DNA of 64,000 bases from a virus. Position 1 is the stretch's first letter, and each line of letters starts with the position of its first letter. The translations under genes were made by a program, and so were the position numbers. Shown one piece after another: positions 1-64,000 of the stretch. The notes below the pieces were generated by a model. That model ran no database searches. It was not told the origin of the DNA and worked only from the letters and a program-made list of their open reading frames with translations. Location of the stretch: IMG/VR virus record IMGVR_UViG_3300004806_000016, one strand, 5' to 3'.

Positions 1-1
1 T

Positions 2-415
2 GACCTGCGAAAACTCTGCGGCATCGAGGCTTATGCTCCAACAGACAATGTTAGCGAACTCTCTGCTCGCACAAACGATGAAGGGTTTGATACAGTATTC
101 ATCGAGTATCTACGCACCTCACGGTTTACACAAGGAGACACAGTAATTGTTCTCTCTGTTGGTGGTGGTAGCGTTGAGCGTAACGTATCTGTTGGTCTTA
201 TTAAGGCAATTGATTACGCACATAAAATGGAGGGTTGCGTACTTTCGATTGTGGGTAAAGAAGATGGCTACGCTGCTACAAAGTCTGACCTAGCAGTCGT
301 TGTTCCCCCAGTAAATCCAGATAGAATTACACCACATAGTGAAGCGTTCCAGGCTGTCGTCTGGCATTGTGTAGTTTCACATCCTGAATTGCAAATGAGA
401 AAAACAAAATGGTAA
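2..415 (+). CDS. gmhA: SIS-domain phosphoheptose isomerase (GmhA-like), 5'-truncated by window
   Basis: Frame is open from base 2 (DLRKLCGIEAYAPTDNVSELSARTNDEGFDTVF...LSVGGGS...HSEAFQAVVWH); ND-G and E..Q..H motifs of GmhA/SIS; context with gmhB and hddA. Confidence 0.8.
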   Translation, partial: DLRKLCGIEAYAPTDNVSELSARTNDEGFDTVFIEYLRTSRFTQGDTVIVLSVGGGSVERNVSVGLIKAIDYAHKMEGCVLSIVGKEDGYAATKSDLAVVVPPVNPDRITPHSEAFQAVVWHCVVSHPELQMRKTKW

Positions 416-966
416 AAGCAGTATTTTTTGATAAAGACGGTGTATTGAATAAGCTAGTCAAGCGGCCAACTAAGATGACTGCTCCCTGGACTATTGAAGA
501 GTTGGAGTTCAACTGGCAGTCAAAAGCAGCAGTTAATCTCGTAAAGAAATATGGTTGGAAGACGTTTATGATTACCAATCAGCCAGATTTCTCCGACGAA
601 GATCCAACAGAAGGTACGGATATCGCAGATCTGTTCGCTATTATGCAGTGTACTCTGTCTTATTTTAGGTTTGATGGGTTTGACTATTGCACCGAGAGAA
701 GCTCAGATCATTATAAACCAGCAACAGGAATGGTTGATGATATTGCCAAAGAACATGATATTGATCTGAAACATAGCATCATGATTGGTGATAGCTGGCG
801 CGATATGGTTCTGGCTTACAAGTGCGGAATGAAGAGCTACTATATAGGTAGTAAAGAAGATATAGATTTCTGGCCAGAAGAATGGCGTAATGTAAGACCA
901 GATTATTTCGTCAATAATGTATATGCTGCTTGTAATCATATCGTAAACGGTGGAGCTATGGAATGA
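409..966 (+). CDS. gmhB: HAD-IIIA heptose 1,7-bisphosphate phosphatase (GmhB-like)
   Basis: FFDKDGVLN, ITNQPD, KPATGM and MIGDSWRD motifs. Confidence 0.85.
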   Translation: MVKAVFFDKDGVLNKLVKRPTKMTAPWTIEELEFNWQSKAAVNLVKKYGWKTFMITNQPDFSDEDPTEGTDIADLFAIMQCTLSYFRFDGFDYCTERSSDHYKPATGMVDDIAKEHDIDLKHSIMIGDSWRDMVLAYKCGMKSYYIGSKEDIDFWPEEWRNVRPDYFVNNVYAACNHIVNGGAME

Positions 967-1694
967 AACTATTTGCTGATGGTGCTGACTTTGATGGTAT
1001 TATTGAGGCGGCAAAGGATCTCGAGATTAAAGGATTCACGACTAATCCTACATTGATGCGTAAAGCAGGTGTAACTGATTATGTTAAATTCTCTCAGAGT
1101 CTAATTGAATACCTATACAATAAGAGACCAGACACTTGCTTGAGTCTTGAGGTATTCGCTGATGATAATGAGGGAATGATTCGTCAAGCCAGAGAGATTG
1201 ACTCTTGGTCTGATGAATATCCAGTGTATGTTAAGATTCCTGTAATGAATACGAAAGGCGAATCAACAGAAGAAGTAATCTCTGTATTGTCTAATGAAGG
1301 AATCAAGCTCAACGTAACAGCAGTGTTTACTATCGATCAGGTACGGGATATCGTGAAGTGTATCACTAAAGATACCCCAACTATCATCTCTGTGTTTGCT
1401 GGACGTATTGCTGACTTGGGTCATAATCCAATCCACATCATGGAAGAAGCAATACAGATTATTGACGCTGGTCTACGCAATTATCCAAACAAGACTACTG
1501 AATTGCTATGGGCCAGCCCACGCGAGGCATATAATTATATTGAAGCATCTAATATTGGTTGTGATATTATTACGATGACACCTGACCTAATTAAGAAGGT
1601 AAAGGGTTTCCGTTCTAAGTCACTAGAGCAGTTCTCAAAAGAAACGGTTCAAATGTTTTGTAATGATGCGGTGGCAAGTGGATTTAAAATATAA
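963..1694 (+). CDS. talC: Transaldolase family protein (TalC/FSA type)
   Basis: GFTTNPTL, YVKIP (Schiff-base Lys), LNVTAVF, SVFAGR, WASPRE. Confidence 0.9.
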   Translation: MKLFADGADFDGIIEAAKDLEIKGFTTNPTLMRKAGVTDYVKFSQSLIEYLYNKRPDTCLSLEVFADDNEGMIRQAREIDSWSDEYPVYVKIPVMNTKGESTEEVISVLSNEGIKLNVTAVFTIDQVRDIVKCITKDTPTIISVFAGRIADLGHNPIHIMEEAIQIIDAGLRNYPNKTTELLWASPREAYNYIEASNIGCDIITMTPDLIKKVKGFRSKSLEQFSKETVQMFCNDAVASGFKI

Positions 1695-2451
1695 AAAAGC
1701 ACTCGTAACAGGTGGTACTCGCGGACTCGGTAAAGTTGTTGCTGAGTTGTTTACGTCAAAGGGTATTGATGTCGTAACCTGTTCTAGAGGAAAACAGGAT
1801 ACACCAAATCATTACCAGTGTGATGTATCCAGTGCTTGGACTGTATCTAGGATGATTAAAGATCATCAAGATCTAGATATTATCGTCTGTAACGCTGGTA
1901 TATATGGGCCGATTGGGCCACTAGAAACTATCAAACCAGACAACTGGAAACAGACCATAGAAGTCAATCTAATGGGTGTTGTTAATGTGTGTCGGTTTGC
2001 CGTTCCCATCTTAAAAGCAAATGGTAAGGGTAAGATCATCATCCTATCGGGTGGTGGTGCTACTCAACCCATGCCTAATTTCTCAGCGTATGCAGCATCA
2101 AAGGCAGCTGTCGTTAGATTCGGCGAGACACTAGCAGAAGAGCTGAGGGAATTTAACATTGATGTTAATTGTGTTGCTCCAGGATCATTGAATACTGACT
2201 TTATGGAACAGGCAATTGCCGCTGGCCCAGAGCTAGCGGGTCAGTCATTTTATGATAGGATGATAAAGCAACAACAAGAGGGTGGTGCTGATATCAATAT
2301 AGCTGCTGAGTTGTGTTACTTCCTAGCATCAGAACAGAGTGATGGATTAACAGGTAAATTAGTAGCAGCCCAGTGGGACGACTGGAAAAATATGGATAAA
2401 TACAATACGACTGGTGATTTATATACATTAAGAAGAGTGAATAAACAATGA
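1678..2451 (+). CDS. Short-chain dehydrogenase/reductase
   Basis: TGGTRGLG, NAG and YAASK motifs; start uncertain (GTG 1678 or ATG 1663). Confidence 0.9.
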   Translation: MDLKYKKALVTGGTRGLGKVVAELFTSKGIDVVTCSRGKQDTPNHYQCDVSSAWTVSRMIKDHQDLDIIVCNAGIYGPIGPLETIKPDNWKQTIEVNLMGVVNVCRFAVPILKANGKGKIIILSGGGATQPMPNFSAYAASKAAVVRFGETLAEELREFNIDVNCVAPGSLNTDFMEQAIAAGPELAGQSFYDRMIKQQQEGGADINIAAELCYFLASEQSDGLTGKLVAAQWDDWKNMDKYNTTGDLYTLRRVNKQ

Positions 2452-3428
2452 ATATAGCTATAGTAGGATGTGGCCTTGTAGGTAACAAGAGAGCAAAACA
2501 ACTGGCTGGTTGTAAGTTAGTTGCCGTCCACGATATAAACAAACAAAAATGCATTGACTTAATTTCCGCAACAGGTTATACTGATTGTGTGATAGAAAAC
2601 GACTGGAAGAATGCCGTTACCCGAAACGATGTTGATGTTGTCATCGTTGCTACAATGCATAATATGTTAGCAGAGATTACGATCGCAGCATTAGAAGCAG
2701 GTAAACATGTATTGGTTGAGAAGCCAGTCGGTAAAGATATTGAAGACATCAACAATATCATCCTAGCAGCAGATAAAGCTGGTAAGATGGTTCGTGTTGG
2801 TTTCAATCATCGCTACCATCCTGCTATGATGAAAGCAACCAAGCTGATCGAACAGGGATACATTGGTGATATCATGTATATCCGTGCTCGCTACGGGCAT
2901 GGTGGTCGCGTAGGATACAACAAAGAATGGCGTGGTGACCCTAAGTTGGCTGGCGGTGGTGAGCTGGTCGAACAGGGTATTCATATCATTGACCTCGCTC
3001 AGAAGTTCTTGGGTAAATTTACTGATGTAAAGGGTTTCGCCGAGACATTCTATTGGGATCAGGTGTTGGATGATAATGCTTTCCTAACACTGCGTAACGA
3101 TAAGAAACAGACAGCATTCATTCATGTAAGCTGTACCGAATGGAAGAATACCTTCTCGTTTGAGATCTACGGCAAGAAGGGTAAGCTAGAAGTCAATGGT
3201 CTTGGCGGTAGCTACGGTATTGAGACTCTCAAGTATTATGAAGTCAGACCAGAGATGGGCCCACCACATACAACTATCTGGGAATACCCACAGGAAGATA
3301 AGTCTTGGGAACAAGAGATCATCGAATTTATGGAAGATATTAGAACTAACAGAACACCAGAAGCAGGACTACAGAGTGCTAGGAATGCTTGGGAAGTAAT
3401 CAACATAATCTATGGAGCAAGTAAATAA
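2448..3428 (+). CDS. Gfo/Idh/MocA family oxidoreductase
   Basis: IVGCGLVG, GKHVLVEKP, GFNHRY, GGGEL...GIHIID. Confidence 0.9.
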   Translation: MNIAIVGCGLVGNKRAKQLAGCKLVAVHDINKQKCIDLISATGYTDCVIENDWKNAVTRNDVDVVIVATMHNMLAEITIAALEAGKHVLVEKPVGKDIEDINNIILAADKAGKMVRVGFNHRYHPAMMKATKLIEQGYIGDIMYIRARYGHGGRVGYNKEWRGDPKLAGGGELVEQGIHIIDLAQKFLGKFTDVKGFAETFYWDQVLDDNAFLTLRNDKKQTAFIHVSCTEWKNTFSFEIYGKKGKLEVNGLGGSYGIETLKYYEVRPEMGPPHTTIWEYPQEDKSWEQEIIEFMEDIRTNRTPEAGLQSARNAWEVINIIYGASK

Positions 3429-4036
3429 TGGCTATCGAGAAAAGATTATTGTTAACAAGATTGGCTAACTGCCCTGTGCTTAATCTTGGTGAATACACAT
3501 ATGGTATGCCGCAAGGATTGGTGTTAGAATTTGGCGTTCACGTTGGTAATACTATCAGAGCAATCTCTCATTTTACTGATCGACCAGTGTTTGGCTTCGA
3601 TTCCTTTGAGGGATTGCCAGAAGATTGGTCTGGTGCTGGTGGTGTAAAGAAAGGCCATTTCGCCTGTGAGATCCCAGAAAATCTCAGACACAATGTGGTT
3701 CTTGTAAAGGGTTGGTTCGAGGATACACTGGGCCCATTCTGTAAGGCAATGAACCATAACAAAGTTGCTTTCGTTCATATTGACTGCGACATTTACTCTG
3801 GTGCTAAGACTATCTTTGGTGAGTTGACCAAGGCAGATATGTGGCAAGATGGTAGCGTTATTGTATTTGATGAGATTGCTGGCTATCCTGGATGGGAAGA
3901 AGGCGAGTTCAAAGCATTCAATGAGTTTCTTGATGCTACTGGTTGGAGATGGAAACTGTTAGGTATTCATGGCGGTAACAGAGCAGACCTAGACCAAGGT
4001 GGTGAAGTTAAGTGTGCCTTTAAGATCTTTAAGTGA
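3428..4036 (+). CDS. TylF/MycF-like SAM-dependent O-methyltransferase
   Basis: LEFGV..G, GFDSFEGLPEDW, VKGWFEDTL, HIDCDIYS, VFDE motifs. Confidence 0.8.
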   Translation: MAIEKRLLLTRLANCPVLNLGEYTYGMPQGLVLEFGVHVGNTIRAISHFTDRPVFGFDSFEGLPEDWSGAGGVKKGHFACEIPENLRHNVVLVKGWFEDTLGPFCKAMNHNKVAFVHIDCDIYSGAKTIFGELTKADMWQDGSVIVFDEIAGYPGWEEGEFKAFNEFLDATGWRWKLLGIHGGNRADLDQGGEVKCAFKIFK

Positions 4037-4043
4037 GAGTAAA

Positions 4044-5072
4044 ATGGAAAATAACTTTGATCTAATAGAACAGAATGAAGCAGGTAAGAATGCAAACGGC
4101 GGAACCGAACTATTCATGCGGTTCCTCTATGGTGGTAGAATTCCTCGTGAGTTGTTAGTCAATACTCAGATTATACCTGGACGTATCAGAGAATTAGATT
4201 CGTCAAAGATTCGCGTATTAACATTACATGATCTACCAGAAGATCCTGAATGTCAGAAACTGAAGGACGCTCATTTCCGTAAGAAATTTCATAAGATAGT
4301 ATTCATCTCAAACTGGCAGTATCAACGGTTCAGAGATATTTTACGTGTTCCCTATTCAACAGAACATACTGTTATTGAAAATGGTTTAGAGCCAATAGAT
4401 GTTGATATTGATAAGAAACCAGATGTTGATGATGTCGTTAATATCTGTTACATTACTACACCTCATCGTGGCCTAGAACTATTGGTACCGATGTTTGAGA
4501 TGTTAGCCAAGGAAGATAAGAAGATACACCTACACGTTCACTCTTCCTTCAATATGTATGGCTGGCCCGATGCTGATAAGCCATACGAAAAACTATTTGA
4601 TACATGTAAGAGTCACCCACAGATTACATATCACGGATATACTGAGTTCAACCAACTTAGAGGGATGATGAAAGACTATCATATCTGTGCCTATCCTTCT
4701 ATCTGGGAAGAGACTGCCTGTCGTTCTATCCTAGAAGCAATGAGTGCTGGTATGTTGTGCGTTCATCCTAACTTTGGTGCATTGTTTGATACGACTGGCG
4801 GCATGAATTTTATGTATGATGGTTCTGCTGATAAGAGACAACATGCTGATATGTTTGGCGAACACCTCTATTCTGCTATCATGGCTGTTAGAACTAAGTC
4901 TGATGCTGTTCGTTCTCGTCTGTTGTTTAACAAGTCATATGTTGATACACGCTATCATCCTGACCTAGCAATCAGCCGCTGGAACAGAATGCTTGGTGAT
5001 CTAAACGATAAGTATGATACACCAGAAAAGAGAAAACTAGAAACACAAATGTTCTCATACAAGGTAGGATAA
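4044..5072 (+). CDS. GT-B (GT4-like) glycosyltransferase
   Basis: GGTE at N-terminus, TPHRGL, YPSIWEETAC..ILEAMSAG (E-x7-E). Confidence 0.85.
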   Translation: MENNFDLIEQNEAGKNANGGTELFMRFLYGGRIPRELLVNTQIIPGRIRELDSSKIRVLTLHDLPEDPECQKLKDAHFRKKFHKIVFISNWQYQRFRDILRVPYSTEHTVIENGLEPIDVDIDKKPDVDDVVNICYITTPHRGLELLVPMFEMLAKEDKKIHLHVHSSFNMYGWPDADKPYEKLFDTCKSHPQITYHGYTEFNQLRGMMKDYHICAYPSIWEETACRSILEAMSAGMLCVHPNFGALFDTTGGMNFMYDGSADKRQHADMFGEHLYSAIMAVRTKSDAVRSRLLFNKSYVDTRYHPDLAISRWNRMLGDLNDKYDTPEKRKLETQMFSYKVG

Positions 5073-6058
5073 TGATCTTAACAAAGACTCCATTACGTAT
5101 CAGTTTCTTCAGCGGTGGCAGCGATCTGCCATCGTTTTATTCTAAGGAAGATGGTGCTGCTCTCTCTGTTACTATAAGCAAATACATCTATGTCATGGTT
5201 CATAAGACACCTCACCTCGGTGTTAAAGTGATGTACGATCAGATTGAAGAATTTCCTGATGTTGAGGCAATGCAAACAAACATTACCAGCGAGACATTGA
5301 AGTACTTCAACATTGAGAAAGAAATAACAGTAGCATCTATATCTGATATTCTATCTAAGGGATCAGGTCTAGGATCATCATCTGCTTTTACCGTTGGTCT
5401 GATTAATGCATTATCAGCAAGTAAATGGGGTGTTGCCTCTAATGGTTACCTAGCAGATATTGCCTGCGAGATAGAGATGAATAGATGTAACTATCCCGTA
5501 GGAAAACAAGACCAGTATGCTGCTGCTTATGGTGGGCTGAACCTATTTCGTTTTAGAAAAAATGGTGAGGTATCAGTAGACCATACAAATGTTTCCCTTT
5601 CTACCCTAGGCAAATTAGAATCAAATCTAATGCTAGTATATAGTGGAAAGGGCAGATCAGCAAATAGTATCTTACAGAAACAATCAGCAGCAATGAGTGA
5701 TGCTGATAAGTTCAATCTAGTAAGACGTAGCAGAGACAAAGCATTTACTGGTCTTGAATACCTGCGCAATGGTGATGTTGACTCTTTTGGTGACCTATTA
5801 CATGAGGCATGGCTAGATAAGAAAGGAGTAGTCAGCGAGATAACACAAGACTACTTCGATGACGTGTATCAAAATATAAGAATAGCTGGAGCAATTGGTG
5901 GTAAACTACTTGGTGCTGGCGGTGGTGGTTTCTTTATATTCTATGTTACTCCTGATAAACAAGAGCATGTCAGACATCATATTGAAAACTATACTTCATG
6001 TAAAGTGTATGACTTCAAATTCACTGATCGTGGATCCCAAATAGTTTCAATTTGCTAA
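5072..6058 (+). CDS. hddA: GHMP kinase, HddA-like heptose-7-phosphate kinase
   Basis: TPLRISFFSGGSD, GSGLGSSS, GKQDQY, GGKLLGAGGGGF. Confidence 0.85.
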   Translation: MILTKTPLRISFFSGGSDLPSFYSKEDGAALSVTISKYIYVMVHKTPHLGVKVMYDQIEEFPDVEAMQTNITSETLKYFNIEKEITVASISDILSKGSGLGSSSAFTVGLINALSASKWGVASNGYLADIACEIEMNRCNYPVGKQDQYAAAYGGLNLFRFRKNGEVSVDHTNVSLSTLGKLESNLMLVYSGKGRSANSILQKQSAAMSDADKFNLVRRSRDKAFTGLEYLRNGDVDSFGDLLHEAWLDKKGVVSEITQDYFDDVYQNIRIAGAIGGKLLGAGGGGFFIFYVTPDKQEHVRHHIENYTSCKVYDFKFTDRGSQIVSIC

Positions 6059-6068
6059 ATAATAGTGC

Positions 6069-6097
6069 TTGACTTATTACGAGAAAAGCATTATTAT
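6069..6097 (+). promoter_or_regulatory. Early-type sigma70 promoter
   Basis: AATAGTGC-TTGACT-17-TATTAT; same upstream element as the early cassette. Confidence 0.6.
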
Positions 6098-6114
6098 AAT
6101 CATAGGTAAAACAT

Positions 6115-6495
6115 ATGGATAATGTAATCAAGTTTCCTAAGAACAACATTAATCCTTCGTTCGTTCCCAACGATCTGAACGAGATTGATGAAAGAATGCA
6201 AATGATAAAGTTCCAACATATCATTGAGACTCTTGAGACTATTCTACCTACACTATTCCAGCAGATTGAACTTGCTGGTTTCAATATAAACGACGAAGAA
6301 GATATATCTATTAAAGATGGTGCGTTTGTGATAGAAGCAATTAGATCATTCCTATGTAAGACGCATGGTATAGACCATCCGTTTCAGACAATAGCAGAGG
6401 AAGTATTTGAGCGAACAAGCGATACTACCTTTAGAATTATTGATAAGCTGAATGTTACACTTAAAGAAGACATGATGGAGAAAGGAACCAGCTAA
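6115..6495 (+). CDS. Conserved T4-like hypothetical protein
   Basis: ORF starting DNVIKFP, in the usual position before RNase H. Confidence 0.65.
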   Translation: MDNVIKFPKNNINPSFVPNDLNEIDERMQMIKFQHIIETLETILPTLFQQIELAGFNINDEEDISIKDGAFVIEAIRSFLCKTHGIDHPFQTIAEEVFERTSDTTFRIIDKLNVTLKEDMMEKGTS

Positions 6496-6512
6496 TAACT
6501 GGTTGTTATAAT

Positions 6513-7361
6513 ATGATTATTGTTGACCTCAATCAAGTAATGCTGTCTAATCTACTAATGCAATTGGGTAATCATACAAACGCTCAACTAGAAGAGAACA
6601 TGGTACGCCATATGGTTCTCAATTCATTACGTTCTTATAGGCAGAAGTTCGGTAGTGAATATGGTGAGTTGGTGATTGCTTGTGATAACACCAACTACTG
6701 GCGTAAACAGGTTTTCCCATATTATAAGGCGAACCGTAAAAAGAATCAAGAGAAATCTGAGCTTAACTGGCAATCAATCTTTGAGTGCATGAATAAGATT
6801 CGTGCTGAGCTCAAGGAGTATTTCCCATACAAAGTAATTGATATTGAATCAGCTGAGGCGGATGATATCATTGCCACACTCGTGAAAGAGTTTAGCGAGT
6901 TTCCAGCCCAAGATATCCTAATCTTATCTGGTGATAAAGACTTCATTCAATTACATGTGAATGATAACGTAAAGCAGTATGATCCAGTACGTAAAAAGTA
7001 TATCAAACATGCTGATCCTGTACGTTACCTCAAAGAGCATGTATTAAAGGGAGACTCGGGCGATGGCGTACCTAATGTGCTTTCTAATGACAATTGTTTT
7101 GTTGTTGGTGAGCGTCAGAAGCCATTGACTCAAAAGAAGATTGATGCTTTGTTAGATACAGATATTGATGAAAAGCATCCTAACTATCGCAATTACATGC
7201 GAAACAAACAACTGATTGACCTAAGTATGGTTCCTATTGATATTTCTATGAAAGTGATGGAATCATATGATAGTCAGTCATCAAAAGGTCGTGAGAAATT
7301 ACTTAATTATTTTATCGTGAACAAACTGAAACATTTAACAGAACATATTTCGGAGTTTTAA
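6513..7361 (+). CDS. rnh: T4-type RNase H (5'-3' exonuclease)
   Basis: IIVDLNQ, YWRK..FPYYKANRK, EADDIIA, SGDKDFIQL, GDSGDGVPN. Confidence 0.95.
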   Translation: MIIVDLNQVMLSNLLMQLGNHTNAQLEENMVRHMVLNSLRSYRQKFGSEYGELVIACDNTNYWRKQVFPYYKANRKKNQEKSELNWQSIFECMNKIRAELKEYFPYKVIDIESAEADDIIATLVKEFSEFPAQDILILSGDKDFIQLHVNDNVKQYDPVRKKYIKHADPVRYLKEHVLKGDSGDGVPNVLSNDNCFVVGERQKPLTQKKIDALLDTDIDEKHPNYRNYMRNKQLIDLSMVPIDISMKVMESYDSQSSKGREKLLNYFIVNKLKHLTEHISEF

Positions 7362-7365
7362 TAAT

Positions 7366-7860
7366 ATGGCAACTAGAGTAGGCGTGGCCGAGTTCTTAGA
7401 GAAGGTAAGTAAACTAGGAACAGAACAAGAAATGATAGATGCGCTCAAATTTAATGATAGCGTAATCTTGCGAATGGTGCTTCAGGGAGCATATGATCCC
7501 GCAGTAAAATGGTTGTTACCTGAAGGTAGACCACCATACAAAGTAAATGATCTAGTAGATCAAGAGAATGTATTCATTCGCGAACACCGTAAGCTGACCT
7601 ATTTTGTTGAGGGATTCTATCCTAATCTACCTCAGACCAAGCGCGAACAGATGTTTATTGAATTGTTAGAGACGATAGCACCAGCCGATGCTGAAATGTT
7701 ATGCGCGATCAAAGATAAACAGTTTCCTTGGCCTAGAATCACAGAAGAAGTTGTAAGAACAGCATTCCCTGATATGATACCTACACCAATGGAACCAAAG
7801 TTGGTTTTGCCTACACCAAAAAAGAAGTTATCCGACAAAGTAAAGGAGATCACTGGTTAA
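7366..7860 (+). CDS. Conserved T4-like hypothetical protein
   Basis: W.LPEG.PPY and KREQMFI.LLE motifs typical of the gene following rnh in T4-like phages. Confidence 0.7.
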   Translation: MATRVGVAEFLEKVSKLGTEQEMIDALKFNDSVILRMVLQGAYDPAVKWLLPEGRPPYKVNDLVDQENVFIREHRKLTYFVEGFYPNLPQTKREQMFIELLETIAPADAEMLCAIKDKQFPWPRITEEVVRTAFPDMIPTPMEPKLVLPTPKKKLSDKVKEITG

Positions 7861-7861
7861 C

Positions 7862-8065
7862 ATGTCTAAGTCTAAGAACACAAGGTATAACAATCATAAT
7901 GATGATCGTGATTATATTGATGGTGATGATGTTAGAAGGGAACGTAATAATAAACGAGATAAGCGACTGTCTCGCGCTATTAAGACCAAGAACATAGATC
8001 AATTGCTTGAGTTGGAAGAATACAACGAGGAACAATATAGTTATGCCAACATATACGTTCGTTAA
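7862..8065 (+). CDS. Hypothetical protein
   Basis: Tightly packed ORF. Confidence 0.55.
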   Translation: MSKSKNTRYNNHNDDRDYIDGDDVRRERNNKRDKRLSRAIKTKNIDQLLELEEYNEEQYSYANIYVR

Positions 8066-8279
8066 CAATGATACTGGTGATTACTTTGAAGAATTCATGT
8101 CAATGAGTGAGTTAGATAATTATCTAAAAGCAAACCCAAATGTAACACAAACGATTGGTGCAGTGAACCTAATATCTGGTGTGCCTAAGAAACCAGATGA
8201 TAGCTTTAGAGACATTCTAAGAAACATCAAAAAGGGTAACTCTAAAGGATTTACAAGGAGCACGATCAATACTTTCTAG
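8043..8279 (+). CDS. FmdB-like small protein (no CxxC)
   Basis: MPTYTF...TG..FE start; RBS GAGG; lies before phoH as in T4-like phages. Confidence 0.7.
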   Translation: MPTYTFVNNDTGDYFEEFMSMSELDNYLKANPNVTQTIGAVNLISGVPKKPDDSFRDILRNIKKGNSKGFTRSTINTF

Positions 8280-8288
8280 GAATATTAA

Positions 8289-9035
8289 ATGGTTCAACCC
8301 CCAAGAATATCAAGAAAAGAAAAAAGAAAACAACAACAAGAGGGTAATAATAAGAACGATAACAGTGTAAAACTGAACTTCAAACTAAGAAACATTGAAC
8401 CGTTAACGGAGAATCAAAAGAGAACGTTTGAAGCATACTATGAAGGCAAGAACCTAATGTTACATGGTATTGCCGGAACGGGTAAGTCCTTTATCGCTAA
8501 CTATCTAGCAACCAAAGAGATACTAGAAGAGAATAGCAGATATAAGAAACTAGTAATCGTTAGATCAGTGGTACCAACTAGAGATATGGGCTTTCTACCA
8601 GGAAGCAATAGAGAGAAGACCAAGGTATATGAAGCACCATATCAGGCAATCTTTACTGAGTTGTTTAATAGGGGTGACGCTTATGAATACCTCAAGCAAC
8701 GAAACATTGTTGAATTCATTAGCACATCGTTCATTCGCGGTATAACATTGAATGATTGTATTGTTGTCGTTGATGAGATAGCAAATCTTACATTACATGA
8801 GCTTGATTCTGTTATCACTCGTGTTGGTCGTAATTGTAAGATACTATTCTGTGGTGATTTTAGACAATCAGACTTCACCAAAGAACATGAAAAGAATGGG
8901 CTGGTTGACTTTATGAAAATAATAGATAGAATGAAGTCGTTCGAATTTATAGATTTCGACGAGAACGACATAGTTAGATCAGCAATGGTGAAGGAATATA
9001 TAATTGCAAAAGATAGACTCAAAATCGTCGCATAA
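8289..9035 (+). CDS. phoH: PhoH family ATPase
   Basis: GIAGTGKS, RDMGFLPG, FIRGITL, VDE, GDFRQSD, DIVRS. Confidence 0.95.
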   Translation: MVQPPRISRKEKRKQQQEGNNKNDNSVKLNFKLRNIEPLTENQKRTFEAYYEGKNLMLHGIAGTGKSFIANYLATKEILEENSRYKKLVIVRSVVPTRDMGFLPGSNREKTKVYEAPYQAIFTELFNRGDAYEYLKQRNIVEFISTSFIRGITLNDCIVVVDEIANLTLHELDSVITRVGRNCKILFCGDFRQSDFTKEHEKNGLVDFMKIIDRMKSFEFIDFDENDIVRSAMVKEYIIAKDRLKIVA

Positions 9036-9675
9036 CTTTGACCTACAACTATTACCAAAGTCAAAGATAGTACGAGAAGTAATAAACGGAAAGCGCCATT
9101 ATGTAACACCTGATGGCGTTTTCCCATCTGTAACGACTGTACTTGGTAGAGTACAAGATAAGACAGCATTGAACGAGTGGCGTGCTAGAGTAGGCGAAGC
9201 AGAAGCCAATAAGATAAGCACTCAAGCAGCAAACAGAGGTACAGCAGTACATGATATGCTTGAGAAATACGTCAAGAGAGAAGACTATCAAGTAGGCCAG
9301 ATGCCCGCCAACAAATTGATGTTTGACTCTATTAGATCTGTACTAGACAAGAACCTAACCAAAGTATACGGTATAGAGTATCCACTCTGGTCTAAGCGAT
9401 TGTATACTGCTGGAACTACTGATATGATTGGTGAATACAATGGAGTAACAAGTATTGTTGACTTCAAGACCAGTCGTAGACTCAAGGAAGAGAGTTGGAT
9501 CGAGTCATATTTCCTACAATCAACAGTATATGCTATGATGACCGAAGCAAGGACTGACCTAATAGTTCCTCAGATCGTAATCATTATTGGTGTTGATGAT
9601 GAACCAGAGCCACAAATATTTGTGAAGTCTTCCTATGACTTCCGTGATAAGGTTCAAACCATTTTCAAAAAATAA
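9004..9675 (+). CDS. PD-(D/E)XK exonuclease (T4-like exonuclease A)
   Basis: PSVTTVL, RGTAVH, AGTTD, IVDFKTS, YFLQ..Y; start uncertain. Confidence 0.85.
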   Translation: MQKIDSKSSHNFDLQLLPKSKIVREVINGKRHYVTPDGVFPSVTTVLGRVQDKTALNEWRARVGEAEANKISTQAANRGTAVHDMLEKYVKREDYQVGQMPANKLMFDSIRSVLDKNLTKVYGIEYPLWSKRLYTAGTTDMIGEYNGVTSIVDFKTSRRLKEESWIESYFLQSTVYAMMTEARTDLIVPQIVIIIGVDDEPEPQIFVKSSYDFRDKVQTIFKK

Positions 9676-9698
9676 TTTAATTTTTTCAAAAAAAGTGG

Positions 9699-9728
9699 TT
9701 GACTTTTTTTAGCACATTCACGTATGAT
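9699..9728 (+). promoter_or_regulatory. Early promoter cassette copy 1
   Basis: TTGACT-18-TATGAT followed by GATAATATGATG. Confidence 0.7.
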
Positions 9729-9755
9729 GATAATATGATGAATGAGGGAAAGCAA

Positions 9756-9950
9756 ATGACAAACCAAGAGATCGCTAAGTCAATCCGCCATAATCTGTTC
9801 GCTGAACGTGACAATCTGAAGGAGGCGTTTGATTATGCCTTTAAGACATTCCGTACGCTTGGCGCCAATGAACTGGCGGCGACCACGGCATTGTTCGTGG
9901 TGCTGAATACGCTCGCAAATGAATTAGAGAAAAGTGAAAAAACTGTTTGA
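9756..9950 (+). CDS. Early hypothetical protein
   Basis: RBS GAGGG plus ATG downstream of the promoter. Confidence 0.7.
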   Translation: MTNQEIAKSIRHNLFAERDNLKEAFDYAFKTFRTLGANELAATTALFVVLNTLANELEKSEKTV

Positions 9951-9975
9951 CTTTTTTTCAAAATGAACGTATGAT
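9947..9975 (+). promoter_or_regulatory. Early promoter cassette copy 2
   Basis: TTGACT-17-TATGAT-GATAATATGATGATG. Confidence 0.8.
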
Positions 9976-10008
9976 GATAATATGATGATGAAGCAAAGGA
10001 AGAGCGAT

Positions 10009-10299
10009 ATGAGCGGCATTGAAATCCTGATCGGCGACCACCAAGGTATCTATATCCCCCAACAGTTTGCCATGTATCACGAGGATATGGATAATGTATC
10101 CGCCGAAGATATGGAAATCCTTAAGACTGGCCCAGACCACGAACACTACTGGGAAGCATGGGATTCCGTGCTTCAGAATGCCACGGCAACCCATAACGGT
10201 AATGTGTGGCGTCTGTACCAAGACGGTGATCTGTTTGCCGTATGCTATGAGCTGATGACCGATCAGGAGTATAAAGATTTTTTCGGCGAGGAGCGATAA
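10009..10299 (+). CDS. Early hypothetical protein (acidic)
   Basis: RBS AAGGA; GIYIPQ.F, GPDHEHYWEAW and LYQDGDLF motifs. Confidence 0.75.
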   Translation: MSGIEILIGDHQGIYIPQQFAMYHEDMDNVSAEDMEILKTGPDHEHYWEAWDSVLQNATATHNGNVWRLYQDGDLFAVCYELMTDQEYKDFFGEER

Positions 10300-10317
10300 T
10301 TTTTTCAAAAAAACTAT

Positions 10318-10346
10318 TTGCTTTTTATCAGGAAATGACCTATACT
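10318..10346 (+). promoter_or_regulatory. Early promoter cassette copy 3
   Basis: TTGCTT-17-TATACT-GATAATATGATGATG. Confidence 0.75.
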
Positions 10347-10373
10347 GATAATATGATGATGGAGGGAAATGAT

Positions 10374-10577
10374 ATGTATACTTTTGTGATCGGCGTATAT
10401 GAAGCTGGCGTATTCCGTGATGACCGAACCAACCGATTGTTAAAATATGAGACAGTCCGTGCTCGTACCCCAAAAGACGCTCTGAACCTAGTCAAAGATA
10501 TGTATACAATCAGTATTACCCCAGTAGGTAATATATCCTATTCAATCCTTCGCTCTGATTATAAGGAAATAGCATAA
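10374..10577 (+). CDS. Early hypothetical protein
   Basis: RBS GGAGGG. Confidence 0.65.
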   Translation: MYTFVIGVYEAGVFRDDRTNRLLKYETVRARTPKDALNLVKDMYTISITPVGNISYSILRSDYKEIA

Positions 10578-10966
10578 TGGCTACTCGTTCTTTCATTGCT
10601 ATCTATGACCCCCAAGACCCATCAATCATCAATGGTATCTATTGCCATTATGATGGCTATGTTAGTGGCGTCGGTGCTATGTTACTTAAACATTACAATA
10701 ATCAGTTTCTGGCAGATATGTTAGTTTACAATGGTGATATTAAGATTCTGGCTGCTAAGATATCTGATTGTGATATGTCCTATACCGTAAAGAACCCTTT
10801 CTGTCAGTATGTATCAGAAAAAGAACTATTAGAAGAAGCAGAAGACCAAGGTATTGAATATGTATACCTGTATACTAATAGTGAATGGAAAGTGTATAGA
10901 GTATTAGACCGAAACAAATGGGAATCAGTCTCTGATATACTCCAGGAAACCAAACAATATGCCTAA
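10577..10966 (+). CDS. Conserved phage hypothetical protein (TRS...IYCHYDGY family)
   Basis: MATRSFI, IYCHYDGY and EYVYLY motifs common in phage early genes. Confidence 0.75.
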   Translation: MATRSFIAIYDPQDPSIINGIYCHYDGYVSGVGAMLLKHYNNQFLADMLVYNGDIKILAAKISDCDMSYTVKNPFCQYVSEKELLEEAEDQGIEYVYLYTNSEWKVYRVLDRNKWESVSDILQETKQYA

Positions 10967-11306
10967 TATACTATCATTCATCAATACACCAGAACAAGAA
11001 CGTAAGAATAGAATCAAACTATCACTTGCTGCATATGCATATGAGTTCGATAATAACTCTATAATGAGTGATGGTGACTTTGATGAACTGTCTAAATGCA
11101 TTGATGTTACTATGCCTACTACTGAAACATACCATACTAAGGAGCAACTACTAAGATATACTGCTCTTGATGCCTTCTTTATTAAGGAATTCCAAGCAGA
11201 TACTGGTCAATGGATACATAAACACCCAGAACTACCAGTACTTGCTGCTCTCTATACTAAGCTGTATAAGTCAAATACTCGTAAACGTAGGAAGAAAACA
11301 AAATGA
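10959..11306 (+). CDS. Stand-alone protein resembling domain Ia of NAD-dependent DNA ligase
   Basis: AAYAYEFDNNSIMSDGDFDEL resembles the ligase Ia motif YY....P.ISD.EYD.L. Confidence 0.55.
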   Translation: MPNILSFINTPEQERKNRIKLSLAAYAYEFDNNSIMSDGDFDELSKCIDVTMPTTETYHTKEQLLRYTALDAFFIKEFQADTGQWIHKHPELPVLAALYTKLYKSNTRKRRKKTK

Positions 11307-11419
11307 AAACATCATCATCTCGGAATTCCTCGATTAAATCCATCAAACCTATTGGCTCTAAGCGTAAGATTGCTAAGATTGGCAGTATTAAACCAATTAA
11401 ACCACGGGGTAAACGGTAA
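11303..11419 (+). CDS. 38-aa very basic peptide (not in ORF track)
   Basis: MKTSSSRNSSIKSIKPIGSKRKIAKIGSIKPIKPRGKR; ATGA overlap with upstream stop, AGGA upstream. Confidence 0.5.
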   Translation: MKTSSSRNSSIKSIKPIGSKRKIAKIGSIKPIKPRGKR

Positions 11420-11423
11420 TCTA

Positions 11424-11490
11424 TAGTGGTATTCACTAAGATATACTGATACTGTAGTGTTTTCCACTAGTAAATGGCGTGTATTTAGTG
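11424..11490. repeat. TAGTG-N5-CACTA palindromes at 31-bp period
   Basis: TAGTG at 11424, 11455 and 11486; the first two are completed by CACTA. Confidence 0.55.
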
Positions 11491-11579
11491 TGGCTTTAAA
11501 TCCCCTTTATTTAAATGGTGGCGTGTCGTGTTCTGGTCGTGTCTGTGCGAAAAAAAATAAAAAAAGATAGAAATAGTGG

Positions 11580-11608
11580 TTGCTTTTTTTCGTGATGTGG
11601 CGTATGAT
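11580..11608 (+). promoter_or_regulatory. Early promoter cassette copy 4
   Basis: AAATAGTGG-TTGCTT-17-TATGAT. Confidence 0.8.
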
Positions 11609-11637
11609 GATAATATAAGTTGAAAAGGAAAAACCAA

Positions 11638-11850
11638 ATGACCGCCATTGAAATTCTTCGTCTCGCTGCTACCACCCAATTCCGTCCTTTCGATAAAGCC
11701 GATTGGATGAGCTTTGCTGGCTGTAACTCACAAAACCCACTGATCGGTGAGGCGGGTAATTATATTGTCATTATAGACGACGAAGTCATTGCCGTCCTAG
11801 ACGAAGATAACAACGAATTCTCCGTTGAGGTTTCTCTCGTTCAAAAATAA
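11638..11850 (+). CDS. Early hypothetical protein
   Basis: RBS AAGGA, ATG at 11638. Confidence 0.7.
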   Translation: MTAIEILRLAATTQFRPFDKADWMSFAGCNSQNPLIGEAGNYIVIIDDEVIAVLDEDNNEFSVEVSLVQK

Positions 11851-11858
11851 AATAGTGC

Positions 11859-11887
11859 TTGCTTTATTTCTGATCTTAGGGTATGAT
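11859..11887 (+). promoter_or_regulatory. Early promoter cassette copy 5
   Basis: AAATAGTGC-TTGCTT-17-TATGAT-GAATTATAGTTTGAAA. Confidence 0.8.
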
Positions 11888-11916
11888 GAATTATAGTTTG
11901 AAAAAGGAAAAGTGTT

Positions 11917-12162
11917 ATGCAAACGATTCAGTATAATGGTGTTACCTACCCCATCACCCAAGACTTTCTTCTTGCTGTTGCTGAGCTTGATGGTCGTCTA
12001 GTAGATAATGATGGTGAGTTCGCGGTAGAATTTCCCACCCATGACGAGTCAGATCTATTCGAGTGGTTCCTCGAGGATGGTGCTATTAATCTTAGCTGGG
12101 GCGATGATGACGGCCAGCCAAGCGAGATGGATGAGTGGCTGGATTTTGATCCTGACTGCTAA
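11917..12162 (+). CDS. Early acidic hypothetical protein
   Basis: RBS AAGGA; ends DGQPSEMDEWLDFDPDC. Confidence 0.7.
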   Translation: MQTIQYNGVTYPITQDFLLAVAELDGRLVDNDGEFAVEFPTHDESDLFEWFLEDGAINLSWGDDDGQPSEMDEWLDFDPDC

Positions 12163-12171
12163 AAATAGTGC

Positions 12172-12200
12172 TTGCTTTATTTCATTGTCTAGGCTATGAT
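12172..12200 (+). promoter_or_regulatory. Early promoter cassette copy 6
   Basis: AAATAGTGC-TTGCTT-17-TATGAT-GAATTATAGTTTGAAA; near-identical to copy 5. Confidence 0.8.
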
Positions 12201-12226
12201 GAATTATAGTTTGAAAGGGAAAAGCA

Positions 12227-12541
12227 ATGGCTGAGTATGGATATCAGTATACCGAAGAAGAACTCGTGTTGATGCGGGCACTGTTTGATGATAGTCGCAC
12301 TGACCGACCCGAATTATTCAAAGCCATTGCCGAGAGCACAGCCAAGACTCAGGCTGAACGGTCTCAATATAAGAGCTTCATTCAGGGTCAGGTCAGACGT
12401 TTAGAGGAGCGAGCAGCACAGCTTGGCTTCATTAAACTGAACGTAGCACCACATGATATCCAGGACTTAGAGCTTTACTTAAATGAGCTCTTGGGGTATA
12501 TTGCCTTCAAGGAAATCGTCGACGAATATCACAGCTACTAG
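12227..12541 (+). CDS. Early hypothetical protein
   Basis: ORF after promoter and RBS. Confidence 0.7.
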   Translation: MAEYGYQYTEEELVLMRALFDDSRTDRPELFKAIAESTAKTQAERSQYKSFIQGQVRRLEERAAQLGFIKLNVAPHDIQDLELYLNELLGYIAFKEIVDEYHSY

Positions 12542-12572
12542 AAAAAAAAGAGCAGCCACCGAGAGAAAGTGG

Positions 12573-12601
12573 TTGCGTTTTATCCCAGTCTAGGGTAAGA
12601 T
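12573..12601 (+). promoter_or_regulatory. Early promoter cassette copy 7
   Basis: TTGCGT-17-TAAGAT-GATAATATAAGTTGAAAAGGAA. Confidence 0.75.
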
Positions 12602-12629
12602 GATAATATAAGTTGAAAAGGAAGCTACT

Positions 12630-12749
12630 ATGACCGAAGATATCTTGGAATTCGTTGCTGGCGTGGCCCTGTTGGCTATCACTCTGTTCGCCCTCACCCC
12701 AGCATTCTGGTTGATGATCCAGTCTCTCGGGCGAGCGATCGGAAAATAG
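12630..12749 (+). CDS. 39-aa single-pass membrane peptide (not in ORF track)
   Basis: MTEDILEFVAGVALLAITLFALTPAFWLMIQSLGRAIGK; has its own promoter and RBS AAGGA. Confidence 0.65.
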   Translation: MTEDILEFVAGVALLAITLFALTPAFWLMIQSLGRAIGK

Positions 12750-12752
12750 TGC

Positions 12753-12781
12753 TTGCTTTATTACTGGTATTACCGTATAAT
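12753..12781 (+). promoter_or_regulatory. Early promoter cassette copy 8
   Basis: AAATAGTGC-TTGCTT-17-TATAAT. Confidence 0.8.
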
Positions 12782-12813
12782 CATATTGTGATGATGATAA
12801 ATGGAGAATGTGA

Positions 12814-13281
12814 ATGTCTAAACGTGCAGTAATGGTCGCAGTGATCAATGACAATCAAGACAAGCCATATGAGACTGTGGTGCAGATGATTGCTGATGCT
12901 GTATCGATCCCAATGACGAATGCCCGAGGTGCCTATCGGTTCCTCGTCAAGAACGGACTGGCTAATGGATCGCTGGATAATATCCCAGCTCGTACCAAGA
13001 AGCCCAAGACCGTCACCCTAGCGTCGATCCATAAGAAAGTAGCACAGAAGTATCGTGAGAAGGCAGCAGCGAAAGCTGTAGTCGATCCTGAGATCAAGGC
13101 ACGTAACCTGGCAAAGCTGCGGATGGCTGGTGAGTCATTCGTGAAGCGTCCGAAGGAAGTAGTGCAGCTCCGCGAGCAGGTCAAGGACATGTATCGTGAG
13201 ATCGACGAGCGTAAGGAACTGCAGGACGAGCTGCGTGCTAACATCCCATCGTCACTGCATCGTGATCTTGGACTAGTCTGA
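12814..13281 (+). CDS. Early basic hypothetical protein
   Basis: RBS GGAG; K/A-rich. Confidence 0.75.
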   Translation: MSKRAVMVAVINDNQDKPYETVVQMIADAVSIPMTNARGAYRFLVKNGLANGSLDNIPARTKKPKTVTLASIHKKVAQKYREKAAAKAVVDPEIKARNLAKLRMAGESFVKRPKEVVQLREQVKDMYREIDERKELQDELRANIPSSLHRDLGLV

Positions 13282-13306
13282 TATTTGTTGTGTTGATAAC
13301 GACTTG

Positions 13307-13333
13307 GTGGGGCTTCGGCTCCACTTTTTTTTT
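13307..13333 (+). terminator. Rho-independent terminator
   Basis: GTGGGGC-TTCG-GCTCCAC followed by a T run. Confidence 0.85.
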
Positions 13334-13344
13334 AGAAATACTGC

Positions 13345-13373
13345 TTGCTTTTTTTCAGCATCCGAGGTAAGAT
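13345..13373 (+). promoter_or_regulatory. Early promoter cassette copy 9
   Basis: TTGCTT-17-TAAGAT-GATAATATGATGATGAAGGA. Confidence 0.8.
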
Positions 13374-13400
13374 GATAATATGATGATGAAGGAAAATGAT

Positions 13401-13649
13401 ATGCTGACGATCGAGATGATACTTCCCCGCCACTGGGCATATGCTCTCAACTATGGTGAGATGGATGGTCTCGATGAAGACGAGATCAAGTCCATTGAAG
13501 AGTTCCAGCAATGGATGATTAAGGAATATGGTGGATGCTGGTGCCTCGAGGTCTCTGGTGACTACTGGTTCTCGAAGTTCCATGATGCATCTGAGTGGGT
13601 GCTTCCCTGCGACGTTTCCACTTTCACATTTGACATTACACCGGAGTAA
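13401..13649 (+). CDS. Early hypothetical protein
   Basis: LP.HWA.AL..G...GL motif; RBS AAGGA. Confidence 0.7.
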   Translation: MLTIEMILPRHWAYALNYGEMDGLDEDEIKSIEEFQQWMIKEYGGCWCLEVSGDYWFSKFHDASEWVLPCDVSTFTFDITPE

Positions 13650-13652
13650 GCC

Positions 13653-13850
13653 ATGAGAGAAGAGACACTCGAGCGCCTCTATGAGAAACAGATGGATCAC
13701 CTAGACAGCGATCTCATGAAGAATCTCCTGACTCAGGAGCAGTATGAGCAGAGGGTCGCGAATCTTGACAGGTGGCTGGCTTCTTGGCAGGGACTGATCT
13801 GGACCAGTCGGTCGACCGACTTCGACGTGTCGGTGCGCACCAAAAAATAA
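13653..13850 (+). CDS. Early hypothetical protein
   Basis: RBS GGAG. Confidence 0.65.
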   Translation: MREETLERLYEKQMDHLDSDLMKNLLTQEQYEQRVANLDRWLASWQGLIWTSRSTDFDVSVRTKK

Positions 13851-13863
13851 TTAAAATAATCGC

Positions 13864-13892
13864 TTGCTTTATTTCACGAATCGGCGTATACT
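13864..13892 (+). promoter_or_regulatory. Early promoter cassette copy 10
   Basis: TTGCTT-17-TATACT-CTTAATATGATGATGAAGGAG. Confidence 0.8.
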
Positions 13893-13919
13893 CTTAATAT
13901 GATGATGAAGGAGTTGAAA

Positions 13920-14117
13920 ATGACAGTATCTGAAGCAAGAGTGATTATCGAACGTGTCCGCGAAGAGAATGGCTTCGGCCTCCTGGAGCTCCTTGAAATT
14001 ATGCATGATGAGCGCGAGGCTGGTAAGGATTTCTTCAACAGCATCTATTCCAAAGAAGAGCGTCAGGCGTATGACGTGATGATGACTGGTTTCTATCAAT
14101 TGTTCCATGGAGCTTGA
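13920..14117 (+). CDS. Early hypothetical protein
   Basis: RBS AAGGAG. Confidence 0.7.
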   Translation: MTVSEARVIIERVREENGFGLLELLEIMHDEREAGKDFFNSIYSKEERQAYDVMMTGFYQLFHGA

Positions 14118-14118
14118 T

Positions 14119-14358
14119 ATGTTTGTATATGTTTTGACTTCCGCTACTGCATATGAGGGTGAAGATCTCGTCGGTGTGTATTCCGATCTGCCATCAGCCC
14201 AATTCGCTGCAGGCCACTATGCAGCTCGTTCTGAACGGGACGATCGCTCCGAGGGGTACTGTGCAGGTGGCGATTACTACAACGTCTATTGTGTAGAGGT
14301 CGGTCGTGCAGGTCGCTGGTACACCGATGAAGATGTGGTCTGGTCCTCAGGAGAATGA
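14119..14358 (+). CDS. Hypothetical protein
   Basis: RBS GGAG; YEGEDLVGVYS. Confidence 0.65.
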   Translation: MFVYVLTSATAYEGEDLVGVYSDLPSAQFAAGHYAARSERDDRSEGYCAGGDYYNVYCVEVGRAGRWYTDEDVVWSSGE

Positions 14359-14359
14359 T

Positions 14360-14572
14360 ATGACCGATTATGATACACGCCATGGTGGTGCATATGATCG
14401 TGGTGGCGCCGATGCCTACTATGGTCGTGCCTTCGATCCTCACTATTATGTTGGTAGCAGTGAGAAGTCCCTTCGCATAAAGATCGATGATCCTGACAGC
14501 GAAGATTGGAAGGCATATGCTGCAGGCTTCCGTGATACTGTAGAGGCTGGCGACTTCAAGGATTGGGGCTGA
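14360..14572 (+). CDS. Conserved phage hypothetical protein
   Basis: RHGGAYDRG.AD.YYGR..PHYY...G.FKDWG motif; RBS AGGAG. Confidence 0.75.
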   Translation: MTDYDTRHGGAYDRGGADAYYGRAFDPHYYVGSSEKSLRIKIDDPDSEDWKAYAAGFRDTVEAGDFKDWG

Positions 14573-14574
14573 GA

Positions 14575-14781
14575 ATGGCTAAGTTGGTATACTGGATCTG
14601 CGATGTTCGGGAAGATTCGAAGTGTTACAATATCCGTGCTCGCACCAAGAAGGCAGCTGTCAAGCGTCGCGAGGAGCTCGGTCCCTGGAACTACGACGAG
14701 CCAAGGAAGCATGTAATCGAATACATCAATACCTACGACCTGATGGATATCTGCCTGAGTGAAGCGCGAGGATACGAGTGA
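14575..14781 (+). CDS. Hypothetical protein
   Basis: LVYW...DS.CYNIRARTKK motif. Confidence 0.65.
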   Translation: MAKLVYWICDVREDSKCYNIRARTKKAAVKRREELGPWNYDEPRKHVIEYINTYDLMDICLSEARGYE

Positions 14782-14933
14782 TGGAATCTTTCTTACGTCT
14801 TATTATGAATATCTTGATCGTGTGGTGCTCGATCTATTTCGTCGAGTGGCTGTGCAACGGAGACTTCCAGCGCGAGGTCGTCTATCTGTTTGCACTAGTG
14901 ATGGTCGATCTGATGATGCTGCGCCAGTCATGA
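14781..14933 (+). CDS. 50-aa membrane peptide (not in ORF track)
   Basis: MESFLRLIMNILIVWCSIYFVEW...VYLFALVMVDLMMLRQS; fills the gap with start/stop overlaps. Confidence 0.5.
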   Translation: MESFLRLIMNILIVWCSIYFVEWLCNGDFQREVVYLFALVMVDLMMLRQS

Positions 14934-15076
14934 GAGTCACTTTCAGTGCCTTTACTCAGGGTGGAGCGAATCGTATGGCGATGGTCTATAAGAAGGCAGG
15001 ATGGAAGATCCTGAACGTCCCCGTCCTTAATGAGAAGACTACATTATGGGAATGGAGCATGGAAAAAGCCGATTGA
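14930..15076 (+). CDS. Hypothetical protein
   Basis: ATGA-coupled 3' part of ORF 14759..15076. Confidence 0.5.
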   Translation: MRVTFSAFTQGGANRMAMVYKKAGWKILNVPVLNEKTTLWEWSMEKAD

Positions 15077-15101
15077 CTTTTTTCAAAATATGACGTATAC
15101 T
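15073..15101 (+). promoter_or_regulatory. Early promoter cassette copy 11
   Basis: TTGACT-17-TATACT. Confidence 0.8.
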
Positions 15102-15135
15102 TATTATAATGAATACTTGCCTAGAGGAGATAAAC

Positions 15136-16083
15136 ATGGCTCATGAGATTGAAATCGTCGATGGTGTTGCAAAGATGGCCTATGCAGGGGACGTTCCCTG
15201 GCATGGTCTTGGTGTTCGAGTCCCTGATGACGTGACCCCTGAACAGATGCTTCAGGCTGCAGGTCTAGACTGGACCGTAGAGAAGATCCCTGGATTCGCC
15301 ACTATCAATGGCGTCCAGACTCCCATCGACCGTTCTGCACTGGTTCGCTCCAGTGATCATAAGATCCTCGATGTGGTGTCCGATGACTGGAATCCCGTTC
15401 AGAATCGCGAGGCATTCGAGTTCTTCAATGACTTCGTTGCTGCAGGTGATATGGATATGCATACGGCAGGTTCACTGAAGGACGGTCAGATCGTCTGGGG
15501 TTTGGCGAAGGTCAAGGAGAGCTTCGAGCTCTTCAAGGGAGATCGTGTTGAGGGATATCTGCTCTTCTCGAACTTCCATCGTTATGGCAACTCGACGACC
15601 GTTCAGTTCACACCGATCCGTGTCGTATGCAATAACACCCTGACGCTCTCGCTCAATACGAAGGTCGAGAACATGGCGAAGATCTCTCACCGTCGCGTAT
15701 TTGACGGAGACTCAGTGAAGGAGATGCTGGGAGTCGCGAAGCACAAGCTCGCTGCATACAAGGAGATGGCAGCATTCCTTGGTGATCGTCGCTACAATGA
15801 CGAGAACATCGTAGAGTACTTCACACGGGTCTTCCCTGTGGCTGGCTCTAAGAAGGACATGTCAAAGAACGCCGAGCTGGCATTCCACGTCTTGGAAGAG
15901 CAGCCTGGGACGGAGTTCGCTCCAGGGTCTTGGTGGCAGGCGTTCAATGCAGTCACCTACCTGACGGATCACTTGGCAGGTCGCTCTGCTGACAATCGCC
16001 TCCAGTCAGCATGGTACGGTCAGAACAAGGGAGTCAAGACTCGTGCTCTTGAGTTGGCCGTCGAGATGGCGGAGGCTGCGTAA
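15136..16083 (+). CDS. DUF932 / TIGR03299 phage-plasmid protein
   Basis: MAHE...PWHGLG, AGLDW.V, VQN.EAF.FF, TAGSL..G, TPIRVVCNNTL. Confidence 0.9.
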   Translation: MAHEIEIVDGVAKMAYAGDVPWHGLGVRVPDDVTPEQMLQAAGLDWTVEKIPGFATINGVQTPIDRSALVRSSDHKILDVVSDDWNPVQNREAFEFFNDFVAAGDMDMHTAGSLKDGQIVWGLAKVKESFELFKGDRVEGYLLFSNFHRYGNSTTVQFTPIRVVCNNTLTLSLNTKVENMAKISHRRVFDGDSVKEMLGVAKHKLAAYKEMAAFLGDRRYNDENIVEYFTRVFPVAGSKKDMSKNAELAFHVLEEQPGTEFAPGSWWQAFNAVTYLTDHLAGRSADNRLQSAWYGQNKGVKTRALELAVEMAEAA

Positions 16084-16114
16084 TAGAATGAGTGGATATC
16101 GGAGTAAGGTAAAA

Positions 16115-16456
16115 ATGGCTGATTCCCGTTGGGATGATTATGATGTCGCGCATGGGCATACGCTCGAGCTCTCAGTAGAGACTTGTGATAGGCTGTTTCG
16201 TGATATCTTGGTTCAGAATTATCGTGACAATCTTGGTGAGATCGCCGAGCTAGAGTCAAAGGATAGCCTCGGTCACTGGGAGATTCGAGATCTGATTGAA
16301 ATGATAGAGCGCTCCAGGGCAATGGAAGTCTTGATTAAGTACTACTTTCCTGAGAGCGAGTATATCGGAATCATCGGCAATCAATTCGATCCGAATGAGG
16401 AAGACGAGTATGAGATCGATCTTTTGCGTAGTATGAGAGAGGGTAAGTTTCGATGA
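16115..16456 (+). CDS. Hypothetical protein
   Basis: RBS AAGGT, packed ORF. Confidence 0.6.
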   Translation: MADSRWDDYDVAHGHTLELSVETCDRLFRDILVQNYRDNLGEIAELESKDSLGHWEIRDLIEMIERSRAMEVLIKYYFPESEYIGIIGNQFDPNEEDEYEIDLLRSMREGKFR

Positions 16457-16965
16457 GTGATGCTGGTACCATAGCCGAGAGGCTTCACAACATCGAGATC
16501 CTCCAGAGAAAGATGATGGATCGTATCATTGCACTTGAAGATGTTCGAGATCAGAAGTCTGAGCCTGACTGGCGGGCGATCGCTAGTGGCTTTAATGGAG
16601 GTCAGTCAGCAGAAAACCTGATCTCCAATAAGCATAGAGAGATCGAAGAGCTCAAGCGGACTGTCAATCAACAGTCAGCATCTATGCATAATCTGTATAC
16701 CCAGAACCAGGAGCTCGAGAAAGACAAAAAGTACTGGGAGGAGCAGGTCGAGAGGCTGCAAAAGGCATATGCTGATATCAGATGGCGCTTCGACAATCAG
16801 CTACTCGTTGAGAAGCAGACCGCTCGTAAGTGCTTCGACATAGTCAATAGGATCAAAAACGAGCCAAATAACCCGATCGAATCCCAGATCAAGAAAGCTC
16901 CGCACAAGTGGTGGATCGTCTGCGAGGACATCGAGAAGGCAATTAAGAAGGAATTTGATTTATGA
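16453..16965 (+). CDS. Coiled-coil hypothetical protein
   Basis: ATGA-coupled; heptad-rich. Confidence 0.65.
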   Translation: MSDAGTIAERLHNIEILQRKMMDRIIALEDVRDQKSEPDWRAIASGFNGGQSAENLISNKHREIEELKRTVNQQSASMHNLYTQNQELEKDKKYWEEQVERLQKAYADIRWRFDNQLLVEKQTARKCFDIVNRIKNEPNNPIESQIKKAPHKWWIVCEDIEKAIKKEFDL

Positions 16966-17411
16966 AAGCATTCAGCGTGGTGGTATTCGACATCGACGGA
17001 ACGATCGCCAACAACGAACACCGTCGCAAATGGCTTGAACAATCTCCAAAGGACTGGAAGCGGTACAACGAGGGGATGGCTGAGGACGGGGTTTACCACG
17101 ACATCGTTCACCTGATGTCCCAGCTCTACTACAACAACAAGATCATCCTTTGCACTGGTCGCGAGGAGACTTTCCGCGAAGTTACTGAAGAGTGGCTGGA
17201 AAAGAACGATATATCTGAGTACGTCGACGACATCTACATGCGTCCTGCTAAGGACTACCGCTCAGACGCAATCGTCAAAGTAGAGCTGCTAAAAAAGATC
17301 ACTTATGACTATGCCAGTCCATGGCTCTGGATCGACGATCGTCAGCAGGTTGTCGATGCAATCCGTGCTGAGGGGATCCGTGTCCTTCAGGTTGCTCCAG
17401 GAGACTTCTGA
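16962..17411 (+). CDS. HAD phosphatase resembling the PseT 3'-phosphatase domain (no kinase domain)
   Basis: FDIDGTIA, TGR, MRPAKDYRSD..VK, DDRQQVV, LQVAPGDF. Confidence 0.85.
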   Translation: MKAFSVVVFDIDGTIANNEHRRKWLEQSPKDWKRYNEGMAEDGVYHDIVHLMSQLYYNNKIILCTGREETFREVTEEWLEKNDISEYVDDIYMRPAKDYRSDAIVKVELLKKITYDYASPWLWIDDRQQVVDAIRAEGIRVLQVAPGDF

Positions 17412-17557
17412 TGGCTAGATTATTATCAATCAAATGGATTGGCTTTGCGGGTCATCCTCGTGATTGGTTTTATTGGAACATCAGTAGGTTCAATTCTGGT
17501 TATCCTTATACTAGTTATAGGTTGGGTCCATTCTTAATTAAGAGATGGTGGAGGTGA
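17411..17557 (+). CDS. 48-aa aromatic-rich hypothetical protein (not in ORF track)
   Basis: TGATG overlap, RBS AGGAG. Confidence 0.45.
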   Translation: MARLLSIKWIGFAGHPRDWFYWNISRFNSGYPYTSYRLGPFLIKRWWR

Positions 17558-17767
17558 GTGATGGGAATGTTTGATAAGCCAAAGAAATATAAGATCGACT
17601 TGATCCAGGACAGCGACACCAAGGAGATCGTCTATGGGTTGTATGTCTGGAGAAACTCTCTGGGTGGATACTACGACCTGCGATTCGTGTTTCACTCGGA
17701 ACAAAAGGCTAGGGACTTCGTCGAAAAGTGGAAAGAGTTTCCAAAGTACTTTGATGCGGAAAAGTGA
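17558..17767 (+). CDS. Hypothetical protein
   Basis: RBS GGAGG. Confidence 0.6.
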   Translation: MMGMFDKPKKYKIDLIQDSDTKEIVYGLYVWRNSLGGYYDLRFVFHSEQKARDFVEKWKEFPKYFDAEK

Positions 17768-17859
17768 TGGATCGAGACGAATTTTATAAATTGGTCAATC
17801 CCGTAAGGATGCTGATATGCAACAAGATGTATGAGCACGCTTATCAGAGAATTATTGAC

Positions 17860-17888
17860 TTGACTAAAATGAAGATATACGTTATAGT
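17860..17888 (+). promoter_or_regulatory. Early-type promoter
   Basis: TTGACT-17-TATAGT followed by ATGATGATG. Confidence 0.6.
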
Positions 17889-17924
17889 TAATGATGATGG
17901 TTACAACGAGTGGAAAAGAAAACA

Positions 17925-18134
17925 ATGAACGAGCGTATCAAAGAACTTTGGGAACAATCTCGAACTTCTGGAGTTCATCCTAAGTTTGGGGTTTATGACA
18001 AATACAGTGTAGAAAAGTTTGCCGAGTTGATTGTCAGGGAATGTGCCAGAGTTGAAAGCGAAATGAACAATCCAGATCATGTCGATGGCAAGTCGTTTAA
18101 TTAAACGATCTTGGAACACTTCGGAGTTAAATAA
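17925..18134 (+). pseudogene. MNERIKEL-family small protein with internal in-frame TAA (18102-18104)
   Basis: The same frame continues TILEHFGVK*, matching the KHFGVEE end of paralog 18469..18708. Confidence 0.55.
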
Positions 18135-18274
18135 TGTTTCACATAAGAGAAGAAGGCGAAACTACTAAAACAGGATTTAATTTTTATCCGCTTAAAAGTA
18201 GCCAACTTGGGTTTGTATTTAAGCTGGGCAATTTTGTTGGTTATTTTATTGGCTGAAAGATAGAGTAGTAAAAA

Positions 18275-18472
18275 ATGATGACTGAAGATGAAATATTAGA
18301 ATCGCTAAAGGCAGCTGCCCGCACTATTGGAATTCATACTTTTACGATCATGCTTCACGAATATCACGGTCGAACAGAACAGGCGGAAATTGTCCGTGGG
18401 CAAAAACAAAAACTAGAAGATCAACTGCGTAGAAGAATTGAGTTATTCTATGTGATGAAGGAGATAGAGTGA
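18275..18472 (+). CDS. Hypothetical protein (paralog of 18705..18911)
   Basis: Shared A.TIGI.....HE..G.TE.AE..R. Confidence 0.65.
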   Translation: MMTEDEILESLKAAARTIGIHTFTIMLHEYHGRTEQAEIVRGQKQKLEDQLRRRIELFYVMKEIE

Positions 18473-18708
18473 TGAACCAGCGTATCAAAGAACTTGCCAA
18501 ACAGGCTGGGTTTGCTATGGAAATTGATAATGATCCTAATAGCCCACCAGGATGGTGGGGTGCTGGACATAATCCAACATTTGAAAAGTTTGCCAAGTTG
18601 ATCATCGCCGATCTTGACAAGGTGTTGACGGATAACTTCTATGGTGATCCACATGAGATACCAGACTTCATCGAAGATGTAAAGAAACATTTTGGAGTTG
18701 AAGAATGA
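18469..18708 (+). CDS. MNQRIKELA-family small protein
   Basis: RIKELA..AG, EKFA.LI, KHFGVEE. Confidence 0.7.
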   Translation: MMNQRIKELAKQAGFAMEIDNDPNSPPGWWGAGHNPTFEKFAKLIIADLDKVLTDNFYGDPHEIPDFIEDVKKHFGVEE

Positions 18709-18911
18709 ACGAGTATAAAGTAAAATTTCCCGAACAATATAAAACATTGGAGTCAGTGGCTCAGACAATTGGAATAAACATGCTCCAGATTAGGATACAT
18801 GAACTTGAGGGACTTACGGAAGAAGCTGAAAAAATTAGGTCATTCAATACCGCAACAGTAGAATTTATGGAATATCTAATTAAAAATTATATTGAGACCA
18901 AAAACAAGTGA
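18705..18911 (+). CDS. Hypothetical protein (paralog of 18275..18472)
   Basis: Similarity to 18275 ORF. Confidence 0.65.
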   Translation: MNEYKVKFPEQYKTLESVAQTIGINMLQIRIHELEGLTEEAEKIRSFNTATVEFMEYLIKNYIETKNK

Positions 18912-19165
18912 TGACAATAGATTATGAACAACAATTTGAAGATATAATAGAAAGCATTTTTGAAGCGGGGCGCGATGATGCAGAAGAAGCACTTCGCATT
19001 CTAATTCGTCATGGTATGCATGATGGAGAGCATCACAAGATGTGGGTGATAGATCAGGCTGTCCGTGCATTGGCTGGTGGTTACTATGAAGAACTAATCG
19101 CAGCTGCAAATGGCGGTGAAGATGGTCCGGAAACATATTCATGGGATGTAGGAATTGCTCCATGA
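18908..19165 (+). CDS. Conserved phage hypothetical protein
   Basis: DGEHHKMWVIDQ.VR.L...WD.GIAP motif. Confidence 0.7.
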   Translation: MMTIDYEQQFEDIIESIFEAGRDDAEEALRILIRHGMHDGEHHKMWVIDQAVRALAGGYYEELIAAANGGEDGPETYSWDVGIAP

Positions 19166-19371
19166 GTGAAGATGCTGGTAAGCCAAAATACGATGTAGTC
19201 CTCTATACTTTGCAGAAACGCTACGACAAGTTAGATGCGATGGATAAGAACACAAACGTGTTTGGCATTATGCAACAGATTCGTATGGAACATTGCTATC
19301 AGTTGCAGAAAGCGATGAATATGTGGAAGAAATACAAAGAAGAACATCCTGAGGAGTTTGATTATGAATAG
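19162..19371 (+). CDS. Hypothetical protein
   Basis: ATGA-coupled. Confidence 0.6.
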   Translation: MSEDAGKPKYDVVLYTLQKRYDKLDAMDKNTNVFGIMQQIRMEHCYQLQKAMNMWKKYKEEHPEEFDYE

Positions 19372-19660
19372 ACGTGGATTATTTGCAGCACTTGCACTGG
19401 CGCCTGTTATGGCTGTCGAGGCATTTGCAAAGCCAAAGCCCGAGGGCGAGCCTCACAGTTCACAAAACTCTCTTGTATTGTCAGGAACTAAAAAACAAAC
19501 CAAACCTGCTGTTAGTAGTGCAAATGGTATGTTTTTAACATTGGATGGCGGCTGGGGCGCCAATGATCCAGACAAACAGGTTTCAATGGCTGTCGGTCAA
19601 GATGGCAATCTTTGGTTGAAGTCCAAGGGTGGCGATTGGAAGCGTGTGGTGACAGAATGA
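19364..19660 (+). CDS. Protein with twin-arginine (Tat)-like signal peptide
   Basis: MNRRGLFAALALAPVMAVEAFA-K; RBS GAGGAG. Confidence 0.65.
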   Translation: MNRRGLFAALALAPVMAVEAFAKPKPEGEPHSSQNSLVLSGTKKQTKPAVSSANGMFLTLDGGWGANDPDKQVSMAVGQDGNLWLKSKGGDWKRVVTE

Positions 19661-19926
19661 AAGTATACATTGATGACTACAATGTGATGTGGTGTGGAAC
19701 AGATGATATTCCCCGTGGTGTCGGTGACCACACCAATATTATTGATTGGGACCTTGTTAAGGATACTGATTGGGAAGCATGTAGCTACGGTAAAGACTAC
19801 AAGCCTCCGATTGCAGAAATATCTGAAGAAGACTACGCTAAGTTCCACGAGGCATGTGAGACGATCAATCAAATTATAGATAAAGTATATCAACTGAGAA
19901 CAGAGTATTGTGATGCGGAAGATTAA
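19657..19926 (+). CDS. Hypothetical protein
   Basis: ATGA-coupled. Confidence 0.6.
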   Translation: MKVYIDDYNVMWCGTDDIPRGVGDHTNIIDWDLVKDTDWEACSYGKDYKPPIAEISEEDYAKFHEACETINQIIDKVYQLRTEYCDAED

Positions 19927-20191
19927 TGTAACAAAAAGAACCATGACCCTTGAAGAAGAGGAGCGGCTGTATGGCTACCTCGAGGGTAAACACTGTGCTC
20001 TCGACGAGCAGCGTGATGGTGCAAATTTCTATATGAATATGCAGATGTGGTTCAGCGGTAACAGGAATATCTGGCGTTCCTTCCGCGAGGGCTACCTGAA
20101 ACACACCAAGGGTCGTGCTCCAAGGAAATTTGACCAGAGCTGGCGTAACGTTCCTCGCCCAGCCAATCCCCCAGCTGTAGGAAGCTTCTGA
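19910..20191 (+). CDS. Hypothetical protein
   Basis: Packed ORF. Confidence 0.55.
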   Translation: MMRKINVTKRTMTLEEEERLYGYLEGKHCALDEQRDGANFYMNMQMWFSGNRNIWRSFREGYLKHTKGRAPRKFDQSWRNVPRPANPPAVGSF

Positions 20192-20580
20192 TGAGAGAAG
20201 ATCTGATGGTCCAGCAACAGATTGATGGCCCATGGCAACATATGGTCGGAGTCATGATGCTGAACCTGACTGATCGAAAGGTAGTAAAACAGATACTGCC
20301 ACAGTTTCTTGAACGCTGGCCAACACCAGAGGCTCTACTTCGCAGCCGCATCATTGATATAGAAGAGATGATTAAGCCTCTGGGCCTCTACCGTCGGCGT
20401 GCAAAGGCGATCTATCGGATGAGCATAGACTTCCTAAGCTGGGATGGTAAGGACGCTACACAGCTTCATGGTATCGGTCAGTATGGTTCGGAGAGTTATC
20501 GCATCTTCTTTCTTGGCGAGACCCTCGAGCCACAAGATAAGGAATTAAAAAAATACATGCTTGACATTAATACCAAATGA
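20191..20580 (+). CDS. Minimal HhH-GPD (MBD4/endonuclease III-like) DNA glycosylase
   Basis: PWQH.VGV.MLNLT, PLGL..RRA, HhH LHGIGQYG.ESY.IF, P.DKEL. Confidence 0.8.
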   Translation: MREDLMVQQQIDGPWQHMVGVMMLNLTDRKVVKQILPQFLERWPTPEALLRSRIIDIEEMIKPLGLYRRRAKAIYRMSIDFLSWDGKDATQLHGIGQYGSESYRIFFLGETLEPQDKELKKYMLDINTK

Positions 20581-20589
20581 GGGTATGAT
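20561..20589 (+). promoter_or_regulatory. Early-type promoter
   Basis: TTGACA-17-TATGAT. Confidence 0.75.
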
Positions 20590-20595
20590 GTTGAA

Positions 20596-20769
20596 ATGAT
20601 GAAACATGACCTTATCCCAATGATCGTTCTCTACTGTCGCGCCAAGAATCTGATCCTGAGTGATTATCTCCAGGGTCTCTTTGGTGGTTTGACTGATGAG
20701 AATATGCCCAAAAATTTCCTCGCGATGCAGCTGAAGTATCACGAGGATTGGTTAAACAAAGGTGTATGA
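20596..20769 (+). CDS. 57-aa hypothetical protein, possibly leaderless (not in ORF track)
   Basis: ATG 6 nt after the -10 box; stop overlaps the next start. Confidence 0.5.
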   Translation: MMKHDLIPMIVLYCRAKNLILSDYLQGLFGGLTDENMPKNFLAMQLKYHEDWLNKGV

Positions 20770-21455
20770 TGTTTGATAAACCTACGGCTGAGTTTTTCGA
20801 GACTCTTGGTCAGTACGTATACATGTATAGCAGCAAAGATGAGATACTGTATATTGGCAAGGGTGTAAACGATCGTTGCCTCTTTCATCTAAAGGACAAA
20901 GGTTTTGAATATGAAGACTGCTATATAGTCGGTCGTAATCTTGAGAGCTTTAATGATAAACCATCACTACTGTTTGAATCTTATCTGATTAAGAACTATA
21001 ATCCAACCCATAATGCAGTTTCTGGCCATTACAAGGAGTGTTTCGATATGGTCTCTCTTGCCTCTCTCTATTCTGAATTTAAATCTACACAACACGATAA
21101 CTTCGAAACTCTGCCCGATTGGTATATTGAAGACTATCATCTAATCAAGGGCAACATTAGGGAAGTATCGATAGCAAAAGATAAATTCACTGTAATAAGT
21201 ACTGCTAATTCTGGCGTTTATATTCATATCATTGTATCTTCTGTTGATAGTTCCACTCAAGTTCTTCTTGAGATGTCAAACTATTTTACCAATAAACCAA
21301 ATAAAATTATTGAAACTAGAGAGAAACTCTTTCATTGGCTCAAAGCCTGTGGTAAAAAAGAAATAACTGAAGATAAGAATCAGTTAAAAATTTATGTTAA
21401 CTGCGATTCTCCTAACGAAGCTGCTGTCCTCTTTTCTGAATTTTTTGGAGTCTGA
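20766..21455 (+). CDS. GIY-YIG domain protein
   Basis: YVY.Y.....LYIGKG..DR...H, then E..LI....P..N. Confidence 0.75.
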   Translation: MMFDKPTAEFFETLGQYVYMYSSKDEILYIGKGVNDRCLFHLKDKGFEYEDCYIVGRNLESFNDKPSLLFESYLIKNYNPTHNAVSGHYKECFDMVSLASLYSEFKSTQHDNFETLPDWYIEDYHLIKGNIREVSIAKDKFTVISTANSGVYIHIIVSSVDSSTQVLLEMSNYFTNKPNKIIETREKLFHWLKACGKKEITEDKNQLKIYVNCDSPNEAAVLFSEFFGV

Positions 21456-21457
21456 TC

Positions 21458-22045
21458 ATGCCTAATTGGTGTTATAACTATGCTACCTTCTCTCATAAAG
21501 ATCCAGAACAGGTCAAGCGTCTGGTAAATGCTGTTAAAGAACACAATCTCTTTACCGAGTTTGTTCCCTGCCCATCTGAGATTATGGAACATGTTGAAGA
21601 GGGCGAGAATTATAATGAACGATGCGAGGCTAAAGCTAAGAGTAATCTAGAGAAGTATGGTTACTCTGGCTGGTATGACTGGAACTGTGGTAACTGGGGA
21701 ACTAAGTGGGATATCGGCAATCCTGATGTCTATGAAGAGAGTGATGGCTCAGCTGTATGCTCTTTTGATACTGCTTGGGGACCTCCGATTGCTTTCTATG
21801 AAAAGATGGTAGACATGGGCTGGGAAGTCGATGCCGAATATACAGAAGAGGGTATGGGGTTCGTTGGTTACTTTACAAATGAAGAGGGTGACGAATGTTT
21901 TGACTTAAACTTTGATGCTTTTGACGAAGATTGGAAAGATAATTTTCCCGAGCGTCTTCATGAACGTATTCAATATCAGTATGATGACTGGTTAGAATGG
22001 CAGGAAGAAGAGAATAAAACATTTAAAGATGAGATTGGGTGTTAA
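21458..22045 (+). CDS. DUF1281/YubB-like ferredoxin-fold protein
   Basis: MPNWC.N, WYDWN..NWGTKWD, FDTAWGPP. Confidence 0.85.
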   Translation: MPNWCYNYATFSHKDPEQVKRLVNAVKEHNLFTEFVPCPSEIMEHVEEGENYNERCEAKAKSNLEKYGYSGWYDWNCGNWGTKWDIGNPDVYEESDGSAVCSFDTAWGPPIAFYEKMVDMGWEVDAEYTEEGMGFVGYFTNEEGDECFDLNFDAFDEDWKDNFPERLHERIQYQYDDWLEWQEEENKTFKDEIGC

Positions 22046-22047
22046 GA

Positions 22048-23169
22048 ATGGCTCGTCGTCCAGCATTAATTAAACGAAAAGCAAAGACCGTTCGAAAGAC
22101 TCATAGTGAGGTTTTCCTGGTCAATCGTAAATATCTGGGCGACGAGCCTGAGAATGTGGTTACTCGCGCAGATCTTCTCAATGCTACCAACTGGTATGGT
22201 ATCATGTGCGACCGAGAGGATGCTCGCGAGTACTTACATACTTGGCTGATGGAGGTAGGTCAGGGAGAACTGGCCAAGGGTATCAAAAAGATTCCTGATA
22301 CCTGGATTCCCTTTCATGTGGCTTGGCAGTGCCGTATCGCCAGTAAACATAAGAGAGTCCTTGAGGCTGATGCTTATGACCGCATGATTCGCGACATCAA
22401 GTATGCGATCTCTAAGGGTTCAAATGATGAGCCTGAGGAAAAACCAAAGGCAGCTGTCGTATCTATTCAGGATCGCATGCGCGAGAAGCTCAGTGATATC
22501 ATTGGTGATATTGAGGCTCTGATTGATTCAGGCGAAACATTTTCATTATACGACTGGCTAAAGACCAACGAGGTTCCAGCTGCGTATGCCTCTAAGATTG
22601 CTGACTATTATCGTCCCATCGAGACAGAGATGCGTCTAGCATTGATTCCTAAAGGTCAGGATGGTTATCTAGATGGGTATGAGAACTGGACCAAGTTACA
22701 GATCCGTGCACGAGCTGAGTTTTATGGCAAGATTATGTCAGATGCTGAACGCTACGGTGATGTGACTAAGAAGGTTCGTAAGCCTCGCAAGCCTCGTGCA
22801 GTATCGGTTGACAAGAAGCTGCAGCACCTTCGCTACCTAAAGGAGAGCAATGAGTTTAAGCTCGCATCAGTAGCTCCAGAGAAGATCCTCGGAGCCTCAG
22901 AGGTCTGGTTGTTTAATGTGAAGTATAAGGTCTTTACAGTCCTTCGAGCACTAGACCGTGGCGGTCTTGATGTGAATAGGTCAACCATCACAAAATATGA
23001 CGAGAAAACCAGTCAGTCTAAGAAGGGCGGACGTAAGCCAGAATTGGTGCTTGACAAAATCCAGAATGGAGGTAAGATAATGCTAAGGAAAGTCTTAGAC
23101 GATCTTAAGCCAGACGGAAAGATTCAAGATCGTCTTAACGAACATGTAATTATTTTGAAGGTCGTATGA
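22048..23169 (+). CDS. Conserved T4-like hypothetical protein
   Basis: KY.G.EP, SIQDRM.EK, L.SV.P.KI.GA..VW.FN.K motifs. Confidence 0.75.
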   Translation: MARRPALIKRKAKTVRKTHSEVFLVNRKYLGDEPENVVTRADLLNATNWYGIMCDREDAREYLHTWLMEVGQGELAKGIKKIPDTWIPFHVAWQCRIASKHKRVLEADAYDRMIRDIKYAISKGSNDEPEEKPKAAVVSIQDRMREKLSDIIGDIEALIDSGETFSLYDWLKTNEVPAAYASKIADYYRPIETEMRLALIPKGQDGYLDGYENWTKLQIRARAEFYGKIMSDAERYGDVTKKVRKPRKPRAVSVDKKLQHLRYLKESNEFKLASVAPEKILGASEVWLFNVKYKVFTVLRALDRGGLDVNRSTITKYDEKTSQSKKGGRKPELVLDKIQNGGKIMLRKVLDDLKPDGKIQDRLNEHVIILKVV

Positions 23170-23609
23170 TGAAACCAGTAAATAAGTTTTTTGATGATGA
23201 GCATATCGCAAAGATTGAAGAAAAATACAATGCTAAGTATGTCATTGATACTTGTCTTAAATCTCTGGGCGGTTCTTGGGTAAATTCTCCTGCTGCAATT
23301 TTTTATACAGAAGAACCACACCCTGAAGGCTCAAACTACATGGCTCTGTATTGGTCAGATATTCACAATGGGTGGATGATCACGAATGCTATCAAAGCTA
23401 TCGAGGGTCAGTTTGGTGGCTTTCTGTTTGAAGATGGTGAGCTAGTCCATAGTCGTTTTCGGCACGATTGTTTCGTTCATCGCGGAGCAATGGTAGATGG
23501 TGGTCGTGACTACTTTAAATCGTCTGCAAATGTTGAAGGCGCAAGACGAATTAGTTTTAAAATTGAAAAAGATCAGATTGTAGAGGTGCAAAATGAAAGA
23601 GCTGCTTGA
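23166..23609 (+). CDS. Conserved phage hypothetical protein
   Basis: SRFRHD...VDGGRDY motif. Confidence 0.7.
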   Translation: MMKPVNKFFDDEHIAKIEEKYNAKYVIDTCLKSLGGSWVNSPAAIFYTEEPHPEGSNYMALYWSDIHNGWMITNAIKAIEGQFGGFLFEDGELVHSRFRHDCFVHRGAMVDGGRDYFKSSANVEGARRISFKIEKDQIVEVQNERAA

Positions 23610-23961
23610 TGCTTATTACCAAGAACGCCGCCAGAATGAAGCTCTGAAAGGCAATATCGCATTGCTACAGGCTGAGCTGAAGCGTGTTAAAGAAAACTAC
23701 GACTATGTTGTTCATATGAGCCAGAACTATAAAGATATTAGCGAAGAAGAAAAACAGGCTGAAATTGATGAAGGAAAAATTGCCGTCCATAATATATCGA
23801 AACCAAAATATGTTATTGGTTCTGGCGCAGTTCCTTTCTCAGTAACTGGTGTTGATGCCAGCCAGCATGCACCTAAAGGAAACATCAATACTAGCTTGGT
23901 TGATTATGAGTATGATACTGGTCATGTAATTCCTCGTGACGATTCACATAATTGGGGTTGA
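23593..23961 (+). CDS. Hypothetical protein
   Basis: RBS GAGG. Confidence 0.6.
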   Translation: MKELLDAYYQERRQNEALKGNIALLQAELKRVKENYDYVVHMSQNYKDISEEEKQAEIDEGKIAVHNISKPKYVIGSGAVPFSVTGVDASQHAPKGNINTSLVDYEYDTGHVIPRDDSHNWG

Positions 23962-23962
23962 T

Positions 23963-24079
23963 ATGATTCCTAGCTGGTATAAAATCTACACACGCATCAT
24001 TGACAATACTATAAAGATAGTTTGGTTGATATTACTGATAACATGGCTGCTTGATGGCGCCAAATTGCTTGTAAAATAA
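23963..24079 (+). CDS. 38-aa membrane peptide (not in ORF track)
   Basis: MIPSWYKIYTRIIDNTIKIVWLILLITWLLDGAKLLVK. Confidence 0.45.
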   Translation: MIPSWYKIYTRIIDNTIKIVWLILLITWLLDGAKLLVK

Positions 24080-24080
24080 C

Positions 24081-24111
24081 TTGACTTTTTACCCAATGTA
24101 GGCTATAAATA
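24081..24111 (+). promoter_or_regulatory. Composite early/late promoter for tmRNA
   Basis: TTGACT-17-TATAAA; the -10 box is part of the T4 late motif TATAAATA. Confidence 0.75.
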
Positions 24112-24114
24112 ATA

Positions 24115-24431
24115 TGCGATGGTCGTTGACGTTATACGGCATAAGCACACTGGACTCGGGGGCGGTACCCGACGCCTCCACCATAGATACATGGTGCTGT
24201 TACCAATTAAGGTGTAAGGATGCCATCAAAAAGAACGTACAGCTCCGTTCTGGCAAATCGTCATCATGTATCTTTGCTGGGGGCGAAATAGGATCGACAG
24301 GTGTGATAAAGGTATTACTGAGATCATAGCAAACGTCATAGATGCAAACGATAATGCACCTATCGCTATGGCACTAGCTGCCTAAGCATGAGCTTTTGGT
24401 AGTTTTGGCTTGGAAACAGAACAAAACTACC
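24115..24431 (+). ncRNA. ssrA: Circularly permuted two-piece tmRNA (alphaproteobacterial type)
   Basis: Acceptor piece ends CGCCTCC-A-CCA (24183). Coding piece starts GGGGGCGAAATAGGATCGAC (24279), giving a 7-bp acceptor stem with G3:U70. Tag ANDNAPIAMALAA* at 24344-24385; terminal hairpin 24398-24431; 5' end approximate. Confidence 0.9.
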
Positions 24432-24432
24432 G

Positions 24433-24888
24433 TCAATAACAACTTCGTTGATGTAATACTAATCCATTAACTGAAATTATTTTTTTACAATTCAAACAAC
24501 ATACCTTTTTTTGTTGTTTTCCTTGCATTGGATTTTTACCATTTCGGCTTTGTTCTTTTCTTTTTTCTATTAAATGTTCTTTCATTCCAGGCATTTTCCA
24601 CATATTTAATATTTTATTTTTTTGTTGTTCTTTATTTTTAGGTAATTTATTCATATGCCAAGAATTTCTTTTACCATTTTCCGACATGGTTAACGATATA
24701 ATTTTTTCTTTATCTATCATTTTAGATAAACCAAGCCAAGCAATTCTATCGTATTCATTACCATGTTGTTCCCATAATTTTTTGTGCGCTTCTGCGTGCT
24801 CTTCTACAGTTAAAAGAACAATATTAGATGGATCGTCCGATCCACCAGCGTGTTTAGGAATTATGTGATGTTTGTGATAAATAACCAT
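24433..24888 (-). mobile_element. Free-standing HNH homing endonuclease
   Basis: HKHHIIPKHAGGSDDPSNIVLLTVEEHAEAH; basic tail with C-terminal CxxC...H...C; very AT-rich; opposite orientation to neighbours. Confidence 0.85.
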
Positions 24889-24912
24889 GCTGTGTTTCCT
24901 TTCTAACATAGA

Positions 24913-24953
24913 GTCAGTGGGATTGCCCTCCGCGACTGACAATATTATTTATA
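24913..24953 (-). promoter_or_regulatory. Late promoter TATAAATA plus leader hairpin of HNH gene
   Basis: tatttata at 24946-24953; GTCAGT...ACTGAC stem at 24913-24940. Confidence 0.7.
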
Positions 24954-24977
24954 ATATATTATCTTCAAGGAACCAAA

Positions 24978-25160
24978 ATGCAAAAGTTAGCACAATTTAT
25001 TAGCGATTTTCACCATAAGATGTTTGCTTATGTTTCTGAACGTGCAAAGGCGAGCATATGGTTCGCTATCCTTCTTTCATTCATGGCACTGTATGAAGTG
25101 TTTGAACATATCGTAATACCAGCTGCTCTATTGGTTTGGGCTTGGATGTCATGGTCATAA
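24978..25160 (+). CDS. Small membrane protein
   Basis: RBS AAGGA; two hydrophobic stretches. Confidence 0.65.
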   Translation: MQKLAQFISDFHHKMFAYVSERAKASIWFAILLSFMALYEVFEHIVIPAALLVWAWMSWS

Positions 25161-25265
25161 CTCTATCAACCTGTGGACCTATCGTTTTCGATACCATGTT
25201 TTGGTTATCTCTTGGGTTTTTTGTTACGACAGCAAGTCTTATAATCTTCGAAAAATACTTTTAAT

Positions 25266-25342
25266 GGTCTCTTAGCTCAGCAGGATAGAGCAACAGCCTT
25301 CTAAGCTGTGGGTCGCTGGTTCGAATCCAGCAGAGATCGCCA
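25266..25342 (+). tRNA. tRNA-Arg (TCT)
   Basis: Cloverleaf with GGTCTCT/AGAGATC stem, anticodon loop CTTCTAA, GGTTCGAATCC, encoded CCA. Confidence 0.95.
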
Positions 25343-25357
25343 TTATTCCTAGTTAAA

Positions 25358-25434
25358 GCTCGGGAAGCATAAGCGGTATATGCCTGCGTCTCATAAACGT
25401 ATTATAGTGGGTTCGAGTCCCACACCGAGCACCA
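25358..25434 (+). tRNA. tRNA with CAT anticodon (Met or Ile2)
   Basis: GCTCGG/CCGAGC stem, loop CTCATAA, GGTTCGAGTCC, CCA; atypical G7:A66 and A8. Confidence 0.85.
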
Positions 25435-25471
25435 TTTTTTCGCTACCCCTACCATCATCAAAGGAGCAGTA

Positions 25472-25696
25472 ATGAAATTTGCATTCGACGTCGTTAAGTT
25501 TAATAATGAGATAGACAAGATGTGTAGAAACAATGTCGATTACATTGACGCAGTCGTAACTTGGTGCGAGAGAAACAATGTTGATGTAGAAGTTCTTGCT
25601 GGTGTAATCAAGAAAGATCCCGTAATTAAATCTAAACTTCAGGCTGATGCTGAGAATCTTAATTTCCTCAAAGGTGGAGCTAAGTTGCCGATATGA
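25472..25696 (+). CDS. 33: gp33 late transcription coactivator
   Basis: YIDAVV..CE.N...E......IK.KL..DAE.LNFL; lies before gp59. Confidence 0.85.
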   Translation: MKFAFDVVKFNNEIDKMCRNNVDYIDAVVTWCERNNVDVEVLAGVIKKDPVIKSKLQADAENLNFLKGGAKLPI

Positions 25697-25986
25697 TTGC
25701 AAAAGTAAAAGAAGTTGAATGCAGTCTTGATGATTTTGACGATTGGGATCTGAAAGACGAATTACAATCTCGTGGTTATGTTATTGATGGAGATCTTTCT
25801 GATTTTGAGGATTGGGAGATCTACGAAGAATTCGAGAAACGTAGACTTGGTAAACCCATTGAACCACTCGAAGATGCAATCTTTAAACTTTATGAAGAAT
25901 GGTTAGCAGATGAAGGTGATAACGATCGTCGTTTTGATAAAGCACTGCGAGCATTTTTCTCAAAACAACTTGATAAGAATTTATGA
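25693..25986 (+). CDS. Acidic hypothetical protein
   Basis: Internal L.DF.DW repeat. Confidence 0.6.
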   Translation: MIAKVKEVECSLDDFDDWDLKDELQSRGYVIDGDLSDFEDWEIYEEFEKRRLGKPIEPLEDAIFKLYEEWLADEGDNDRRFDKALRAFFSKQLDKNL

Positions 25987-26567
25987 TGTCAGCATTTGAA
26001 TGTTATAAAGAATATCTTGCTCTGAAGAACCACTTCACCAAGCCAAGTTATGATTACTTCAAATATGCAGGTAAAAGCAGAGTTTCTTTTGACTCTTTTG
26101 AGAAGAGAAAAGATAAACTATACTTTATGAAGGTCGCCAAACACACTGACCCAGTAAACTATATTTTGTCTAATCTCCTTGTGAACGAGAAAACTTGGAT
26201 AAAAGAAATTGCATATTCTTCAACAGCCGAACAGATCTATCAGGATTGGCTGAAGCGTAAAGAATCACTTACCTACAATTTTACAAACGAACTATCTAAA
26301 TTAGATGAGGATTTCAATTCTAATTTTAAGATAAAAGACAACAGTCACCCACTGTTGCTGAAACTTTATCTTCGTAATGAAGTTTCTCTTGAGACCCTGA
26401 TCATACTGGCAGATATGGTTCAGTGTATGGTATACTGGAATAAGAAGATGGAATATGATCCGTCTTGGGCAAGCATCTCAACTAAGATTATCAAGTATAG
26501 ACCATTCTTAAACTACGACAGAGAAAAGTTTAAGAAGATAGTACTTGACAAATTTAGCGATGTTTAG
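25983..26567 (+). CDS. 59: gp59 helicase loader
   Basis: YLALKNHFT...YDYFKY.GK, F.KRKDK..F, SLETL, KY.PFL. Confidence 0.9.
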   Translation: MMSAFECYKEYLALKNHFTKPSYDYFKYAGKSRVSFDSFEKRKDKLYFMKVAKHTDPVNYILSNLLVNEKTWIKEIAYSSTAEQIYQDWLKRKESLTYNFTNELSKLDEDFNSNFKIKDNSHPLLLKLYLRNEVSLETLIILADMVQCMVYWNKKMEYDPSWASISTKIIKYRPFLNYDREKFKKIVLDKFSDV

Positions 26568-26650
26568 TATACTAAATAAACTTGAGCGTTATACTGCTCA
26601 ATTAAACAATACTGTCAATACGATTAATACTAACAATACGGAGAATACAA
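26545..26650 (+). promoter_or_regulatory. gene 32 promoter(s) and translational operator
   Basis: TTGACA-17-TATACT overlapping TAAATA; TTGAGC/GCTCAA hairpin; five AATAC repeats before the ATG. Confidence 0.7.
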
Positions 26651-27586
26651 ATGGTAGATTTTTCACAACTTAAACGTAATTCTGGTAAGTCTTCACTCGA
26701 ACAACTTACCTCAGAGCTCTCTAAGCTCAGTGGCGGTCAGCAAGGCGATAAGAAGTCTGATGATCGTTTTTGGTATCCTAACGTAGATAAGGCTGGCAAT
26801 GGCTATGCTGTTATCCGTTTCCTTCCCGCTCCCCCAAATGAAGATGTGCCTTTTATCCGTATGTTTGAACACGGATTCAAGGGACCAACAGGTTCTTGGT
26901 ATATTGAGAACTCACTGACTACTATCGGCAAGACCGATCCTGTCAGCGAATATAACACTCAGCTCTGGAACTCTGGTCTTGAGTCTGATAAGAAGATTGC
27001 TCGCGATCAAAAGCGTAAGGTCAGCTTTATCAGTAATGTCTATGTTATTACTGACCAGCAAAATCCTGAGAACGAGGGTAAGGTATTCTTGTTCCGTTAT
27101 GGCAAGAAGATCTTTGATAAGCTCAATGATGCTATGAACCCAGCGTTTCCTGACGTTGAAGCATTTAACCCATTCGATTTGTGGGCTGGTGCTAACTTCA
27201 AGCTGAAGATCCGTAACGTTGATGGTTACCGTAACTATGACCGTTCAGAGTTCTCAACTACAGCGCCTCTTGGTGATGACGAGATGATGGAAGCAATCTG
27301 GAAGAAAGAACATTCTCTTCAGGGATTCCTTGCTCCTTCTAACTTCAAGTCTTATGATGAATTGAAGGCGAAGCTGAACCGTGTCCTTGGTCTCGATGGC
27401 TCTCCAGCATCCGCTCGCGCGAGTGCAGCTGAGACTTATCTTTCAGCGGAGGATGATGCCCCTTGGAAACAAGAGGCTGCAGCGCCTGCTATTAAGTCTG
27501 CACCTGCGGCAGCTCCTAAGTTCTCAGACGATGATGACGATGATGATGGTCTGGAGTTCTTTAATAAACTAGCCAACAAAGGCTAA
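26651..27586 (+). CDS. 32: gp32 single-stranded DNA-binding protein
   Basis: DDRFW....DKAGNGYAVIRFLP, WYIENSLTT, YGKKIFDK, NYD.SEF, acidic tail. Confidence 0.97.
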   Translation: MVDFSQLKRNSGKSSLEQLTSELSKLSGGQQGDKKSDDRFWYPNVDKAGNGYAVIRFLPAPPNEDVPFIRMFEHGFKGPTGSWYIENSLTTIGKTDPVSEYNTQLWNSGLESDKKIARDQKRKVSFISNVYVITDQQNPENEGKVFLFRYGKKIFDKLNDAMNPAFPDVEAFNPFDLWAGANFKLKIRNVDGYRNYDRSEFSTTAPLGDDEMMEAIWKKEHSLQGFLAPSNFKSYDELKAKLNRVLGLDGSPASARASAAETYLSAEDDAPWKQEAAAPAIKSAPAAAPKFSDDDDDDDGLEFFNKLANKG

Positions 27587-27592
27587 AGAATT

Positions 27593-27618
27593 GGGGAGCA
27601 TTTAGCTCCCCTTTTTTT
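27593..27618 (+). terminator. Rho-independent terminator between convergent genes
   Basis: GGGGAGC-loop-GCTCCCC followed by a T run. Confidence 0.85.
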
Positions 27619-30613
27619 ATGCTGCCATTCCGAACAGATCTTTGAGACGTTTCGCTGCATCAGCAGGTTCAACCATACCAACATTATCTTTATCAAATCT
27701 AGCATTACCTTCTTTACCAGATGCCGGAGCCTGACCACCACTGTTAGATGGAGCTTCAGCAGCAATATTTTTATCAGCCGATCTCTGACTTGCTATGTCG
27801 TTAGAAGATGCTTTGGCTAAATCGGCACCAGTAGACGGAGCTGCAGGAGTCGGAGTACCACCACCGCCACCACTGGCCGCTTCGCTTCTCATTCCGCTGC
27901 CACCACCCTTGGCTGGTTTTGCACCACTACCACTATCTTCCTTCTTGGCTTGTGGTGGAGTAGCTGTATCTGGACCTCCTGAGCCGACTGGGTCTTTACT
28001 CTTATCTTCTTTCTTTCCGCCCTGATCACCACCGCCACCACCACTGGCTGCAGTACCCTCAACTTCACCAGCAGCTATGGATCCATTTCTTGGGATATCA
28101 AATGTTCCCTGTTCGCCTTTCGCAGCAGAAAAATGCATAGGATCTTTGACGGATTTCCAATTCATACCCCAACCAAGACCCCACTTAGCAGCAAGCGCAC
28201 CAGTCTCTGCTGGTAGATCTGTCTTTGTTGACTTGTTTGGATTTGATCCAGGATTGATATCGATAGCAGCACCAGATGCGTGGTAACTCTTTACGCTTGG
28301 GTTGTTTACGTTTGCACGATCAGCATAACCACCTATGCTACTAATCTTATAACCCGTGGCCTCAAGATCACTAATGAATCCTTGGAAGTTCTTAGCATAA
28401 GCACCAGCAACCTGTACCGACTTGCCGCTAGCAGTTTTTACGTTTACAAGATTTGGTTTTGATACAGGACCACCAACACCCTTACTTGCTCCACCTATTG
28501 CTGCAGGACCACCAGCAGCACCACCAGATCCTTGACCGCCACCAGCTCCAGATGGCATCGATACTGAAGGGCTACCAGAAGGGCCAGCACCAGTAGCAGC
28601 AGTAGCAGATTTTGCTACTGATTCTTTAACTGCATCAGCTCTCTGCATAACAACTGCAGCGCCAGAACCACCACCTCCGCCAGAAGGTTTGCCAGCTCCT
28701 ACAGGACTGGGTGGGCCCATCTCTTGTGCTTTTGATACATCTGCACTCTTGGCTGCTCCAGCAGCAGGAGCTTGTGTAGTTGGTGTTGAAGTGAATATGA
28801 TCTTATCTGCTTTAAGGATAATTGTATCAGCTTCAAATGTTAGTTCTTTTTGTCTCTTTTGTTTTTCAGCATCAGCGTCATCTTCTTGTTTTCTTTCAAC
28901 AGCAGCCTGACGTTCTGCCATGATAGCAGAAGAAATATCGGGCATATTATCGTTGGAAGAAACAATTTGTGGTGTGTTTTGTTTTGTGGCAACAATTGGT
29001 GCTTCAGATTTTACTGGTCCTGCAGCTTCTGGTTCTGGTTTAATGTCGCCTTTGTCTTCAAGATTATTTCTACCAGCCTGTTGTTGATCTTCTGGTAATT
29101 CTTTATCTTCTTCATCTTTTTGCGATGAGAATTCTTTCCACCAATTATATACTTCATATGCTAGCGCCAAAGAACCTAAAACATTTATAGCAGTCCACAC
29201 CCATCCTGGGCCTGGTAATGCTAGACCAGCGAGAGCACTACCTGCTCTGACCATAAATCTTCTAAACACAGATGGTGCAGTCTTTTCTAAGAATGTTAAG
29301 AATTTAGACCATTTGCTTACGCCTTGTGTCGCTGCATTACTTGCAGCTCCAGCAACTTTGGTTGCTACAGCACCAGCACCTTCGGCGACAGCTCCCGCAG
29401 CTTTTGTTGCTATTGAGCCAGCTCCTTCTACTACTGCACCTGCAGCTTTAGAAGCGCCACTTAATACTCCTTTACCAGCGCTCATTAGACCGCTACCAGC
29501 AGAGCCTGCGATATCCATAGCGCCACCAGCAAGTTTACTTAATAATCCTGGACCTTCTTCTTTCTTGGCTTGTGGCTGCTGTTGTGGTTTTGTTGATGTA
29601 AGATGATCAGCTATATCTTTTAGATACCCATTTGCTGTATCTATCTTATCACCATTACGGCTTATCGCCTCTTCTATTTTTTCCATAGAAAGGCTCTGGC
29701 TTACGCCACTCTTAGAAACAGCCTCTCCGTCTTGTTTTTCGGATGAACGAATCTTTTCGCCGTTCTGTCCAAGACCTAATTTCTCAGCTTCTTTTCTAGA
29801 GATAAATTGACCGCCACCAACACCCTTGTGCGTATCGGCCCACATACCAGCTTTTTCTCTGAACTCATATCTCTCTCTTTCAGGGACGATTGGTTCGGTA
29901 ACAGCTGGTTTTGCATCAGGTTTTTTATCTTGGTTAGATTTTAACATATCTCTGAGCAGCTGATTCGTCATCATCTGCTGTTCGACTATCGCCTTAGAAA
30001 AAGACTCAGTCGATTCAGACATACCACCGCCTGATTTGTTTTCGGCTTTTGGTTTATTTTCTTCTCTTTTTTGAACTAATCCTTTTAGGCCAGGAAATGC
30101 TTTTACGAATAGATCATCACCAATATCTTTGACTGCACCACCAATAGATTTAGTTATAGATTTTGTTAGTTCTTTTAATTCTCTAACGACTTCAGGTTCT
30201 TCTGTACCAAAACCATCTCTCTTTTTTACATCCTGTTTAGACGCAACTTTTAGTTCTTTTACTAGACCCTTTACTTCTTCAAAGAATGGGCGAGTCGGAC
30301 CATAGCTTACACCATAGTCAGCATTCTGTTTCATTTCTTTGGTTTCAGTTTTTGATGTAGTTGTCTGTTTTTGTAACTTGACCTGCTCTTTTGTAAGGCT
30401 GATCAGTTCTTTTAGAGCATCATTAGTCTTTTTTTGCTCTTTCTTGAGCTCAGAAACTTCTTTTGTGGTCTTTACAGATTCTTTAGCAACTTCTTTCGCG
30501 GAATCTTTATTCTGTTTAGATATGTCAAGCTGTTCCTGCGCAGTTCTTGCTATATCAGGATTATTAGTCTGCTGTAAGAGTCTCTTTAGATCGTCGTCTG
30601 TAAAATTAGCCAT
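27617..30613 (-). CDS. Tape-measure/hub-like protein (gp29-like) with M15 peptidoglycan peptidase domain
   Basis: Long helical, Gly/Ala-rich, with a hydrophobic segment; M15 motifs SYHASGAAIDIN and WG..W...DPMHF; downstream of gp26/51. Confidence 0.65.
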   Translation of the reverse strand: MANFTDDDLKRLLQQTNNPDIARTAQEQLDISKQNKDSAKEVAKESVKTTKEVSELKKEQKKTNDALKELISLTKEQVKLQKQTTTSKTETKEMKQNADYGVSYGPTRPFFEEVKGLVKELKVASKQDVKKRDGFGTEEPEVVRELKELTKSITKSIGGAVKDIGDDLFVKAFPGLKGLVQKREENKPKAENKSGGGMSESTESFSKAIVEQQMMTNQLLRDMLKSNQDKKPDAKPAVTEPIVPERERYEFREKAGMWADTHKGVGGGQFISRKEAEKLGLGQNGEKIRSSEKQDGEAVSKSGVSQSLSMEKIEEAISRNGDKIDTANGYLKDIADHLTSTKPQQQPQAKKEEGPGLLSKLAGGAMDIAGSAGSGLMSAGKGVLSGASKAAGAVVEGAGSIATKAAGAVAEGAGAVATKVAGAASNAATQGVSKWSKFLTFLEKTAPSVFRRFMVRAGSALAGLALPGPGWVWTAINVLGSLALAYEVYNWWKEFSSQKDEEDKELPEDQQQAGRNNLEDKGDIKPEPEAAGPVKSEAPIVATKQNTPQIVSSNDNMPDISSAIMAERQAAVERKQEDDADAEKQKRQKELTFEADTIILKADKIIFTSTPTTQAPAAGAAKSADVSKAQEMGPPSPVGAGKPSGGGGGSGAAVVMQRADAVKESVAKSATAATGAGPSGSPSVSMPSGAGGGQGSGGAAGGPAAIGGASKGVGGPVSKPNLVNVKTASGKSVQVAGAYAKNFQGFISDLEATGYKISSIGGYADRANVNNPSVKSYHASGAAIDINPGSNPNKSTKTDLPAETGALAAKWGLGWGMNWKSVKDPMHFSAAKGEQGTFDIPRNGSIAAGEVEGTAASGGGGGDQGGKKEDKSKDPVGSGGPDTATPPQAKKEDSGSGAKPAKGGGSGMRSEAASGGGGGTPTPAAPSTGADLAKASSNDIASQRSADKNIAAEAPSNSGGQAPASGKEGNARFDKDNVGMVEPADAAKRLKDLFGMAA

Positions 30614-31104
30614 TAGTTACCTATCTTTGCCAACTTTTCTTGTCCACGAGTATAAGCAGCAACACCAAGGATAGCACCGAAAGCGATATGAATCATACCA
30701 CCATTAGACAGAGATAGACTCTGCCATGCGGTATAACCTACCTGGACGCCTGATCCTTTGTAGAGAATAGGTAGGAACATAGATATGACTGGGAATCCGA
30801 TAAAGTCCATAAAACAGATACCCATATAGAGCCAACCCATTGCTGGACGCCAGTATGCCTTTACCCAGTGTTCTTCTTGTTTATCTAGCTGACTGTCTAC
30901 TATCTTTTCATCAATAGCGGTCTGAGCCAAGCCAACAGAAGCTGTTGCTTGGGCTTGTGCTGTTTGCTGTTGCATTTGCACAGTTTGCTGAGCCATCGTT
31001 GAAGATGCTTGATTATTGTTATTGTTCACATCAATCACAGTAACAGCAGGAGCAGGAGCTGCCACTGGCGCATCATCATCAGCTGGTTTCGCAAATTTAG
31101 CCAT
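30613..31104 (-). CDS. Holin-like membrane protein (3TM gene-transfer holin family)
   Basis: WRPAMGWLY...DF, H.AFGAILGV.A..RG.EK. Confidence 0.7.
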   Translation of the reverse strand: MAKFAKPADDDAPVAAPAPAVTVIDVNNNNNQASSTMAQQTVQMQQQTAQAQATASVGLAQTAIDEKIVDSQLDKQEEHWVKAYWRPAMGWLYMGICFMDFIGFPVISMFLPILYKGSGVQVGYTAWQSLSLSNGGMIHIAFGAILGVAAYTRGQEKLAKIGN

Positions 31105-31276
31105 TTCTTTGTTTCTCTTCCATTTCCGCTAGGTGATTCATTATCATCTGAACATAAATATCTCTCTCAAAAGGTATCAGATTTTCTAATTCTGTTATTG
31201 AATATTTATGATGCTGGATCATAGAAAACATTGTCAAATAGTAATTTTCTAATGAAGTATGATTCAGCGCAAGGTA
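31097..31276 (-). CDS. 51: gp51-like hub assembly protein frame (not in ORF track), probably reached by -1 frameshift from gp26
   Basis: YLALNHTSLENYYLTMFSMIQHHKYSITELENLIPFERDIYV..; first ATG only at 31231. Confidence 0.8.
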   Translation of the reverse strand, partial: YLALNHTSLENYYLTMFSMIQHHKYSITELENLIPFERDIYVQMIMNHLAEMEEKQRNG

Positions 31277-31971
31277 AAAAAATCAGATAAGGTTTTCATC
31301 TCAATCTGTCGATCGTTACCATTGCTGTTCTTGTAGTTGATCGCATAATAAAGAGTAGGTTGATTTGCCATGAAAGAACGAACTTTTTCAAAGGTCTTAA
31401 CATCCAAATTCTCAAGGAATTCTTCAATTTCTTTTACGTCATAACTTGATGCTGGATATACGTTATTCTCGTCATAAAACTTATCTATACAGCGAATTAC
31501 AAGCTGGAAAAATGTCTCATTTCCTGATTCAAAAAACTTCTTATCGCTAAAGATAGAAGCCTCAGGAAACTTCATAACGAATCCGCTATCATCAGATAAT
31601 TTGATTGTGCTTTCAATCTTTTCTGGAAATTTTACATCTATCGTATTCAGATCTACTTCAAAGTCATAGAGCTGATTATCTTCATAATCTCTGTATGATA
31701 CTTCAACGATGTTGTTTACAGATTGTGCGCGTATGCGTATGAATAGATATTCAAGGTCAAAAATAGCAAGTTTATCAACATCAATCTCATCAATTGCGCA
31801 GTTGTTAACGATCTGTTTAACGGCCATCATTACATCAGTCTCGTCATCAGATTCTCTAGCCATCAATAGAATCTTTTCTTCTTTTACAAGAAAAGGTCTA
31901 AATCTAACTTCTTTTTTTGTTGATGGTACTGTTAGTTTAAAAACAGGATGATTAATCTTAGGTAGTGGCAT
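31264..31971 (-). CDS. 26: gp26 baseplate hub assembly protein
   Basis: MPLPKI, RPFLVKEEKILL, FDLEYLF..IRA.SV, ends L.DFF. Confidence 0.9.
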   Translation of the reverse strand: MPLPKINHPVFKLTVPSTKKEVRFRPFLVKEEKILLMARESDDETDVMMAVKQIVNNCAIDEIDVDKLAIFDLEYLFIRIRAQSVNNIVEVSYRDYEDNQLYDFEVDLNTIDVKFPEKIESTIKLSDDSGFVMKFPEASIFSDKKFFESGNETFFQLVIRCIDKFYDENNVYPASSYDVKEIEEFLENLDVKTFEKVRSFMANQPTLYYAINYKNSNGNDRQIEMKTLSDFFTLR

Positions 31972-31986
31972 AATATAACTCCATTA

Positions 31987-32745
31987 TTAAAGAGGTGAAT
32001 TAAAATCAGTTTTTATTACGTTATTGTTTTTCGGTGTTGAGATAGAAGACCCAGGAATTAGATTCGTTAGAACTTTTAAAGGATTTGTAGCATTTGATGT
32101 ATCTGAACCCTGTTGGACGTCTGGAGCTTTTGATTCTACAGCAATCATCTGCCAATCTCTGAACGAGAACGATACAGTTACTTTCATTAATTCGTTGTTT
32201 TGGTTCCAGCTAAGAGGTACTTCGTTTAATGATTCTGGAAAAGCTCTTAGCATAACAATTTCTTTTATCTGATTTCCGGTATTATCAAAAACATACACAT
32301 GAATATCGGTCGTATAGTTATCTTTGTATTCAGTCTGATATGAAGCATTACGACTAATGATTGGTCGACCAGCTACGATCGCTCCACTAGCTCCAGCAAA
32401 CTCAAATATGCTGTTAATCCATGTGTAAAAATATTTGTAAATCGCACCTCTTCTATCAGCGATAAAACTTATGCTGTTTGACGTAAACGAGGCGTTATAT
32501 GGCATTTTTTGGACTGGGCCAATACCATATCTGTTAACATCGCCCATCAACAGTGCGATTCCTGGAATTTTTATAGAATCAGCTCTTACTTGAATCATTT
32601 TCTCTATATCAGCGACTGGTTTCCCGTCTATGCTATAGTTTTGAAGGATGTTAGGAGTCGTAAAACCAACAAGATATTTGTTAGTCTGTAAATAACCTGA
32701 TTTACCTATTTCTGAAGAGAATGATGCGATATTAAAACCAGCCAT
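31987..32745 (-). CDS. 54: gp54-like tail tube initiator
   Basis: Tube-fold motifs IPG....,G...K.PY, AFP.S...V.LSW, V.V.FSFR.W. Confidence 0.7.
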   Translation of the reverse strand: MAGFNIASFSSEIGKSGYLQTNKYLVGFTTPNILQNYSIDGKPVADIEKMIQVRADSIKIPGIALLMGDVNRYGIGPVQKMPYNASFTSNSISFIADRRGAIYKYFYTWINSIFEFAGASGAIVAGRPIISRNASYQTEYKDNYTTDIHVYVFDNTGNQIKEIVMLRAFPESLNEVPLSWNQNNELMKVTVSFSFRDWQMIAVESKAPDVQQGSDTSNATNPLKVLTNLIPGSSISTPKNNNVIKTDFNSPL

Positions 32746-32747
32746 TA

Positions 32748-33344
32748 TTATAGTTTCCTTACTGAGTCGCTAAACACAGTCTCTTTTCTGGCTTTCTTAA
32801 ATCTTTCGGTCGGAAGCATTAGAGCTGTATCCCAATATTTAGGCTCAACATTTAAAAATTGACCCTGAACATGGCTCCAGAGATATCTCTTAAAGCAAGG
32901 AGCAAAATAACTAGTCGCAGGTAGTCTTTTTAGCGTCTGATATGATATTTTTAGCTTCGTATTTTCGTCATACTTGTCGTCACTGGCTATCCCATAGAGA
33001 GCATCCATCAGTTTTGCTCTATAATATCTAGGAAGATAGTGTAAATTTATCCCTGTGAACCCGTTTGGGGCAAAATCGACTACAAATATGAGAGGAAAAG
33101 TGTCATAATAAGGCAAGACGTCTTTCATTTTTGGATCATAGAAAAACATAAACATCTGACCGATATTTTTGATAGTAAGCGATGGTAAAACGTTCTTTTT
33201 ATCGTTCATTAGCTTCGGAGCAGACACGGAACCAACGCTTTGGGCTGCTTCTCTAAACCATTCGCGAGCTGTGCTAGTCTGATTCGGTGTGATGTTGGCT
33301 TTATCACCCTTTTTAGCTATAGTCTGAAATATATACGCTGTCAA
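32748..33344 (-). CDS. 2: gp2 DNA end protector
   Basis: G.M.MF.YDPK.K..LPYYD.FPL, GINLHYL, LPTERF.KA; TTG start at 33344 with AGGA. Confidence 0.9.
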   Translation of the reverse strand: MTAYIFQTIAKKGDKANITPNQTSTAREWFREAAQSVGSVSAPKLMNDKKNVLPSLTIKNIGQMFMFFYDPKMKDVLPYYDTFPLIFVVDFAPNGFTGINLHYLPRYYRAKLMDALYGIASDDKYDENTKLKISYQTLKRLPATSYFAPCFKRYLWSHVQGQFLNVEPKYWDTALMLPTERFKKARKETVFSDSVRKL

Positions 33345-33781
33345 AAGTTTATTCCTAACTCTTTTTCCGTAAAAATAACGAATTTCCAATTACGATCTTT
33401 ACAGAAAGACTCGGCGGCGGCCCACTTAGCACTATTTATTCCATATGTGAAAACTTCATTGATGTATCTTCTATTTGGCTTGTTTTCGGGCTTTGGCGCG
33501 ACGGTCTGCGCAGCTGGTTTTACTTCTATTACCATCGTCTCAAATGTTCCGTCTGGTTTTTTCTTTTTTACCCAAAAATCAGGAAAATAACGATGCATTC
33601 TCCCGTCTACAGGCGAGCGATACGGTATACAAAACTCTTCGGAAGACCACTGCACTATCTCTGGATGATCATCAAGATTAGACATCAATTTTAACTCCCA
33701 TCGAGAGCGATAAATAATATTGGTGGGATTTCCCTTATATTTTGCTGGGTTCTTTGGTTTAAAGTATCCTTTGTAAGCCAT
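33341..33781 (-). CDS. 4: gp4 head completion nuclease
   Basis: YKG.F.PKNP.KY.G, YRSRWE, WSSEE, RYFPDF, EVKP, N.AKW.AA, TEKEL. Confidence 0.92.
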   Translation of the reverse strand: MAYKGYFKPKNPAKYKGNPTNIIYRSRWELKLMSNLDDHPEIVQWSSEEFCIPYRSPVDGRMHRYFPDFWVKKKKPDGTFETMVIEVKPAAQTVAPKPENKPNRRYINEVFTYGINSAKWAAAESFCKDRNWKFVIFTEKELGINF

Positions 33782-33794
33782 TTCTAACCTTAGC

Positions 33795-33820
33795 AATAAA
33801 TAATAAAAAGAATATTTATA
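33795..33820. promoter_or_regulatory. Divergent late promoters
   Basis: AATAAATA (+, 33795-33802) and TATAAATA (-, 33813-33820) between gp4 and gp48. Confidence 0.75.
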
Positions 33821-33830
33821 GGAAACATAT

Positions 33831-34805
33831 ATGTCTAACGTAACAGGAACAGTGGGTTCTTTAACTTCTAGATTCGTTAGTGGAGCAAAGGCAGTCGCTG
33901 CTGTAGTCCCAACAGCTATCGGACTCGCGGCTGGTGCTTCTGGGGCTGCAGCAATAGCAAGTGCATTTAAAGTTTCTCCTCAGAAAATACAATCAGATAA
34001 ACAATTTAATGGTGTAGATCTTACTTTCCCTAACGATCTTATAGACGACAGTGCATCTAGAAATTACTATATGACGCTTAGATTTGTCCAATATCAGAGA
34101 AGATCAATCTTTGATCCGCCATTTACTAAAGAACAGGGAGGGATTCGTCTTCCTATCCCAACAAATCTTGTTGATAGTTATAGCATAAATTATTCTGAAG
34201 AATCTGCAGAAAATCCAGCTGTTGGTGCTGGTATTGAGGGATTCTTAAAGGGCGGAAATAGCGTAAAGAGCGGTGGATTGCAGAATGCTATCGGTAAAAT
34301 TGCGCAGGCTGGAACTGCTGCTATTGAAGCCGCTGGTGTTAATGCTCTTACTAAAGCAGGCGATGAGGCTTTGGGAAAAGGTGCTTCAGCACAAGTATTA
34401 CAGCTTGGTGGTCTTGCTCAAAACCCATTCTTAACTGTTATGTTTAAGTCGCCAACATTCAAGAGACATCAATTCTCTTGGAAACTTACTCCTAATAACG
34501 AACAAGAATCTAATACTCTTAATAACATTATAAATGCATTAAGATATAACATTCTTCCTGGATTGGCCGGAGAAGGCGGAGCGCTTTTAGGTTATCCGAA
34601 CATGTGTATGATTAACTTATCACCAAATGAAGAATTCCTTTACAAATTTAAGCCATGCGTTGCGACTGAAATGTCTGTCAACTTTGGTTCAGCTGGCACT
34701 CCTGCGTTTTTTAAATCGGCCAAGCCAGTAGAAGTTACAATCTCAATAAGTTTCCTTGAGACCGAATACTGGCTCAGAGAAAATATTGGCTCAGCATCAT
34801 TATAA
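33831..34805 (+). CDS. 48: gp48 baseplate tail-tube cap
   Basis: I.LP.P.NL.D.Y...Y, NP....F..P..R.HQF.W...P....ES, FKPC, F.E.E. Confidence 0.8.
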   Translation: MSNVTGTVGSLTSRFVSGAKAVAAVVPTAIGLAAGASGAAAIASAFKVSPQKIQSDKQFNGVDLTFPNDLIDDSASRNYYMTLRFVQYQRRSIFDPPFTKEQGGIRLPIPTNLVDSYSINYSEESAENPAVGAGIEGFLKGGNSVKSGGLQNAIGKIAQAGTAAIEAAGVNALTKAGDEALGKGASAQVLQLGGLAQNPFLTVMFKSPTFKRHQFSWKLTPNNEQESNTLNNIINALRYNILPGLAGEGGALLGYPNMCMINLSPNEEFLYKFKPCVATEMSVNFGSAGTPAFFKSAKPVEVTISISFLETEYWLRENIGSASL

Positions 34806-34816
34806 TGAGTAATTAA

Positions 34817-35731
34817 ATGCCAAATAGATATTTCGAGAATTTTCCAACAATTGCTTATGCTAATAATTACGCTGTTAATATAACAGAGCGTGTTGGTATC
34901 TTAAATTCTGTTTTACAGAATCCTTATGTTTATCTTCCACTAGTTAATGTTGAGAACGAAAGACCAGATAGCATAGCAGATAGATATTATGAAGATCAAT
35001 ATCTTAGCTGGATGATTTATCTAGCAAATAAGACGATTGACCCATATTATAGCTGGTGTCTAGATGAAGAACAATTTAACGACTCTATAACAAAAAAATA
35101 TAATGTAGATGTCTATACATTACAACAAAAAGTAGCATTCTATAGAAATAACTGGTATGAAAATACTGGTACGATTTCTGTTGCTGATTTCGAGGCTCTA
35201 ACATTAGATCTACAGAAATATTGGGAGCCAGTATATAACAGTAGCTATACTCCTATCGGCTACAGCAGAAAACAGAATGATTGGGTAACAAACACTAACG
35301 AAGTATTCACTTATTATGTTGATGGTTCTGGTTTTGTTAAAAATGAGATAGTTGACATTGTTTTTAATAACACAACAACAGGCAGAGGGCAGGTAGTATT
35401 AGGAAATACCAGTGTATTAACATTACAACACATGTATGGTACGGTCAATGTTAGCAATACTGTTTCTATAACAGCTTCTAGTTATCTGTATGGTAGAGAG
35501 AGTACGTCAAACGTAAACTTTACAGCAAATACCACTGGTGGATATTCGAATAACATATTACTAGTTTCTGTTAATCTACCACCAACAGAAAACACATATT
35601 GGAGTCCAGTAACAATATATGACTATGAGAGAGAATCTAACGAAAATAATAAGGTAGTAAACATCTTAAATAAATCTTACATTCAACAAACTGCAACTGA
35701 AATAAAGAAACTCTTAGCATCAAATGGCTGA
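34817..35731 (+). CDS. 53: gp53 baseplate wedge subunit
   Basis: YF.NFP.I.Y, ERPD.IA..YY, W.I.L.N..IDPY..W, YDYE.E.NE. Confidence 0.88.
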   Translation: MPNRYFENFPTIAYANNYAVNITERVGILNSVLQNPYVYLPLVNVENERPDSIADRYYEDQYLSWMIYLANKTIDPYYSWCLDEEQFNDSITKKYNVDVYTLQQKVAFYRNNWYENTGTISVADFEALTLDLQKYWEPVYNSSYTPIGYSRKQNDWVTNTNEVFTYYVDGSGFVKNEIVDIVFNNTTTGRGQVVLGNTSVLTLQHMYGTVNVSNTVSITASSYLYGRESTSNVNFTANTTGGYSNNILLVSVNLPPTENTYWSPVTIYDYERESNENNKVVNILNKSYIQQTATEIKKLLASNG

Positions 35732-36959
35732 TTCTAATCCAGGCGATATTGCCGTAGACAAATTGACTGTTACATCATCTAGAGGATCATTGGATCTCTC
35801 TAAATCATTCGTATCATGTTCGATATATGAGAGTATCTTTACACCAGGGATACTGGCAGATATATCTGTTCTTGACGCTGATGACCAAGTCGGTCAATTA
35901 AAAATAACAGGCGATGAGACTGTAGAATTTTCATTCAAAGTTCCAGGCGGCAGCAGTGCAGAATTTAAATTTGCACTCCATATGCTTGATGATGGTAAAC
36001 CAACTGGTGCTCAGAAATCTAAGGTCTATATGCTGAAATGCGTTAGCGAAGAGGCTTTACATTCTAAGACAAACTTTGTTCAGCAGTCGTACAAGAAAAC
36101 AATCAGTGATATGGCTCAAGATATCTTTCTAAGATATATGAAGAGCAGTAAATCATTTGAAGCTGAGGACACAAAAGGAGTCCAGGATATATTGATATCA
36201 CACAAGAATCCTTATGAAGCAGTTGATATGATTAGACGTAGAGCGATCAGCGCCGATAACAAATCATCATCATATGTGTTTTTTGAGACTAGAGAAGGCG
36301 GTACTAGCCCAAAATTTAAATTTGTTACCATAGAAAAATTATTTCAGGAAGCATCAGTAAAATCTTTTAAACAGTCTGATTCTGTTAACAGTAGCACATC
36401 TAATCAGACAGATAACAACATATTGGCATATAAGGTTCCTAAACAATTATCTTCAACTGACCGTATCGCAAATGGTGGTAAACGCAGGACTTCTACTTTT
36501 GATTTTCGCACCCACGAATATAAATCTAAAGATGATACGCCAGATCCTTCATCGTATAAGTCAGGCGGTAAAGGAAGTTATGACTCGCCCGAGTTTAAGA
36601 GTAAGTATAATGATGGAGCAAAGATACCTCCTCAGAATATGATACCTGTTGATACATCGCAGCGTGCTGTTACAAACATAGCAGATAATTCAAAAGATCA
36701 ACAGGCGTATATAGCACAGCTGATGCAGAACGCTTTACAGATTAGAGTGTATGGTGATACCAAACTAACTTGTGGTGCTGTAATTGAGGCTAATATTACG
36801 AAAAAAGTTTCTACGACTGGGGAATACAGTAATGATACTCAGTTGACAGGTAATTTTTTAATTTCTAGAATACATCATGAGATACAAGAAGAAGGCATTA
36901 AGCCAAGATATACTTGTTGTATAGAACTACTGAAGGGTGGATTGGAGAACGGAGTATAA
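35724..36959 (+). CDS. Baseplate hub protein (gp27-like)
   Basis: IYESIF, G.E.V, YVFFET, V.GD..L..G, L.G.FLI..I.H; position between gp53 and gp5. Confidence 0.7.
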   Translation: MADSNPGDIAVDKLTVTSSRGSLDLSKSFVSCSIYESIFTPGILADISVLDADDQVGQLKITGDETVEFSFKVPGGSSAEFKFALHMLDDGKPTGAQKSKVYMLKCVSEEALHSKTNFVQQSYKKTISDMAQDIFLRYMKSSKSFEAEDTKGVQDILISHKNPYEAVDMIRRRAISADNKSSSYVFFETREGGTSPKFKFVTIEKLFQEASVKSFKQSDSVNSSTSNQTDNNILAYKVPKQLSSTDRIANGGKRRTSTFDFRTHEYKSKDDTPDPSSYKSGGKGSYDSPEFKSKYNDGAKIPPQNMIPVDTSQRAVTNIADNSKDQQAYIAQLMQNALQIRVYGDTKLTCGAVIEANITKKVSTTGEYSNDTQLTGNFLISRIHHEIQEEGIKPRYTCCIELLKGGLENGV

Positions 36960-38614
36960 TGACTGAAAGAGATTTAGGTAGTAGTTTTGGTGGTATGTGG
37001 TATGGCGAGGTCGTGGATGTCATGGATCCAGATCAGTCAGGACGTGTTCGCGTGCGCGTATACGGGCGTCATGATGACAAAGAGAATATACCAGATAACA
37101 CATTACCTTGGGCCATGCCAATGCAGCCAGTCACATCAGCTGCGATGGGAAAAATAGGACAGGCACCATTAGGTCTTCTTAAAGGTTCTAAGGTCATGGG
37201 TATGTGGGCTGATAAAGATCAGCAGTATCCAATCATCATGGGCAGCTTCGGTAAAGCTGGTGATCCTGTTGAAGGAGGATCTGTAACGGATGGTGTTCCT
37301 GAGATTAACAAAGATACAGGAAGTATTCCTACAGGTGCAACAAATCAATCTCCTCCTGTTGCTAAGAATCCGTACAGTATTCTAAACCCAGACAGAATAA
37401 CAATCAATGATATTAACAATGGTGTCAAATCAGTTCAAAGCGTATCTAAAGCTGCTGGCATCGTAAACAATCAAGAAGTCGATAAGAAACTAAAAGAACC
37501 ATCGATACCCACAGTCGCTTCTGCTGTTAAAGGTTCTGGTGCGCACATTCTTGACCTCGTAAAACAGGTAGACCCAAAAGGTCTTAGTGCTTCTATACCT
37601 TCTATGGCTAGTAATATGGCCAGCGTTAGAGATATTGTTAATATCTCAAGTCCTCTAGGTCTACAGAATTTAATGTCTGGCGCTGTTGCAGGTATGGTTG
37701 GTAATCTAGCTGGTCAATTCGGTCTAGGTAATATAGCAGGCGTCTTATCTAATGCTCTAAAAGTGGGCGGAGCGACTGGTCTGTTGAATGGTTTAGATCC
37801 TAGTCTTGTAAGAGGTATTAAGATAGGACTATCGACAGCAATTAACAGCGCTATGGCTAATGGTGGCGCAGCAGTTCCTCACGCAGTTCCTTCTACTACG
37901 ACAAGAGGCGCCAATACTCCGATTCCTCTTGCAAGTCTTATTGTTGATAATCCTCCAGATATGTATGTTCAGCAATATTATACTGTTGATGAAGATCCAT
38001 ATCCAGGTTACATAGAATGGTATGACAAAAGATCGAATCAAAAAAGATATACACACAGAAACGGCCAGCCGCATTACGCATCAGCCACAGAGCATGTAAA
38101 AGGCAATGCTGTTGCAGCTCTAACTTCTTCACTCGCTTCTAGTCTGTTAAATGGAGCAATTCCCTCTTCTGCATCCGTCTTAGGCGCTCTGAGTGGTGGG
38201 TTTAGTGCTATGAAAGTTGATGGTTTGACTAAAGTCCTTGGTTCTGGTATCAGCCCAGATAACATAACTAGCATGGCTTCTAAACTATTGCCTGGAGGAC
38301 TTGGTGGCGGTATCGATGGTATCATGAAAGGTCAGTTGCCCAGCTCCGTTCTTGGTGAGGGTGCTGGGAAAGCCATGGGAGCTTTTACTCAGGGTCAGGC
38401 CATGTTATCTGCTAAAAAGAGTAGCCTCATTGACTCCATCAAACCAAAAGATTCAGAATTAGATAGCAAACTGGATGATTCGTTGAAAGGATTGTCTGCC
38501 GCAGATAAGGCATCTGTCTTAAATGGTGGTCTAACGACTGCAGAAAAAGCAGCAGTCCAACAACAACAGATTAACCAGACATTTGGCCAAGATAGACCAA
38601 TCATAAAGGGATAA
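36959..38614 (+). CDS. 5: gp5 N-terminal part (OB-fold) with long G/A/S/L-rich extension, no lysozyme domain
   Basis: GEVVD..DP...GRVRVR..G.H, LPWA.P..P..SA, D.D.Q.PII.GS. Confidence 0.8.
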   Translation: MTERDLGSSFGGMWYGEVVDVMDPDQSGRVRVRVYGRHDDKENIPDNTLPWAMPMQPVTSAAMGKIGQAPLGLLKGSKVMGMWADKDQQYPIIMGSFGKAGDPVEGGSVTDGVPEINKDTGSIPTGATNQSPPVAKNPYSILNPDRITINDINNGVKSVQSVSKAAGIVNNQEVDKKLKEPSIPTVASAVKGSGAHILDLVKQVDPKGLSASIPSMASNMASVRDIVNISSPLGLQNLMSGAVAGMVGNLAGQFGLGNIAGVLSNALKVGGATGLLNGLDPSLVRGIKIGLSTAINSAMANGGAAVPHAVPSTTTRGANTPIPLASLIVDNPPDMYVQQYYTVDEDPYPGYIEWYDKRSNQKRYTHRNGQPHYASATEHVKGNAVAALTSSLASSLLNGAIPSSASVLGALSGGFSAMKVDGLTKVLGSGISPDNITSMASKLLPGGLGGGIDGIMKGQLPSSVLGEGAGKAMGAFTQGQAMLSAKKSSLIDSIKPKDSELDSKLDDSLKGLSAADKASVLNGGLTTAEKAAVQQQQINQTFGQDRPIIKG

Positions 38615-38616
38615 GA

Positions 38617-39399
38617 ATGGCGACCGATTATAATGTAAAACATCCGAAACTCCCATATGAGGGAAATTATCCTAATCTTCACGTATCGCAGGATGCTGCC
38701 GGCAATCAGATCATCAAGAGTCTTGAGCCTGGAAAAGAGGCATATTTTGAGGTCATGGCAAGCGGCTCTTACTACGGTCATGCAGCTGATGGTTCTAGGA
38801 CTGAGGTAGTTGTAGGTAAAACCCACCAATATCACGGTGACGGAGTTTCCAAGACGGCTGACGGACACTCTGACGAAAAGGTAAGCGGTTCGGTCAGATC
38901 AAACAGCGATGGTGGTAGAAGCAGCGAGAATGGCGGCGACAATTATTCTGGCGGTTCAGGTCATAACGTATCAGCTACACAGGATTCTGGTATCTCCCAC
39001 AGTAGTGGTGACGTCTTTCATACCTCAGAGGGTAATCATATCACCCAGCATGATGGTAACGTAAGCCATGCTGTCACAGGAGATATGGTTGAGGTCGTTA
39101 ATGGCCATAAAATGGATATAATAACTGGTGAGTATGGTATAAATATTCAAAGCGGTAATTTTGATATTCAGACTAACGATGGCAAGACTAGAATAAAGAG
39201 TTCGGATGCCATCATAATTGATAGTGATACTTCGATAACATTAAATGTTGGTGGTACTTCAATAACTATTACTCAGGGTGGTATTGTTATTGACAGTGGT
39301 GGTTCTACTACTATTAAATCTTCTAAGAGCAATGTTATTAGATCTAATAATGGTACTCAGCTTGAAATTGCTAATGTCCCACCAAAAGGTAAAGGTTAA
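38617..39399 (+). CDS. gp5 C-terminal beta-helix spike part
   Basis: YP..HV....G, SGSY....DG....VVG and V.G repeats. Confidence 0.7.
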   Translation: MATDYNVKHPKLPYEGNYPNLHVSQDAAGNQIIKSLEPGKEAYFEVMASGSYYGHAADGSRTEVVVGKTHQYHGDGVSKTADGHSDEKVSGSVRSNSDGGRSSENGGDNYSGGSGHNVSATQDSGISHSSGDVFHTSEGNHITQHDGNVSHAVTGDMVEVVNGHKMDIITGEYGINIQSGNFDIQTNDGKTRIKSSDAIIIDSDTSITLNVGGTSITITQGGIVIDSGGSTTIKSSKSNVIRSNNGTQLEIANVPPKGKG

Positions 39400-39402
39400 T
39401 AG

Positions 39403-39819
39403 ATGGCAAGAGCCGATATAGTCCAAAAAGGAAAACCAGTAGAGTATTTCAGCGATTTTCTGAATAATATGGACGTACATCCGATTAACAAGACTCTTGG
39501 TAAAGTCATAAACGAAGAATCTGTAAAACAATCATTAAAGAATCTCATACTCACAAATATCGGAGAGAGATTATTTCAGCCTACAATTGGTTCAAACGTA
39601 TACAAAGCTCTGTTTGAACCAAACGATGTCATTACAGCTGAAAATATAACATACCATATAACTTCAACGATAAAACAGAACGAAAAGAGAGTAATTCTGT
39701 TGAATGTTATCGTCAATCCTAATCCTGATAATTATTCTTTTGACGTAAACATCATTTTTTCTCTAATAAATAATCCAGATACTATAAATTTAAATCTAAT
39801 CCTTAGAAGAGTAAGATAA
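39403..39819 (+). CDS. 25: gp25 baseplate wedge subunit
   Basis: SVKQSLKNLILTN.GER.FQP..GS, LFE, E.RV, L.R.R. Confidence 0.93.
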   Translation: MARADIVQKGKPVEYFSDFLNNMDVHPINKTLGKVINEESVKQSLKNLILTNIGERLFQPTIGSNVYKALFEPNDVITAENITYHITSTIKQNEKRVILLNVIVNPNPDNYSFDVNIIFSLINNPDTINLNLILRRVR

Positions 39820-41639
39820 TGGCAAATAGCGCATTAGTATTAACATCGTTAGATTTTGATACTCTAAAATCCCAGCTAAAAACGTTCCTTCAATCGCAAA
39901 GTCAGTTTAAAGACTATGACTATGAAGGTTCTAACATGAACGTCCTCCTTGACGTTTTGTCTTACAACACATATCTCAACTCTTTCTATCTTAATATGAT
40001 GGCTTCTGAGACATTCTTAGATACTGCGCAGCTTTACAGTTCTGTTGTCTCGCATGCGAAAGAACTGAATTATACACCAAGATCAGCGAGATCGGCAAAA
40101 GCTACTGTAAGTTGTAACTTTATAACTACTGGTATATCTAACACATTCTCAATCCCAAAGGGGACACAGTTTTCTGGTCAGAATGCTAATGGATCTTATA
40201 CGTTCGTTACAGATAGAACACAGACCATAACTTCAACAAACAACGTATTCTCTATAACTAGTTTAGATATCTATGAGGGTTCCTACATCAACGAGACTAT
40301 GATTGTTGATAATACCATAGAAAATCAAAAATTCGTTCTATCAAATAAAAATATTGATACAAGTAGTATCGTTGTTACTGTCTCTGAAGATAATGGTTCT
40401 AATGTTAATGATTTTTTACAGAGCGATACTCTGTATAATTTGAATTCTGAATCTCAGATATATTTCCTACAATCAACTTTAGATGGTTATTATGAAATCG
40501 TATTTGGGGATGGTGTTTTTGGTCGCGTACCGCAAAACAATGCTTTGATTCTTGTAACATATAGAGTATGTAATGGTTCTGATGGTAATGGCGTAACCAC
40601 CTTCTTCTTAAACAAAGATTTAGGAGCATACAATGGCGGTAATTCTACAGCAAAAATAACTCCAGTAGTTACATCTGCTGATGGTTCGCCTATCGAAACA
40701 ATTGAATCAATTCGTTTTAGAGCACCAAGAAATTATCAGACTCAGGATAGAGCTGTTACTGTTTCGGATTATAAGACTCTTATCCTAAACAATTTTCCAG
40801 AAATAAAAGACGTGAACGTATACGGCGGCGAAGAAGTTACAGATAGCATACAGTATGGAAAAGTTATTATTGTACCATCAACATTTTCTGGTTCGACGCT
40901 TACAAATCAAAGAAAAACTGATGTTATAACTTATCTAAAAACTAAAAAAATCATAGGAATAGAATTAGTAGTTTCTGATCCTGACTACGTTTATGTCGTG
41001 CCAACTATTAACGTAAATGTTGATTTTAAGAATACACCCATGACTCCAGCAGAGATCCAATCTTCTGTGATTAATGCTGTTAGTGCATTTAATAAGAGTA
41101 ACCTACAGATATTCAACAATACCTTTAGATTTTCTAAATTAGTTGAGGCTGTTGATGCAGCAGACGCCAGTATCGTAGGCAATCAGATTAATACTCAAAT
41201 TTATAAGATTGTAGAGCCTATTATTGGAACAGCTACATCTGTAACAACGAAATTCAATAATTCTCTACTTCCAGGGACGATCAGTAGCAGTCAATTCTTA
41301 TTGAGTGATGGAAATACATACATCATAACAGATTACAGCGAATTAAATAATACTTTTGAAAGACAAATTACACCTTTGGGATTTTCTGTTTATAATACAA
41401 ACCCAGTTTTGTATTTGAAGAAAATAACAACAAATAACACATTGGTATATATGAACGCTGGTACTATAGATTATAATACAGGTATATTAAACATAACAAA
41501 TCTTAATGTTATTGATTTTCTTGGTAATAATGGTATTATTCTGTCAGGAACACCAGTAAATGATGATATTTCTGGTACTTTCAACAATATCGTAGAAATA
41601 GATATCGGCGCGATGTCAGTTAATGTAAATGCAGTCTAA
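39819..41639 (+). CDS. 6: gp6 baseplate wedge subunit
   Basis: LDFD..K..L, FKDYDYEGSN, HAKELNY.P.S, FGDGVFG, QDRAVT..DY. Confidence 0.95.
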   Translation: MANSALVLTSLDFDTLKSQLKTFLQSQSQFKDYDYEGSNMNVLLDVLSYNTYLNSFYLNMMASETFLDTAQLYSSVVSHAKELNYTPRSARSAKATVSCNFITTGISNTFSIPKGTQFSGQNANGSYTFVTDRTQTITSTNNVFSITSLDIYEGSYINETMIVDNTIENQKFVLSNKNIDTSSIVVTVSEDNGSNVNDFLQSDTLYNLNSESQIYFLQSTLDGYYEIVFGDGVFGRVPQNNALILVTYRVCNGSDGNGVTTFFLNKDLGAYNGGNSTAKITPVVTSADGSPIETIESIRFRAPRNYQTQDRAVTVSDYKTLILNNFPEIKDVNVYGGEEVTDSIQYGKVIIVPSTFSGSTLTNQRKTDVITYLKTKKIIGIELVVSDPDYVYVVPTINVNVDFKNTPMTPAEIQSSVINAVSAFNKSNLQIFNNTFRFSKLVEAVDAADASIVGNQINTQIYKIVEPIIGTATSVTTKFNNSLLPGTISSSQFLLSDGNTYIITDYSELNNTFERQITPLGFSVYNTNPVLYLKKITTNNTLVYMNAGTIDYNTGILNITNLNVIDFLGNNGIILSGTPVNDDISGTFNNIVEIDIGAMSVNVNAV

Positions 41640-43690
41640 TGAATATAGAAAAATTTATATCGCCATTAATTAAATCTCAGTTTCCTGGTTTCTATAGAGA
41701 TCAGGGGCCAAATTTCATTGCTTTCGTTCAAGCGTATTATGAATGGATGGAAAAACAGGGAAATGTTATAAATTTATCTAGATCTCTATCTGAGATTGGT
41801 GATATTGATCTTACTACAGCAGAATTTATCAAATATTTTAAGACAAAATATATAAACTCTCTTCCAGATAATGTTATTACTGACAAAAGATTATTGGTAA
41901 AACACATCATAGATCTTTATCGTTCTAAGGGTAACGAGAGCTCTTATAAACTGCTATTTCGTATGTTATTTAATGAAGATATAGATTTTTATATTCCCAG
42001 CGAATATATGATGAAACCTTCCGATAATACTTGGTTTGTTCCAAAATACATTGAAGTTTCTGATAGTTATTACCTACAAGATTTAGTTGGCCATTCTATC
42101 TACAGTTCTGGAAACGGAACAGGGGTTGTTGAAGATTTTACCACAAAGATTGTTAGTGGTAAAACCATAAACATTTTACATCTTTCTAATGTTGAAGGAC
42201 AATTTAAATATGGTGAAGAAATCTACTCATATGATTTTCCTGAAATAAACATATCTAACGCTCCAGTCATATTTGGCTCTCTTTCTACTGTTTCTGTTAC
42301 TTCTGGTGGCTATAATTATAAGGTAGGCGATCTACTCAATGTTATTGGAAGTGGTTTTGGTGGTGTTGCTAGAGTCGCAGCCACAACAAACCAAAACGGT
42401 AAAGTTACTTTTAATCTTAAGAATGGCGGTAAAGGATTTTCTACTAGCCCAAATATCACTATTACTGGTGGTGGCGGCGCAGGAGCTTCTTTCCAGGTTG
42501 GTGGTATAACAGACACTCAGATCGTCTCTCTTAACACAGACGTCATCAATGGTTTAAAAGATACTCTACTGGATATAGAGACTGAGGGTCTAGCTCTTAA
42601 TGTCTCGATATTGTCTGGCACCTTTATAAACAACGAATATATCCATCTATCCGCTAACGCAAAACATTTTGATGTGGTGCAAATATTTGGTAATATCAGT
42701 AACGGCGAATCTCTTTCAAATAGTTCTTTGGGTATTTCAGGTCTTACTGTATATAATTCAGACGGAAATATGATATATTGTATTGGTTCGGATACCAATC
42801 TTAACAATGCAAATCTTGTGCCAGGCGTTATCTTAATAAGCAATACTTCTTCTTCGACTGTTAAGATTAATTCCACCTTTCCTAAAGTTACAGTGTCTGG
42901 AAACGGAGTCGTTAATACTTACGCATCAAATAGTTCTGTTCTTACGATCTTTAACCCAACTTCTGATATTGGCTATTTTATACCTAGTCTGACTGTAACA
43001 GGTAATACATCTGGGGCGACAGCAAAAATTACTGGTATTAACAGATTAACAAACTGGGGTCCGAGTTATTTTCCTGCTGGTTTCGGTAATGAGAATCTAA
43101 ACAGCAACATTGGTAATACATTAAGATTTGTTGTTAAAGAAGTCGGAACCATAACATTCTTAAATAACATAAATCCAGGCACTGGTTACTCATCAAGCCC
43201 AACAGTAGAAATAGTTGAGCCTCTATTATATGATCTTAGAATACCAGACGGCATTGGTGGATATTTGGGTTATGATGCTATCGTAACAGCGAATGCCGGA
43301 ACAGCAACAGGAATTGTTACTGGAGTTACGATTTATGATTCTGGATTGGGATATATACCAGATGAAAACGTAAATCTAGTAAACGCTAACAATACAGCTA
43401 CTGTTACTGGTACTACAATTGTTGATCTAAATGGTGTTGGCGCTGGTTCTTATAAGAACACTAGAAGTTTCCTTAGTGAGACTATGAAAATTCAAGATAG
43501 CTATTTTTATCAGGCTTTCTCATACCAGATTACAGCAAACAGAATGATCGATACATACCAAAAATTCGTTCTAGACCTCGTTCATCCCTCTGGGTTCCTT
43601 CTTTTTGGTGCGTATTCGATCAAAAACGAACTGACAGAAGAATATTCACAACCAATCTCTTTTACATTGAATGGCGTTAGTTATTCATAA
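41639..43690 (+). CDS. 7: gp7 baseplate wedge initiator
   Basis: QFP.F......F..F..AYYEW, Y.SKG...S..LLFR.LF, IQDS.FYQ.FSY, HP.G. Confidence 0.88.
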   Translation: MNIEKFISPLIKSQFPGFYRDQGPNFIAFVQAYYEWMEKQGNVINLSRSLSEIGDIDLTTAEFIKYFKTKYINSLPDNVITDKRLLVKHIIDLYRSKGNESSYKLLFRMLFNEDIDFYIPSEYMMKPSDNTWFVPKYIEVSDSYYLQDLVGHSIYSSGNGTGVVEDFTTKIVSGKTINILHLSNVEGQFKYGEEIYSYDFPEINISNAPVIFGSLSTVSVTSGGYNYKVGDLLNVIGSGFGGVARVAATTNQNGKVTFNLKNGGKGFSTSPNITITGGGGAGASFQVGGITDTQIVSLNTDVINGLKDTLLDIETEGLALNVSILSGTFINNEYIHLSANAKHFDVVQIFGNISNGESLSNSSLGISGLTVYNSDGNMIYCIGSDTNLNNANLVPGVILISNTSSSTVKINSTFPKVTVSGNGVVNTYASNSSVLTIFNPTSDIGYFIPSLTVTGNTSGATAKITGINRLTNWGPSYFPAGFGNENLNSNIGNTLRFVVKEVGTITFLNNINPGTGYSSSPTVEIVEPLLYDLRIPDGIGGYLGYDAIVTANAGTATGIVTGVTIYDSGLGYIPDENVNLVNANNTATVTGTTIVDLNGVGAGSYKNTRSFLSETMKIQDSYFYQAFSYQITANRMIDTYQKFVLDLVHPSGFLLFGAYSIKNELTEEYSQPISFTLNGVSYS

Positions 43691-43720
43691 TAAATACAAT
43701 AAATCATATCGGGTAAAATA

Positions 43721-46700
43721 ATGGCAGCTTTAACGATACATCATTACCTAGACATTATTGATTCTTTCATCAATAATCTCACGAATTCTTCTAAATCTTA
43801 TTATCTGTTCATGGGCAGACCACAGCCATGGGTAAATGATTCTGGTGCAAATGATGATACTGCTGTTCAACCTGCAGATGGCTCAGTAAATCAACACGAA
43901 TCTACAATCTATAATGATATTGTTTTTGGGAAACTAATCTCAAATACAAATGTTTCATATATGATCCCAAGATATGATTGGGCCAATAACACATATTACG
44001 ACAGATACGATCAGTTTGATGCTAATCTCTATTCTAAGGCATTTTATGTTCTTAACGACAATTATGAAGTCTATAAATGCATAGACAACAATAATGGCGC
44101 AAATTCTACAGTAAAACCTTCTCTTACTTCTACGATTGGAACATTCCAAACAGGCGATGGCTATACTTGGAAATATATGTATAGTGTTGGTTCTGACGCA
44201 AATACCAATTTTACAAGTACTACATATATTCCTGTGACACCAAATAATTATGTAACTGGTAATGCTGTTGGTGGCACAATCGACGTTATTAGATTGTTAA
44301 ACGGTGGTAACAACTATCAGGCACATTACAGTGGATTTTTACAAGGAACCGTAAACAATTATGTGGTAACTCTTGATGCTAATGCTGCTCCTATCGACAA
44401 TTATTATGTGGGTTCTTCGATGTATCTTAAATCTGGTTTCGGCGCAGGCCAGATCCGTAAGATTACCAATTACAATGGCGCAAACAAACTGGTTCGTGTA
44501 GATTCACCATTTGATACTTTTATCAATTTTAATCTTGATGGTTATAGTGGCAATTTTAATGTTGGTGATACTCTAACACAAAATATCGATAGTATCGCAG
44601 TTTCTTACACAAAAGGCATATTCCAAGTTGGTGACAGTATAGTTCAATCTGATACAGGAGCAAACGGAACTATCGTTACAGCAAACTCTACTGTATATAA
44701 AGTCGTAAGAAATAGTCTTGCTACAACGTTCTCGTTAGGTTATCCGTTCATCAATACATCTCAATCTGGCACTCTCAAGAGTGGTAATGTTAATATCATA
44801 TCTGGTAATAATTGGGTTATTGCCAATGGTGGGACTTCATTTACCTCGAATTATTCTGCTAATGACTATATTCGCGTTGGTTCTGATGCTAATACAAATG
44901 TCAGACGTGTTACCTCTGTCAACAGCACAGTTATTATCGTAGATTCTCCTTTTGGTAATTCAGCGACTGCAAATGTTCATTATTCTATGCCATACGTTGC
45001 TGAACCTCTTTCTATATCATTGCTCTCAGCGAATGGTACTGTATCAAATACAAATCTTAATGGCGTATCAATAAACATCACTAATCCAAACATACTTGGT
45101 TATTATTACATAATCGGCGAAAAAGTTAACATGGTTGACGGAAGTGGTATCAACCAAGGCGTTTCTGCTACAGTATCTTTTGCCAATTCTTCAACAGTAA
45201 TATTAACAAATGTTTCAGGTACTGGATTTATAGGTGGAGATACTTATTTCCTAAAAGGCGAATCATCACTATTAGAAAATACTATTCATGCTGTAACCAG
45301 TTATCCTAACATAACAATCTCTAGTCCAATCGGAACATTTATATCTGGGCAAAACATATTCTCAAAAGATTCTGCTAATCTGCAGATTACTCATGGTTAT
45401 GCAAACGTAATATCTTATTATACTATTCCGAATCAGTTAACAGAATATGTCATATCTCCAACTGTTAATATTGTTGGTGATGGTAGTGGTGCTCTCGCAT
45501 ACTCAACTGTTAATACTGATATAAAATCAACTTTGATTATTGACTCAACAAATACTATATCGTTTACTGCTGGTGAAATCGTGTATCAGAGTGATGGTAC
45601 AGCCAATATTGGTTTGGGTATCCTTTATCAAGCAAATAGTTCTACTCTATCAATCAGTAATACTATCGGTTCATTTACTGTTTCGCCAAACTCAACATTC
45701 TATATCACAGGATTTACTTCTGGCGCCACAGCAAATGTTGTATCATATAATTTTTCTGCTACATCAAATAACATATCTAGAGTAATAGTAATCAATCCAG
45801 GCCAAGGATATACTTCTGCTAATGTTACTCTAACATCAAATAACACATATGGCAATGGTGCTCTGGCTGCAGCAACTATATCTCCAATTTTAGGCCATGG
45901 TTCCGATACTCATGCAGAGCTTGGTGCTAGATATGCTGGGGTTTCTGTGTTGATAGATAGCCCAACCAATGAATCTTATAAATTTCCTGTCTATGGAAAA
46001 TACAGAAGAGTAGGTATTATCGAAAACCCATTATTTGCTGATGCAATGATACAGGTTGGTGATTTTGACAGAGTTAAACTTACTATCACAAATAAAAATG
46101 CCAATACATTTGTTCCAGGAGAGATTGTAATTCAATCTAATACGAATGCAGCTGGTATCGTTGTTTATGGTAACACAACATATCTAGAGTTGAGAAATGT
46201 TAAAGGAACATTTAGCGCCAATGGAAAATACGCAAACGGCAGTTCTTCTAACGATAACATCTTAGCTCTCAGCTCACTAACAACTGCAAATGTTTCCTTG
46301 TCTAATGTGGCTTATTTTAACGTCTATTCAAATGTTGATATCATTTCAGAAACATATTCTGGTGCTAGCGCATATCTTAAAAGTATTCCAGGCGGCCAAA
46401 ACTCAAATCTATTCTTGACTAATGTAACAGGAAAATTCGAATATAATGACATCGTATATGATGCAGGGTCGAATGCTTATGCTAATGTTACAGCAATATA
46501 TGCTGCAAACGGTACTATTGATGTTACTTCTTCGTTTGGCCGTAAATTTAGCCAGACAGTTCGTTTCCCATTAACATCAAATACCGCAGCATTTCAGCAA
46601 TTTGAATATGTTAAACAACAGACTTCTAATTCTATTGGTCGCGTAATAAGCAATAATAACGAATTCGATTTTGCTATTGAATTACCCAGTGGTTCGTTTG

Positions 46701-47095
46701 ACACTGGAAACTGGGTAGTCAGTCAGAATACTGGAGCTAATGCAATAGTAACATTCGCAAATAGCACATATTTAAGAGTAACTGCAGCAAATGGACAATT
46801 TTATGCTACGGATAACATTATAAATAATCTTGGTATTACTGCAGAAATTGCTAGTGTTTATCCTGTCTTAGTTCTTGGTGATATACAAGGTCCAAGATTC
46901 CAAGCAGGTTCTCTATCAGGTAATGTTGTTGGTACCGATTCTGGTGCGATTGGTAAGTGTTTGCTGAATAATAATAACATATTGTATCCGGATTTGGTTC
47001 GTGATTCAGGTGCTGTTACTTATATAGAAAACGTATCTCCATTCACAATAACTAACACATCTCAAGAGAGTGTAAGACTTATTATTAAATTTTAG
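43721..47095 (+). CDS. 8: gp8 baseplate wedge subunit with large repeat insertions
   Basis: IPRYDW, FYVLN....VYKCIDNN.G..ST..P, DGY.WKYMY, GHG.D...ELGA, SG...YIEN. Confidence 0.88.
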   Translation: MAALTIHHYLDIIDSFINNLTNSSKSYYLFMGRPQPWVNDSGANDDTAVQPADGSVNQHESTIYNDIVFGKLISNTNVSYMIPRYDWANNTYYDRYDQFDANLYSKAFYVLNDNYEVYKCIDNNNGANSTVKPSLTSTIGTFQTGDGYTWKYMYSVGSDANTNFTSTTYIPVTPNNYVTGNAVGGTIDVIRLLNGGNNYQAHYSGFLQGTVNNYVVTLDANAAPIDNYYVGSSMYLKSGFGAGQIRKITNYNGANKLVRVDSPFDTFINFNLDGYSGNFNVGDTLTQNIDSIAVSYTKGIFQVGDSIVQSDTGANGTIVTANSTVYKVVRNSLATTFSLGYPFINTSQSGTLKSGNVNIISGNNWVIANGGTSFTSNYSANDYIRVGSDANTNVRRVTSVNSTVIIVDSPFGNSATANVHYSMPYVAEPLSISLLSANGTVSNTNLNGVSINITNPNILGYYYIIGEKVNMVDGSGINQGVSATVSFANSSTVILTNVSGTGFIGGDTYFLKGESSLLENTIHAVTSYPNITISSPIGTFISGQNIFSKDSANLQITHGYANVISYYTIPNQLTEYVISPTVNIVGDGSGALAYSTVNTDIKSTLIIDSTNTISFTAGEIVYQSDGTANIGLGILYQANSSTLSISNTIGSFTVSPNSTFYITGFTSGATANVVSYNFSATSNNISRVIVINPGQGYTSANVTLTSNNTYGNGALAAATISPILGHGSDTHAELGARYAGVSVLIDSPTNESYKFPVYGKYRRVGIIENPLFADAMIQVGDFDRVKLTITNKNANTFVPGEIVIQSNTNAAGIVVYGNTTYLELRNVKGTFSANGKYANGSSSNDNILALSSLTTANVSLSNVAYFNVYSNVDIISETYSGASAYLKSIPGGQNSNLFLTNVTGKFEYNDIVYDAGSNAYANVTAIYAANGTIDVTSSFGRKFSQTVRFPLTSNTAAFQQFEYVKQQTSNSIGRVISNNNEFDFAIELPSGSFDTGNWVVSQNTGANAIVTFANSTYLRVTAANGQFYATDNIINNLGITAEIASVYPVLVLGDIQGPRFQAGSLSGNVVGTDSGAIGKCLLNNNNILYPDLVRDSGAVTYIENVSPFTITNTSQESVRLIIKF

Positions 47096-47103
47096 AGGAA
47101 AAT

Positions 47104-50100
47104 ATGGCTCTTCAAACAGATCTATCCCGCTCGCCTTACTTTGATGACTACGATGTAAATAAGAATTTTTATCGTGTTCTTTACCGCCCATCTGTTGCTG
47201 TTCAGGCTCGCGAACTTAATCAGATGCAGACAATATTACAAGATCAAATTGATAAATTTGGGCGTAATATTTTTAAAGAAGGTTCTGTCACAGAAGGTTG
47301 TGCATTTACTTTTGATGATAAGTATAATTACGTAAAAATTAACGATACATATGCTAATGGCGCCGCATTTACTATTACAGATTTCCAAGATAAAGTAATT
47401 ACTAATGGATTTGGTTTAAGAGCTATCGTTCATAATACTGTAGCAGGTTTTATAACACAAGATCCTGATCTTAACACTCTTTATGTAAAATACATCAATT
47501 CAGTAACAAATAATGGTATAACATATACAGCATTCTCTAACAACGATAATCTTGTTGTTACTACACAGGCTAACGTGGCTGTTGGTAACCTTACTGTTGC
47601 GACTGTAACCAATTCAACAGGCGTTGGATATGCCTTTACGACTACAGCCGGAACCATCTATAAAAAAGGTTTCTTTATTAGCGTTCAGCCTCAGACATTA
47701 ATTGTTTCAAAATATGATAATATGCCAGATGGTATCTCTGTTGGTTTTGATGCTACTGAAAATATCATTACACCAGAAGCTGATTCTTCTCTTTATGATA
47801 ACGCAGCTGGTTCGCCAAACTATGCAGCTCCAGGAGCACACCGTTTACAATTAATTCCTACTCTCGTAACTAGATATGCAAATAACATATCTAACACTTC
47901 TTCTTTCTTTTCTTTGTGCGATTTTAAAAGCGGTAAACCCGTTTCTATCAAAAATGATCCACAATATGCTCTACTTGGTGCACAAATTGCACAGAGAACA
48001 TATGAAACGAATGGTAATTATGTTGTTTATCCTTTTGTTCTCTCTACAGAAGCAAAAGCTGCCAATGATGCTTTAAATTCTACATATGTAAATCTTGTTT
48101 CTTCTGCTGGTCTTGGATATGTTGAAGGATATAGAGTACAATATGTCAACAACAATAAAATAAACCTTAGAAGATCAACAGATTACGATACTGTAAAAAA
48201 TGTTGTTGTTAGCGCAAATTATGGTTATTATATCAATGTTAATAATTTCTGTGGTGAATTTAATACTGATCAATTATACCAAGTAGAATTACACAGCGTT
48301 GCAAAAACAGCTGTTACTAGTGGCACTTTGTTAAGCACTGGATATTCTAGCTCTACTAGAATCGGAACAGCATATCTTCGTGGATTTATGTTCAGTTCTG
48401 GTAATATCGGCAGTGGTTCAGATATCTATACAGCATATCTATTTGATGTGCAGATGAATCCAGGTAAAAATTTCAGCGCTGTTAAGAGTATCATCAACTA
48501 TCAATCTTCTGCAGTTGTTGGTGTTGCTGACGTTATTCAGACATATGATTCTACTGTTAATGCGAATATTTCTAAGATTCAGAGCGCCCAGTTTAACAAC
48601 ATGATTTATCCTTTTGGTCAGAAAGCGCTGAAAGAAAACGGTTTCAATAACACACAGTATGTTTATCGCGATAAGAAAACATCATCGTTCGGCGTTCCAT
48701 CTCTTTCTGGTGGAGCGATGTCTTTCACTTTAAGTTCTGCTGACGGTACTGCAACAGAATCTTTTAATGTTTCTGGCACTCTTTCTCCTGCTCAGACTAC
48801 AGAATTTTTAGTAGTCCCAACAGTATCAGGATATACTTCTAACTATACTGGTACAGTATCAACATCTGGAAACACAGTAACTGGTTCTTCTGATGCTGCT
48901 TTCCTATCTCATTTTGTTCCAGGCGATTATATCAGTATTGGTGGCTCTAATTTCCTAGTAACATTCGTTGCTAATAATACTTCTCTGAATACAATCGGTT
49001 CAGTATCAGGTTCTGGCTCATTTGCAAAAGCATTCCCAGCTGGAGTTCCTATCGACTTTACTAGAGGAAATAGATCAGTTGTTATTAGCGGAACAACTGC
49101 GACTTTTACTCTAAATGAGACTTTATCTGCATCGTTCAACGCCAAGATCTATTATGACGTTCTTCGTTCTTCTACTGTAGCGATCAAAAAACAAATTAAA
49201 AAGAATGTTATCGTTCAAATAAATTGCGCAAGTCATTCTGCTACAACTAATGGCCCATATTCTCTTGGTTTCCCAGATGTTTATAAGATTAATGCGATTT
49301 ATCTAAACGAAGGAACATATTCTAACTCTGGTATTAATCTATCATCTGCTTTTAAATTTGACAATGGCCAGAGAGATAATTATTACGATCTCGCAACGAT
49401 TACTCCTATTTCTGCTAATTTAGATGCAAATACTCGCATTTATGTTGATATGCAAGTGTTTACTTATGATCAATCGTCAGGTAAAGGTTTCTTTACTGCA
49501 AACTCTTATCCTATAGACAATGCTAATACTGCAAATACAACAGCAATTCAGACTGCTGCTATTCCTCAATATACAGCAACTGATGGTTCTATTTTTGATT
49601 TAAGAGACTGTGTTGATTTTAGACCTTTCGCGGCAAACACAGCAAATCCTGCGGCAAATTCTTCAAATTTTGCATCAACTGCTACTACAAATCCATCAGG
49701 AACATTAACATTTAGTCTTTCTTCTAAACATTCTTCCTCAGGGACTTATCTTCCTACACCAAATCAAAATTTTGAATCTGATATTCAACATTATTTGTCA
49801 AGAATTGATAAAGCTGTGATTAAAACAAATGGTGATTTTATTATCGTAGAAGGTAATCCATCAAATTCTCCTATTCCTCCTGTAGATCAACCTGGGGCGA
49901 TGACTCTTGGGATTATTACCGTTCCGCCATATCCATCATTAGCAACCCCAGAAGCCAATGATGCTAAAAGATATGATTATGCAATAACAAATTCAATTAC
50001 TCAGATTAAAAGATACACCATGAAAGATATTGGTGTTCTTTCTAATAAAATTGATAATCTGGAATATTATACTTCTCTCTCTTTGTTAGAAACACAAGCC

Positions 50101-52857
50101 AAAAATACTCTTGTGCGCTCGAGCGCGACAGGTCAAAACAGATTCCAAAATGGTATTCTTGTCGATCCTTTTAGAGGCCATGACATAGGTAACACTCTAG
50201 ATCCAAATTATAATATAGCTATTGATACTGTTAAGTCTGAATTGAGACCATTTTTTGATCAGTTCCGTAGACCTATGAAATATAGCCAAGATTTAAGCAC
50301 AAACACTGTAAAAAAAGGTAATGCTGTTCTTTTAAATTATACAGAAACACAATATATTTCTCAAAATTATGCAAGTAAATATAGAAATTGTATTGAAGGT
50401 AATATATATGTTTGGTCTGGCGAAATAAATTTCATTCCTCCTGGGGATACACAACCAGATCTTACTAAGAGCCCAGACGTTGTTAATAATATTGATCTTG
50501 CTTCTAATTTTGTTAATATTTCTGCTGCATATGGTACACAATGGGGTAATTGGCAAACAACAAGTTCAGCGACTGATTCTAAGATAGCTGGAACTGATTA
50601 TAGTTCTGTTACAGATTCTTATGGAAATATTATCAACACTACCTCAACACAAACAGCAACTACTACTAACACTCAACAACAGCGTGCTGGCACACAACTT
50701 GCTGTTACTACTAGCACAAATCAATATAATGTGGGAACATTCGTAACAGATGTTTCAACATTACCTTATGTAAAATCTATTGCAGTAACTGTGATAGCTC
50801 ATGGATTAAAACCAGGAAGTAGAGTCTATGGTTTCATAAACAATATAGACGTGAATCATTATCTTGGGCCAGCTAATAGTTCTTATGTTCCGTCAGGAAA
50901 TTTAGGCGATCCATTGATTGTTGATAGTAATGGAAATTTATATGCACAATTAATAATTCCGCCAAATACTTTTAGATCAACGACTCTAGAAATGAATCTT
51001 TATGATGTTCCTAACCCAGTAACAGGTATAGATGCTATAACAACAAAAGCTACAGGTAATTTTTACGGTTCAAACATAAGTATAGCAAAGGGATCTTCTA
51101 TATTAAATGCAAGAGAAGCTGTTGTTTCGGTTCAACAAGTTACAGATCAACAGACTATAACTCAAACTGTAGTAACAAGTAATTCTAGTGTTGTTGTTAT
51201 ACCTGCTCCAGCACCACCAGAGCCTCCATATAATCCTTACGGAGATAGTATTCCTGCTGCTTCTGATGGAAATAGTTATGATGGCGGCGGTGGTTGTTGT
51301 TTTGATCCAGATACGAAAGTTCTTATGGCTGATGGGTCTTGGAAAAAGATTTCAGATATTTTAGAAGGCGAACAAGTTATAGGTTCCACAGGTAATGTTA
51401 ATACAGTTACAGGAACAAAATCAACAACTGTTCAAGACCGTATGATGAAAAAAATCAAAGGATATGATTTCTTTGCTACCGATGACCATCTGTTCTTAAC
51501 CAATAATGGCTGGAAAACTTGGAGACCTGATAGATTAATTATAAACAACAGAGAAAATGCTGTTTTCTTAGAAGGAGAAAACCGTTATACTCCTCTTAAT
51601 GACAAAGATATTCTTACTTTATTTAAAGATGGAAAAGTAACGAGTGTTCCATATTCTGAATTAGAAATTGAAGATCATATCTTTAATCCTGACTTTGTCG
51701 TTCATGATTTACATCTTGATGGCGATCAATCGTATATTGTTGAAGAATTTGTTGTCCATAACTGTGGTGGTGGTGGATGTGGATGTTGTTTTGATCCAGA
51801 AGCTTCTGTACTGATGGCTGATAAATCTCTGAAAAAAATTAAAGATGTCGAAATCGGAGATTTAGTTGTCGGTTATGGTGGTCAAATAAATAAAGTTGTA
51901 AACGTAAAAACCACAACGGTAAATGATAGACCGATGAAAGGATTTAATGGTTTTGCGTTTGCCACTGATGACCATCTGTTCCTTACTATCAATGGTTGGA
52001 AAACATTTAATCCACAAAGAGTTTTTGACAACAATTTAGATGTCAGAGTTTACCTAACTGGCGAAAACAAAACAACCCCTCTAAATGAGAACGATTCATT
52101 TGTAATGATGGGCATTTATGAACACAATGAAATTTCAATGAGCAGCCTATCTTATAAAGATTTAGATGTTATCACAGAAATAAAAGATAATGATTATGTT
52201 GTTTATGATCTTACCCTTGATGGTAACCATACTTATGTTGTTGAGGGATTTGTTGTTCATAACTGTGACGGATGTTCTTGTTTCTTGGCCGGAAGTTTAA
52301 TAACAATGGCAGATGGATCTGTAAAAGTAATTGAAGATGTAAAAGTAGGAGAATATGTCCTAGGAGCTTTTGGCGAACACAATATAATTCTTGGTAAAGA
52401 TAATGTTGTGCTTGGTAATAGATCGATGTATAAAATCAATTCAGAACATGATACTGCTGGGGATCATCCTCACGTTTCTAAAGATAAAAAATTCTATTCT
52501 TTTGAGGTAGATGCAATTTATAAAGAATGGGGTGGTTCTTATCCCGTAATTCTAGAAAACGATGAAATTGATATTTTAATCAATAAAGGATTAAATAAAG
52601 ATAGAGTCCATCAATTAGAACTTGGTGTTGAACTTAAGACTGTAGATTCTTCTAAAGTCGTAGAAGAAATATTGGTATACGATATGCCACCAGAAACAAA
52701 GCTCTACAATTTTGTTGTTGGCGGGAGTCATACTTACTTTGTTAATGGTTACGCTGTAACTGGATGGCCTAGAGAAGATGACTTTGATTATGATAAATGG
52801 GAGTCAAAAGGAATTCAATTGACTCTTGATGATTATAGAATAAATACAAAGAAGTAA
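47104..52857 (+). CDS. VrlC/DUF4815-like large virion protein, N-terminal part, with three C-terminal Hint domains
   Basis: SPYFDDYD..KNFYRVL.RP..AVQARELNQ.Q, APGAHRL, RYTMKDIG.L...I.NLEYYTSLSLLE, RF.NG..VD.F. Confidence 0.88.
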   Translation: MALQTDLSRSPYFDDYDVNKNFYRVLYRPSVAVQARELNQMQTILQDQIDKFGRNIFKEGSVTEGCAFTFDDKYNYVKINDTYANGAAFTITDFQDKVITNGFGLRAIVHNTVAGFITQDPDLNTLYVKYINSVTNNGITYTAFSNNDNLVVTTQANVAVGNLTVATVTNSTGVGYAFTTTAGTIYKKGFFISVQPQTLIVSKYDNMPDGISVGFDATENIITPEADSSLYDNAAGSPNYAAPGAHRLQLIPTLVTRYANNISNTSSFFSLCDFKSGKPVSIKNDPQYALLGAQIAQRTYETNGNYVVYPFVLSTEAKAANDALNSTYVNLVSSAGLGYVEGYRVQYVNNNKINLRRSTDYDTVKNVVVSANYGYYINVNNFCGEFNTDQLYQVELHSVAKTAVTSGTLLSTGYSSSTRIGTAYLRGFMFSSGNIGSGSDIYTAYLFDVQMNPGKNFSAVKSIINYQSSAVVGVADVIQTYDSTVNANISKIQSAQFNNMIYPFGQKALKENGFNNTQYVYRDKKTSSFGVPSLSGGAMSFTLSSADGTATESFNVSGTLSPAQTTEFLVVPTVSGYTSNYTGTVSTSGNTVTGSSDAAFLSHFVPGDYISIGGSNFLVTFVANNTSLNTIGSVSGSGSFAKAFPAGVPIDFTRGNRSVVISGTTATFTLNETLSASFNAKIYYDVLRSSTVAIKKQIKKNVIVQINCASHSATTNGPYSLGFPDVYKINAIYLNEGTYSNSGINLSSAFKFDNGQRDNYYDLATITPISANLDANTRIYVDMQVFTYDQSSGKGFFTANSYPIDNANTANTTAIQTAAIPQYTATDGSIFDLRDCVDFRPFAANTANPAANSSNFASTATTNPSGTLTFSLSSKHSSSGTYLPTPNQNFESDIQHYLSRIDKAVIKTNGDFIIVEGNPSNSPIPPVDQPGAMTLGIITVPPYPSLATPEANDAKRYDYAITNSITQIKRYTMKDIGVLSNKIDNLEYYTSLSLLETQAKNTLVRSSATGQNRFQNGILVDPFRGHDIGNTLDPNYNIAIDTVKSELRPFFDQFRRPMKYSQDLSTNTVKKGNAVLLNYTETQYISQNYASKYRNCIEGNIYVWSGEINFIPPGDTQPDLTKSPDVVNNIDLASNFVNISAAYGTQWGNWQTTSSATDSKIAGTDYSSVTDSYGNIINTTSTQTATTTNTQQQRAGTQLAVTTSTNQYNVGTFVTDVSTLPYVKSIAVTVIAHGLKPGSRVYGFINNIDVNHYLGPANSSYVPSGNLGDPLIVDSNGNLYAQLIIPPNTFRSTTLEMNLYDVPNPVTGIDAITTKATGNFYGSNISIAKGSSILNAREAVVSVQQVTDQQTITQTVVTSNSSVVVIPAPAPPEPPYNPYGDSIPAASDGNSYDGGGGCCFDPDTKVLMADGSWKKISDILEGEQVIGSTGNVNTVTGTKSTTVQDRMMKKIKGYDFFATDDHLFLTNNGWKTWRPDRLIINNRENAVFLEGENRYTPLNDKDILTLFKDGKVTSVPYSELEIEDHIFNPDFVVHDLHLDGDQSYIVEEFVVHNCGGGGCGCCFDPEASVLMADKSLKKIKDVEIGDLVVGYGGQINKVVNVKTTTVNDRPMKGFNGFAFATDDHLFLTINGWKTFNPQRVFDNNLDVRVYLTGENKTTPLNENDSFVMMGIYEHNEISMSSLSYKDLDVITEIKDNDYVVYDLTLDGNHTYVVEGFVVHNCDGCSCFLAGSLITMADGSVKVIEDVKVGEYVLGAFGEHNIILGKDNVVLGNRSMYKINSEHDTAGDHPHVSKDKKFYSFEVDAIYKEWGGSYPVILENDEIDILINKGLNKDRVHQLELGVELKTVDSSKVVEEILVYDMPPETKLYNFVVGGSHTYFVNGYAVTGWPREDDFDYDKWESKGIQLTLDDYRINTKK
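51298..51762 (+). other. Mini-intein 1 (155 aa)
   Basis: Block A CFDPDTKVLMADG, block B TDDH, block F VHDL, block G VVHN followed by +1 Cys. Confidence 0.9.
51787..52263 (+). other. Mini-intein 2 (159 aa)
   Basis: CFDPEASVLMAD, TDDH, VYDL, VVHN followed by +1 Cys. Confidence 0.9.
52279..52767 (+). other. Hint domain 3 lacking terminal His-Asn
   Basis: CFLAGSLITMADG, AGDH, LYNF...HTYFVNGYAV-TG-W. Confidence 0.85.
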
Positions 52858-52869
52858 TTAGGGGTAAAA

Positions 52870-55452
52870 ATGACTAAACCAATTGCGCAAACTTTCTATA
52901 TTAATGAACCCGTTGGTGGAACCGATGGAGTAGTATTAACTGCAGTTGATATCTATTTTGCATCTGTGAGCTCAAATTATGGTGTTGAATTGCAGATCAG
53001 AACCACTGATAATGGTAACCCAACAACTGATCGTTTACCGAACGGCCAAAAAGTGTTACAAATATCAGATACGTATGCTTCTGATATTACATATCTTAAG
53101 AATGGCACATCAACGACCATATCAGCTGGCAGTAAAATTATTACAGCATCTGCTGATGCCACAGTCCCTACAAGATTTGAATTTGATACTCCAATATTCT
53201 TAAAATCACAAACATCATATGCATTCGTTATTATTCCGATTGGTGGTAACCCTGATTATACTGTTTGGACAGCAGAATTGGGTAAGACCGATGTATCATT
53301 AAACACCCCAATTACTACAAATAATGATACAGGAACACTTTTCTTATCTTCGAACGATATACAATTTACAGCAATTCAATCTGAAGATATTAAATTTACA
53401 ATTTACACAGCTGATTTTACTGTCAGTGGTGGTTCTGGTACTGCAGTATATACAATGTTTGATGAAGAAAATATGCAGTACAATAATCTTATTGGTTCTT
53501 TTACTCCAAATGAATTGCTTTTTATATCTGATACAAATTACAATTTGGCTAAATTGAGAATCGATTCTACAAATACTATTCCTTTCTCAGTTGGTGAAAC
53601 TGTTTACCAGAGTAATGGAAGCGCCAATTTAGCAACAGGTGTCTTGTATTATGCAAACGGTTCTTCTTTGCTTGTAACAAATACTGTTGGAGCTTTTGTT
53701 GCTTCTTCTGGAAACACGACTCTATATGTTCAGGGCGGAGCCTCAGGAGCTACTGTTAATGTGACATCTTATAGTCAAAATGTTATAGCTCAATCAAATT
53801 CTACTATCATAGTTCCGTTTACTGGGAACGGAACTGCAAATATTTTTTATGCAAACCAATCAATATATATCGGTACGAACAATCGTTCATCAATGCAGGT
53901 TGGTATTGTTAATACTGTTATTAATTCTACAGCTTTTTCTCTTGCAGGAAATATATCATTCAGCGATACCAATTCACTTTTAGGGCAAGTAAGAGGTGAT
54001 GGTTTAGCTCTTAATGGTAGATTTAGTGGTTCTGTTGCTCAAAACATATCAAATAAGTATATGTCAACAAATTTTTATATTTGGGGATCTACGGCAAACG
54101 CTTCTTCTAATTTCTCCAACTCTTATGGAAAATACCTAATAGGAAAATCTTCTCAATCTTCAGCAATCATAAATTCTAATTATAATAGATCTTATAATGC
54201 TATTATTCCACAATTTGCTGATATGACTTCTTTTTCCACAAATATCAATTATTATCTAACAGGTATTCAAAAAAATAATACTTCAGATTCATCTCCTATT
54301 CCTGTGGTTAATAATTCAGAAAAAGAATTTTACGATGTTGAAAGAGCTGTAAAAGCTAGATCAGACGAACTTATCAATAATGGTGGCTCTTACACAACTT
54401 TAATTTCTGCAGAATTTACTACCGCAAACAATAAATTTTCTCCATATATTGATAGTATTTCTAATTACTCTACTTTTACTAGAAATTATACTTTCCAAAA
54501 ATGGCAAACTTACGGATATGTTCTTTCTATTTCAAATGCCACTAATAGTTTTTATGTTTCTAGAAACAATTCAGGACAACCTGTTTCTCAATCTAATGGT
54601 TCAGTTACAGTAACAGGTAATTTCCATTATGGAAACAGTAGTGTTATGTATATTTCAAATACTTCTGGTCCATTTCAGGCTGGTTATAGTATCTATGTTA
54701 CAGGAAATTCAACTATTAATGCTTATGTTAATTCTTCACAAAAATACGGAGAAATATATAATACTAATCTAATTTATCCAAGATCAAGATATATTTCTAA
54801 AAACGTAGTTCTTGCTGATAAACAAGACGCCGAAGACCTTAAATGTTTCATAGCAGCATATCGTCCAGCAACAACTGATTTTAAAGTTTATGCTAAAATT
54901 CAACACAACCAAGATTCTTCAGCTTTTAATAATATATACTGGTCTAGAATGGTAGAAATATCTTCGCCTGCTTTATTAAGTTCTGGGACAAATCTAGATG
55001 ATTTTGTTGAACTTGAATATGATTTTCCGACTAGTGTTTTCTTGGCTTCAAATAATGCACAATGCAATACTTCTTCAGCTAACGTAACAGTTTCTACGAC
55101 AGCAGGTATCGCAAACGGTAATTATATCTATCTGTATAATACTGCTGCTAATACTTTTATTGTTCGTATGGTAAATTATGTTGCGAATAATACTACTCTA
55201 GTCCTAACTTCCAACCCATCAATCTCAACTACTGTTAGTGCTTATGCTGATATTGGTATTATTCCTGGAATTGAAGACCAGACTGGAGCTTTCTTGTTCG
55301 CAAATAATAACAACATAGTAAGATACGTATCTAATACTGATGTCGTTTATGATAGCTTTAAGACTTTTGCTATTAAGATTATTCCTGTCTCAGAGACATC
55401 TTATATTATTCCAAGAGCCGCAGATATGAGATGTTTAGCGTTGCAGGTGTAA
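52870..55452 (+). CDS. VrlC/DUF4815-like virion protein, C-terminal part
   Basis: Starts PIAQTF, .T.VD.YF, PT.F.F..P..L, G.LF.S.N..W/F....EDIKF, RYISK.V.L, FAIKI...P...D.R..A. Confidence 0.85.
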   Translation: MTKPIAQTFYINEPVGGTDGVVLTAVDIYFASVSSNYGVELQIRTTDNGNPTTDRLPNGQKVLQISDTYASDITYLKNGTSTTISAGSKIITASADATVPTRFEFDTPIFLKSQTSYAFVIIPIGGNPDYTVWTAELGKTDVSLNTPITTNNDTGTLFLSSNDIQFTAIQSEDIKFTIYTADFTVSGGSGTAVYTMFDEENMQYNNLIGSFTPNELLFISDTNYNLAKLRIDSTNTIPFSVGETVYQSNGSANLATGVLYYANGSSLLVTNTVGAFVASSGNTTLYVQGGASGATVNVTSYSQNVIAQSNSTIIVPFTGNGTANIFYANQSIYIGTNNRSSMQVGIVNTVINSTAFSLAGNISFSDTNSLLGQVRGDGLALNGRFSGSVAQNISNKYMSTNFYIWGSTANASSNFSNSYGKYLIGKSSQSSAIINSNYNRSYNAIIPQFADMTSFSTNINYYLTGIQKNNTSDSSPIPVVNNSEKEFYDVERAVKARSDELINNGGSYTTLISAEFTTANNKFSPYIDSISNYSTFTRNYTFQKWQTYGYVLSISNATNSFYVSRNNSGQPVSQSNGSVTVTGNFHYGNSSVMYISNTSGPFQAGYSIYVTGNSTINAYVNSSQKYGEIYNTNLIYPRSRYISKNVVLADKQDAEDLKCFIAAYRPATTDFKVYAKIQHNQDSSAFNNIYWSRMVEISSPALLSSGTNLDDFVELEYDFPTSVFLASNNAQCNTSSANVTVSTTAGIANGNYIYLYNTAANTFIVRMVNYVANNTTLVLTSNPSISTTVSAYADIGIIPGIEDQTGAFLFANNNNIVRYVSNTDVVYDSFKTFAIKIIPVSETSYIIPRAADMRCLALQV

Positions 55453-55453
55453 G

Positions 55454-55669
55454 ATGTATCAAAAAGTAATCGATCATAAAGATCTTTTGAGAGATAGTAA
55501 TAGTAAAGCCATACTGAATCAGGACTCTTCTTCGCTTAATAAATATAAAGAAGAGAGAGAATATAAACAGAAACTTGCAAACGTCGTTAATGAACATCAA
55601 CAGCTAAAAGAAGATGTTTCTGAGATTAAACAGATGTTAAGAGAAATTTTAGGAAAAGCCAGTAAATGA
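55454..55669 (+). CDS. Conserved small coiled-coil protein
   Basis: L.RD..S.AI.N.D...LK.D..EIK..L, typical after VrlC-like genes. Confidence 0.75.
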   Translation: MYQKVIDHKDLLRDSNSKAILNQDSSSLNKYKEEREYKQKLANVVNEHQQLKEDVSEIKQMLREILGKASK

Positions 55670-57357
55670 CTATAACCATCTCACAAGTTACTAATACTCA
55701 GAGCTTTGGGACTTGGCTCCAGAGAACTAACGACATCGTATACATTATCGGAGCCAATGCAGTAACAGCAGATTCTACTTCTTCTGGTTCTGTTACTACT
55801 GGTAACGCATATGTGAATGGTTTCTTTGGCGCTAACAATCTTTTCGTAAATAATTATATTTCTGGTGGCGTCATGGGCGCTCCTAATACTCTTTACGTTA
55901 CTTCAAACCTTAACGTAGTAAATGCTACAGCATTCTTCGGAAATGCTACTGCTAACGTAGTTCTTGGTTATCTTTCTGCTCCAAGTTCTATTATGGAAGG
56001 TTTTGGTAACCAGAATAATTACGTACAGTTTGTATTACAAAATACTAACACTGGTATTAATTCTTCTACCGATCTTGCTCTCTACAATAGTGTAGGTACG
56101 ACATCTAACGTATTCATTGACTTGGGTATCAATGGTAGCAACTGGTCTGGTTCTTCTTGGACTATCAATGGACCTTCAGATGTTTATCTCTATTCAGGTA
56201 ATACCAATCTATCAATCGGTACACAGGGTCAGGCATATATCAACTTTTTCGCTAATGGAACATTAGCTAACAACGAAGTCATGCGCCTTACATCAGGCGC
56301 GAACGTAGGTATCGGTAATACAAATCCAAATGCTAGATTACAGGTAACAGGAACTGCTAACATCAGCGGTAACGTTGCATTCGGTGGAGTTCTTCAAGTC
56401 GCAAATACATTAACTGTAACTGGTAATGCTACGTTCTCGAATACAGTAAATGCGACTGGTCTTGTTACTGTTAATACTTTCAATGCTACTGTCGCTAACT
56501 CAACAAATATAAATGCATCAAATAACTTTACAGTAGCTGGAGTTGTTCAAGCTAACTCTACTGTTGTTAACGCAGCTTCTTTTGCAGTAGGAACTATTAC
56601 TTCATCAAACGGTTTCTTTGCAAACTCTTCGTATGTTACTCTCGGCAACAGCTCAGTGAATACTTACATAACTGCAAATGGTGTTACAACAAACACTGTT
56701 AATACATATGTCTTGAATGTTACTGGCCTGTTTATTGCTTCTAACTCAGCTCTCGGTAGTATTTTCCCACCAGTCGGTTTTAGTAACACATACAGCATAT
56801 CAAATAGTTCTTTATATTATTCGAACTCTTACATATATGCGATGTATACTAATAGCCTATCACCATTCTCAAGCCTGTTGACCATTACATCAAATACAAA
56901 TATCAGTGGTGTTGCTAACATAGCTGGTAATACCACGATTACAGGGTTTGCTAATATCTCAGCAAATACTACGATTGGTGGCGCAGCAAACATAGCTGGT
57001 AACGTTGCAATCGGTGGCGTGGTTTCTATTGCTGGTATCAATACGATGTATAGTAATACGTTTAATTTTAGCAGCACTGCTCAGATAACTGTCGACAGTT
57101 TCTCAGCTTCTACATTTAGATCAGCAGAATATCTCATTGAATTGACTGATTCCGGCACAAGTAGCTACCAGCTAACTAAGATATTATTGATCCAGGACGG
57201 AACTTCTGCTTATGCTACTGAATTTGGCACTATTGTTAACAATAGTTCTCTGTGTTCGTTTGTGGCCGACATTAACTCTGGCTCTGTGAGATTGAGAGGA
57301 ACACCAGCAACTTCAACAGTAGTTGCCAAATTTACAAGAAATACTATGGTGGTGTAA
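55666..57357 (+). CDS. Asn-rich tail fibre / virion protein
   Basis: F..W...TN N-terminus, NVGIG..NP motif, C-terminal D.F......RSA.Y domain. Confidence 0.75.
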   Translation: MTITISQVTNTQSFGTWLQRTNDIVYIIGANAVTADSTSSGSVTTGNAYVNGFFGANNLFVNNYISGGVMGAPNTLYVTSNLNVVNATAFFGNATANVVLGYLSAPSSIMEGFGNQNNYVQFVLQNTNTGINSSTDLALYNSVGTTSNVFIDLGINGSNWSGSSWTINGPSDVYLYSGNTNLSIGTQGQAYINFFANGTLANNEVMRLTSGANVGIGNTNPNARLQVTGTANISGNVAFGGVLQVANTLTVTGNATFSNTVNATGLVTVNTFNATVANSTNINASNNFTVAGVVQANSTVVNAASFAVGTITSSNGFFANSSYVTLGNSSVNTYITANGVTTNTVNTYVLNVTGLFIASNSALGSIFPPVGFSNTYSISNSSLYYSNSYIYAMYTNSLSPFSSLLTITSNTNISGVANIAGNTTITGFANISANTTIGGAANIAGNVAIGGVVSIAGINTMYSNTFNFSSTAQITVDSFSASTFRSAEYLIELTDSGTSSYQLTKILLIQDGTSAYATEFGTIVNNSSLCSFVADINSGSVRLRGTPATSTVVAKFTRNTMVV

Positions 57358-57358
57358 G

Positions 57359-57682
57359 ATGGCAACAAAGGCTAACATAGTTGTTGATCAGGGTACTACT
57401 TTTAATACACAAATATCTCTTACTGATGATGCTGGTAATCCTCTAGATCTTACTGGCTATACTGGCGAATCGCAGATTCGTAAATGGTATACATCAAGCA
57501 ATTCTACTTCTTTTAGCGTCTCCCTTAGCACAGGAGTCGTAAATCTTTCATTAGACGCAAATACCACCAGCTCTCTTGCAGCTGGTAGATATGTGTATGA
57601 TGTTGTCATGACAGACGGCACTGGCGTCGTTACTAGAGTCGTAGAGGGGATCGTTACTGTAACGCCAAGAGTATCACAATAA
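57359..57682 (+). CDS. Conserved virion structural protein
   Basis: A..NI.VDQG.TF, DLTGY....QIRK.Y.S, GRYVYDV, RVVEG..TV.P. Confidence 0.8.
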   Translation: MATKANIVVDQGTTFNTQISLTDDAGNPLDLTGYTGESQIRKWYTSSNSTSFSVSLSTGVVNLSLDANTTSSLAAGRYVYDVVMTDGTGVVTRVVEGIVTVTPRVSQ

Positions 57683-57945
57683 TGGCCAACATTAATGCTA
57701 CAATAAGAAGACCAAACCTAATCGTAGCAAATACGGTCCCTCTTACTACGACTCAATCTAACCCACCATTATCGCTAAAAAATAATGGTGCATCTTTGAA
57801 TCAAAATTATATACATAATCTACTAGATGTAGTCGAAGATCATCCATCTGATGGAGCTACTCTAGTATACAATGCGAATACGCATAAATACGAAGTAAAA
57901 AACATAACAATTAGCGTGACGAGCCTTGATGGCGGTTCTTTTTAA
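57682..57945 (+). CDS. Small virion/fibre adaptor protein
   Basis: L.DV.....DGA.LVY, ends LDGGSF. Confidence 0.7.
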   Translation: MANINATIRRPNLIVANTVPLTTTQSNPPLSLKNNGASLNQNYIHNLLDVVEDHPSDGATLVYNANTHKYEVKNITISVTSLDGGSF

Positions 57946-57992
57946 GATGATTTTATAATAAATATAAAAAACAATAACACAAAGGAACAACC

Positions 57993-59891
57993 ATGGCTAA
58001 TAACCTAATTCAAATTAAAAGAAGTGCTTCTACAGCTACTCCATCGTCGTTGAATCCAGGCGAATTAGCCTTTTCCAACGTAGTTGGTGGTTCTGGTATA
58101 CTATTCATCGGTTCTACTGATGGCGGTACTGTTGTTCCAATTGGTGGTGCTAGAACTCCAGGTACTCTTACTGCCAACCAAGCTCTCGTAGCCAACTCTA
58201 CTTCTGGTATTAACAGAATTTTAGCTGCTAACGTTGATCTTAATATCCTTAATGCTAACGGTAGCCCTGGAACTTCTGGTTATGTTCTGTTCTCTGGTGG
58301 TTCTGGCTCGAATGCATACTGGGCTGGTGCTGGTGGTCTTGGTGTTAACACTGCTGCTCAATACAGCTTTACCAATACAATTTCTTTCTCAAATACTGTA
58401 ACATTCAGTACTTCTATCCTAGCTAACACTATTAATGCTACATCATATACCGCTGCTACTTATGGTGGTGCTACTAGTGGTTTCCTTGCTAACTCTACAT
58501 TTATTGGTGTTGGTAATAACTCTGTTAACGTAAGCATCAATAGCACTGCATTTAGCGGAACTGCAAATAATGCATTGTATCTTGGTGGAACAATCGCTTC
58601 TTCCTATGCTACTCAGTCTTATGTAACTAGCCAAGGCTATATAACATCTTCTGCTCTTTCTGGATATGCTACTCAGTCTTATGCTGATAGTTCTGCTAGC
58701 TCGTACGCCAGCACTGCATATTCCAATGCTATGGCGGATACTCTAACTCGTAATGCTACGTATACTGGAAACACTACGTTTAGCTCGGCCAATCATTCGA
58801 TTACTGGCACCAATACATACATCTCATCTAACACTACGATTGCTGGTACCAATACCGTAATCTCATCGAACGTCTTTATTACTGGCTCATCTCTTGCTGC
58901 TCCAGCGATCTCTCTTGGCGGCTCGATTATCCCAACTTCTAACGTATCATATGACCTTGGTAATTCTACCAACGCTTTCAGAAGTTTGTATGTTGGTGGT
59001 ACTACTGTCTATCTAGGTTCTGTGACCCTAAAAGACAGCAGCGGAACTCTACAAGTTAATGCTGCTTCTGGTGGCGCTGCTTCTGGTCTTGCTGTTGCTA
59101 ACCTTACTCTTTCTACCAATACATTAACAATCGGTACTGCAGCATATCATGTTGCTAACGGTAACTTAGGTATCGGTAACAGCGCACCAACTGATAAGTT
59201 GTCGGTTAATGGCACTACCAATCTTGGCGCGAACGTTGTTATTGGTGGTACTAACGTATATGCTACTTCAGCAGTACTGAATGTTAAAGACATTATTGCT
59301 AGTGGTAACCTTACTGTTCAGGGCACTCTTACTACTATCGATACCAATAACCTACAGGTTAAAGATAACTCGATTAAGATTGCTGATGGCCAGGCAAGTT
59401 CAACAACTTATGTTGACCAACAAGACTTCGTAGTTTATGGTACATATGGTAACACTGCGAATACTTGGTATGCTGGTTTCTATCGCGACCACGCTGCGAG
59501 CACTGGAACAAACCCAGTATTTAAAATCTTCGCATCTAATACTGAACCTTCAGGTGTCGTAGATAATAGTGCTCCAGGATATAACCTTGGTACTGTTAAT
59601 GCTTGGTTGACTACTGGCGCTTTTGTCGCTAACTCAACTGTAGTCAATATTACTGCGAATAGCACAGTATCTTCTGCTCTTGTTGCCAACACCTTGACTC
59701 TTTCGAGCGCTCTTGCTGCTTCATACGGTGGTACTGGCCAGACTTCATATAGCACTGGTGACTTGCTATATGCATCATCTTCTTCGGCGCTAAGTAAGTT
59801 ATCGGTCCCAGGTTCTGCTGCTAACGGCCAGGTTCTACAGATTACCAACAACCTACCAGCTTATGGCACTCTAGATGGCGGTACATTCTAA
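57993..59891 (+). CDS. Tail fibre protein
   Basis: IQIKRS....P.SL..GELA N-terminus, GNLTV.G..TT motif, ends LDGGTF; late motif AATAAATA upstream. Confidence 0.8.
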   Translation: MANNLIQIKRSASTATPSSLNPGELAFSNVVGGSGILFIGSTDGGTVVPIGGARTPGTLTANQALVANSTSGINRILAANVDLNILNANGSPGTSGYVLFSGGSGSNAYWAGAGGLGVNTAAQYSFTNTISFSNTVTFSTSILANTINATSYTAATYGGATSGFLANSTFIGVGNNSVNVSINSTAFSGTANNALYLGGTIASSYATQSYVTSQGYITSSALSGYATQSYADSSASSYASTAYSNAMADTLTRNATYTGNTTFSSANHSITGTNTYISSNTTIAGTNTVISSNVFITGSSLAAPAISLGGSIIPTSNVSYDLGNSTNAFRSLYVGGTTVYLGSVTLKDSSGTLQVNAASGGAASGLAVANLTLSTNTLTIGTAAYHVANGNLGIGNSAPTDKLSVNGTTNLGANVVIGGTNVYATSAVLNVKDIIASGNLTVQGTLTTIDTNNLQVKDNSIKIADGQASSTTYVDQQDFVVYGTYGNTANTWYAGFYRDHAASTGTNPVFKIFASNTEPSGVVDNSAPGYNLGTVNAWLTTGAFVANSTVVNITANSTVSSALVANTLTLSSALAASYGGTGQTSYSTGDLLYASSSSALSKLSVPGSAANGQVLQITNNLPAYGTLDGGTF

Positions 59892-59912
59892 GTTATCATC
59901 ATCACATTACTG

Positions 59913-59941
59913 ATTATATTATAGATTGAAACATTAGTCAA
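59913..59941 (-). promoter_or_regulatory. Antisense early-type promoter
   Basis: Minus strand TTGACT-17-TATAAT followed by CAGTAATGTGATGATGATAA. Confidence 0.65.
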
Positions 59942-59951
59942 GGATTTTATT

Positions 59952-60152
59952 ATGAATGAAGAATTTATTAATACCTACATTGAGATGATGAACAATAAAG
60001 TGTCTGATCTAACCAAATCAGAAATTATGTTACAGACGAGATTGGCGATTGCTGAAAAATTAGTCGCCACTCTCTTAGAAGATAAAACAAAATTAGAGGC
60101 GAGCTTAAATAAGAAAGCCTCTAAGACTACTAAAGAAGATAATTCGTTTTAA
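59952..60152 (+). CDS. Small coiled-coil protein
   Basis: RBS AAGGA. Confidence 0.65.
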   Translation: MNEEFINTYIEMMNNKVSDLTKSEIMLQTRLAIAEKLVATLLEDKTKLEASLNKKASKTTKEDNSF

Positions 60153-60188
60153 TCCTCGGTATATACCGATTGATGAGGAGAGCCAAAA

Positions 60189-60911
60189 TTGGCCAATAAT
60201 ACCTTTCAGGTAAAGAGAACGTCCACGACTGGCCGCACGCCAAATACGACAAACTCTGCCAATTCTCAATACATAAATGCGGGCGAACTGGCTCTGAATA
60301 TGACCGATCAGGTTCTTTATACTTCTGACGGTACGAATCTTATCATCATTGGTTCGAATACAGTAAATCATAGAGTTAGTAATACTCTAACTGTTAATGC
60401 TATTTCCGCGAACGGTTCTTTAGGATCGGCAAACCAAGTACTGACTTCAAATGGTTCATCTGTTTATTGGTCAACACCAACAGGTGGTGGCGCATCAGTA
60501 ACAATATCAGATACAGCACCATCTTCGCCTTCGGCTGGTAATCTTTGGTATAGCAGTGCTACAGGTGATTTGTATATATATTACAATGATGGCGATAGTA
60601 GCCAGTGGGTTAGTGTTAACGAGACATATCTTGGCGCTCCTGTTAATACACCATTGTTTACTGGTCTTGCTACATTTAGTAACGGTATCAATGTTGTTGG
60701 TAATGCTACTTTTACAAACACAACTTTTAGCAATACCAATTTTGGCAATACAATATTCAGTGGTTCTATAACAGCAAACAGTTCAAATGGAACAACTGGT
60801 CAAGTTTTAACATCTGGTGGTAGTAGTGGTAACGTATATTGGTCAACACCAAATACATCATTTGCTACAACAGGTAAAGCCATTGCAATGGCAATAGTAT
60901 TCGGGGGATAA
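60189..60911 (+). CDS. Short fibre-like virion protein (TTG start)
   Basis: RBS GAGGAG; QVKR...GELALN..D, two GQVLTS.G...YW repeats, ends TTGKAIAMAIVFG. Confidence 0.75.
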   Translation: MANNTFQVKRTSTTGRTPNTTNSANSQYINAGELALNMTDQVLYTSDGTNLIIIGSNTVNHRVSNTLTVNAISANGSLGSANQVLTSNGSSVYWSTPTGGGASVTISDTAPSSPSAGNLWYSSATGDLYIYYNDGDSSQWVSVNETYLGAPVNTPLFTGLATFSNGINVVGNATFTNTTFSNTNFGNTIFSGSITANSSNGTTGQVLTSGGSSGNVYWSTPNTSFATTGKAIAMAIVFGG

Positions 60912-60912
60912 T

Positions 60913-61269
60913 ATGGCTAATCCAAATATAGTTGGTGTATCAACAATTTATGGTAATACTAACTTACTAGCGGTAACAACAGTTAACACCGCTATTGTTT
61001 CTAACCCATCAAGTAGCGCTTCTGTTTATAAATTGAATACTCTTTCTGTATCAAATATTAATACTGCTGCTGCTTCTGTTTCAGTAATGTTTAATAGAGG
61101 TGGTGCCAATACTTTTCTTGTGCAAAACGTACCTGTTGCTGCTAACTCTAAATTGGATATAATTGGTAAAGACACGATGCTATACTTGCTTGAAAATGAT
61201 GCAGTCCAGATAGTCGCATCGGCGAATGCATATATTCAAGCAATTGCCAGCTGGGAGCAAATAAGCTAA
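60913..61269 (+). CDS. Conserved virion protein
   Basis: MANPNIV.V.TI.G...YL.E.D......S.E.IS family. Confidence 0.7.
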   Translation: MANPNIVGVSTIYGNTNLLAVTTVNTAIVSNPSSSASVYKLNTLSVSNINTAAASVSVMFNRGGANTFLVQNVPVAANSKLDIIGKDTMLYLLENDAVQIVASANAYIQAIASWEQIS

Positions 61270-63350
61270 TGCCAAGAGCTAGAATGAATGGTGGCGTTAC
61301 TGGGTATTTCAACTTACCTACTGGATCATCAGCAGGTGGTATCTGGTCAGCTACTGAAGAAAACTTGTATAGAGGAAATAATTTATTTCCTTTGGATTCA
61401 ACTGGTGGCGATCCACAATTTAACTTAACGTCATTATTACTTCATGGTGATGGTAGTAATGGCGCAAACAACAGTGTGTTTCAAGATTCTAGCGCTACTG
61501 CAGCTACCATCACACGCAATGGCACACCGACACAGGGAACGTTCTCACCATTCAGCCAGACTGGTTGGAGTAATTATTTCAATGGAAGCACAGATTATCT
61601 ACAGGCAACTGTTACAGGATCTGGCACAGGCGATTTTACGATCGAAGGGTGGGCATACGCAACTACATTAGCTTCAGGAGCTCCAAATATATTCAGTATT
61701 GTGGCCAGCGGCAGCAGTACGGGATTCCAAGTCTATATGAGTTCATCTCAGGGATTTGGTATAAGAAGTAATACTTCCAATATTTTAATAAATGCTGGCA
61801 GTATTACACCATTAGCCAACACATGGTATCATTTGGCAATGGTAAGAAAAACTGGTACCATATCGTTGTATGTCAACGGAGTACTTGCAGCCAGTACATC
61901 ATCAGCGTATACATTCAGTGATACACAGTTTAATGTTGGTTATACTTCGATCGGAAGTTATTTTGCAGGATATATATCTAATGTAAGATATGTAAACGGC
62001 ACCGCGATATACAACAGTAACTTTACACCAAGTACAACACCACTAACCGCAATCACAAACACTGTATTACTCACTTGTCAATCTAATCGTTTCTTAGATA
62101 ACAGCACTAACGCATATACTATAACACCATCAGGCACTCCCAGCGTCCAACCATTCTCACCATTACCTCCCGCTGCTGCTTATGGTGTCAGTAGTGTTGG
62201 TGGTAGCGCATATTTCAATCAGGCTAATCCCGATTATCTTATGACTTCTTATAGCACTGGTAATAATTTTACTGGTAATTTTACTATAGAAGCCTGGGTA
62301 TATTGTTTAGGTGTAGGAACTCCTGGATTCGGCATTTTGGCAAATCAGGGTTTTACTACCAGTGGCGGTAGCGGTGTATCTATATTTTTTGATACCAGTG
62401 GTCGAATCGCTTTTTTTGTCAACGGAAACGGGACTATCGCATATTCTGCCAATAATACTGTTAGTTATAATCAATGGTACCATGTAGCTTTAGTCCGTCT
62501 CGGTTCTACTAATACTCTGTACCTCAACGGTGTAAGTGTAGCTACTAATACCGCAACACCGACTTGGCCAGGGGCGACTGCATTTGGAATAGGCAGGACA
62601 TACAACGATAATACTGGCTATCAATGGTCTGGATATATCAGCAATCTACGTGTTGTAAATGGTACAGCAGTATATACATCTGCCTTCACACCACCAACCG
62701 CACCAGTTACTGCTATTGCCGCTACCCAGCTGCTAATAAACGGCACTAACGCTGGTATCTACGATCAGACTGCTAAGAACGATCTTATTACGGTTGGTTC
62801 TGCACAGATTAGTACTACACAATCTAAATTTGGTGGCAGCAGCATATTATTCAATGGCAGTACAGATTATATCACTACTCCCAGCTATCTGAATTGGCAA
62901 TTCGGCACCGGTGATTTCACTATAGAAGCATGGGTATGGAAATCAGCCAACGGTACTAATGGATATGATGGTGTAGCACAATATGGAAGCGCTACCAATG
63001 CTAGCGATGGCTGGTATTTTGAGATAAGTTCTTCTCGAGGATTATATTTTACTATCAACGGTTCTACAGTAACTTATGGTACATGGACAAATGACAGCAC
63101 ATGGCATCATGTAGCAGTAGTAAGAAGCAGTGGAATAGTTACTATATACAAAGATGGAACAAGTGTAGCAAGCGGTAGTTTAGCAGGATCTGTTCCTACG
63201 ACCGGTACAGTAGGAAGAATAGGATCTACATATAACGGCACTACTTACTACTATTATAACGGTTATATTGACGATCTACGTATCACCAAAGGTTATGCCA
63301 GATATACCTCAGCCTTTACACCATTATTATCAGCATTCCCTAACCGATAA
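61269..63350 (+). CDS. Concanavalin A/LamG repeat protein (three lectin-like domains), putative receptor-binding
   Basis: Three F.G...Y...G.FTIE.W...W.H.A.VR...Y.NG...GYI..R repeats. Confidence 0.85.
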   Translation: MPRARMNGGVTGYFNLPTGSSAGGIWSATEENLYRGNNLFPLDSTGGDPQFNLTSLLLHGDGSNGANNSVFQDSSATAATITRNGTPTQGTFSPFSQTGWSNYFNGSTDYLQATVTGSGTGDFTIEGWAYATTLASGAPNIFSIVASGSSTGFQVYMSSSQGFGIRSNTSNILINAGSITPLANTWYHLAMVRKTGTISLYVNGVLAASTSSAYTFSDTQFNVGYTSIGSYFAGYISNVRYVNGTAIYNSNFTPSTTPLTAITNTVLLTCQSNRFLDNSTNAYTITPSGTPSVQPFSPLPPAAAYGVSSVGGSAYFNQANPDYLMTSYSTGNNFTGNFTIEAWVYCLGVGTPGFGILANQGFTTSGGSGVSIFFDTSGRIAFFVNGNGTIAYSANNTVSYNQWYHVALVRLGSTNTLYLNGVSVATNTATPTWPGATAFGIGRTYNDNTGYQWSGYISNLRVVNGTAVYTSAFTPPTAPVTAIAATQLLINGTNAGIYDQTAKNDLITVGSAQISTTQSKFGGSSILFNGSTDYITTPSYLNWQFGTGDFTIEAWVWKSANGTNGYDGVAQYGSATNASDGWYFEISSSRGLYFTINGSTVTYGTWTNDSTWHHVAVVRSSGIVTIYKDGTSVASGSLAGSVPTTGTVGRIGSTYNGTTYYYYNGYIDDLRITKGYARYTSAFTPLLSAFPNR

Positions 63351-63372
63351 ATACATGAAAAAAGAGTAAACA

Positions 63373-64000
63373 ATGGCAATTAATTTTCCAACAGGTGTAG
63401 CTAACGGATATATTTTTACTGACTCGACTTCAGGCAGTCGTTTCCAGTACTATAGCACACCTGGTGTTTGGAAATACATTGCTTATTCTACAACACCAAC
63501 GTTAGCTAAAGCATCGCTAACAGGGGATGGTACAACAACATCATTTGGTATTCCAGGTGGTTATGTCGCGAACCAGATAAGCGTATATCTTAACGGTTCT
63601 TACCAGAGACCTGGAGTTGACGTTAATATTGGTAGTGGTGTTAACATCGTGTTTACGACACCACCACCGAACGGTTCATTGGTTGATGCTGTTGGCACAG
63701 GAACATTCTCATTCAATGGTGCATCAGTTCTGGTCAATCAGCAGTTTACAGCAAACGGAACTGCTAACAGCTTCGCTATTACTGGTGGTTACCTGCCAGG
63801 AATGCTTTCTGTCTATCTTAACGGTGTAAAACAAATACCTGTAATTGATGTTAATACGACTTCTGGTTCAAATGTTGGGTTTGTTGTTACACCACCAAAT
63901 AATTATATTGTTGATGTATTTGGTTATCAATCAGCGATTACTCTATCTTCAAACTCGCTTGTTGTTGGTAATACTACAGTCTTAGGAACAGCAATTACTG
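63373..64000 (+). CDS. Virion protein, 3'-truncated by window
   Basis: MAINFP start after GATAAATA; repeated VYLNG motifs; frame open to window end. Confidence 0.7.
   Translation, partial: MAINFPTGVANGYIFTDSTSGSRFQYYSTPGVWKYIAYSTTPTLAKASLTGDGTTTSFGIPGGYVANQISVYLNGSYQRPGVDVNIGSGVNIVFTTPPPNGSLVDAVGTGTFSFNGASVLVNQQFTANGTANSFAITGGYLPGMLSVYLNGVKQIPVIDVNTTSGSNVGFVVTPPNNYIVDVFGYQSAITLSSNSLVVGNTTVLGTAIT

Follow-up and report, generated by a model that had tools for sequence, protein, structure and literature searches.

Type A bacterial intein-like (BIL) domains (Amitai et al.; PDB 2LWY) are endonuclease-free Hint domains that end in His-Asn and lie in hypervariable regions of non-conserved proteins, where they usually lack a +1 nucleophile and mainly cleave (PMC7765530, PMC5874633, PMC7664689). 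BIL2 of Tetrahymena BUBL1 (PDB 6Y75/6TMM) sits between the folded ubiquitin-like domains of a polyprotein and forms an isopeptide bond via a Lys (PMC8616854). Class 1 mini-inteins such as Ssp DnaB, gp41-1 and the splicing domain of Mtu RecA have Cys1, TxxH, a block-F Asp, His-Asn and a +1 Cys; class 1 inteins occupy conserved enzyme sites and leave no scar. Among phage baseplates, that of Staphylococcus phage 812 has trimeric tripod proteins (PMC13433997).

The window analysed here, the whole 64,000-nucleotide stretch of virus record IMGVR_UViG_3300004806_000016, is part of a T4-like myovirus genome. Genes for gp5, gp7, gp8 and fibre-type proteins flank a locus with the following features:

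47104..52857, + strand: N-terminal half of a split DUF4815/VrlC baseplate protein, a 1917-aa precursor (PF16075; phrog_358 positions 1-1240; distant match to PDB 9EUF ORF65)
51202..51294, + strand: Pro/Gly/Asp low-complexity hinge, the hypervariable tail and, in fused homologues, the joint of both halves
51295..51297, + strand: Cys(-1) of cassette 1 (43/43 in the clade; missing at empty sites)
51298..51762, + strand: Hint1, Cys-bracketed mini-intein of 155 aa, aa 1399-1553 (C1, TxxH, block-F Asp, His-Asn)
51763..51786, + strand: spacer 1, 8 aa, CGGGGCGC, which supplies Cys(+1) to cassette 1 and Cys(-1) to cassette 2 and contains one native Cys
51787..52263, + strand: Hint2, Cys-bracketed mini-intein of 159 aa, aa 1562-1720 (about 50% identity with Hint1)
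52264..52278, + strand: spacer 2, 5 aa, CDGCS, which supplies Cys(+1) to cassette 2 and contains the second native Cys
52279..52854, + strand: Hint3, a terminal domain from a different Hint family (Cys1 and block-B His present, His-Asn missing, acidic/aromatic end conserved; 284 homologues; fold)
52870..55452, + strand: C-terminal half of the split DUF4815/VrlC protein, in its own gene (phrog_358 positions 1422-2020; PDB 9EUF 850-944)

The phrog_358/DUF4815 match spans aa 1-1258 of the first ORF, and the gene at 52870-55452 corresponds to the last third of the phrog_358 profile. Because adjacent ORFs match successive parts of one profile, a VrlC-like baseplate protein is split in two here, at a low-complexity hinge that is an internal stretch in fused homologues. 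The PF16075/phrog_358 match and a location after gp6, gp7 and gp8 place the protein in the DUF4815/VrlC family, together with VrlC/VriC of T4-like phages and the phage 812 tripod protein. Both window genes match parts of PDB 9EUF ORF65, which we take to be that tripod protein; ORF65 is a single 1152-aa chain without Hint domains, and the matches are short and distant. The split point (window 52857-52870; also P0027, P0096, P0103, L054 and L055) is an Asp-Pro hinge: some N-halves terminate in DP, C-halves begin near PIAQTF, and fused homologues may hold one Cys-bracketed cassette at this position. Elsewhere in the window, a gene run at 409-6058 resembles sugar-nucleotide/heptose biosynthesis enzymes, judged by N-terminal sequences.

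A sequence-only reading of this DNA had described two tandem mini-inteins (155 and 159 aa) followed by spacers of 8 and 5 residues respectively, both inteins retaining Cys1, TDDH in block B, the block-F Asp, His-Asn and a +1 Cys, and all of these features are present. Hint1 passes the N-terminal intein model TIGR01445 and Hint2 the C-terminal model TIGR01443. The absence of an endonuclease was likewise borne out by the AlphaFold model of Hint1 (pLDDT 96), which is a pure Hint fold with no such insert. In Foldseek, this model matched inteins and BILs at E ~1e-8, with BUBL1 BIL2 as its best structural match in the PDB; single Hint domains score under the Pfam cut-offs of the BIL models PT-HINT and Hint_2, and a sequence search of the PDB returned no match. 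The CFLAG stretch that had been placed after the array does follow spacer 2, but it starts a third, different Hint domain (52279-52854) that lacks His-Asn. An assembly artefact is ruled out by the ~50% identity of the two copies and by the recurrence of arrays in independent assemblies.

Relatives of Hint1 and Hint2 were retrieved with intein profile searches, using a profile that leaves out the flanks (single-sequence locus scans with Hint1 and Hint3 gave zero matches, so that an alignment was required). Both Hints fall in a well-supported clade (100/97) whose hosts are the split VrlC, fused VrlC at the same hinge, a second VrlC subfamily, an SLT-bearing ejection protein and several fibre-type proteins. 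The cassette is mostly single in these unrelated virion proteins, and many copies lie mid-protein, with 470-700 residues downstream; some have only 3-5 residues downstream yet retain His-Asn-Cys. Cys occupies both -1 and +1 in 43 of 43 complete members, while positions -6 to -2 and +2 to +6 vary, and this conservation is not circular because the profile that defines the clade excludes the flanks. Since both Cys codons are used at both flanks, synonymous sites are saturated (median pS 0.75) and dN/dS is low (0.07-0.33 among diverged pairs where it could be computed), both flanking Cys are under selection. The Hint1/Hint2 domains are themselves under purifying selection, and the two in the window look splicing-competent from their residues.

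Occupied sites in the second VrlC subfamily read KGH-C[Hint]C-CVAY and empty ones GKH-CSAY, in alleles that are only 42-47% identical. Because empty sites have neither flanking Cys, both arrive with the insert; the CC pair is also missing in 96 of 98 cassette-free tails. For the SLT/ejection-protein host, empty alleles were too distant to compare. We infer that the moving unit is Cys-Hint-Cys, an endonuclease-free cassette with a nucleophile of its own, whose splicing would leave Cys-Cys behind as a scar. Its sites are hypervariable linkers of unrelated virion proteins, which agrees with the earlier view that these are not ordinary homing inteins of a conserved enzyme core. A homing intein was rejected: neither the element nor any retrieved allelic version (clade members are 145-163 aa) has an endonuclease.

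These cassettes thus have affinities with both described classes. They share with type A BIL domains the lack of an endonuclease, the His-Asn end, the hypervariable setting and the fold; unlike those domains, they have invariant Cys at -1 and +1 (43/43), and they were found only in virion proteins of uncultured phages. With class 1 mini-inteins they share Cys1, TxxH, the block-F Asp, His-Asn, the +1 Cys and the fold, but they lie outside conserved enzyme sites, form tandem arrays and have no endonuclease-bearing relative among the retrieved sequences. Nor do they appear scarless, as both Cys are missing from empty sites, a contrast of moderate strength given how distant the empty alleles are. 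Identity to BUBL1 BIL2 is 17%, and the exteins here are short, unconserved Cys/Gly linkers in place of that protein's flanking domains. The cassette would therefore act like a class 1 mini-intein and live like a type A BIL domain. No cassette was found among the cultured phages searched (one weak partial match was to a terminase intein) or in a pattern scan of GTDB genomes, and a literature search that covered few subscription papers returned nothing on tandem phage inteins, on Hint domains with VrlC or on a Cys-bracketed cassette.

More distantly related Hints have a +1 Lys in 165 of 197 cases, with the -1 residue free, and the +1 Lys lineages that are sisters of the window clade fit the type A BIL description well. 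It is a possibility, by analogy with BUBL1 BIL2, that these Hints use Lys side-chain (isopeptide) chemistry. Several proteins (P0122, P0123, P0125, P0181 and P0198) have arrays of as many as six complete +1 Lys Hints and one terminal Hint, with a single Lys between neighbours. Tandem Hints on virion proteins are common, and the distinctive trait of the window clade is its Cys-Cys bracket. Two further loci also contain inserted Hint elements. At L077:614-1390 (+), a 138-aa mini-intein lies between the Trp and the first Cys of the WCGPC active site of a thioredoxin (TIGR01068, over cut-off). At L232:106-2322, the gene has a CNCCC-rich segment with a Cys-bracketed cassette after it, and immediately downstream comes a radical SAM/SPASM enzyme that resembles peptide maturases (every match under cut-off).

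An element with its own -1 and +1 Cys and a predicted scar stands between inteins and BIL domains. By midpoint rooting, the Cys-bracketed clade nests among the +1 Lys Hints, which offers a natural test of a transition from cleaving to splicing, and the cassettes allow one to ask how dispensable linkers can retain an element that has no endonuclease. They also predict that phage baseplate and fibre proteins are processed after translation in ways missed by annotation, and protein engineers could use them as a compact, linker-tolerant intein family.

The tail that houses the array is short, Gly/Asp-rich and hypervariable across 120 homologues. It may end plainly, in one to three Hints of the Hint1/2 type, in other terminal Hints, in a helical domain or, in P0068, in the Peptidase S74 intramolecular chaperone, a self-removing C-terminal module. 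The helical alternative is a Cys-led module that starts I/V-I-C-T (P0021, P0026, P0075, P0077, P0084, P0098, P0111, P0115). Most orthologues are cassette-free, close relatives included, and the host tree shows three or more switches between presence and absence of the cassette. Copy number ranges from 0 to 3, and spacers are 3-9 aa long and different in each protein, which rules out a conserved spacer peptide.

How the window acquired two copies can be read in part from the Hint phylogeny. The sequence-only reading took shared DNA stretches as a sign of duplication; the shared 15-mer (51481 and 51967) encodes DDHLF, a motif near-invariant across the family, and so does not serve as one. The two copies are not sisters in the best tree, but an AU test does not reject their sisterhood (p = 0.30). 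Hint1 is nearest to the first copies of other VrlC proteins (71% to P0009), and Hint2 clusters weakly with ejection-protein copies. A recent tandem duplication at the window is ruled out, since dS between the two Hints is >1 and the sibling of each copy ranks only 41st and 27th of 58. Duplication does occur in the family, because the two copies of P0002 are sisters. Independent acquisition and an old duplication are both possible origins of the window array.

The reading we favour, at a probability of roughly 0.6, is that Hint1 and Hint2 are optional, endonuclease-free Cys-Hint-Cys cassettes that are shuffled among virion-protein linkers and splice themselves out, leaving Cys-Cys scars. Recombination would move them, and at times duplicate them, among flexible Gly/Pro-rich linkers, and possession of its own +1 nucleophile would make a cassette independent of host sequence. 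Judged by the intact catalytic residues, class 1 splicing would take place soon after translation, in the reducing cytoplasm, and the resulting scar would be accepted only by a tolerant linker. Hint3 would then detach at its N side via the Cys1 thioester. The 209 kDa precursor would thereby give a mature N-half of a predicted ~152 kDa, whose tail would be Gly-rich with two native Cys, as is usual in the clade, and would bear two Cys-Cys scars in addition. Residence in dispensable linkers, stacking and spacers that look Cys-rich would all follow from a self-contained nucleophile.

That the tail accepts interchangeable end modules, S74 among them, counts for this cassette reading. Against it, a passenger with no endonuclease would have no drive, yet His-Asn-Cys is kept where only 3-5 residues follow, a hint that the cassette may be useful. 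It is unusual among inteins for a -1 residue to be fixed across unrelated hosts. The simplest account of the fixed Cys(-1) would be that the active site of this Hint requires it in its substrate; use of the Cys-Cys product could explain it equally well. A fixed Cys(-1) and full splicing chemistry ahead of such short C-exteins may thus leave room for a useful role.

One such role would belong to a domesticated processing module, kept for the function of its flanking Cys, an alternative that we consider possible but unlikely. A Cys(-1)-Cys1 disulfide might act as a redox gate, Cys(-1) and Cys(+1) might tether cleaved halves, vicinal pairs might cross-link the trimer after lysis, or the Hint might be a self-removing assembly aid like S74. 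Several observations fit: Cys(-1) is invariant though not native to the hosts, the complete splicing set is retained with C-exteins of 3-5 residues, the cassette sits at the exact VrlC split/fusion hinge (L054, L055, P0133, P0153), and it swaps with S74 and adjoins S74 fibre genes. Reducing conditions in the cytoplasm during virion assembly, however, would keep a disulfide lock open; the cassette is missing from most orthologues, even close ones, and its copy number is arbitrary. Inteins under disulfide control do have precedent (PMC5874633). A fuller version, which we regard as doubtful, is that a domesticated Hint clade, with both flanking Cys as part of its unit, equips virion proteins with vicinal Cys-Cys pairs or with a disulfide-gated junction, that tandem copies tune the number of thiols available for cross-linking or metal binding on a baseplate tail, and that the terminal Hint thioester-activates the tail for attachment of a partner.

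The sequence-only reading had proposed that double splicing builds a specific six-Cys, metallothionein-like tail for metal binding or cross-linking, with isoforms arising through partial processing and a possible redox or timing role. In-silico double splicing does place six Cys within 18 residues, a high density, and a conserved component exists: once flanking Cys are subtracted, 21 of 23 members of the window's host clade (support 81) have exactly two native Cys, both of which lie downstream of intein 1 in all carriers. These native Cys are sited in the spacers, so that only splicing would place them on the mature protein. The six-Cys product itself is not conserved. After in-silico splicing, the tail holds two Cys plus two per intein: two in 15 of the 20 nearest cassette-free relatives, four in 5/6 single carriers (two of them near-identical), six in all three double carriers and eight in the one triple carrier. 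More distant relatives frequently have no native tail Cys, and most relatives have 0-3 Cys. The number thus follows copy number, the spacing varies, the survey of DUF4815/VrlC homologues found linkers of different sequence and length in every orthologue, and single copies in unrelated proteins predominate. The cassette-free N-half of P0048 has ten Cys within its last 35 residues, which counts in favour of the proposal. Overall, a selected metallothionein-like product is improbable; the six-Cys sum probably belongs to this allele, with the peptide incidental.

Least probable of all is a natural two-intein cyclisation or peptide release, in which BIL-like cleavage outweighs splicing and C-cleavage by Hint1 frees the N-terminal Cys of the spacer to attack the Hint2 thioester, yielding a circular or polymeric product of the kind made with engineered pTWIN systems. 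In its favour, the geometry fits, each spacer opening with Cys and terminating where a Cys1 thioester would form; BIL domains, for their part, mainly cleave (PMC7664689) and provide the nearest folds. Against it, the spacers show no conservation and span 3-9 aa, single copies prevail among carriers, position +1 has the Cys missing from BILs, and mid-protein copies favour ligation.

Hint3, whose detachment would complete processing under the cassette reading, belongs to an abundant family distinct from that of Hint1 and Hint2, with 284 homologues located mostly at the termini of fibre-type proteins. Cys1 is invariant in this family and the block-B His is present in 99%, His-Asn is absent, and the window copy has Ala in place of the block-B Thr. 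Its closest structural match in Foldseek is again BUBL1 BIL2. From these residues, Hint3 is predicted to cleave at its N side only. The Hedgehog Hog domain has the same N-cleave-only layout, both being self-removing C-terminal modules (Hint3 by prediction); a chaperone role like that of S74, or an external nucleophile as for Hog, would be hypothetical for the three window Hints. Beyond block G, the Hint3 family has a strongly conserved acidic/aromatic extension that is modelled with high confidence and is a candidate element for recognition of a nucleophile or partner.
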